IMG/VR virus record: IMGVR_UViG_3300020153_000005
Span: 1 to 31,067 of that record
Length of the DNA: 31,067 bases
Reading direction: 5' to 3' (one strand)
Source: a virus
Of this stretch, positions 1 to 31,067 are shown in pieces. A program made the translations under genes and the position numbers. Position 1 is the stretch's first letter. Every line of letters starts with the position of its first letter. Under the pieces are notes generated by a model. It was not told where the DNA came from. It was given only the letters and a program-made list of their open reading frames with translations, and ran no database searches.

Positions 1-127
1 AGTCCTCTAATTTGATTGGTGTTAATTCTTTCCAGTTTCCGTTTATATCCCGAACTTCAACTCTTTCTACATCAAAAGCCGTAGACGGCAATTCATAACT
101 ACTTTGATTATTTACCAGTGTTCTTTC
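1..127. repeat. Terminal direct repeat, copy 1. It is identical to 30941-31067 and indicates a circularly closed or terminally redundant genome.
   Basis: Bases 1-127 (agtcctctaatttgattggtg...ccagtgttctttc) recur exactly at 30941-31067. The unique length is therefore 30,940 bp. Confidence 0.95.
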
Positions 128-328
128 TGCTATGTTAAAAGTAGAATGATTTTTATCATCAAAATTCCAAGAATTAGAAAATCGCCAAGCATCTAAAGCA
201 AGTTCTCTTAAAACTTTATTTGTGATTCTTGCAATATCAGCCGTAGTTAAAGAAGCACTATCAGTCCCAGTTAAATACCAAACATCCTGGCAAATTCCTG
301 TTTTGTTTGTAGTATCGTTGAATTGCAT
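1..328 (-). CDS. N-terminal part of a 233-aa virion structural protein (possible head-tail adaptor by position). It continues across the junction into 30567-30940.
   Basis: ATG at 328-326 (MQFNDTTNKTGICQDVWYLTGTDSASL...). The frame is open to base 1. Because 1-127 equals 30941-31067, it joins ORF 30567..31031 in frame (702 nt in total). The functional guess rests on synteny only. Confidence 0.55.
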   Translation of the reverse strand, partial: MQFNDTTNKTGICQDVWYLTGTDSASLTTADIARITNKVLRELALDAWRFSNSWNFDDKNHSTFNIAERTLVNNQSSYELPSTAFDVERVEVRDINGNWKELTPIKLED

Positions 329-333
329 AATAT

Positions 334-362
334 AAAAAGCCGACGAGTTGATGCTCGTCGGC
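334..362 (-). terminator. Rho-independent terminator after the methyltransferase gene.
   Basis: Perfect 9-bp GC-rich stem, gccgacgag (339-347) pairing with ctcgtcggc (354-362), with a 6-nt loop. On the minus strand it is followed by a U5 run (plus-strand A334-338). Confidence 0.75.
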
Positions 363-400
363 ATTCTTTAATTTAAATTATAATTTTGAATTTTAAAAAG

Positions 401-895
401 TCAAGATTTAAAAAATATAAATCTTATATCTTCTTTTTTGTCGTCTTCCTCTATTTCAAATTTTTTAACTCCAAGTTTTTTAATCCAATCTTCAACTCTT
501 TCTCTGCTTATATTTTCATAATGATTATCTTCACCGACAAATTCATAGTGCGGTGCTCTATTTACGTTTGCGGCAGTTCCTATAAAAATTCCTCCTTTTT
601 TAAGCAATTTCCAAGCATTTTCAATTGATAAATCAGCGTATTTATCGTGTTCAAGCATTTCAGTTGTAATAACAACATCAAATTTATTTTTAGATTTAAA
701 TTCGTGAGCATTAGAAACAACATCTACTCCATTCCCCGCTTGCCTGTCTACGCCAATATATTCGCAATTTTCAAAAAATTGTCTCGGCGTTCCGTTGATA
801 TTCAAACTTCCCAATTCTAAAACTCTTATGCCTCTAAATTTTTCTGGATATTTTTCTTTTGTTCTTTGTAAAAAATTTAAAACTTCTTGGTGCAT
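401..895 (-). CDS. Class I SAM-dependent methyltransferase.
   Basis: Motif I-like VLELGSLNINGT, then IGVD, MLEHD, and the post-motif LLKKGGIFI typical of the Methyltransf_11/23 fold. The start is 1 nt downstream of the glycosyltransferase stop. Confidence 0.7.
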   Translation of the reverse strand: MHQEVLNFLQRTKEKYPEKFRGIRVLELGSLNINGTPRQFFENCEYIGVDRQAGNGVDVVSNAHEFKSKNKFDVVITTEMLEHDKYADLSIENAWKLLKKGGIFIGTAANVNRAPHYEFVGEDNHYENISRERVEDWIKKLGVKKFEIEEDDKKEDIRFIFFKS

Positions 896-896
896 A

Positions 897-2024
897 TTAT
901 AAAAAATGTTTAATCGCTTTAACCCATTTTTTTATATGATCTCTATACTGCCAATTATCTTTAATATAATCATAAGCATTTTGTCCAATTCTTTCTCTTT
1001 CTTGTTTATTTTCTATTAAATAAGAAAGTTTTTCAAACCATTCATCTGTATCTGAAGCTATTAAACCAGTTTTATTATCCTGAACCGTTTTAATGCCATC
1101 AATTGTTTCCACGTACGTGTAAACATTAGAAACAACGGTTGGTATTTTATACATTGAATATTCCATCCATTTAATATGAGATTTACATTTATTAAATTCA
1201 TTATCAACAAGCGGAGCAATTCCTATATCAAAATTTTGTTTAGCTAAATATTCAGGATACCAAATAAAAGCTGGGGTTCCTAATCCAATTTTTACTCTAT
1301 AAGCGTTTCTGCTAAATTTGTTTTTAAATTCTTCTTGTTTTTCTTTAGCAATAGAACCAATTAAATGAAATCTAACATTTTTATATTTTTCTAAAATTTT
1401 ATTCATTGCTGGGATAACAAGTTCTAAATCATCATCGTGAGTTATAGACCCAGCATAACCAATTATAATTTTATCATTATGTTTTTGTGTCGGATAAAGC
1501 CAGTCTAAATAATCATTGCAATTAGGCAAAACAAAAATATCTTTTTTAATCCCGTGAACTTCTTTAAGATGTTTTTCTGTTTTTTCTTTTAAAGGATAAG
1601 TTGAAACAAATAAACCACTCGCTAAAGCGTAAGATGTTTTTATTGTTAGTCCTTTTTCTCCACTTAATTCTTCATAAGCAGGATTGCTTTCTGGTAAATC
1701 GTAAATATTATCGTCAATATCTATAATTAAAGGTTTTTTGTAATAATCAGCAAAAAATAAAAGCGGAACAATAGCGTTAGGATTATCCCCGTATTTTGTT
1801 ATAACCAAATCAAACTCGTTAAAAACGTTTGTCCAAATTTCTTCTGCGGTTTTACCAAATTTACTTAAATTACTCCCAACAACATCAACATCAAAATAAT
1901 CTTTTAGATATTGAGCTGGTTTAATTATTCTATAATAACCAATTCCACCATAAAGATTATATTTTTTTCTTACCTCATTTATCCCCCAATCTGTATAAAT
2001 TAACAAAATTTTATTCTTTCTCAT
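897..2024 (-). CDS. GT-B fold glycosyltransferase (GT1/GT4-like).
   Basis: 375 aa. The C-terminal half carries IGYAGS...IGIAPL..N.F...KS.IKWMEYSM..IPTVVSN, the nucleotide-sugar binding pattern of GT-B enzymes. It overlaps the upstream gene by 14 nt. Confidence 0.6.
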   Translation of the reverse strand: MRKNKILLIYTDWGINEVRKKYNLYGGIGYYRIIKPAQYLKDYFDVDVVGSNLSKFGKTAEEIWTNVFNEFDLVITKYGDNPNAIVPLLFFADYYKKPLIIDIDDNIYDLPESNPAYEELSGEKGLTIKTSYALASGLFVSTYPLKEKTEKHLKEVHGIKKDIFVLPNCNDYLDWLYPTQKHNDKIIIGYAGSITHDDDLELVIPAMNKILEKYKNVRFHLIGSIAKEKQEEFKNKFSRNAYRVKIGLGTPAFIWYPEYLAKQNFDIGIAPLVDNEFNKCKSHIKWMEYSMYKIPTVVSNVYTYVETIDGIKTVQDNKTGLIASDTDEWFEKLSYLIENKQERERIGQNAYDYIKDNWQYRDHIKKWVKAIKHFL

Positions 2025-2304
2025 TAAAACTTATTTCATCTTCATAAAAACCTTTTTCACCTTTTATTCTTCTCAAATAATCTAAAACAATAGACAAAAC
2101 CATAGGGCGTGTTCTATGAACTAACCCCGCTGTATTAACATACAGGTTTTTAACCTCATCATAAATTTCTCCCGAAGGCAAAGCGCAAATATAAAGATGC
2201 TTCCAATAAACACCAGCCATTTCTGGAAATTGGGGATTTACTTTAATTGATAAATCGCTATCTATTTTTTTTAATTCATTTTCAAAATCTGGTATGACTT
2301 TCAT
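2011..2304 (-). CDS. Hypothetical protein (97 aa).
   Basis: ATG at 2304 (MKVIPDFENELKK...). The longer 122-aa track ORF would run through the post-capsid hairpin, so the internal start is preferred. Confidence 0.5.
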   Translation of the reverse strand: MKVIPDFENELKKIDSDLSIKVNPQFPEMAGVYWKHLYICALPSGEIYDEVKNLYVNTAGLVHRTRPMVLSIVLDYLRRIKGEKGFYEDEISFNEKE

Positions 2305-2324
2305 ATTTTTTAAATTAGTTCTTG

Positions 2325-2360
2325 AAGCCTCTGCACCATCAGGCAGCTTCGCAGAGGCTT
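2325..2360 (-). terminator. Stem-loop just downstream of the major capsid gene. It may be a partial terminator or an RNA-stabilising hairpin.
   Basis: aagcctctgc (2325-2334) pairs with gcagaggctt (2351-2360) across a 16-nt loop. There is no clean U-run on the minus strand, so it is weak as a terminator. Confidence 0.35.
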
Positions 2361-2385
2361 TACTGCCCGATGGATTCAAGAACTA

Positions 2386-3297
2386 CTATGCAGTAGCTCC
2401 TGTTTTAACATTAATCACCCAGTCTGCATTCAAAACTTTAGTTGCAAACAAGGCTTTCCAACCAACCGTGCTGAAAGTATCAAGAGGATTATCAGTAGAT
2501 GCTGGACCAGGTTGTTTTACATAAATTCTATAACCAGGTTGACCTTCTAAGCTAACTGTTCCGTAAGCATTCTTTCCGAAGAAGAAGTTACTGTAAACAG
2601 TAACTGTAGAAGATTCTGTTCTACCTTGATTTGTTTCGTAAAATTCAACCCCGTGCAATCTACCGAGTAATCCAGCTTGAATGTTTTCTGGAGAGGTGTA
2701 TCTGTAAGCATCAAGCCATTCAGAATTACCCATTAAATCATAAGCAGTAGCAGGTTGAACAACGGCTTTATAATAACCGTTTTCAAACCTCTTCGCTTTA
2801 TTTGTTTTAAGGGTTCTGACGGCTTTTCTTACCTCAGCACCAGTTAAAACATCTGTAGCGGCAATAGCTGAAATATTTGATTTACCACCAGCAAGCTGAA
2901 CGGTTGCACCGCTGAACAACTCCTCTCTTACTAAAGCATCTAAACTTTCTCCAGCATTTTGACCGTGAACTTCAACATGCTCTTCAAGATTCTCATCAAG
3001 AGATGTGAGTTCAAACAAAGCAGAAACTTTTGTCCAGTTTCCGTATTCAGCTAAAGTAGCTGAAACAATAGTTGTGGTCATATCAGCAGCCGATGGAATA
3101 AAGTCAGATTCAGTAATAGGAGTTGTAACAACGGCTAATGGAGAAAATCTATTCCAATAAACAGTTTTTCCACTATTAGCAGGAATAGTTTTTCTTTGAG
3201 CACCAACATCGTGAACCAATTCAGCCTTTGCCCTCTCCAAGAAAACTCTATCGTAATAAATTTGCATCAAGTTGGTAAGGGTTGTTGTTAATGACAT
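2386..3297 (-). CDS. Major capsid protein, HK97 fold (N4-gp56-like family).
   Basis: The N-terminus IYYDRVFLERAKAELVHDVGAQRKTIPANSGKTVYWNRFSPL matches the conserved start of this capsid family. It is 303 aa and sits directly after a scaffold-like gene and the portal. Confidence 0.85.
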   Translation of the reverse strand: MSLTTTLTNLMQIYYDRVFLERAKAELVHDVGAQRKTIPANSGKTVYWNRFSPLAVVTTPITESDFIPSAADMTTTIVSATLAEYGNWTKVSALFELTSLDENLEEHVEVHGQNAGESLDALVREELFSGATVQLAGGKSNISAIAATDVLTGAEVRKAVRTLKTNKAKRFENGYYKAVVQPATAYDLMGNSEWLDAYRYTSPENIQAGLLGRLHGVEFYETNQGRTESSTVTVYSNFFFGKNAYGTVSLEGQPGYRIYVKQPGPASTDNPLDTFSTVGWKALFATKVLNADWVINVKTGATA

Positions 3298-3303
3298 TTT
3301 TTT

Positions 3304-3355
3304 AGAGACTACTCCTTATAAGCGAGTAGTCTCTTTTTATTAAAGAGCTACTCGC
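3304..3355 (-). promoter_or_regulatory. Two mutually exclusive hairpins in the scaffold-capsid intergenic RNA. They overlap the capsid Shine-Dalgarno sequence.
   Basis: Segment B (3322-3334) can pair with A (3304-3313, 10 bp) or with C (3344-3355, 12 bp with one bulge). The AAGGAG sequence lies at the loop/stem edge of the A:B hairpin, 14 nt from the ATG at 3297. Confidence 0.45.
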
Positions 3356-3873
3356 TATTTCGGAATAATCTTTTTTAACTCCTCAAGAGACATTGACTTG
3401 AGCTGTTCTTCTGTAAATTTCTTTTCTATATCAGATTTACCAGAAGAAACATCAACTTGAGCTTCCTCTGCTTTTCTCTGAGCTTTGGATTTTTCCAAAT
3501 AAGCAGAAATTACAGGAGATTTAAGGGCTTCTTCATAAGAAACGCCTTTAGCTTTTGCATAAGTAAAAACTTCCTGTATTTCTTCTTTGGTCAAATCCTT
3601 GCCGTGAAAAGCAATAAACTCAAGTTTAGCCTCAAGGTCTTTGTCATCTTGAGTGTTTTTTCCGACCTTTTCTATTTTTTCAACCTTTAATTTTTCTTCC
3701 AATTTTTTCAACCTCGCATAGAGTTGCTCCTTAGCCCTTTTTTCTTTTTCAAGCTGGGCTTGAAGCTCTTCTACGCTTGGTTCATCGGTGGAAGAATCCG
3801 ATGCCTCGGTCTCTCCCGAGTAGTCTTGAGGATTTTCAAGAGTTTCCTCTAACTCTAAATCTTTTTCTTCCAT
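3355..3873 (-). CDS. Putative scaffolding protein.
   Basis: 172 aa with an acidic N-terminus and charged, heptad-rich coiled-coil-like sequence (LQAQLEKEKRAKEQLYARLKKLEEKLKVEK). It lies between the portal and capsid genes. Confidence 0.6.
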   Translation of the reverse strand: MEEKDLELEETLENPQDYSGETEASDSSTDEPSVEELQAQLEKEKRAKEQLYARLKKLEEKLKVEKIEKVGKNTQDDKDLEAKLEFIAFHGKDLTKEEIQEVFTYAKAKGVSYEEALKSPVISAYLEKSKAQRKAEEAQVDVSSGKSDIEKKFTEEQLKSMSLEELKKIIPK

Positions 3874-3972
3874 AGTTTTTAAGAGTTCCTATAACTCCGT
3901 CGCTTTTAAGGGAAGCGATAACCCCGACTTTTCCAAGTTTTTAACGAGGTTGTCTTGGTAGCCCTCAAGATT

Positions 3973-4224
3973 TTATTCAAAACTTAACTCTTTTTTATCC
4001 GACCTTTGGGATAAAATTTTAGTGTCTTCTAAAAATGTTTTCAATTGAATGTATGCTCTTTGTCTTGTTTTAACTTCTGCTTTTACTTCTTCCGCTGGTA
4101 AATCCGCTTTTATAGTATTTACATCTCTTAAAGGTTCAATATAACCCTCAATTATTTCTTCAATCAACCGCCAATCAGGATCATTTATAAATTTTAATAA
4201 TTTTTCTTTTTTTTCTTCGTTCAT
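3973..4224 (-). CDS. Hypothetical protein (83 aa).
   Basis: ATG-initiated ORF beginning 1 nt after the portal stop. No motif was recognised. Confidence 0.5.
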   Translation of the reverse strand: MNEEKKEKLLKFINDPDWRLIEEIIEGYIEPLRDVNTIKADLPAEEVKAEVKTRQRAYIQLKTFLEDTKILSQRSDKKELSFE

Positions 4225-4225
4225 A

Positions 4226-6025
4226 TTATTGAATTTGGCTTGCTAAAGACGCTAATTGCGGTGGAATTTCACTTTGTTGTTCTAATTGAAATTGCGGTGT
4301 TTTAATGTTTTCTGTGACTTGCGTTTCTCCTTTTTCTAATTCTTTTTCAATTTCAAGTGGGTCTATACCAAGTAAAGAAATAAGCTTCAATCCAACTTTT
4401 CTTATAACTGGGTCTTTCATTTGCTGTAATAACGGCAAAATTGATTGTAAATTATTCATCAAAACCTGCGGTTCAAAGTTTTCATTATCAACAACAATAT
4501 CAAAATCAAAATCTATATCATTATAAAAATCAGTATTTTTCTTCAAAAACCTAACAAAACCAATTCTCTTTAATTCGTTTCTTAATTTCTCTTTTTGTTT
4601 TTCAATTTCTTCTTCTTCTGGCAAAAATCCAGTTGAATTTAGATAATCAATTTTATATTTCTCAGTAGCCATTTCTAATATTTTATTATCAAAATATTCA
4701 ACATCTTGTCCCGTTATTCTTACAACTTCTCCTTTTTCAATTTCTTTCTTTGCTTCTGGTAAAACAAAATCTTTTATAACTTCTCTTAAGAAAATAACAA
4801 AATTTTCTCTCTTAAAACCGAAAACTGAAGTTGCGGCTTGGCTTTGAATTATAGCATTCGTTGCTGGTGTAGTTGCTGGTAAACTTTCGCCTCTTACAAC
4901 ATCATAAGAAAAGGTTTGCCTGTCTGCTAAAGTATCCCATCTAATTTCTTCTGATTGAAAAGCGGCTAAATTTCTTTCTTCATTAACAATTGGCTGGATT
5001 GGTGCTTGACCAACATTTATAACATCTCCATTCTCTAAATCTGTTAATAAATTCTTTATAAAACCACTTCCTGCCCGCTGAAAAAGATGCATTGAAGATA
5101 TTGCCATTGAAACTCTTTTTAGATTAGCTAATTCGTTAATTCTCTCTTGAACTGGGAATAATTCCTCTACAACACCATAACCAAGCCATCTTCCCTTAAT
5201 TTTTGAGTAATGACAATCTTTGAATGGATATTCTTTGTGCCATTCAGCCTTGAATAAAACTAATCCATTTTCATTTCCTTTTTTATCAACATTAAAAGCA
5301 TCAGCAACAATAAACAAGCTTCTTACATATTCATTACTATCTTTTTCTTTGCCAGTAATCCAAGATTTTGGTACTTCTCCATATCTTTCATAAATCTTAA
5401 AGTATTCTTCTTGCTCTTGTTTTACTTCCCCTTTATTTTCAAAAGCCTCTTTTTCTTTTTTAAACTCTTTTCTTGTTAAAAGTATATCAACATTATCCCA
5501 AACGCCACGCTTTTTTCTTAATTCGGTTTCTGTTAAATAATGAACTTGAATTATAAAATTAGAATCTTGAATTTTTTCTACGGTTGGGTCTAAAAATAAT
5601 TTTCTCAAATCAACTATTTGAATATCATTTTTAACTTTTTTAACAACAACGCTTCCAAAAATTGGTAATTCTTCTGCTAATTCATTTAGAACTTTTGAAA
5701 AGTTTTTCTTTTTGAACCACTGCTTAAGTTCATTCTCAAAAAGCTTAACTTTAAATTGCGAATTATAATCTTTTTCGATTAAACGAAAATCTTTAACATC
5801 TACATCTAAAAATTTCGTAGCAACCATTGCTCGGAAATTCACGATGTTAAAAAAAATCTTTTTCAAGCCTGATATTTTTGAATTATCTAAAAATTGCGAC
5901 GCTCGGTATAAGTTTATTTTTCTAATCGTTTCGTACTGATTAAAACCCCAACCTGGCACAATTTCTACGGAATTGTAAATAAAATTGTTTATTTCCTTTC
6001 TTATTTGGGAAAAGATATTATCCAT
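4226..6025 (-). CDS. Portal protein.
   Basis: 599 aa. It is the first large gene after terL and precedes the scaffold and capsid genes. The call rests on size and synteny. The acidic C-terminal tail is typical of portals. Confidence 0.7.
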   Translation of the reverse strand: MDNIFSQIRKEINNFIYNSVEIVPGWGFNQYETIRKINLYRASQFLDNSKISGLKKIFFNIVNFRAMVATKFLDVDVKDFRLIEKDYNSQFKVKLFENELKQWFKKKNFSKVLNELAEELPIFGSVVVKKVKNDIQIVDLRKLFLDPTVEKIQDSNFIIQVHYLTETELRKKRGVWDNVDILLTRKEFKKEKEAFENKGEVKQEQEEYFKIYERYGEVPKSWITGKEKDSNEYVRSLFIVADAFNVDKKGNENGLVLFKAEWHKEYPFKDCHYSKIKGRWLGYGVVEELFPVQERINELANLKRVSMAISSMHLFQRAGSGFIKNLLTDLENGDVINVGQAPIQPIVNEERNLAAFQSEEIRWDTLADRQTFSYDVVRGESLPATTPATNAIIQSQAATSVFGFKRENFVIFLREVIKDFVLPEAKKEIEKGEVVRITGQDVEYFDNKILEMATEKYKIDYLNSTGFLPEEEEIEKQKEKLRNELKRIGFVRFLKKNTDFYNDIDFDFDIVVDNENFEPQVLMNNLQSILPLLQQMKDPVIRKVGLKLISLLGIDPLEIEKELEKGETQVTENIKTPQFQLEQQSEIPPQLASLASQIQ

Positions 6026-6155
6026 TTATTTTTTCACCACAATTAACACAAAAAACACCGCCCTCTTTTTGAATTCTGCTTTGGTGTTTACATTTTTCTT
6101 TTTGAACTTCTTTTATTTCTTCTATTTCTTTTTTAATTTCTTTTTTTCTTGGCAT
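6018..6155 (-). CDS. Possible 45-aa lysine-rich mini-protein with a C-x-H...C-x-x-C motif.
   Basis: ATG at 6155 (MPRKKEIKKEIEEIKEVQKEKCKHQSRIQKEGGVFCVNCGEKING). It fills the gap between 6133 and the portal start and overlaps both neighbours. It is below the ORF-track length cutoff. Confidence 0.3.
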   Translation of the reverse strand: MPRKKEIKKEIEEIKEVQKEKCKHQSRIQKEGGVFCVNCGEKING

Positions 6156-6300
6156 ATTTTTTATATTTTTTCGCCCTTTCTGGTAAATTCTTTATATTTT
6201 TTGTTTCTTCTATCCATTTTTTAAAAGTAGAAGTAGAAATTTTGCCTTCTTTTAGAAGTTGCCCGAATTTTCTTAATTGTGCTTTTGACTTAAACGGCAT
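6133..6300 (-). CDS. Small basic protein with an SKAQ...LPER motif (resembles DUF3008-type phage proteins).
   Basis: MPFKSKAQLRKFGQLLKEGKIS...NLPER. The start at 6300 is preferred because the upstream 13 codons coincide with a terminator hairpin. ATG 6339 is an alternative start. Confidence 0.45.
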   Translation of the reverse strand: MPFKSKAQLRKFGQLLKEGKISTSTFKKWIEETKNIKNLPERAKKYKKYAKKKRN

Positions 6301-6306
6301 ATAAAT

Positions 6307-6336
6307 AAAAAACCGCAAAGACCAGATGCTCTGCGG
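6307..6336 (-). terminator. Rho-independent terminator-like hairpin between the terminase block and the portal block.
   Basis: ccgcaaag (6313-6320) pairs with ctctgcgg (6329-6336): 8 positions, 7 paired, 1 mismatch. On the minus strand it is followed by U6 (plus-strand A6307-6312). Confidence 0.55.
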
Positions 6337-6375
6337 CATTCGTATAATTTTATTTTAGCTACGCTTTTCAAAAAG

Positions 6376-6537
6376 TCAAGAGTTTAAAAACTTTAAAATC
6401 TTTAAAATTAATTTAACCAACTCTTCATCTTTATCTATTTGATTATAAAATTTACATCTTGGGCATTTAACTTCGCCGATAAAATATTCTGCGTAAAACA
6501 ACAATCTTTTACATTTTTTACATCTAAACTCTTTCAT
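6376..6537 (-). CDS. Zinc-ribbon mini-protein (53 aa).
   Basis: MKEFRCKKCKRLLFYAEYFIGEVKCPRCKFYNQ.... Its ATG overlaps the terL TGA (ATGA). The pattern is CxxC-x15-CxxC. Hand-translated; below the track cutoff. Confidence 0.5.
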   Translation of the reverse strand: MKEFRCKKCKRLLFYAEYFIGEVKCPRCKFYNQIDKDEELVKLILKILKFLNS

Positions 6538-7943
6538 TCAAAAGAAATTGGATGATTGCGACGCTCGTATATTCTTTGAATTTCTTCTAAATTAGAAATT
6601 GGTGGTTGAGCGATTTCTAATTGATAAGCCAAGGCGTCTAAAATATCATCGTGTTTGCCAACTGGAAAAGTTAACAATTCCTCCTCTAAAGCCTCATTTT
6701 CTTTTTCAATTAAGAAAACTGAACCGCTTTCAAATCTTGGTATTAATCCCCTTATTCTTATTTCTTTTTTTATTCCTTTATGCTTTAAAGGTATAATTGG
6801 TAAAAATATATTTCTCCGCCTCATTTCTTCATCCAAAAACGGCTTTAACCCGATGGTATATTGCGTTTCTTCAATGCCTATTTTATCATATCTATCAATT
6901 TGATGAAGCTCAAAAATTCTATCAACTAATTCAGTGGGAGTTAATTTCGCTCTAAAAGACAAAATATTCCATTTGTTCTGATTATCCACAAAATTTCTCA
7001 CAAAGCCCGTATAGTCGTTTTCTTCTCCTTTTCCCATCGCTGGATCAATCGTAAGATATCGGGAAGTTTCTAATTTCTGAAGTTCGTCTATTGTTCTATA
7101 TTTAATCCAATGTTTTTTAAATTCTTGGTTTTCGCTGCTTATCGGTTCTTGTTGATAAAGGGCTGAAAAATTATAAGTTCCGATGTTTCTTTTTATTTCT
7201 TCGATTTCTGATAAAGGGAATCTCTCGGACCACAAAACCTCGCCTTGTTTTCTCCATTTCTCGTCTTCGGTGGCAATTGCTGGATATTTTATAACTTTCC
7301 AATTATCTTCATTTTTTAAAATTCTTCCCGCCAAATCATCTAAATGCCAGCGTGTTTGGATAAGAATAATTGCCCCGCCTGGAGATAACCTTGTTCTCAA
7401 AACTGAAGCATAATACTCATATATTTTATTTCTGAAAGCCCCACTCTCGGCTTCTTCTCTTGATTTTATAGGATCGTCAATAATGAGAATATCCGCCCCC
7501 CTACCAGTGATAGAACCCCCAAATCCCACAGCAGTATACCCACCAGTAGACCCCTCAAAACTCCATCTTGTTTTTGCTGAAATATCATCCCTAATTTTTT
7601 TATTAAAAATAAATTGATATACAGGCGAAGAAACAACATCTCTTGCTTTTAACCCGAATTCTCCCGCCAATTCTGCTGAATAAGAAGCGACTATTATCTC
7701 TTTATCTGGGTTTTTGCCTAAAGCCCAAACAGGAAAATATACCGAAGAAAGTAAACTTTTGCCGTGCCGAGGAGGCATAAAAATCATCAATCTTTTATTT
7801 TCGCCATTCTCTATTTTTTCGAGTTCCCGAATTATCTCTTTAATAAAAAACGGGAGCTTAAATTTCTCGTCTATTGCTAAACAAAAAGCATCTAAATAGC
7901 GGCTGGCAGCTTCTTTTATAAGAATTTCTTTTTCATTCTCCAT
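6534..7943 (-). CDS. terL: Terminase large subunit.
   Basis: Walker A-like FMPPRHGKS, Walker B ILIIDDP, the coupling motif TRWH..D, and a C-terminal RNaseH-like nuclease region (LTIDPA..., HDDILDA). Confidence 0.9.
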   Translation of the reverse strand: MENEKEILIKEAASRYLDAFCLAIDEKFKLPFFIKEIIRELEKIENGENKRLMIFMPPRHGKSLLSSVYFPVWALGKNPDKEIIVASYSAELAGEFGLKARDVVSSPVYQFIFNKKIRDDISAKTRWSFEGSTGGYTAVGFGGSITGRGADILIIDDPIKSREEAESGAFRNKIYEYYASVLRTRLSPGGAIILIQTRWHLDDLAGRILKNEDNWKVIKYPAIATEDEKWRKQGEVLWSERFPLSEIEEIKRNIGTYNFSALYQQEPISSENQEFKKHWIKYRTIDELQKLETSRYLTIDPAMGKGEENDYTGFVRNFVDNQNKWNILSFRAKLTPTELVDRIFELHQIDRYDKIGIEETQYTIGLKPFLDEEMRRRNIFLPIIPLKHKGIKKEIRIRGLIPRFESGSVFLIEKENEALEEELLTFPVGKHDDILDALAYQLEIAQPPISNLEEIQRIYERRNHPISFE

Positions 7944-8325
7944 TTTTTTCTTTTTCTAAAACAAGTTTAGCGATTTCTTTTATTCTCTCTTCTGAAAAAT
8001 GAAGTTGTTCTCCACCAGTCGTAATATCTATTGATTTTGTGGGTTGTCCATATAACCTATCAAAAATATCCTTATAAAATGGATATTTTCCACTCAATGC
8101 TTCTTTTATTCCTTTTTTTATAATTTCTATTTCAACGGCATCCGGATCTTCTCCTAACTCTAATTTTTGAGCAACATCTTTTATAGCTTTCTTAAATAAT
8201 GTTGAAAAATTCTTGCTTCCTTTTGGGCGTCCTGCAGGATTACCGGATTGTCCGGGTTTCCATCTCGTGTCTTTTTTTCCTGTATTTTCAGAGTTTTGCT
8301 GTATTTCTTGTTTTATTTCCTCCAT
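7933..8325 (-). CDS. Putative terminase small subunit (DUF5681-type).
   Basis: The WKPGQSGNPAGRPKGSKN motif is characteristic of DUF5681. The gene is directly upstream of terL and overlaps it. ATG 8325 is preceded by GGAGGG. The TTG-start extension to 8382 is less likely. Confidence 0.6.
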   Translation of the reverse strand: MEEIKQEIQQNSENTGKKDTRWKPGQSGNPAGRPKGSKNFSTLFKKAIKDVAQKLELGEDPDAVEIEIIKKGIKEALSGKYPFYKDIFDRLYGQPTKSIDITTGGEQLHFSEERIKEIAKLVLEKEKNGE

Positions 8326-8360
8326 ATATATAATAATACCCTCCAAAAACAAAAAATCAA

Positions 8361-8380
8361 GTTTCCACGACCGTGTAAAC
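8361..8380. repeat. 20-bp imperfect palindrome, copy 1 of 3 (GTTTCCACG-AC-CGTGTAAAC).
   Basis: It matches 18518-18537 at 18 of 20 positions, or 21 of 23 when 8361-8383 is aligned with 18518-18540, and is related to the perfect palindrome at 11282-11301. It lies 36 nt upstream of the terS ATG. Confidence 0.7.
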
Positions 8381-8469
8381 AACTTTAAAAGTTATCTCCC
8401 GATAATCTTTTCTCGGCGATTTCACAATACTCTTTTTCTTTTTCTTTTACTGAATATAATTCAAACATA

Positions 8470-8498
8470 ATTTTAATTTTATTGCACAACTTTTTCAA
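8470..8498 (-). promoter_or_regulatory. Candidate sigma70-type promoter for the packaging/head operon.
   Basis: On the minus strand: TTGAAA (8498-8493), a 17-nt spacer, then TAAAAT (8475-8470). Confidence 0.4.
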
Positions 8499-8518
8499 AT
8501 TTTTTTATAAATTTCAGT

Positions 8519-8568
8519 TTGTATTACAATACAAATTAAAACTATATTCAATTTGTATCATAATACAA
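8519..8568. promoter_or_regulatory. Two operator-like palindromes, TTGTAT-N4-ATACAA.
   Basis: The copies are at 8519-8534 (TTGTATTACAATACAA) and 8553-8568 (TTGTATCATAATACAA), with centres 34 bp apart, just upstream of the candidate promoter. Confidence 0.5.
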
Positions 8569-8575
8569 TAATTAG

Positions 8576-8636
8576 TTTCGATATCACTTCTGTTACCTTA
8601 TCCATTTTCGGTATCACTTTTTAGTTTTTCTGTTAC
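8576..8636. repeat. Direct repeats TTTCGRTATCACTT (x2, 30-bp period) and CTGTTAC (x2).
   Basis: TTTCGRTATCACTT occurs at 8576-8589 and 8606-8619 (13 of 14 identical). CTGTTAC occurs at 8590-8596 and 8630-8636. All lie in the 260-bp non-coding region upstream of terS. Confidence 0.6.
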
Positions 8637-8642
8637 TTTTTG

Positions 8643-8840
8643 TTATCTTTTAGCCAAAAGTTTTACCCAATCTCTTAGTCTATCTTCTGGTATTTCGTCT
8701 ATTCGGCAAATAAAACAGATTGGTTCTTTTTCTTTTTCAAACTCAAAAGCTCGTCCATCTTCTCCAAATCTCGCTCCGCATTTACAACAAGGTTTCATCA
8801 TCCAATCTGGATATTCTTTTTCTTTTTTTGTTTTTTTCAT
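8643..8840 (-). CDS. Zinc-ribbon mini-protein (65 aa).
   Basis: MKKTKKEKEYPDWMMKPCCKCGARFGEDGRAFEFEKEKEPICFICR.... ATG 8840 is preferred over the GTG start at 8933 given in the track. Confidence 0.5.
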   Translation of the reverse strand: MKKTKKEKEYPDWMMKPCCKCGARFGEDGRAFEFEKEKEPICFICRIDEIPEDRLRDWVKLLAKR

Positions 8841-9066
8841 ATATTTTTTTATCTTCCCGGCCTTTTTATAAAAAGTAATCCACAAGCAACCGAATAATTT
8901 TTTTACTAACCGCAGACGACCATATGTCTTCACGCCCGCTAATAGTTGGTTTTAGCCAAATTTTTTCCAATTCATCAACTCCTTTTTTGATTTCTTTTAT
9001 AATTTCTTCTCTTTTTTTCCTTCTGTTTTTTCTTTTTTCATATTTTTTATTTAAATAATTTTATTA

Positions 9067-9465
9067 TTAGTTTTTTAATTTTACCGACCTTTTATTTTTA
9101 ACCAACTCTTCGTATTTCTTTTTATAAATTTCAGCAATTTCTTTCAATTCTTTTTTTGTCCATTGTTTTATTTCTTTCGCTTTTTGCCAAAGTTCTTCTT
9201 CTGCTTTTTCCCCGTATTTTTTTATTATTTTTTCTCTTAAAACCGCTGGCTTACCTCCACCCCAAAGATTACAATTCATACATTGAGCGTGGACATTTCT
9301 TTCATCAAAGAAAACAGAAGCGTGTCCAAATGCTTGAATAAAATGCCCGGCGTTCATAAATCTTCCTTTTCCCCTTCTCCCGCAGGTCTGGCAAGTCCAG
9401 TTATCCCTCTCTTTTATGTAAAGAGCAAACCATTTCCAAGCTGTTGATTTTTTTAATGATTTCAT
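9067..9465 (-). CDS. ninG: NinG/Rap-like recombination endonuclease.
   Basis: WKWFALYIKERDNWTCQTCG...AGHF...FFDERNVHAQCMNCN follows the FS.YIR.RD..C..CG...GH...F.E.N...QC..CN pattern of lambda NinG-family proteins. Confidence 0.7.
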   Translation of the reverse strand: MKSLKKSTAWKWFALYIKERDNWTCQTCGRRGKGRFMNAGHFIQAFGHASVFFDERNVHAQCMNCNLWGGGKPAVLREKIIKKYGEKAEEELWQKAKEIKQWTKKELKEIAEIYKKKYEELVKNKRSVKLKN

Positions 9466-9761
9466 TTCAATTTTTTAATTTTTTTTATCACCCCAATAGG
9501 TATCCACTTCACATTACCGTATGACTTAAAATCTACATCTGTATTAAGATTCATACAAATAACAACAAAATCTCCTATTTTTCCAATAAAACAACCAACA
9601 CTTTTCACGACTGAACCTAATTTTGTTTTTTCTTTAATTTCATTCAAATCATACCACCCGCCGTAAGAAAATGCATCAATCCAAAAAATCTCATAAACAG
9701 AATATTTTTTCAAATTAAACTTATTCTTCGTCTTTACTGTTGATTTTTTTAATGATTTCAT
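9462..9761 (-). CDS. Hypothetical protein (99 aa).
   Basis: The ATG at 9761 overlaps the upstream TGA (ATGA). Its first 8 codons (MKSLKKST) are identical at the nucleotide level to those of ninG. Confidence 0.5.
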   Translation of the reverse strand: MKSLKKSTVKTKNKFNLKKYSVYEIFWIDAFSYGGWYDLNEIKEKTKLGSVVKSVGCFIGKIGDFVVICMNLNTDVDFKSYGNVKWIPIGVIKKIKKLK

Positions 9762-10210
9762 TGTTTTATTTTCTCTTCTTTTACAATTTTGCCACAATCT
9801 ACACATTTCTCACGATGAATTTCAATAATCTCAATTTCTGTTTTTTCGTGCTTACATCCATCCGGCGATGGCAAAACTTTCCTCACATCCGCCCAGCGGA
9901 TTATTTTTTTCTCAGGAGCGAATTTACTTATAAATTCTCCAATGTCTTTATATTTCTCGTAAAATTTTACACTTTCATAAATCCAAGATCTGCTTTTATT
10001 TAAATCTTTAGCAATTCTATCTAAAAATTCGCCGCCCCCTTTACTATATTTCTTATAAAGTGGAGAGTTAAATATCGCCTCGCCAACCTTATGCCTTTTT
10101 TCTATTTCTGTTAATGCCTGGCTAAAAGATAACTCAGAAATTATAACAATACATTCCTCTATTAAATTCTGGTATTCTTTTATATCGTCTTGTTTAATTA
10201 TTATCTTCAT
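9758..10210 (-). CDS. Hypothetical protein with a possible DNA-binding helical domain and a C-terminal zinc ribbon.
   Basis: ATG 10210 is preceded by GGAG. The C-terminus has CKHE...CVDC. The central segment KVGEAI...FLDRIAKDLNKSRSWIYESVKFYEKY looks HTH-like, but no family could be assigned. Confidence 0.45.
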   Translation of the reverse strand: MKIIIKQDDIKEYQNLIEECIVIISELSFSQALTEIEKRHKVGEAIFNSPLYKKYSKGGGEFLDRIAKDLNKSRSWIYESVKFYEKYKDIGEFISKFAPEKKIIRWADVRKVLPSPDGCKHEKTEIEIIEIHREKCVDCGKIVKEEKIKQ

Positions 10211-10273
10211 AATTCTCCACAAAAAATCAAAAAATAAACTCTTCCTTTTTCTGATTTTTTTCAATTTTTGGCA

Positions 10274-10420
10274 TTAAAATAACTTCTCTAAAACCGCCAC
10301 AATGACTGCAGCTATAAAATATAAAACCATCATCCTCCAAGTCATCGCCCACCACAAGCCGACAATCGTAAAATCTTTTTCTGAAATCTTGATATTAAAT
10401 TTTTGCCAAAGGTTTTTCAT
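10274..10420 (-). CDS. Small membrane protein (48 aa).
   Basis: MKNLWQKFNIKISEKDFTIVGLWWAMTWRMMVLYFIAAVIVAVLEKLF contains one hydrophobic helix. The AAAGGTCG motif lies 18 nt upstream. Below the track cutoff. Confidence 0.4.
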   Translation of the reverse strand: MKNLWQKFNIKISEKDFTIVGLWWAMTWRMMVLYFIAAVIVAVLEKLF

Positions 10421-10456
10421 ATTTTTTTATTTTTTAAACGACCTTTAATTAATGAC

Positions 10457-10948
10457 CTAATATTCATTGTTTATTAAATCTTCAATGTTAATTCCTTTTT
10501 CTCTTTCTTCTTGCGATATTTCACATAAATCTAAATCGCCCGAAATCCCAGAAGCATCTCCATAGATTCCAGAAACGTCACCTTTAATTCCGGAAACATC
10601 GCCACTAACACCAGAAGCATCTCCTCTAATACCAGAAACATTGCCTATAATTTTAGAAACATTGCCTCTAATACCAGAAACATTACCTCTAATACCAGAA
10701 ACATTGCCTATAATTTCAGAAACATCGCCATATATTTCAGAAACATCGCCATATATTCCAGAAACATCGCCTTTAATTCCGGAAACATCTCCATCAATTC
10801 CAGAAACATCACCTCTAATTCCAGAAACATCTCCATATATATTTGAAATATCTCCATATATATCTGAATGAACACCTTCTTTTATTTTGTTATCTTCAAA
10901 ATAATAAGTTTTAAATTGTATTATTCCTCGTTTTAATGCTTTTTTCAT
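10457..10948 (-). CDS. Heptapeptide tandem-repeat protein (G-D/N-V-S-G-I-x, about 15-16 copies). It is probably a beta-solenoid; function unknown.
   Basis: Residues 32-138 show uninterrupted period-7 repeats (GDVSGIR, GDVSGIK, GNVSGIR and similar), flanked by short unique N- and C-termini. Confidence 0.7.
   Translation of the reverse strand: MKKALKRGIIQFKTYYFEDNKIKEGVHSDIYGDISNIYGDVSGIRGDVSGIDGDVSGIKGDVSGIYGDVSEIYGDVSEIIGNVSGIRGNVSGIRGNVSKIIGNVSGIRGDASGVSGDVSGIKGDVSGIYGDASGISGDLDLCEISQEEREKGINIEDLINNEY
10535..10855. repeat. 21-bp tandem repeat array (coding).
   Basis: Units such as ccagaaacatcgcc(a/t)(c/t)taatt recur with a 21-nt period. The array is in frame within CDS 10457-10948. Confidence 0.85.
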
Positions 10949-10953
10949 TGTTT

Positions 10954-11178
10954 TTATTTCTTTAAACGACCTTTAACTTCGCCTATTATTTTCAAAATTA
11001 ATTTTTCTAAATCTTCATTATCTCCTAAAAATGAAACAATTCTGTCTTCATAACATTCATCTTCTTCATCAAAAACTCTAACGACATATCCCTTCCGCCC
11101 GTCTATTCTATATTTTACAATCAATTCAGCCTCCTCCCCATTATCTAAATATACAATTTTTTTATTTTTTCTATTCAT
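10954..11178 (-). CDS. Hypothetical acidic protein (74 aa).
   Basis: ATG-initiated ORF with the AAAGGTCG motif 17 nt upstream. No motif was recognised. Confidence 0.5.
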   Translation of the reverse strand: MNRKNKKIVYLDNGEEAELIVKYRIDGRKGYVVRVFDEEDECYEDRIVSFLGDNEDLEKLILKIIGEVKGRLKK

Positions 11179-11281
11179 TTTTTTTATTTTTTAAACGACC
11201 TTTTTAATTTCGCCGAGCCAGAGTGCCGTTATGGTAGTTCTAAAACTCTATATACTTTAATCTAAATAGAGGATTTTTTAT

Positions 11282-11301
11282 GTTTACACGCTCGTGTAAA
11301 C
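11282..11301. repeat. 20-bp palindrome, copy 2 of 3 (GTTTACACG-CT-CGTGTAAAC; the perfect 11-bp arms span 11280-11303).
   Basis: On the minus strand it contains the ATG (11303) of a 13-codon mini-ORF (MFTRACKHKKSSI, 11262-11303). That ATG is preceded by the strong SD TAAGGAGGT (11321-11313) at 9-nt spacing. Confidence 0.7.
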
Positions 11302-11341
11302 ATCTAAAAACTACCTCCTTAACCCGAACACCCCAGCCCGT

Positions 11342-11662
11342 TCATAGCTTATATCCCAAATATTCTATTTTCCAAAAAAACGGGTCTTCTTTCGCTCTTA
11401 TCTGTTTATTTTCTGGTAAAAGAGTAAAATAGCAACCTATTAACTTCATCGGATTATTCGGATAAAGAAAAACTGCTTCTGTTTTCTTTCCATATTTTAA
11501 AATTTTTTTAGCTTCTATCGGCTCGGTAAATCCTGCTGGTAATTTTAAAACAATTAAATCATTATTCTTTGCATATCTCTCAACCAAATCAAGCCTTAAA
11601 TTCACCCAAGCCCTATTTCCTGTCCAATGTGTTGGTTTGTTGAACTTGATTATTTGAAGCAT
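11342..11662 (-). CDS. Hypothetical protein (106 aa).
   Basis: ATG-initiated ORF. No motif was recognised. Confidence 0.5.
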   Translation of the reverse strand: MLQIIKFNKPTHWTGNRAWVNLRLDLVERYAKNNDLIVLKLPAGFTEPIEAKKILKYGKKTEAVFLYPNNPMKLIGCYFTLLPENKQIRAKEDPFFWKIEYLGYKL

Positions 11663-11795
11663 TTTTCATTTCTCTATATTCTTTTTTCAAAACATTAACT
11701 TTAACTTGACAACTCCCGCAAATACCTCTTTCGTCTCTTGTATCATCTCCGTATATCACTATACCATTACATATTGGACATATATTCTTCTCCAT
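11613..11795 (-). CDS. Zinc-ribbon mini-protein (60 aa).
   Basis: The motif is CPICNG...CGSCQ. It overlaps both neighbouring genes. Confidence 0.5.
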   Translation of the reverse strand: MEKNICPICNGIVIYGDDTRDERGICGSCQVKVNVLKKEYREMKNASNNQVQQTNTLDRK

Positions 11796-12177
11796 TTTTG
11801 TTTAATTCTTTTAAAACTGGTAAAAGTTCTCTAATTTTTTCAACTATAACATCAGCAACAATATCGCCTTTCTCATACATTGCTAAAACAATATCAACCG
11901 TTCTGCTAAAAGCAAGACCTTTAGCCTGACCTTCGGCTTTGAGTAAAACATTTCTTTTAATAGCTTCCTCTTTTTCTTTCATTATTTTTTCCCAATAAGA
12001 AGAACTCGATTTAGGTTTAACAGAAGGAACAGAAGAATTTACGGTAACCGGAATTGACTTGTAATTATTACATACCTGACATTTCCAACCTTTGTATGGT
12101 TTTCCATCTGACTTTCTATTGCCAGAGACAAAAACCATTTCATTATTACATTTTTCGCAAAAAACTTTATCTAACAT
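11767..12177 (-). CDS. Zinc-ribbon protein (136 aa).
   Basis: ATG 12177 (MLDKVFCEKCNNEM...WKCQVCNN), giving CxxC...CxxC followed by a charged C-terminal domain. The track ORF uses an upstream alternative start. Confidence 0.5.
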   Translation of the reverse strand: MLDKVFCEKCNNEMVFVSGNRKSDGKPYKGWKCQVCNNYKSIPVTVNSSVPSVKPKSSSSYWEKIMKEKEEAIKRNVLLKAEGQAKGLAFSRTVDIVLAMYEKGDIVADVIVEKIRELLPVLKELNKNGEEYMSNM

Positions 12178-12182
12178 ATTTT

Positions 12183-12359
12183 TTAACCTTCGTAAGGAAT
12201 GTGGCTCGGATGACGACAACTATCTTCGCCATATTTAGCTCTACAATCGTGGTCGTCATCATAAAAAATTGGTTTTTCTACTTCCGGTAATTCTTCACCA
12301 AGATTAGGAATATCTTGTCTTTCGCCTAAAATATATCTAATAACTTCTTTTGCCCACAT
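12183..12359 (-). CDS. Hypothetical mini-protein (58 aa).
   Basis: MWAKEVIRYILGERQDIPNLGEELPEVEKPIFYDDDHDCRAKYGEDSCRHPSHIPYEG. A motif variant, AAAGGTCA, lies 16 nt upstream. Hand-translated. Confidence 0.4.
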   Translation of the reverse strand: MWAKEVIRYILGERQDIPNLGEELPEVEKPIFYDDDHDCRAKYGEDSCRHPSHIPYEG

Positions 12360-12382
12360 ATTTTTATTTTATTTATGACCTT

Positions 12383-12553
12383 TTAATTCAAAAAACTAAT
12401 TAAAAACCTTGCTTGTGTTAGCCAAAACGAATTCCAGTATCCAGTTTTACCTTCTATAGCAATTTGAGCTAAAGCCCCGAACAAAATAATCAAGTCAAGT
12501 AAAACCAGAAACAAAACAACTCCGCCAATAACTTTAATAATTTCTTTAGTCAT
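12383..12553 (-). CDS. Small membrane protein (56 aa).
   Basis: MTKEIIKVIGGVVLFLVLLDLIILFGALAQIAIEGK.... Its ATG overlaps the upstream stop (ATGACTAA). AAAGGTCG lies 17 nt upstream. Confidence 0.45.
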   Translation of the reverse strand: MTKEIIKVIGGVVLFLVLLDLIILFGALAQIAIEGKTGYWNSFWLTQARFLISFLN

Positions 12554-12737
12554 TTTTGTTTTTTATTAATCGACCTTTAATGATTTGATTTATTCTCTCT
12601 CTTGAAAGTGTCATCCCGAATTTTTCTTTAACTAAAACTTTTATCATTGAAAGTGTTAATCCTTTTTTTCTTAATCTTAAAATATACTTATTTCTTTTTT
12701 GGATTTTTTTGAGTAAATCTTTGTCAACCTCATTCAT
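12546..12737 (-). CDS. Small helix-turn-helix regulator (sigma region-4-like / LuxR-like HTH).
   Basis: 63 aa. LRKKGLTLSMIKVLVKEKFGMTLSRERINQII resembles a region-4-type HTH. It is the first gene downstream of a TTGACA promoter. Confidence 0.5.
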   Translation of the reverse strand: MNEVDKDLLKKIQKRNKYILRLRKKGLTLSMIKVLVKEKFGMTLSRERINQIIKGRLIKNKND

Positions 12738-12745
12738 ACATTATA

Positions 12746-12796
12746 ATTATTTACCACCATAAAAAATTGTCAAGACCAACCTGTGGATAACTTTTT
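12746..12796 (-). promoter_or_regulatory. Promoter with an upstream 20-bp repeat that contains a perfect DnaA-box sequence.
   Basis: On the minus strand: AAAAAGTTATCCACAGGTTG (12796-12777, with the TTATCCACA box at 12790-12782), then TTGACA (12773-12768), a 16-nt spacer, AATAAT (12751-12746), and only 4 nt before ATG 12737. Confidence 0.55.
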
Positions 12797-13214
12797 ATTT
12801 TTCTTCAGCTTCTAACCTTTCTCTTTCTTCTTTTAACCAAGTCTGACAAACACAGTTTTTGGTATGCTTCCAGCCCATTTTTTTATAAAAAGAAAAGTGG
12901 GTTTTCTTAAAATAATCACTCAAACTCTCTACCTCTCCTCCTCTGACTTCACTTGTTAACTTTTTTAAGTCATTATGCCCTTCTAAAACGCCATCTATCG
13001 TTATTCCCATTTTTTTATATTCAGCCACATCGTCATCAGCCGGAACTATTTCTTTTATGGACGACACGCTAATAATTCTATCTTCTAAGACAATTCTCTC
13101 TTTTCCTTCAGCTATAAGTTTTTGATATTGCCTAAATGTCGGCTCGTCTATTATCATTTCTTTGGTACTATATTCTTCACCGTCACCGTATTGAATAACC
13201 TTATAATACCTCAT
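12795..13214 (-). CDS. Hypothetical protein (139 aa).
   Basis: ATG-initiated ORF overlapping the initiator gene by 14 nt. No motif was recognised. Confidence 0.5.
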   Translation of the reverse strand: MRYYKVIQYGDGEEYSTKEMIIDEPTFRQYQKLIAEGKERIVLEDRIISVSSIKEIVPADDDVAEYKKMGITIDGVLEGHNDLKKLTSEVRGGEVESLSDYFKKTHFSFYKKMGWKHTKNCVCQTWLKEERERLEAEEK

Positions 13215-13956
13215 TGTTGTTTTTAGTAATAATTCCGACCTTTGATTTTGACTTGTCTATTTTTTGTTTCTCTTGCTCGTAAAAGATTTTTAGCTCGCCA
13301 AGTTTATTTTCAAGCTGAATAGGGGTTGTTATTCTGGGGGCGTATGGACGATTGATTATGTAAGGAAGTGCCGTAATTATACTTTTCAGCTTTTCAAACC
13401 CGAACTTCTTATAGAGCCTTTTTAAGGCGTCTGTTTGATTTTTTCTGCTGAATAAAACCTCATAATTAGGATTTACTTCTTTAAATAGAGATATAAGCTC
13501 TTTTCTGTCTTTATCTGATAAGCCGTCCTTTTCTCCGGCAACTTTTTCAGTTGCCAATAATATATTATTTATCTTTTCTTCTTTAATACTTTTATTATTC
13601 TGTTCATCATTTGATGAATCCCCCCCTTCATCATTTGATGAACCCCCATTCATCATTTGATGAATACCCCTTCTAAAAGATATCAACGGTATTATTTCTT
13701 CTCTTTGTTTTTTGTCCTTAGAAAATACACGAAAAATATATCCTCGCCTCTCTAACCTACTCAAAGAATTAGCAATCGTTATTTTGTTTTTTGCACCGCA
13801 CAATTCTTTAAGAGTCGAATTGGACGCTATACATTTTTCGCCCTTTAACTGAACCAACCAATAAATCACACCATAAAGAATTCTATCAAGGGGTTGTAAT
13901 TCGTCGTCTAATATAACTTGATGCGGGATAATTATAAAATCAGGATTTTTTTTCAT
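13201..13956 (-). CDS. Replication-initiator-like protein with an N-terminal winged-helix domain.
   Basis: ATG 13956 (MKKNPDFIIIPHQV...). LDRILYGVIYWL...CIASNSTLKELCG..KITIANSLSRLERRGYI follows the HTH_36/replication-protein pattern. The low-complexity linker is encoded by iterons, and a helical domain forms the C-terminus. Confidence 0.55.
   Translation of the reverse strand: MKKNPDFIIIPHQVILDDELQPLDRILYGVIYWLVQLKGEKCIASNSTLKELCGAKNKITIANSLSRLERRGYIFRVFSKDKKQREEIIPLISFRRGIHQMMNGGSSNDEGGDSSNDEQNNKSIKEEKINNILLATEKVAGEKDGLSDKDRKELISLFKEVNPNYEVLFSRKNQTDALKRLYKKFGFEKLKSIITALPYIINRPYAPRITTPIQLENKLGELKIFYEQEKQKIDKSKSKVGIITKNNNEVL
13603..13664. repeat. Three tandem copies of the 16-bp perfect palindrome TTCATCATTTGATGAA (iteron-like; candidate origin).
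   Basis: Copies are at 13603-13618, 13627-13642 and 13649-13664, separated by C-rich 6-8-nt spacers. An AT-rich tract at 13557-13602 flanks them. All of this lies inside the initiator-like CDS linker. Confidence 0.7.
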
Positions 13957-13981
13957 ATTTTTTTTAATTAAACGACCTTTG

Positions 13982-14046
13982 AAAATAAAAAAGCCCTCTG
14001 GAACCGACACGAGGCATTTCTGCCTCACGCCAGCTCCAGAAGGCTT
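13982..14046 (-). terminator. Long intrinsic-terminator hairpin in the leader of the initiator gene. It appears to be part of a terminator/antiterminator switch.
   Basis: Minus-sense RNA: AAGCCUUCUGGAGCUGGCGUGAGGCA-GAAA-UGCCUCGUGUCGGUUCCAGAGGGCUU followed by UUUUAUUUU. This gives about 25 consecutive pairs when G-U is allowed. The same positions would be A-C mismatches in plus-sense RNA. Confidence 0.6.
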
Positions 14047-14101
14047 TTGTGTTTTTTTGCTGGCATTTTGTCGGTTCCACCATCTTTAAGATGGTAATTA
14101 T

Positions 14102-14129
14102 ATTATAATCAAAAAAATTTTTTTGTCAA
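14102..14129 (-). promoter_or_regulatory. Consensus sigma70-type promoter driving the replication/early operon.
   Basis: On the minus strand: TTGACA (14129-14124), a 16-nt spacer, then TATAAT (14107-14102). Confidence 0.65.
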
Positions 14130-14132
14130 ATA

Positions 14133-14239
14133 TGCGGGGAGGGAAAAGGTCAAATTAAAAAGGTCTTTAAATTTAAGGGGTTATTTTTTAAGGCCAAAAT
14201 TATAAAAATCTACAGAAGTAGAAATAAAACCTCCCCGCA
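14133..14239. repeat. Long-range GC-rich inverted repeat enclosing two plus-sense AAAGGTC motifs.
   Basis: TGCGGGGAGG (14133-14142) is complementary to CCTCCCCGCA (14230-14239). AAAGGTC occurs at 14145-14151 and 14159-14165. The whole element sits in the divergent control region. Confidence 0.6.
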
Positions 14240-14336
14240 ATTTTATTTTATTTCTAATTTTAAAAGAGTCAAACCGTCAATTAAAAAGAATTTTTTTTAT
14301 TATCTAATATAAATAGAACCTCAAAATGTTCTGTCA

Positions 14337-14379
14337 AAAAAGTTATCCACAGGTTGTTAATTTCTAAAAATGCTATAAT
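14337..14379 (+). promoter_or_regulatory. Promoter of the plus-strand island, carrying the 20-bp repeat and DnaA-box sequence.
   Basis: AAAAAGTTATCCACAGGTTG (14337-14356, TTATCCACA at 14343-14351) is followed by the extended -10 TGCTATAAT (14371-14379). The gene starts at 14419 with the SD AAAGGAGG. Confidence 0.6.
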
Positions 14380-14418
14380 AAAATTAGCAAACCAAAACTA
14401 AAGAAAGGAGGATAAAAA

Positions 14419-15180
14419 ATGAAAATCAAGTCTTATATTGTCTGTTCTGACCATCACTGCCCTTTCCACAATAAGGCAGTTCATAAAGCTTTTCTGAAGT
14501 TTTTAAAAAACTTCAAGCCCGATGGTTTTGTTATTGCTGGTGATTTTGTTGATATGTATTCGATTTCAAGTCATATTTTAGGAGTTCGTGACCTAGAAAT
14601 GGCTGAAAGAAAAATACTAACTCTTCAAGATGAGTTTAGGGTTGCAAATGAAGTTCTTGATGATTATGATAAAGTTCTTCCTAAAAACTGCGAGAAATTT
14701 TTCTTAACCGGAAATCACGAGGATAGACTAGAAAGATTTCTTAATACTGATAAAAATGCGGTTTTGGAAGGACTTATTACTATTGATGGGATGCTTTATC
14801 TTAGGGATCGTGGATATAAATACATTAACGGCTATCCCAATAATTACATTAAGCTTGGGAAGTTAATTGTTACTCACGGTTCTTGGTCTCCAAAATACTC
14901 AGCTTCTAAACATCTTGATGAGTATAGGCATTCTGTAATGTATGGACACGTTCATTCTCCGCAACTCATCTATGCTGGTGGTTTAGATGTAAAACAGGTT
15001 TCTTATGGTCTAGGTCATATGGCTGATGTTAACTCAAAAGGAATGGCTTATGCTAAAAAAACAGCTCGCTGGGTTAATGGTTTCGCTATTGTTTATGTTG
15101 ATACTTCTAATGGTCATTTCTGGGTTGAACTTTTGAATTTCTGGAATAATCGTTTAATTTATAACAAAAAAATTTACTAA
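14419..15180 (+). CDS. Calcineurin-like metallophosphoesterase (paralogue 1).
   Basis: Motifs are in canonical order: SDHH, GDFVD, GNHEDR, THG, GHVH. The SD is AAAGGAGG. Confidence 0.75.
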   Translation: MKIKSYIVCSDHHCPFHNKAVHKAFLKFLKNFKPDGFVIAGDFVDMYSISSHILGVRDLEMAERKILTLQDEFRVANEVLDDYDKVLPKNCEKFFLTGNHEDRLERFLNTDKNAVLEGLITIDGMLYLRDRGYKYINGYPNNYIKLGKLIVTHGSWSPKYSASKHLDEYRHSVMYGHVHSPQLIYAGGLDVKQVSYGLGHMADVNSKGMAYAKKTARWVNGFAIVYVDTSNGHFWVELLNFWNNRLIYNKKIY

Positions 15181-15198
15181 AGAAAGGAGGATTAGAAA

Positions 15199-15420
15199 AT
15201 GAAACAGATAGTTCTTTTCCCGTGTTTGCATTGCACCTTGCTTTGCGGCGGTATTAGCCCAATCTATACTTCTCAATTCATTGTAGAAAAATCAAAAGAG
15301 AAATATGGTTGGGTATATCGCTTGAGATGCTTGATTTGCGGTAACTATAACACTTTTGTTTCCGCTCAAGACAATCATTTTGGCGAAGAAAACGGAGGAG
15401 TTAAAAATGAAGAAGAATAA
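15199..15420 (+). CDS. Zinc-ribbon protein (73 aa).
   Basis: The motif is CLHC...CLIC. The SD is AAAGGAGG at 7-nt spacing. Confidence 0.55.
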   Translation: MKQIVLFPCLHCTLLCGGISPIYTSQFIVEKSKEKYGWVYRLRCLICGNYNTFVSAQDNHFGEENGGVKNEEE

Positions 15421-15808
15421 AAAATTCAAGAAGTTTAAAAAACTCCGTTTTCGCAAAGCCAAAAAACCAGTGATAACAATCCATCATTTAACTCCCCGTT
15501 CAAGAGGAGGGGAAGAAAGCAAAAGCAATAAGAGCCTGCTAAAAGAAGATAAGCACCGAGCTTGGCATATCTTGTTTAAAAACAAAACCTTAGAAGAAAT
15601 AATTATTCTGCTAACAAGATTTGCTCTGATGAAAAAGAGGAGCATTCTGAACATAAAGCTTGAAAAAGCTTATTGTCCTTCTTGTAAGAAAGAAACTTAT
15701 TTTGTTCTTTCAAATCCTCAAGTATCTTTTAGCAGGTTCTATTCTACTCATTACGCTACTTGCCTTAATTGTGCTAATCAAAAAACAATTTTTAAAGAAA
15801 GGGGGTGA
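15407..15808 (+). CDS. HNH (His-Me finger) endonuclease with a C-terminal zinc ribbon.
   Basis: ATG 15407 follows GGAGGAG. IHHLTPRSRGGEESKSNKSLLKEDKHRAWH matches the HH..P...GG...N......H...H pattern. The C-terminus has CPSC...CLNC. Confidence 0.65.
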   Translation: MKKNKKFKKFKKLRFRKAKKPVITIHHLTPRSRGGEESKSNKSLLKEDKHRAWHILFKNKTLEEIIILLTRFALMKKRSILNIKLEKAYCPSCKKETYFVLSNPQVSFSRFYSTHYATCLNCANQKTIFKERG

Positions 15809-15813
15809 TAAAA

Positions 15814-16467
15814 ATGAAAGAACTAGTTTCAATCTTGATTTTTTTCTTTTTTGTTCTTTTGGTTTTTAGCTCAATTCCTTCATCAGTCTCTTCAGTTGCT
15901 GACAAGTTAATAAATCATTATGTCCTTATCTTAACCGAAAGAGCGATGGGAAGTGGTTTTAATCTTGGCAATGGTTATGTAATAACGGTTAAACACAATG
16001 TTGTTTCTGAAAATCAAGAAAATCCAGATTCTATGATTTTGGGAGTAGATAAAGAAAAAAGCAGTTTATACGATTTATTTTGGTTCAACGAGAATTTTGC
16101 TGTTTATAAAGACAAAATTGAAAAAGATAAATCGTTGCTATGGAACAATTTCGCTGAACCAAAATTAGGTGAATTTGTTTTCTTTATTGCTCCTTATAAC
16201 AAGGACGGAATTATTATAAATACGGTAAAGTTAGGATTGGTATCGTTTGTAGGCAGGGATTTTTTTTGGATTCAAGCTGAAGTTCTGCCCGGCACTTCAG
16301 GAACAGCTATTCTAGATAAAGATGGCAATCTTCTCGGTTTAATTGAAAGCTTATTTATTGCTTCATCTTTGGTAGAAGACAAACTAACTAAAGCAACTAA
16401 AGAGATTGATAACTTCTTTATAGAAGTAAAGAAACTTGACAAAGATATTTTAGCTAATCTAAAATAG
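15814..16467 (+). CDS. Signal-anchored trypsin-like (S1/DegP-type) serine protease.
   Basis: There is an N-terminal hydrophobic segment (ILIFFFFVLLVFSSIPSS). The His-region is GSGFNLGNGYVITVKHNV and the Ser-region is LPGTSGTAILDKDGNLLGL. GTG 15805 is an alternative start. Confidence 0.65.
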   Translation: MKELVSILIFFFFVLLVFSSIPSSVSSVADKLINHYVLILTERAMGSGFNLGNGYVITVKHNVVSENQENPDSMILGVDKEKSSLYDLFWFNENFAVYKDKIEKDKSLLWNNFAEPKLGEFVFFIAPYNKDGIIINTVKLGLVSFVGRDFFWIQAEVLPGTSGTAILDKDGNLLGLIESLFIASSLVEDKLTKATKEIDNFFIEVKKLDKDILANLK

Positions 16468-16471
16468 AATT

Positions 16472-16505
16472 ATCCCCAGCGCTAATCTAGCGTTGGGGAT
16501 TTTTT
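16472..16505 (+). terminator. Rho-independent terminator after the protease gene.
   Basis: A 12-bp stem, atccccagcgct (16472-16483) pairing with agcgttggggat (16489-16500), includes one G-U pair and has a 5-nt loop. A T5 run follows. Confidence 0.85.
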
Positions 16506-16506
16506 A

Positions 16507-16515
16507 TGATATAAT
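16507..16515 (+). promoter_or_regulatory. Extended -10 promoter (TGATATAAT) for the transglycosylase gene. The mRNA would be nearly leaderless.
   Basis: TG at 16507-16508 and TATAAT at 16510-16515. The ATG at 16525 is only 9 nt after the -10, and there is no SD. Confidence 0.5.
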
Positions 16516-16524
16516 TTATTCTAG

Positions 16525-17004
16525 ATGGATATTTTTCCATCAAAGAAAGCGCTAGTCATTTTGTCAGTAAGCGTGTTAATAATAACCCTAACTCTTTTAA
16601 CGAATGAAATTGAGCTGAAAGCAAATGATTACCCCGCTTTCTACATAAAGGATGAAAAGCTTGAATGGAAGTTATTTTTATATGAAGAAACTTTAAGACA
16701 AGGATTAAGTTATAAAGATTTTGTCCTTTTAAGAGAAATTGCCTATGCTGAAAGCGGATTTAATCATTTTAATAAAAATGGCGAAGTTTTAGTTGGAAAG
16801 AAAAATAATAAAGACATAGGGATTTTTCAAATAAATTCTTATTATCACGAAAAGAAAGCTAAAGAATTAGAATTGGACATTAGAAATCCTTATGGTAATA
16901 TAAAATATGCCGTCTTGCTGTATAAAGAACAAGGTTCTAAACCTTGGGGGTGGTCAAAAAAGAATTGGTATGCAAAGTATAATGCTTGGCTTAAAAGAAA
17001 TTAG
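16525..17004 (+). CDS. Membrane-anchored lytic transglycosylase (SLT/goose-lysozyme-like domain).
   Basis: It has an N-terminal TM segment (ALVILSVSVLIITLTLL), the catalytic motif IAYAESGFN, and DIGIFQINSYYH. Confidence 0.7.
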   Translation: MDIFPSKKALVILSVSVLIITLTLLTNEIELKANDYPAFYIKDEKLEWKLFLYEETLRQGLSYKDFVLLREIAYAESGFNHFNKNGEVLVGKKNNKDIGIFQINSYYHEKKAKELELDIRNPYGNIKYAVLLYKEQGSKPWGWSKKNWYAKYNAWLKRN

Positions 17005-17146
17005 ATGTTCAAAATGTAATAAAATTTTTTATCGCTTTAAAAACAACTGGAATATGCCCAATCCTGTTTGTTTTGAGTGTAAAAGAGAAAAAATGATAGA
17101 ATACAATAAACAATATCGTTTAAAAAAGAAAAATAAGAAATTATAA
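16982..17146 (+). CDS. Possible zinc-ribbon mini-protein (54 aa; start uncertain).
   Basis: MLGLKEIRCSKCNKIFYRFKNNWNMPNPVCFECKREK.... It overlaps the end of the SLT gene and has no clear SD. ATGs at 16970 and 16907 are alternative starts. Confidence 0.35.
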   Translation: MLGLKEIRCSKCNKIFYRFKNNWNMPNPVCFECKREKMIEYNKQYRLKKKNKKL

Positions 17147-17269
17147 TGCCTGTTTTTTAATTTATATTGCGTTTATAAAAGGTTTTAGGTATAAAAATGA
17201 TATAAACCACGCAAGAATAAAAAAACACGCTATAAAAGCCTTTTAAAGGGAAAAACGGGGATATTATTT

Positions 17270-17989
17270 TTATAAAATAATTAAATAAGGCATCCAGCCA
17301 AAATTCTGTTTTTCTATAATTAGAAATCCATTTTGCCAATTAAAAGTTCCGCTATAAAAAGGCGGCTTGCATAAACAAGGGCATTCTATCCCGAATCTTT
17401 TAAGACCGAATTCATCGGTGTCCCAAATAATTGCTCCCCGGTGGCAATGACTTTGAACTACATTGTTTGACTTTATTTTCTTTTGCATAATGTTTCTTAT
17501 CGTCATCCCCGCCGGGACAACCGAATTGCTAACCGTATCAAAATGACCAATCACAATATCGTCTATTTTTATAAAAGTATCAGTCCATTTAGAAGCCAAT
17601 TTTTTTGTTTCAATAAATTCAACATTTAGTTCATCAAGTCCTAAATCCCTTCTTAAATCAACATATTCATAAAGATGCGGGGCTAATCTTAACACATAAG
17701 AACGAAATCTAAATTCGTGATTACCTTCAATAAAAATTATTCTCGCTTCGGGGACAATTTTTCTTAAATCAGAAAAAAACTGCCAGCCTAAATTCAGCTG
17801 GTCAGTTAATTTTATTCTGTCTATTTCTGGAGAAATAACATATTTTGAAAGGGATGGAAAATCAAGCAAATCACCATTAACAACAACAATATCAGGTTGC
17901 GTTTGTTTGATGGTATCAAAACAAAAATTTAAATATTTATCTTCTTGAAAAGGAAAATGGATATCACCTAAAACAAAAATTTTTCTCAC
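17270..17989 (-). CDS. Calcineurin-like metallophosphoesterase (paralogue 2).
   Basis: GTG start. Motifs are GDIHFP, NGDLLDF, GNHEFR, GH and HCH. It is the last gene of the minus-strand late operon and is convergent with the plus-strand island. Confidence 0.7.
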   Translation of the reverse strand: MRKIFVLGDIHFPFQEDKYLNFCFDTIKQTQPDIVVVNGDLLDFPSLSKYVISPEIDRIKLTDQLNLGWQFFSDLRKIVPEARIIFIEGNHEFRFRSYVLRLAPHLYEYVDLRRDLGLDELNVEFIETKKLASKWTDTFIKIDDIVIGHFDTVSNSVVPAGMTIRNIMQKKIKSNNVVQSHCHRGAIIWDTDEFGLKRFGIECPCLCKPPFYSGTFNWQNGFLIIEKQNFGWMPYLIIL

Positions 17990-17991
17990 TT

Positions 17992-18222
17992 TTATTTTTT
18001 TATCTTAAAATAAATTTTTCTTATTAAACCAAACAAAGTTACAACCGCTGAAATCAACATTAAAATCGTTTCCGCAAGTTGAGTTATTTCATTTTCTGAA
18101 ATATCTATACCAAATAAACCAAAAACAAAACTGAAAAAACCAACGAGACCACCCAAAGATAATCCCTGTAAAGTTAAGGATAAACCTTTACCAGTTGAAC
18201 TAATATACCAATTTTTATTCAT
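17992..18222 (-). CDS. Holin-like membrane protein.
   Basis: 76 aa with two hydrophobic helices and a basic C-terminus (KIYFKIKK). It lies immediately downstream of the endolysin-like gene. Confidence 0.55.
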   Translation of the reverse strand: MNKNWYISSTGKGLSLTLQGLSLGGLVGFFSFVFGLFGIDISENEITQLAETILMLISAVVTLFGLIRKIYFKIKK

Positions 18223-18246
18223 TGTTTTATTTTTTATACACGACCT

Positions 18247-19314
18247 TTAATTTAAAAGTTTATTCATTGTTTCTATACTTTTTGGACCAAAAACTTTACC
18301 TTCTAAAGCATCAAGTTCTTCTTTAGAAGCTACATTGTATTTAACCTGCCAATTATAAACCGCTTTTGCTGTTAAACCAAAATAATTACCAGTGCTTTCT
18401 GCGTTAGCGGGAAAAGTTCCAAAGTATTTTAAGGCATCTTGTAAAATTTTAACTTCTGAATTATTTTTCATTCCAAAATAAAGCGTATTTTTAAATGTGT
18501 GTTTCGGTTTTTCGGATGTTTCCACCGCCGTGTAAACAAAGTTAATTGGATAAGCAGCAAAGAAGTTTCTCGCATTGTGAAAATCTTCGGTAATTATTCT
18601 CTGCCCGTTAAATGTGCTATTCAACCAAAAACTATCTTCGGCTATAAGACATTTCTTTCCATTTTTTATAGTAAAATCAACAATCGCAACCGAGTGTCTT
18701 CCTTGTGCTATTTGCGGTATGAGACCTAAATCTTTAATTATTGGCTCTGGACGGTTATATTCATCACTATTCCAAAAATACCAAGACATCACCGCTTTAC
18801 CCGTTTTTTGGATTACAGACGCTATAACATCAATGTTTCTGAAAGGAAGAATAACATAATTGCCAATTTTAAAAACTGACGCTATCTCTTTCTCATAATT
18901 TTTAACTTTATAATTATCAATCTCTTCATCTGATTTATTTTGAGAAGGGAAGAAAATTTCTAACAAAGCACCGTTCTTTCTTACAATCTCCCAAGCGTCA
19001 ACGCCAATCATTCCCGGATTAGGTTTATTCGCTCTCTGCTGATAAATATAACCCGCCGAAAAATCAACCCATTCTCCTTCATTAACTTGATGCATAACTC
19101 CTAATACTTTAGCTAAACTGGACGCTACACAATAATTACCATCTCCTTGATTAAAAACAGGAAATTTTCGCCATTCTTTTTTTTCTGTCCAGTTAACCTG
19201 CTCAACTCCCGAAACAACTTCCTCAAAAAGATAATCTTTTTGTTTCTTTTCTAATGGACGGTTATCTATTAAAGCACCAATAGATGGTTTTGTTTTCTTT
19301 TTTAAGAAAAACAT
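18247..19314 (-). CDS. Endolysin candidate: a papain-like cysteine peptidase domain plus a C-terminal PG_binding_1-type peptidoglycan-binding domain.
   Basis: NQGDGNYCVASS (Q...C), GRHSVAIVDF (His) and EDSFW resemble the papain-fold catalytic order. The C-terminus VKILQDALKYFG....GNYFGLTAKAVYNWQ matches the PG-binding repeat. Confidence 0.6.
   Translation of the reverse strand: MFFLKKKTKPSIGALIDNRPLEKKQKDYLFEEVVSGVEQVNWTEKKEWRKFPVFNQGDGNYCVASSLAKVLGVMHQVNEGEWVDFSAGYIYQQRANKPNPGMIGVDAWEIVRKNGALLEIFFPSQNKSDEEIDNYKVKNYEKEIASVFKIGNYVILPFRNIDVIASVIQKTGKAVMSWYFWNSDEYNRPEPIIKDLGLIPQIAQGRHSVAIVDFTIKNGKKCLIAEDSFWLNSTFNGQRIITEDFHNARNFFAAYPINFVYTAVETSEKPKHTFKNTLYFGMKNNSEVKILQDALKYFGTFPANAESTGNYFGLTAKAVYNWQVKYNVASKEELDALEGKVFGPKSIETMNKLLN
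18518..18537. repeat. 20-bp imperfect palindrome, copy 3 of 3 (GTTTCCACC-GC-CGTGTAAAC).
   Basis: It lies inside the endolysin CDS and matches copy 1 at 18 of 20 positions (21 of 23 when 18518-18540 is aligned with 8361-8383). Confidence 0.65.
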
Positions 19315-19315
19315 A

Positions 19316-19468
19316 TTATTTTTTTTCTTCCTCTTCTTCTTTAAGTTGTTCTTTAATCCAATTTCTAATTTCTATCACATTTTCAGCTAAAGCAGCAGGA
19401 AATTGAAGCTGCGATTCTTCGCTAAAAAGAGCATTTAAAATTTCAAGCGATTTTTTAGATAGTTTCAT
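19316..19468 (-). CDS. Hypothetical acidic mini-protein (50 aa).
   Basis: MKLSKKSLEILNALFSEESQLQFPAALAENVIEIRNWIKEQLKEEEEEKK. It fills the gap between 19455 and the endolysin start. Hand-translated. Confidence 0.4.
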   Translation of the reverse strand: MKLSKKSLEILNALFSEESQLQFPAALAENVIEIRNWIKEQLKEEEEEKK

Positions 19469-19853
19469 TTTTAAAATCTAAAGTTTTATACCTAACCTTT
19501 TCAAATTCTTCTTCTTCTTTTTGTTCTTTGACCTTTATTGTGTTTAATTTTTCCTTTACTTTTGATTCATTTATTTTGATTTTATTTAATTCTTCTTCTT
19601 TTACAACTTCTTTTCTTATTACATTTGTTTTTTCTTTTTCAAGTTTTTTTAATCCCTCAGCGACAACATTTTCTATTATATCTTGTATTTTGTTTTCATT
19701 TACAGATATTTCGTTTATTTCATCGTTTGTTAGCCAATATTCTTGAATAACAGAATTATCGCCATCTTTAACTAAAACAGCAACAAAAGCAGAAATAATC
19801 TTGTTATCACTATTTATATTTTTTTCATATCTAATTACTTTATATTCAAACAT
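19455..19853 (-). CDS. Hypothetical protein (132 aa) with a lysine/glutamate-rich C-terminal half.
   Basis: ATG-initiated ORF downstream of the collagen-like fibre gene. It could be a fibre accessory protein, by position only. Confidence 0.5.
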   Translation of the reverse strand: MFEYKVIRYEKNINSDNKIISAFVAVLVKDGDNSVIQEYWLTNDEINEISVNENKIQDIIENVVAEGLKKLEKEKTNVIRKEVVKEEELNKIKINESKVKEKLNTIKVKEQKEEEEFEKVRYKTLDFKNETI

Positions 19854-19907
19854 TTTTTTATAATACCATATTAATTGTTATAAATCAAACAATTTATTTT
19901 TTAATTA

Positions 19908-21437
19908 TTAAAAATTAGACAAACTCGCTTTTTTCCAACCAGCATTTGTTTTTACATATATATTATTATCGTCCCAAGCTATATTACCAACCTCACCATT
20001 TATATCATCTGTTCCACTTGGACTATAACTGGTTGATAATCTTAATTGACTATATCCGCTTGTTCCTTGAATATGCACATTTGAAGTTGGATTACTTGTT
20101 CCAAAACCAACCTTATCACCAAAATAACCTACTCCACCAATAGCATAAATTGAATAATAATTATCAGCGTAAGATGGTTTAGCTGGGACATACACGGCAT
20201 ACATATTATTTATCCTGCTACTTGGATTATTTAAATTAGAAAACAAATCTAACCATAAAGCAGCCCAATGCTGTATATTGCCTGGAGTATCATTACCAAT
20301 CTTAGCGATATCAACCCAAACATTAAAATTTGCAGCTCTTTCTACAGAAGAAGTTCCACCCCAAATATAAACACCACTATTAATACCATACAATCTTCTT
20401 AAAAAGGAAGTTCCTGTTCCTTTGTATTTTGCGTAAGTCAAAAATCCCATAACAGGCAACCAACTTGAAACTGTATTTGAGTTTCCATTAAAAATAGCTT
20501 GATGAAAACTACCGATGGCGGGAAATGTATTTACATTTTCTGTATTTTGCGTTATTTCAGTTAAGAATTGACCAGCTGCCCACCAATCCGTTCCATTTTG
20601 TTTTTTCTCTACCGTAAAGACCGTTGGATTTGCATCCGAAAAGTTAATTGAAACTCTACCATTAGAATCTACAAATAAACCAGCGGAGGTTGAATTTCCT
20701 CTCAATCTTGTAGTTCCACTTACCTCTAAATCTTCTTGGGGATTAGCTGTTTTAATCCCCACTCTTCCATTTGTTTTATCAATAAATAAAGTAGCGTTCC
20801 CGTCTATATTCCAATTATTAGTAATAGAAACAGAGCCGTCTTTTTTAAGAACATCGGCTTCATTTGCTTTTGAATTAAGAGCATCTTGAAGGTCAGTTTG
20901 TAAAGCTATGTTTCCACTTATTTGCCCCCATTGAGTAGCTGAACCAACATAAACTCTTCTTTCATTGTAAATAGCATATTCAGCTAATTTCTCTCTTAAA
21001 TCTTTAATAGCATCAATTGAAAGCCTATCTTTACCTTTTAAGGATTCTAATTTATCTCTTATCTGTTCAGGTGTATCTGGTGAACCAGGATCACCTTTAT
21101 CGCCTTTTTCTCCTTTAGGACCAGGGGGACCAGGAGGACCAGGTGGACCTGATGGACCTTGAGGACCTCTTTCTCCTTTTTCCCCTTTCTCACCTCTTTC
21201 TCCTTTTTCGCCTTTAGGACCAGGTGGACCAGGGGGTCCTTGTTCTCCTCTGTCTCCTTTATCACCCTTAATCCCAATTAAAGTTATGTTTTTTAAATTT
21301 TTAAGTAAATTTAATAAATCGGTATTTTTAGAAATAACCTTAAGTTCTTTGTTAACATCCTCAAGTTTTTCTACACCCTCATTTATTTGGTCTATAATAA
21401 TGTCCGTATTTACTTTAAGATTTTTTATTTCCTCCAT
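19908..21437 (-). CDS. Collagen-like tail fibre protein.
   Basis: It has an N-terminal coiled-coil-like region, then 22 uninterrupted G-X-Y triplets (aa 55-120, nt 21078-21275; [16 protein letters not shown]...), then a globular domain of about 390 aa. Confidence 0.75.
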
Positions 21438-21448
21438 TTTTTTAAATT

Positions 21449-21616
21449 TTAATACTCGTTAAAATAAACATCAATATCTCCATAAGGATTTCCTCCCCCG
21501 CCACCATCTAAACCAAGCCAATCCCAGATAAGCATACCAATTAAAAGCAGGATAAAGAAAAATATAGCAGACTTAATACCGTATGGATCGTTTGAAAAAT
21601 CAAAAAAATTTTTCAT
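21449..21616 (-). CDS. Small membrane protein (55 aa).
   Basis: [55 protein letters not shown]. Its ATG overlaps the upstream TGA (ATGA). Hand-translated. Confidence 0.45.
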
Positions 21617-24123
21617 TTGTTTTTATTTTTTGGTATATACGGCCTTTTAAATTCTGAAATAACACCAGCTTCTTTTAAAATTGTTTCTATTGCTCTTTTC
21701 TTTTCTTCTTCCATAAATTTTTGCTGAAGTTCTAAATCAATTGGTGTTATTTTGAGACCAACTTGTTTTAGTAACTCTTGAAATAAAGTTCTCGTTTGAG
21801 CGCCACCAGCTTCAATGCCACCCTTTTCTAATTCTACAACTCTTTTTAACATTCCAGGTCTTTGTTCTCCTGTTTTTCTATAACCACCTGGAATTTGGTC
21901 GGCTATTGCTGGTGGTAAATACGTTTTTAGAATATGTCTAAATACATCACTTAATTGTTTGTCTACTGGATCGCTTTCTCTAACTATTTTATTTCCATAA
22001 AAATCCTGATTTCTTGCTAATTCTCTTATTAAGTTTATAGCGGGGAATTTTTTTGTTATTGCTTCCGGGACGCTTTCTTTTAACCCCGTTTCTCTTTTTA
22101 TATCTCTTTCAAAAAATTGACCAGAAATTAAATCACCAAAAGGAATAATATAAGTTAAATCTAAATAGGCACTTCTCCCGTATTTATCTTTTATAGGAAG
22201 TTTTACATAAAAACCCTCTCTTATCCACTCTGGCTCACTTGCTCTTTCTTTTTCTAATTCTTTTAAATCAGCCATATTTTCAATAGCATTTTTAATTTTT
22301 CCAATATTTGAAATTTTTGTCGGTTTTGTAATTGCTATTTTAGTAACTTGAGGTGTAACCTTATAAGCAAATGTAATAAATGGATAACCCCAAATACTTT
22401 CTCTTAAATGTCTAATAAATGGCGTAACTTGTGAGTAATTAAATGTTGCTCTTTCTGCTATTTTATATGCTTCTTCTGGACTTAATCCTTTACTTCTTTG
22501 ATAAATATATTGAGCCATTTTCGCCCACTCTTCTTCTTTTTGATATAAATCTGATAATTTATTTACAACTTCCTTCCATTTATTGCCGAACTTTTTTCCG
22601 ATACTTATTCCTTCTGGACCAAGCAACATATCTTTTAATTCTCTTGAAGCAAAAGTATCTAATCCTAACCCAACCTTCTTAGCTTCTTGATATAATTCTC
22701 CTTTTTTGGCTATCTCTTTTGCTGCTTTTGCGTAAATATCTAATCTTGCAGGACTTAACCCCTCAAAATTGTTTAATATAAAATTACTCATTATATTTCT
22801 TGCGTGAGTGGCAGGATTTAAAATAACCTTACTAAATTTAAAACCAGCAACAATTTTATTTAAAGCTTTTTCTGCTGGAGATTTAATTTTAATAATTTCT
22901 TGAATGTCATCATAAATTGGTTTAGGAACAGCTTTACCCGATAAAGCCCCGAGCGTTGGTGTTTTAGGTAAAAGCTCAAACCCTTCTTCTAAAGTATCTT
23001 TAGCAAATTTAGAAGCAACTTCTTTAAAGAATTTAGCCCTTTCAATTGCTGTATTTAATTGAACTAAAGATTTAGCGGTAGGATAACCAACTTCTAAAAT
23101 TTCACCCATTGCTTCTCTTACATCGTCTGGTATATCTGTTCTCTTTTTAAATCTTGATAAATCAATTCTTATCGGTTTTTTATCAAAAAATGTTTTTATT
23201 TTTTCAGTAATTCCTTCCGGTATTTCGTGTTTTCTGTATAAACGGGCAATATATTTTCCAACGTTTTGTTCATAAACTTCTTTCTTTAAAAGACCGACTT
23301 CAACTGCTTCTTTGCCTAATCTATCTAATTCATCAAATGCTGGTTTGGCTTTTTCTAAAAGTTCTTGTGGAAGTTCTTCTAACTTACCCAATTTCCTTGC
23401 TTCCATTATCTGTCTTTGGACGTTAGCATCTAATTTAGCTAAAGGTTTTGCTAATTCAATAAGATTTTCGTTGCCAACCGCTATATTTCTTATGCTTCTT
23501 TCTGCTAATTCTTTATAAACAGGATCTTGTCCAAAGCGATAAATAAAAGCTCTTCCTAAAGCATTTCCAATTTTTTCAGCCGCTTCGCCGATTACTGGCG
23601 CTTTAGTTATGGTTTTGCCGACCGCTTTTGCTGTTCCACCCATAAACTTAAGAGCCGCCCTACCCCAGCCAAAAATAGGAACATAAGTTAATGGATCTAC
23701 AGCAATATCTAAAGCAAGCCCACCAATAAAACCAGGTAATCCATATTCACCTAAAGCATCTTTATCTGTAAAACTTTGCCTTGTTTTAACGCCTTCAGCA
23801 AAACTTTTCCCCTTCAAAAGTCCAGTAATACCATATTGAAGCAAATTCAAAGTATCAAAAATATCAGAAACAAAACCACCAGAAAAAATTTCTTTTGGCT
23901 TTTCTCCTTTTTCCGACAAAACACTTTCTACTTTTTCACCTAATCCTGTTTGTTTAGCAACGGTTTTTAACCCTTCTACAGTAGTTAAATCAGGTTTAAC
24001 ACCTAAAACAGCACCAAATCCTTTTAATCCTTTTGCTATTCCCGTGTCCTCTATACCCAAAACAGCGCCAACTCCAACCCTTTTTTCTTCTTTTTCTTCA
24101 AATAAAACATCTTTAATTGCCAT
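21613..24123 (-). CDS. Large virion-associated protein (836 aa), possibly an internal/ejection or tail protein.
   Basis: The call rests on size and on position in the tail module next to the 436- and 494-aa genes. The N-terminus is Gly-rich. No catalytic motif was recognised. Confidence 0.4.
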   Translation of the reverse strand: MAIKDVLFEEKEEKRVGVGAVLGIEDTGIAKGLKGFGAVLGVKPDLTTVEGLKTVAKQTGLGEKVESVLSEKGEKPKEIFSGGFVSDIFDTLNLLQYGITGLLKGKSFAEGVKTRQSFTDKDALGEYGLPGFIGGLALDIAVDPLTYVPIFGWGRAALKFMGGTAKAVGKTITKAPVIGEAAEKIGNALGRAFIYRFGQDPVYKELAERSIRNIAVGNENLIELAKPLAKLDANVQRQIMEARKLGKLEELPQELLEKAKPAFDELDRLGKEAVEVGLLKKEVYEQNVGKYIARLYRKHEIPEGITEKIKTFFDKKPIRIDLSRFKKRTDIPDDVREAMGEILEVGYPTAKSLVQLNTAIERAKFFKEVASKFAKDTLEEGFELLPKTPTLGALSGKAVPKPIYDDIQEIIKIKSPAEKALNKIVAGFKFSKVILNPATHARNIMSNFILNNFEGLSPARLDIYAKAAKEIAKKGELYQEAKKVGLGLDTFASRELKDMLLGPEGISIGKKFGNKWKEVVNKLSDLYQKEEEWAKMAQYIYQRSKGLSPEEAYKIAERATFNYSQVTPFIRHLRESIWGYPFITFAYKVTPQVTKIAITKPTKISNIGKIKNAIENMADLKELEKERASEPEWIREGFYVKLPIKDKYGRSAYLDLTYIIPFGDLISGQFFERDIKRETGLKESVPEAITKKFPAINLIRELARNQDFYGNKIVRESDPVDKQLSDVFRHILKTYLPPAIADQIPGGYRKTGEQRPGMLKRVVELEKGGIEAGGAQTRTLFQELLKQVGLKITPIDLELQQKFMEEEKKRAIETILKEAGVISEFKRPYIPKNKNK

Positions 24124-24125
24124 AT

Positions 24126-25436
24126 TTATCTTTGAAATAATCTACTAAAGAACCCTTTAACTGCTCCAAAAACTCCGCTATTTTGACTCCCTTGAACTCT
24201 TTCTATGCTTTTTGTAAGCGGAAACAATCTATCAACTTCTTCTAATAATTTATTATAACCATCTTCACCAACTTTATTTATAATTACCTCCCTATATCTA
24301 TTTAAATCTTCAAGCGCTTCGTTTCTTGATTGATAAGTTGGTATTTGAGCAATTAAATTTACTAAATCTTTGTTTTTAACTGACGCTGCCTTTTCTTGCG
24401 CTAATTCTAATCTTTGTCTTGCTATATCCATTGATTGTAAGGTTTTTTCCAAATCTGCCTGCGCTTTAGCAATTTTTTGCTCATTTCCGGTTTTCACCGC
24501 CCGTCTTAAACCCTTTAAGAGATTAACATTAATCCCTAAATTAGAAGCAAAAGAAACTAAATCTTCATCTGGTAAATCAGCTAACGCTCCAGTTGAAATA
24601 TATTGTTGAAGCAGTTGTCTTGTATCGTCTCTTAATCTTTCTTCGGTTGTTTGTCTTTTTGTGGCTTCTTTTTCAAAAATTCCAAATTCTTGTCTGGCAG
24701 CATCCAACGAAGCGTCTAAAGCATTTCTTAAAGCATTGTATTGAGCAGTTAAAGCTTGTATATTCTTATTTCTTCCCTCTATCAAATAATTCATTATTTT
24801 ATTTTTGAAGGTTTCTCTCATTGCGGGGCTTTTTTGAAAATCAGAAATAACTTCATCAAACGCTTCATAAGCAGCGGTAATAGTATTAGAAAGAGTTTCT
24901 AATTTTTTGATTTTATCGTTGACACCATATTTATCCAATACCTCCCGCCATTTAGAAACAGCATCTTTTTCTGTGGCAATTTCCGCTGGTGGCGGTGGCA
25001 TCGGAGTAGTCATAACAAGCGGCACTTTTTCTACTATTTTCTGGTTAATTAAGTCTTCAATTTCTTTTCTGGTTAAAACACCAGCCGATGTTTCCACGGG
25101 CGTGGAAACTTTATTAATATCAACTACCCCACCTGAAACAACTCTAGGTGGTTCTATTTTTGGTTCCGGTAATTTAACCTGCGGTATTTGAGTCATATCT
25201 TTTTCAATAATTAAAGTTCCACCAGCACCAATTCCTTTAATTGTTCCACTAGTCATAAATTCTGGTCTTATAGCTGAACTTGTCATAACCGAACTAGGAG
25301 ACCGAACTACTCCAACCTCCGCACCCGCTTTTGTATCTATTCTTATATCCATTGGTTTTTGTAATGGAATTGTTGCCTGGGGCTGACTAATTAAAGATTT
25401 TATTCTATTTTTTATTTTTTCAATAAAGTTAGGCAT
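24126..25436 (-). CDS. Virion-associated protein (436 aa) with a helical C-terminal half.
   Basis: It is tightly packed in the tail module. The C-terminal half has long helical, coiled-coil-like segments. Function is not assignable. Confidence 0.4.
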   Translation of the reverse strand: MPNFIEKIKNRIKSLISQPQATIPLQKPMDIRIDTKAGAEVGVVRSPSSVMTSSAIRPEFMTSGTIKGIGAGGTLIIEKDMTQIPQVKLPEPKIEPPRVVSGGVVDINKVSTPVETSAGVLTRKEIEDLINQKIVEKVPLVMTTPMPPPPAEIATEKDAVSKWREVLDKYGVNDKIKKLETLSNTITAAYEAFDEVISDFQKSPAMRETFKNKIMNYLIEGRNKNIQALTAQYNALRNALDASLDAARQEFGIFEKEATKRQTTEERLRDDTRQLLQQYISTGALADLPDEDLVSFASNLGINVNLLKGLRRAVKTGNEQKIAKAQADLEKTLQSMDIARQRLELAQEKAASVKNKDLVNLIAQIPTYQSRNEALEDLNRYREVIINKVGEDGYNKLLEEVDRLFPLTKSIERVQGSQNSGVFGAVKGFFSRLFQR

Positions 25437-25447
25437 ATTTTTATAAA

Positions 25448-26932
25448 TTATATTACTATATTGCTTTCTTCGTAAAGAATAGCAATTTCTTTAATCACTC
25501 CCGACCACGATGATGTACCACTTTTATAACCGTGTATTTCAATTTGGAATTTGGAACATAATTTATTAACATCAATAACTGTGCGGTGTTTTTGAGCAGA
25601 ACTAGTAATTGTTGCAATCAATGAACGGTTAAAATCTGTTCTATTATAATCATTTTTGGTATTAAGATAAATCTTAATTTCATCACCAACCGAAGGTTTG
25701 TTATCATAGAAAATAATTATTTTCCTTATATTTATATTTTTTCTTTCTTTAAGTTTAATCCAATTTGAAAAGTAATAGTAATTATCTTTTCCACTGGAAC
25801 TAAAAATATAATAACTCCTAACTCTTGTATAAGAATTTTCATTTTTATCAAAAACAAAAATTTCGTTATTGCCCCCACCCCAAGAATAAAAACCAGTAAC
25901 GGTAAAAGGCGCACTAAAACTTTCTTTCTCAACTAGGTTAATTAAGTTAAAAACTTTAAAATTGCCCGTCGTTGTTACTCCTTCCATAGGTAAAACTAAA
26001 TAATTACCAATTCCAAAAACAAAATTTTTCATAATTGTACTTCCGCTTGGTAACAAACAACCTGTACTTATTATTTCCTTTTGTATAAAAGAAAAACCAA
26101 TCAATTCAGATATAATAGTCGAACCACCAATCACCGAAACTAAATACCAAGAACCAGCAACTTTTGTTAATCCCTGATAACTACCAACAATGTTTTTTGC
26201 ATCTATAAAACTGTTTGAAATTCCATCCCAAAAGAAAATGGTATAATCGCCAGATTTTGTTGATTTAGTTACTACCGCAATATAAGTGTCATTAATGTTT
26301 CGTATATCTACGATTTGATTTTCTTGACCGACATCAAATGTAACTAAAGGACTTCCCCCTAAAGAAGAATCATAAACCTGAACATATCTTCTAAATGAAC
26401 CAGATGAATCGGTATCTGATACATAAAAATAACGATTAAAAACTTCTCCATATCTAAAATTGTAACCACCCCCAAAACTTGCCCAAGAACCAGAATTGTC
26501 TTCATTTTTCTTATATAAAAGAGCGCCGCCTATAATAGCTACTACCTTACCATTAAAAGAAACAATATCGTGTCCCACACTATCACTGGTAGGACTACCA
26601 GCTGGATAATCAAAATCGCTGTTATAAGTTTCAAAAAAAGCCAAAACTCTTGATTTTGAAGTTATGGCAATAAAATCACCTTTCCCGCTTGAAGTTTTTG
26701 TTTTGGTAAAAGAAACAATATGACCAAAATCTTCTGACCAATCAAAAGACGATAAAGAATCGTGAGGAGCTAAAGGATAAAAAGAATCATTTTTATGAAT
26801 ATAAATATCGCCAGCCGAAAAATTTTTCCAAGCAATAGGATTAGCTATTATTAAACGATGCGGATTTTCAGAGGTTGTTTCTATACTCCTAAAAGTTTGA
26901 CTTCTAAAATCTTTTAAAATTATCTCTTTCAT
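25448..26932 (-). CDS. Tail structural protein (494 aa), rich in beta strands.
   Basis: It is Ser/Gly/Tyr-rich with repetitive beta-strand-like segments, compatible with a propeller or nozzle-type tail protein. The call rests on position only. Confidence 0.4.
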   Translation of the reverse strand: MKEIILKDFRSQTFRSIETTSENPHRLIIANPIAWKNFSAGDIYIHKNDSFYPLAPHDSLSSFDWSEDFGHIVSFTKTKTSSGKGDFIAITSKSRVLAFFETYNSDFDYPAGSPTSDSVGHDIVSFNGKVVAIIGGALLYKKNEDNSGSWASFGGGYNFRYGEVFNRYFYVSDTDSSGSFRRYVQVYDSSLGGSPLVTFDVGQENQIVDIRNINDTYIAVVTKSTKSGDYTIFFWDGISNSFIDAKNIVGSYQGLTKVAGSWYLVSVIGGSTIISELIGFSFIQKEIISTGCLLPSGSTIMKNFVFGIGNYLVLPMEGVTTTGNFKVFNLINLVEKESFSAPFTVTGFYSWGGGNNEIFVFDKNENSYTRVRSYYIFSSSGKDNYYYFSNWIKLKERKNINIRKIIIFYDNKPSVGDEIKIYLNTKNDYNRTDFNRSLIATITSSAQKHRTVIDVNKLCSKFQIEIHGYKSGTSSWSGVIKEIAILYEESNIVI

Positions 26933-27198
26933 ACTATTTCTAAAATAAAATAATAAACCGTTGATGTATCCGAACTCGACGCTGAAGTAATAGTGGCAGA
27001 ACCATCACCACAAGATATTCTTAAATCACCAATCGTCCCGCCAGCAGTTTTTCTTGAAACCAACCCGATAGAAGATGTTCTTATTTTAGGATGGATAATC
27101 GTCGCCGACCCCGAAGTAAGAGTTTTCTCGCCAGCAACCACCAATGAATACAGAATAGCTTTTTTATCTTCTAAATCAAGTGGAAAATCTAATTTCAT
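26929..27198 (-). CDS. Hypothetical small structural-module protein (89 aa).
   Basis: ATG-initiated ORF with 4-nt overlaps to both neighbours. Confidence 0.5.
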   Translation of the reverse strand: MKLDFPLDLEDKKAILYSLVVAGEKTLTSGSATIIHPKIRTSSIGLVSRKTAGGTIGDLRISCGDGSATITSASSSDTSTVYYFILEIV

Positions 27199-27464
27199 CT
27201 TCTTTTTTGTCTGTCTTTAATAACAGAAACATCTTCAGCGACCTTTGTTATTTTAATATCTAATTTATCAAAACCATCTTTAATTTCATTTTTTATCTCA
27301 TCTAACTTAGATGATAAATCGTGTAAATGATTTTTAGAAATGAAATCAATTTTTTCATTTGTTCTTCGTGTTTTCACTAGAAAAATCAAAAGAACTAACA
27401 ATAACGCAATCAACTGCGGGATGTTTATATTTTCTTTTAAAATTTGTAAAATTATCTGTTCCAT
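27195..27464 (-). CDS. Membrane-anchored coiled-coil protein (89 aa).
   Basis: It has an N-terminal TM helix (LIALLLVLLIFLV) followed by a charged helical region. Confidence 0.5.
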   Translation of the reverse strand: MEQIILQILKENINIPQLIALLLVLLIFLVKTRRTNEKIDFISKNHLHDLSSKLDEIKNEIKDGFDKLDIKITKVAEDVSVIKDRQKRR

Positions 27465-27465
27465 A

Positions 27466-29532
27466 TTAGAAAGTTGAAAGTAAAAGACGACGACGGGCAG
27501 AAGTCAAAATTTCTTCTGATCCAAAGTTTAATAAAGTATTGTTTCCAGAATGATAAGAAGCTTTTATCCAAGCGGCAGGACGAGCAATGTTAGATATCCG
27601 AACCTCATCTGCATAAGCATAATAAGTACGCTGACCAGCGCCTGAAAATAACAATCTAACAATATGAGAAGAATCTGAAGGGTCGGAATAAATTACTTCA
27701 CTACCCCTTGATACAGAATTTACTAAAGTTCCATCAATATATAAATTTAAATTATAAGACGAATCAAATACTCCTACTATATAATACCAAACATTTGTAT
27801 CCATTGCCGACCCTGATAAATTTGTATTATTAACCGAAAAAGATATAACATTAGCCGGATAATCAAATCCCAACACCCAAGACCAATAACTATTTGCATC
27901 AGCACATCTTCTGCCAAATCCAACATCGTATCTATCCGTTCTCTTTCCCCACAATTCTATTGTAAAAACAGAAAAATCAAGATTATAGTTTTGTATTGAT
28001 GCGCCTTTAATAGAAGTATTTCCTCCTTTATATAACCCCCCATCAATTTTACCATCAACATATGATAAATCTCCCAAATCATTAAAATTATTGTTATTGA
28101 TTGTTGAATCATTTAAATTATTTCTCAAATGCCAAACACCTTTAAAATTACTATCCCAAACATTAGTCGGGTCTGCTCCATCAGAAGCATCAGGATTTCC
28201 ATAATAAAGATAAAATGATTTATTTTGTCCAGCAGTTAAAGAAGGAATTTTCACGTGATATTCAGCAACTTGATTAGTGGCATCGTGTCTCTCTCTTTCG
28301 TATTTTAAAAGAGTTTCGCCATCAGAAGCGCAATTCCCGCTCCAAAGAGATTTTCCGTTTCTTCTAACATAAATAATATGATTGGGAACTGTTATATCAT
28401 ATACAAACCCCTCATAATCAATCCACTCTCGTTTATCTGTTCTATTAACTTGAATTGTTTCTCTTTTGGTTAATGATAAAACATATCCTTCTTTTCTTTT
28501 ATATTTTCCAAAAGCAAGGGTTCCACCCAATCTTTTTTTAAAAGAGCAACTATATCCTAATTTTAAAGCAACTTCTGAAATGTCATCCGCTAACTGTTTA
28601 GAAGTTGTAAAATAAATAATATTTCTTCCTCTTTTATGCCCATCACCTCTAACTAACCACTCAAATAAAATTTCTAACTGTCTTTTACTTAAATTTTTTA
28701 TTTCTTTGGGGATAAATTTTTCGTATGTTTTTCCAAATTGAGATAAATAACTATATAACTGAATATTAATTATTCTCAAATTAGATGCATCTTTTCTTTT
28801 TACAAAAGATGGATTGAAACCATATTTCTTTAATAATTTAGCCAAAAAGATAAGAATATTTTCATCTTTTTGTGTTATGGTAATAGTGTGTGCGTGTCCA
28901 TCAATAAAACAACTTCCCTCTGCTAACCAAAAACCAAAAAACTTTAACCAATCGTCCATTAAAATTTTTTTAGGACGAATAAACTCTTTCCCCCTTCTTC
29001 CATTGTATCTTATGGTAGCGGGTAAAATAAACCATTTTTTTTCTTCACCCTCCCAATTTGCCGAAACTTGAAGATAATAATGTTTTGGTAAATCTTTTGC
29101 TCTAATTATTTGAAAATTTCTCTTTTTTCTTCTATCCCATTCTTTCTTAACCCACATTCTATGCTCTGGTGTTACTAATAAATCCACAATTCTTCCTTTC
29201 TGATGAAACAACTTACCCTTAAACCAAATTTTCTGGTAATCTATTGGATAGTGATATTCAAGTTTATTGGTATTAGGATTAAGAGTAGCAACTTTTACTT
29301 GTAATCTTTTTTCCACCAAATCTTTCAAAAGCATCCAACCATTTTCTGTTAAAATTTCTGTATCTGGACTATAACAAAATCTTATATCTGTACCATCGCT
29401 TCTTGCTTTTGAAAAATCAAAATTAGAAGATGTTAAAATTACGGCAACGGGAAAATCGGTTAAATTGGCATCAATTTTGGTACCATCTATTGTTATTTTT
29501 TTTCTATATGCCCATCCTGATAGCCAAGCCAT
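27466..29532 (-). CDS. Tail fibre / receptor-binding-type protein with DUF2341 and LamG (concanavalin-like lectin) domains, interrupted by an intein.
   Basis: ATG 29532 (MAWLSGWAYRKKITIDG...DFPV...GTDIRF). After the intein it continues CASDGETLLKYERE...YLYYGNP...VWHL and a LamG_3-like region ending DEVRISNIARPAAWI. The mature extein would be about 340 aa. Confidence 0.7.
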   Translation of the reverse strand: MAWLSGWAYRKKITIDGTKIDANLTDFPVAVILTSSNFDFSKARSDGTDIRFCYSPDTEILTENGWMLLKDLVEKRLQVKVATLNPNTNKLEYHYPIDYQKIWFKGKLFHQKGRIVDLLVTPEHRMWVKKEWDRRKKRNFQIIRAKDLPKHYYLQVSANWEGEEKKWFILPATIRYNGRRGKEFIRPKKILMDDWLKFFGFWLAEGSCFIDGHAHTITITQKDENILIFLAKLLKKYGFNPSFVKRKDASNLRIINIQLYSYLSQFGKTYEKFIPKEIKNLSKRQLEILFEWLVRGDGHKRGRNIIYFTTSKQLADDISEVALKLGYSCSFKKRLGGTLAFGKYKRKEGYVLSLTKRETIQVNRTDKREWIDYEGFVYDITVPNHIIYVRRNGKSLWSGNCASDGETLLKYERERHDATNQVAEYHVKIPSLTAGQNKSFYLYYGNPDASDGADPTNVWDSNFKGVWHLRNNLNDSTINNNNFNDLGDLSYVDGKIDGGLYKGGNTSIKGASIQNYNLDFSVFTIELWGKRTDRYDVGFGRRCADANSYWSWVLGFDYPANVISFSVNNTNLSGSAMDTNVWYYIVGVFDSSYNLNLYIDGTLVNSVSRGSEVIYSDPSDSSHIVRLLFSGAGQRTYYAYADEVRISNIARPAAWIKASYHSGNNTLLNFGSEEILTSARRRLLLSTF
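28333..29376 (-). mobile_element. Full-length intein (348 aa) with a LAGLIDADG homing-endonuclease domain.
   Basis: Block A is CYSPDTEILTENGW and block B is LLVTPEHRMW. The LAGLIDADG motifs are FFGFWLAEGSC and LFEWLVRGDGH. Blocks F/G are FVYDITVPNHIIYV...KSLWSGN, followed by a +1 Cys. Confidence 0.85.
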
Positions 29533-29533
29533 T

Positions 29534-30388
29534 TTATTGTTCTTCACTATAACTCACGACCGCTTTTGAAGTTGTGACATACTTTATAATTATCTCCATT
29601 GTCTTGTTTGCGGTTGTAGCCGTAGGTAAATCTCCGCCAATTCCTACATAATGATTTCCAAAAGTTAAAGTTCTTGAAGTTCCGTTATCGGTAATATAGA
29701 TTATAAAAATATCGCCAACAGAAGGAGAGGTAGCGTTGTTTATGGTTAAATTATCAGCTAAAGCTGTTAAGTAGTATTCATCATAACTTGCTTTATCAGG
29801 AGTTATAGATGAAACTGAAGTTTGCGAATTTTGACGAGGGGATATTTTTTTATTAGATAAAGATTGTGTATCAGTGGTTCCAACAACATCGCCAGAAGGC
29901 AAAAGTTTTCCACTATCTTTTATAAGTTTTCCAGTTGTCCCGTCAAATAAAACTACGGCATTGTTAGTTGAAGATGAAGGACCAGAAACATCACCAGCGC
30001 CCTGTCCATCTTGTCCTTTTTGTGCTAACAATTCCCAGTAAGAAGGATTGGTTGGTAATTCACCTGTATTTGCCTGAATACAAATATAAGATGATCCCTG
30101 ATATTGAACTGCGTCATCTACGCTGTAAGCGGTTGAACTTGACCATTCGCCCCTCCAATTTAACCCCTTTTCTCCTTGCGGACCTTGCGGACCTTGCGGA
30201 CCAGTTGCTCCTGTATCTCCTTTTTCAGCAACTAATTTCCAATAAGAAGTATCAGTTGGTAAATTTCCTAATGAATTTTGAATACAGGTATAACAAGACC
30301 CTTGATATAAAACAAAATCGCCAACATAGTATTGAGTTGACCCGTTATATTCTCCTTTCCAAACTTGTGACCAAAGTTTATTTGCCAT
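29534..30388 (-). CDS. Tail fibre protein with two CBM5/12-like carbohydrate-binding modules and a short collagen-like segment.
   Basis: The duplicated module is W..W.G.Y.G...Y.VGD.V.YQGS.Y.CIQ......P...SYW (aa 5-52 and 78-120). GDTGATGPQGPQGPQGEKG (nt 30164-30220) contains a 9-bp x3 tandem repeat. Confidence 0.65.
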   Translation of the reverse strand: MANKLWSQVWKGEYNGSTQYYVGDFVLYQGSCYTCIQNSLGNLPTDTSYWKLVAEKGDTGATGPQGPQGPQGEKGLNWRGEWSSSTAYSVDDAVQYQGSSYICIQANTGELPTNPSYWELLAQKGQDGQGAGDVSGPSSSTNNAVVLFDGTTGKLIKDSGKLLPSGDVVGTTDTQSLSNKKISPRQNSQTSVSSITPDKASYDEYYLTALADNLTINNATSPSVGDIFIIYITDNGTSRTLTFGNHYVGIGGDLPTATTANKTMEIIIKYVTTSKAVVSYSEEQ

Positions 30389-30390
30389 AA

Positions 30391-30564
30391 TTATTTATTT
30401 AAAAATGTCCACGACCCGCTTGCTGGTTTTGTTAAATTATTCCAACCCCCAGCTTCTTGTGTAATTAAGTATTCATCTTCATTTTGTCCAACTAAATAAT
30501 AATCTCCAGCTTCAGAAACTAAATAAATTGTAACATCTTCTTTTGTTAAAAAATTCCAACTCAT
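30391..30564 (-). CDS. Hypothetical mini-protein (57 aa) with three W-x-x-L-T/N-K motifs.
   Basis: MSWNFLTKEDVTIYLVSEAGDYYLVGQNEDEYLITQEAGGWNNLTKPASGSWTFLNK. It exactly fills the gap between 30388 and 30567. Hand-translated. Confidence 0.45.
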   Translation of the reverse strand: MSWNFLTKEDVTIYLVSEAGDYYLVGQNEDEYLITQEAGGWNNLTKPASGSWTFLNK

Positions 30565-30566
30565 AT

Positions 30567-31067
30567 TTATTCAAAATTATAATATCTTGGTTGAAGCCTT
30601 ACTTTAATTTCGCCTCTTTGTGTAAAATAATCTATAAATCTTTGCCTCCATTCTTCAGCTTTTTTATTCAAGTAAGCAATTTTATCGGTTAAGCCATTTA
30701 CAGCTGAATACTCCAAAGCGACTAAAAATGGAATAATTGGATGTAAAACCAAGGGAATACCAGGTTCTTTTGTGGTATCGGTTGAAACAAATTCTGAAAT
30801 ATCTCTTGAAACATAAATTCTAACTTTTGAAACTAAAGAGGTATCAGGTGCTGGTTTTAAAAATAAATCAAATCCCTCAATATAGTAATAAGCTGGAACT
30901 CCAGCTGTTTTATAAAATTCATCAACCGCCACGTCTTTTAAGTCCTCTAATTTGATTGGTGTTAATTCTTTCCAGTTTCCGTTTATATCCCGAACTTCAA
31001 CTCTTTCTACATCAAAAGCCGTAGACGGCAATTCATAACTACTTTGATTATTTACCAGTGTTCTTTC
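30567..31067 (-). CDS. C-terminal part of the 233-aa wrapped structural gene (see feature 1-328).
   Basis: The track ORF 30567..31031 begins at an internal TTG. The frame stays open to 31067 and continues via the terminal repeat to ATG 328. Confidence 0.55.
   Translation of the reverse strand, partial: ERTLVNNQSSYELPSTAFDVERVEVRDINGNWKELTPIKLEDLKDVAVDEFYKTAGVPAYYYIEGFDLFLKPAPDTSLVSKVRIYVSRDISEFVSTDTTKEPGIPLVLHPIIPFLVALEYSAVNGLTDKIAYLNKKAEEWRQRFIDYFTQRGEIKVRLQPRYYNFE
30941..31067. repeat. Terminal direct repeat, copy 2.
   Basis: Identical to bases 1-127. Confidence 0.95.

What the first reader, a model, noticed from the sequence alone, without database searches (positions are those of the whole stretch)
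28333..29376. Full-length LAGLIDADG intein inserted in a lectin-type tail fibre protein
The 693-aa ORF is a DUF2341+LamG fibre-type protein split after the conserved G-T-D-I-R-F motif by a 348-aa insert.
- The insert carries all canonical intein blocks: N-terminal Cys with DTEILT, TPEH, two LAGLIDADG motifs, VYDITV..HIIYV, a terminal Asn, and a +1 Cys.
- Joining the flanks gives DIRF-CASDGETLLKYE, which restores the usual DUF2341 sequence.
- Phage inteins are normally found in terminase, polymerase, helicase, RNR or portal genes. One in a receptor-binding-type structural protein is unusual.
- Fibre assembly would therefore depend on protein splicing.
- The penultimate residue is Gly rather than the usual His, so splicing chemistry or efficiency may be atypical and possibly conditional.
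Basis: partly seen in the sequence, partly recalled or inferred. Interest (0 to 1): 0.8.

Follow-up and report, generated by a model that had tools for sequence, protein, structure and literature searches.

The report
Homing intein in phage tail-module lectin protein
A complete self-splicing, mobile protein insert (an intein with a LAGLIDADG homing endonuclease) interrupts a lectin-like tail-module gene of a small phage. The element itself is ordinary, but the host protein family is unusual and is invaded at five different sites in public metagenomes.

Summary
Window 28333-29376 (- strand) encodes a 348-aa insert in the ORF 27466-29547. The insert is absent from more than 450 homologues of about 340 aa, which close up exactly across F|[T/C/A].

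The insert is a canonical class-1 intein with an intact two-motif LAGLIDADG endonuclease. It has Cys1, block B TxxH, block F Asp and His, a terminal Asn and a +1 Cys. The AlphaFold model has pLDDT 94.8, and its best PDB matches are TliVMA, PI-PfuI and PI-SceI.

The penultimate Gly is not an anomaly. It is nearly invariant in this large intein clade (...VRRNGKxxW[CS]GN|[CST]). A phage intein with a penultimate Gly has been shown to splice faster than its Gly-to-His mutant.

The host gene lies in the tail module of a complete ~30.9-kb SU10-like podophage. "Tail fibre" is inferred from synteny only.

The case is not unique. I found 21 intein-bearing DUF2341/LamG genes with five insertion sites. 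Six of them share this site. Among the four full-length alleles at this site, the inteins are 75-85% identical while the exteins are 31-50% identical, which indicates recent homing.

Verdict: a real element and a new member of a known kind, in an atypical, non-enzymatic host family. Interest is moderate.

The parts
27466..29547 (-). Precursor ORF for the DUF2341-LamG protein interrupted by the intein. It is 693 aa from GTG 29547, or more probably 688 aa from ATG 29532.
   Evidence: The database copy P0241 is 688 aa and 100% identical.
29377..29532 (-). N-extein, 52 aa from the ATG, ending in the invariant motif G-x-D-[IV]-R-F of DUF2341.
   Evidence: G52, D54, R56 and F57 are invariant in alignment A1.
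28333..29376 (-). Intein, 348 aa, class 1, with an embedded LAGLIDADG homing endonuclease.
29338..29376 (-). Splicing block A (CYSPDTEILTENG). Cys1 is the first nucleophile.
   Evidence: C1, T6, T10 and G13 are invariant in 43 clade members.
29161..29181 (-). Splicing block B (LLVTPEH), carrying the TxxH motif.
   Evidence: T69 and H72 are invariant in 43 of 43.
28522..28989 (-). Homing endonuclease domain, about intein residues 130-285. LAGLIDADG motif 1 is at 28912-28947 (…WLAEGS) and motif 2 at 28636-28665 (…LVRGDGH).
   Evidence: Pfam LAGLIDADG_3. E153 is an acidic residue in 43 of 43, and G154, G244, D245 and G246 are invariant. The fold matches I-DmoI and PI-SceI.
28366..28404 (-). Splicing block F (VYDITVPNHIIYV), with Asp327 and His333.
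   Evidence: His333 is present in 38 of 43.
28330..28365 (-). Splicing block G plus the +1 residue (RRNGKSLWSGN|C): terminal Asn348, penultimate Gly347 and +1 Cys.
   Evidence: N348 is present in 43 of 43, G347 in 39 of 43 and W345 in 40 of 43. The same ending is seen in most of the 120 relatives.
27466..28332 (-). C-extein, 288 aa plus the stop codon. It holds the rest of DUF2341 (28153-28326) and the LamG / ConA-like lectin domain (27565-28002).

Best explanation
The insert is a canonical class-1 intein with a LAGLIDADG homing endonuclease. It sits in the most conserved motif (…G-x-D-I-R-F | x-S-D-G-x-T-L-L…) of a DUF2341-LamG protein. That protein is encoded in the tail module of a complete ~30.9-kb SU10-like podophage.

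Shown here:
- The insertion is precise and in frame relative to many intein-less homologues.
- All splicing residues and both endonuclease catalytic acidic residues are intact.
- A high-confidence model shows the Hint plus LAGLIDADG fold.
- The intein belongs to a large clade whose normal C-terminus is …W[CS]GN.

Inferred:
- After translation, Cys1 forms a thioester.
- The +1 Cys attacks it, Asn348 cyclises, and the 40-kDa intein is released.
- A ~340-aa mature lectin-like protein is ligated. Only then can it complete its N-terminal beta-sandwich, because the insertion point lies inside a predicted beta-strand.
- During co-infection the released endonuclease cuts intein-less alleles at the conserved DIRF/SDG site and is copied in by repair (homing).
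- This explains why inteins at this site are 75-85% identical while the exteins that carry them are only 31-50% identical.

The mature protein is probably a tail-associated carbohydrate-binding or adhesion component. This is inferred from synteny and the lectin fold and has not been demonstrated.
For: - Clean 348-aa gap against 12 homologues, and empty sites in related phage DNA that are nearly identical to the rejoined window sequence.
- End-to-end similarity to the annotated P1201 intein and to inserts in other intein-bearing phage genes.
- 367 relatives with E<=1e-5, located in dCTP deaminase, ThyX, MCM and other genes.
- Invariant C1, T69, H72, N348 and the GDG motif.
- AF2 pLDDT 94.8 and pTM 0.92.
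- Foldseek matches to TliVMA (E 3.7e-19), PhoVMA, PI-PfuI and PI-SceI.
- Penultimate Gly is the clade norm, and there is experimental precedent for fast splicing with Gly.
- Intein identity is far above extein identity at the same site, and inteins cluster by site: 62.8% within sites against 45.5% between sites.
- The phage context is clear: TerL, SU10-type portal and adaptor, major head protein and collagen/CBM5_12 fibres. The genome has a 127-nt terminal overlap.
- Relatives are syntenic both without the intein (L001) and with it (L026).
- The same protein occurs in two independent assemblies.
Against: - No experiment shows splicing or DNA cleavage.
- Pfam and NCBIfam Hint/intein models are below their cut-offs.
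- The function of the extein is unknown. It has no PHROG and no GenBank phage homologue, so the tail role is inferred from position.
- All 16 IMG/VR relatives lack the intein, so invasion is rare in the family.
Confidence: 0.85

Rival explanations
1. Conditional or slow-splicing intein. In this view the non-His penultimate residue, or the two junction cysteines, make splicing dependent on redox state or other conditions. Maturation of the tail protein would then be regulated after translation.
For: Both junction nucleophiles are Cys, so a redox trap is conceivable. Conditional splicing is documented for other inteins (cited). Nothing here excludes it.
Against: The Gly is a clade-wide conserved residue, not a lesion. 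A block F His (H333) that can substitute for the penultimate His is present. The Bethlehem RDF intein with a penultimate Gly splices completely and is slowed by G->H. The pattern of intein identity above extein identity fits selfish homing and needs no regulatory role.
Confidence: 0.08
2. Decayed or non-splicing insert. In this view the element no longer splices, so the gene is either inactivated or carries a permanent 40-kDa domain.
For: Hint HMM scores are sub-threshold. One same-site relative (P0131/L006) has lost the N-terminal half of its intein.
Against: Every catalytic position is intact and matches residues that are invariant in the clade. The ORF is uninterrupted. The model is highly confident. 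Same-site alleles keep all motifs at 75-85% identity.
Confidence: 0.05
3. The extein is not a tail fibre or receptor-binding protein. It could instead be another kind of tail-module protein, such as an accessory lectin, an assembly factor, or a non-virion protein that binds the host surface. The intein reading is unchanged, but the claim that fibre assembly depends on splicing would fall.
For: There is no homology to characterised fibres. The model is globular with no fibrous or trimerisation module. DUF2341 also occurs in cellular Patescibacteria/CPR surface and pilus-like proteins. Two clear collagen-like fibre genes already exist in this genome.
Against: The gene holds a conserved position between the adaptor/fibre genes and the large tail genes in three related phages. 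Structural matches include viral DUF2341/ConA-like proteins, some of them annotated as baseplate or tail hub.
Confidence: 0.35

Closest known systems
Corynebacterium phage P1201 thymidylate synthase (ThyX) intein, and the related insert in the mycobacteriophage C1-cluster nucleotidyltransferase (a family listed as intein-bearing in PMC5050341)
   Same: They belong to the same intein clade. They start C-Y-x-x-D-T-E, carry TPxH, two LAGLIDADG motifs and VPNH..V.RRNGK..W/H.GN|[ST]. They are 25-28% identical end to end. All are phage-borne.
   Different: Their hosts are nucleotide-metabolism enzymes. Here the host is a non-enzymatic DUF2341-LamG tail-module protein.
Archaeal VMA inteins with homing endonuclease (TliVMA 7qsu, PhoVMA 7qst), PI-PfuI and PI-SceI
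   Same: They are the best structural matches, with TM about 0.6-0.7 and E from 1e-19 to 1e-12. They share the Hint domain split by a two-motif LAGLIDADG endonuclease.
   Different: Sequence identity is only 11-18%. Their hosts are cellular ATPase or RNR genes. The window intein lacks the large extra DNA-recognition region of PI-SceI (348 aa against about 454 aa).
Mycobacteriophage Bethlehem RDF intein (penultimate Gly)
   Same: It is a class-1 phage intein that ends in Gly-Asn. It is experimentally splicing-competent and is slowed by G->H.
   Different: It has no detectable sequence homology to the window intein by BLASTP, and its extein is different (a metallophosphoesterase).
Other intein-bearing DUF2341/LamG genes in metagenomes (P0242-P0245, P0247, P0249-P0251, P0253, P0254, P0256, P0257, P0263, P0121, P0131, P0179, P0191, P0192, P0198, P0238)
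   Same: They share the extein family and the intein clade. Six share this exact site. P0244 lies in a syntenic 44-kb phage contig.
   Different: Four further sites are used: FY|xYYGN, A|EYxVKIPS, NF|KGVWHL and the LamG site FDGxDDY|. Some contigs look like different, possibly archaeal, viruses. None is annotated or described in the literature I could search.

Membership tests
Class-1 intein (Hint-domain protein-splicing element) | Precise in-frame insertion that is absent from orthologues, with flanks that rejoin into the conserved host sequence | tested here: met
   There is a single 348-aa gap. DIRF|CASDGETLLKYE aligns with DIRF|TSSDGTTLLKYE.
Class-1 intein (Hint-domain protein-splicing element) | N-terminal nucleophile (Cys/Ser/Thr) and block B TxxH | tested here: met
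   C1, T69 and H72 are invariant in 43 relatives.
Class-1 intein (Hint-domain protein-splicing element) | C-terminal Asn (or Gln/Asp) followed by a +1 Cys/Ser/Thr | tested here: met
   N348|C. The same holds in most of the 120 relatives.
Class-1 intein (Hint-domain protein-splicing element) | Penultimate His in block G (common but not obligatory) | tested here: not met
   The residue is Gly347. Gly is the clade consensus, 39 of 43. Functional inteins without this His are documented, so this does not exclude membership.
Class-1 intein (Hint-domain protein-splicing element) | Hint fold | tested here: met
   AF2 pLDDT 94.8. The top Foldseek hits are all inteins. The Pfam Hint HMMs alone were sub-threshold.
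Class-1 intein (Hint-domain protein-splicing element) | Demonstrated protein splicing | not testable with these tools
   This needs expression followed by SDS-PAGE and mass spectrometry.
Class-3 intein (WCT triplet, block F Cys nucleophile) | No N-terminal nucleophile, and Cys at block F position 4 | tested here: not met
   Cys1 is present and invariant. Block F position 4 is Asp327 in the window, although 31 of 43 relatives have Cys there.
LAGLIDADG homing endonuclease (single-chain, two-motif) | Two LAGLIDADG helices, each ending in a catalytic acidic residue followed by Gly | tested here: met
   …WLAEG (E153) and …VRGDG (D245). The positions are conserved. Pfam LAGLIDADG_3 scores above its cut-off. 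The fold matches I-DmoI.
LAGLIDADG homing endonuclease (single-chain, two-motif) | Site-specific cleavage and mobility | tested here: inconclusive
   The evidence is indirect. Same-site inteins are 75-85% identical while their exteins are 31-50% identical. Cleavage itself was not testable.
Phage tail fibre / receptor-binding protein | Homology to a characterised fibre or RBP | tested here: not met
   No PHROG match, no GenBank phage match, and the PDB matches are generic lectin jelly-rolls.
Phage tail fibre / receptor-binding protein | Location in the tail gene module | tested here: met
   The gene lies between the adaptor/CBM5_12 fibre genes and the large tail genes. The position is conserved in L001 and L026.
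Phage tail fibre / receptor-binding protein | Presence in the virion and receptor binding | not testable with these tools
   This needs virion proteomics or structural work.
DUF2341 (PF10102) + Laminin_G_3 (PF13385) protein | Pfam hits above the gathering score | tested here: met
   37.3 bits against a cut-off of 23.4, and 49 bits against a cut-off of 27.6. There are 453 homologues with the same architecture.

The most novel reading that the evidence does not exclude
DUF2341/LamG virion-type lectin proteins of uncultivated phages, and probably archaeal viruses, are an unrecognised intein hot spot. One intein clade has colonised at least five separate conserved motifs of a non-enzymatic structural or adhesin protein that binds no nucleotide, and it is moving between highly diverged alleles. 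This would be a natural counter-example to the rule that inteins live in the active sites of DNA and nucleotide metabolism enzymes. It would also give a system in which host-recognition hardware cannot mature without protein splicing.
Probability: 0.5. Interest if true: 0.55.

Novelty: new member of a known kind. Interest (0 to 1): 0.45.

Why it matters
Inteins are heavily biased towards replication, repair and nucleotide-metabolism enzymes, and towards their ATP- or substrate-binding motifs. That bias underlies the debate over whether inteins are purely selfish or serve as regulatory sensors.

Here a mobile intein clade occupies five conserved motifs of a lectin-like virion-module protein that has no catalytic site. 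This supports the view that sequence conservation, plus frequent co-infection and recombination, is enough for intein persistence.

The finding also adds a new extein family. It offers compact (~340 aa) inteins ending in Gly-Asn whose native flanks are beta-sandwich strands, which may be useful for engineering. Annotators should note that tail-module genes of about 690 aa in such phages hide a ~340-aa mature protein.

Tried and rejected
- **Hint/intein HMMs.** Pfam Hint_2 and Intein_splicing and NCBIfam intein_Nterm were all below cut-off. I replaced them with homologue, conservation and fold evidence.
- **Extein function.** PHROGs gave no family. tblastn against 50,697 GenBank phages gave no match. 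The PDB fold search returned only generic ConA-like jelly-rolls from clostridial neurotoxin Hc-N.
- **IMG/VR scan for relatives.** It found 16 loci, all intein-free at this site. The intein-bearing relatives appeared only when the full precursor was used as the query.
- **Penultimate Gly as a defect.** Rejected.
- **Class-3 intein.** Rejected, because Cys1 is invariant and block F position 4 is Asp here.
- **Assembly chimera as the source of the insert.** Rejected. The identical 688-aa protein occurs on two independent contigs of 31,081 and 30,906 nt, and there are full-length same-site alleles elsewhere.
- **Foreign base composition of the insert.** The difference is slight: GC 29.3% against 33.3% in the exteins and 31.8% genome-wide. 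This is not informative.
- **Other features.** Rfam gave no hits, tRNA search found none, and the promoter scan showed no enrichment. The + strand ORF 28814-29071 inside the intein has no support.
- **Literature.** Searches combining intein with tail fibre, tail proteins, LamG or DUF2341 found no report of an intein in a tail protein. The nearest case is an intein in a phage minor head protein.
Full report
**1. What is in the sequence**

- The - strand ORF 27466..29547 encodes 693 aa from a GTG.
- All homologues begin at MAWLSGW. The ATG at 29532 lies one base after the stop codon of the upstream gene. The database copy of this protein is 688 aa. The ATG is therefore the likely start.
- Pfam scores LAGLIDADG_3, DUF2341 and Laminin_G_3 above their gathering cut-offs.
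- The Hint and intein-splicing models are only marginal, at E 0.02-0.1. I therefore tested the intein assignment by other means.

**2. Is it an insertion?**

- The rejoined flanks (345 aa) find 453 proteins with E<=1e-5. Nearly all have the DUF2341+Laminin_G_3 architecture, and most of the best matches are 330-360 aa long. The best is 75% identical.
- In an alignment with 12 of these, the window protein carries one uninterrupted 348-residue block. It lies between the invariant F of G-x-D-[IV]-R-F and the next residue, which is T, A or C in homologues. Both flanks are the most conserved stretches of the family.
- At the DNA level, the rejoined window sequence GCAAGAAGCGATGGTACAGATATAAGATTT|TGCGCTTCTGATGGCGAAACT closely matches the uninterrupted site of related phage contigs. 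For example, L001 has GCAAGAAGCGATGGTTTTGATATCAGATTT|ACCGATTCTGATGGCGTAACT, and L007 has a natural TGC at +1.

**3. Is it an intein?**

- tblastn against GenBank phages aligns residues 58-405, and nothing else, with several phage genes:
  - the annotated intein of Corynebacterium phage P1201 thymidylate synthase;
  - the Gordonia phage GMA6 terminase;
  - mycobacteriophage nucleotidyltransferases;
  - Lak megaphages.
- Against the 5.8-billion-protein collection it has 367 relatives with E<=1e-5. They sit inside unrelated hosts, including dCTP deaminase, ThyX, thymidylate synthase, PAPS reductase, methyltransferases, MCM, ligase, primase and RuvC.
- In a 43-sequence alignment, C1, T6, T10, G13, T69, H72, F146, G154, G244-D245-G246, R339 and N348 are invariant. 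E153 (39 of 43, otherwise D), W345 and G347 are conserved at 90% or more.
- AlphaFold2 with this alignment gives pLDDT 94.8 and pTM 0.92.
- The best PDB matches are endonuclease-containing inteins: TliVMA (E 3.7e-19, TM 0.70), PhoVMA, PI-PfuI, PI-SceI and PI-TkoII. They are followed by the free-standing LAGLIDADG enzyme I-DmoI for the central domain.
- The element is therefore a class-1 intein with a two-motif LAGLIDADG endonuclease. Both catalytic acidic residues are present.

**4. The penultimate Gly**

- Most of the 120 nearest relatives end …VRRNGKxxW[CS][GS]N|[CST]. Gly is at that position in 39 of the 43 aligned sequences.
- The window intein also has the canonical block F Asp (D327) and a block F His (H333, present in 38 of 43).
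- Kelley et al. (PMC5050341) report three relevant points:
  - Class-1 phage inteins frequently replace the penultimate His by Gly, Lys or Ser.
  - The Bethlehem RDF intein, which has a penultimate Gly, splices to completion and is slowed by G->H.
  - A block F His can take over the role of the penultimate His.
- The Gly is therefore a conserved clade character. It is not evidence of impaired or conditional splicing.

**5. Context**

- The first and last 127 nt of the window are identical. This indicates a complete genome of ~30,940 bp, either circularly permuted or assembled as a circle.
- The genome encodes:
  - TerL (6534-7943);
  - an SU10-type portal (4226-6025);
  - the major head protein (2386-3297);
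  - an SU10-type adaptor that spans the window ends (30567-31031 and beyond);
  - a CBM5_12/collagen fibre (29534-30388);
  - the intein-bearing gene;
  - two 89-aa ORFs;
  - three large proteins with no or only weak family matches;
  - a second collagen-like fibre (19908-21437).
- The same gene order, with an intein-less 340-aa DUF2341-LamG gene, is found in a 32-kb relative, L001.
- The same order, with an intein at the same site, is found in a 44-kb relative, L026.
- The gene is thus a conserved member of the tail module.
- That it is a fibre or receptor-binding protein remains an inference, for these reasons:
  - It has no PHROG and no GenBank phage homologue.
  - The model of its closest intein-less homologue (pLDDT 78) is a globular N-terminal beta-sandwich plus a ConA-like jelly-roll.
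  - That model resembles lectin domains of clostridial neurotoxins and viral DUF2341/ConA-like proteins.
- In that model the insertion point falls inside a confidently predicted beta-strand (residues 50-54 of P0001). The DUF2341 domain probably cannot fold fully until the exteins are ligated. This is an inference.

**6. Not a singleton**

Searching with the whole precursor returned the window protein itself (P0241) and further proteins that combine PF10102 (with or without PF13385) and PF14528. Together with the hits, I mapped 21 intein-bearing family members onto the window's mature sequence:

| Site | Junction | Members |
|---|---|---|
| a | DIRF\| | window, P0242, P0243, P0244, P0121 (full length in L003), P0131 (C-terminal half only) |
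| b | FY\|xYYGN | seven proteins |
| c | A\|EYxVKIPS | two proteins |
| d | NF\|KGVWHL | one protein |
| e | FDGxDDY\| (LamG motif) | five proteins |

- All of these inteins belong to the same clade and keep the catalytic motifs.
- Inteins cluster by site, with mean identity 62.8% within sites and 45.5% between sites.
- At site a, the four full-length inteins (window, P0242, P0243, P0244) are 75-85% identical while the exteins that carry them are only 31-50% identical. The more distant same-site intein P0121 is about 50% identical to these.
- This is the expected footprint of horizontal transfer by homing.
- Some carriers lie on contigs that look like other, possibly archaeal, viruses.

**7. 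Comparison with what is known, and novelty**

- The mechanism is that of a textbook mobile intein.
- What is unusual is the host. Kelley et al. list 13 intein-bearing mycobacteriophage protein groups, and none is a tail protein.
- Bellas et al. found no inteins among 36 variable tail-fibre genes. They did find one in a minor head protein.
- My searches for intein with tail fibre, tail proteins, LamG or DUF2341 found no report.
- I therefore classify the finding as a new member of a known kind, an intein in a new and atypical extein family.
- The added observation is that this family is a multi-site intein target.
- Interest is moderate at 0.45. The case is a good natural test of why inteins persist where they do, but it does not need new biology to explain it.

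Noticed in passing
window 1-127 and 30941-31067: The two ends carry an exact 127-nt direct repeat. The window is therefore a complete genome of ~30,940 bp, either circularly permuted or assembled as a circle. The adaptor gene runs across the junction: it is 245 aa in the independent contig L030 but only a 154-aa ORF in the window.
   Followed up: partly
window 10514-10898 (inside ORF 10457-10948, - strand): The ORF holds a tandem array of about 18 copies of a 21-nt unit, which encodes a heptad-like peptide repeat (GDVSGI[YRK])n in a 163-aa protein of unknown function.
   Followed up: no
window, - strand, motif ends near 10446, 10974, 11203, 13980 and 18248: The conserved motif TAAAGGTCGTTTAAAAAATAAAAA occurs five times. 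Each copy lies about 18-22 nt upstream of an ATG start codon, so it is probably a phage-specific promoter or translation-initiation element.
   Followed up: partly
window 26929-27198 (-) and L026 13769-14059: A small ORF of 89-96 aa with a precomputed K1-lyase_C Pfam hit is conserved just downstream of the DUF2341-LamG gene in the window phage and in the intein-bearing relative.
   Followed up: no
window 14419-15180 (+) and 17270-17989 (-): Two paralogous metallophosphoesterase genes lie on opposite strands. This is the protein family that hosts the Bethlehem RDF intein, but both copies here are intein-free.
   Followed up: no
window 19908-21437 and 29534-30388 (-): There are two collagen-repeat tail-fibre genes. 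The second carries two CBM5_12 carbohydrate-binding modules immediately upstream of the intein-bearing gene.
   Followed up: partly
L006 (NCBI GCA_011640815.1, 1,745-nt contig), protein P0131: A lipoprotein-like signal sequence is fused directly to the C-terminal 133 residues of a site-a intein (75% identical to the window's), followed by a normal DUF2341-LamG C-extein. This is either a chimeric assembly or a truncated intein.
   Followed up: partly
P0246 (1,048 aa) and L007 8-271: P0246 carries two inteins of this clade in one protein. The IMG/VR relative L007 has part of another intein of the clade in a different gene about 3.7 kb upstream of its intein-free DUF2341 gene.
   Followed up: no
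alignment A3, intein position 327 (block F position 4): 31 of 43 clade members have Cys at block F position 4, the position of the class-3 nucleophile, while all retain Cys1. The window intein has the canonical Asp at this position.
   Followed up: no
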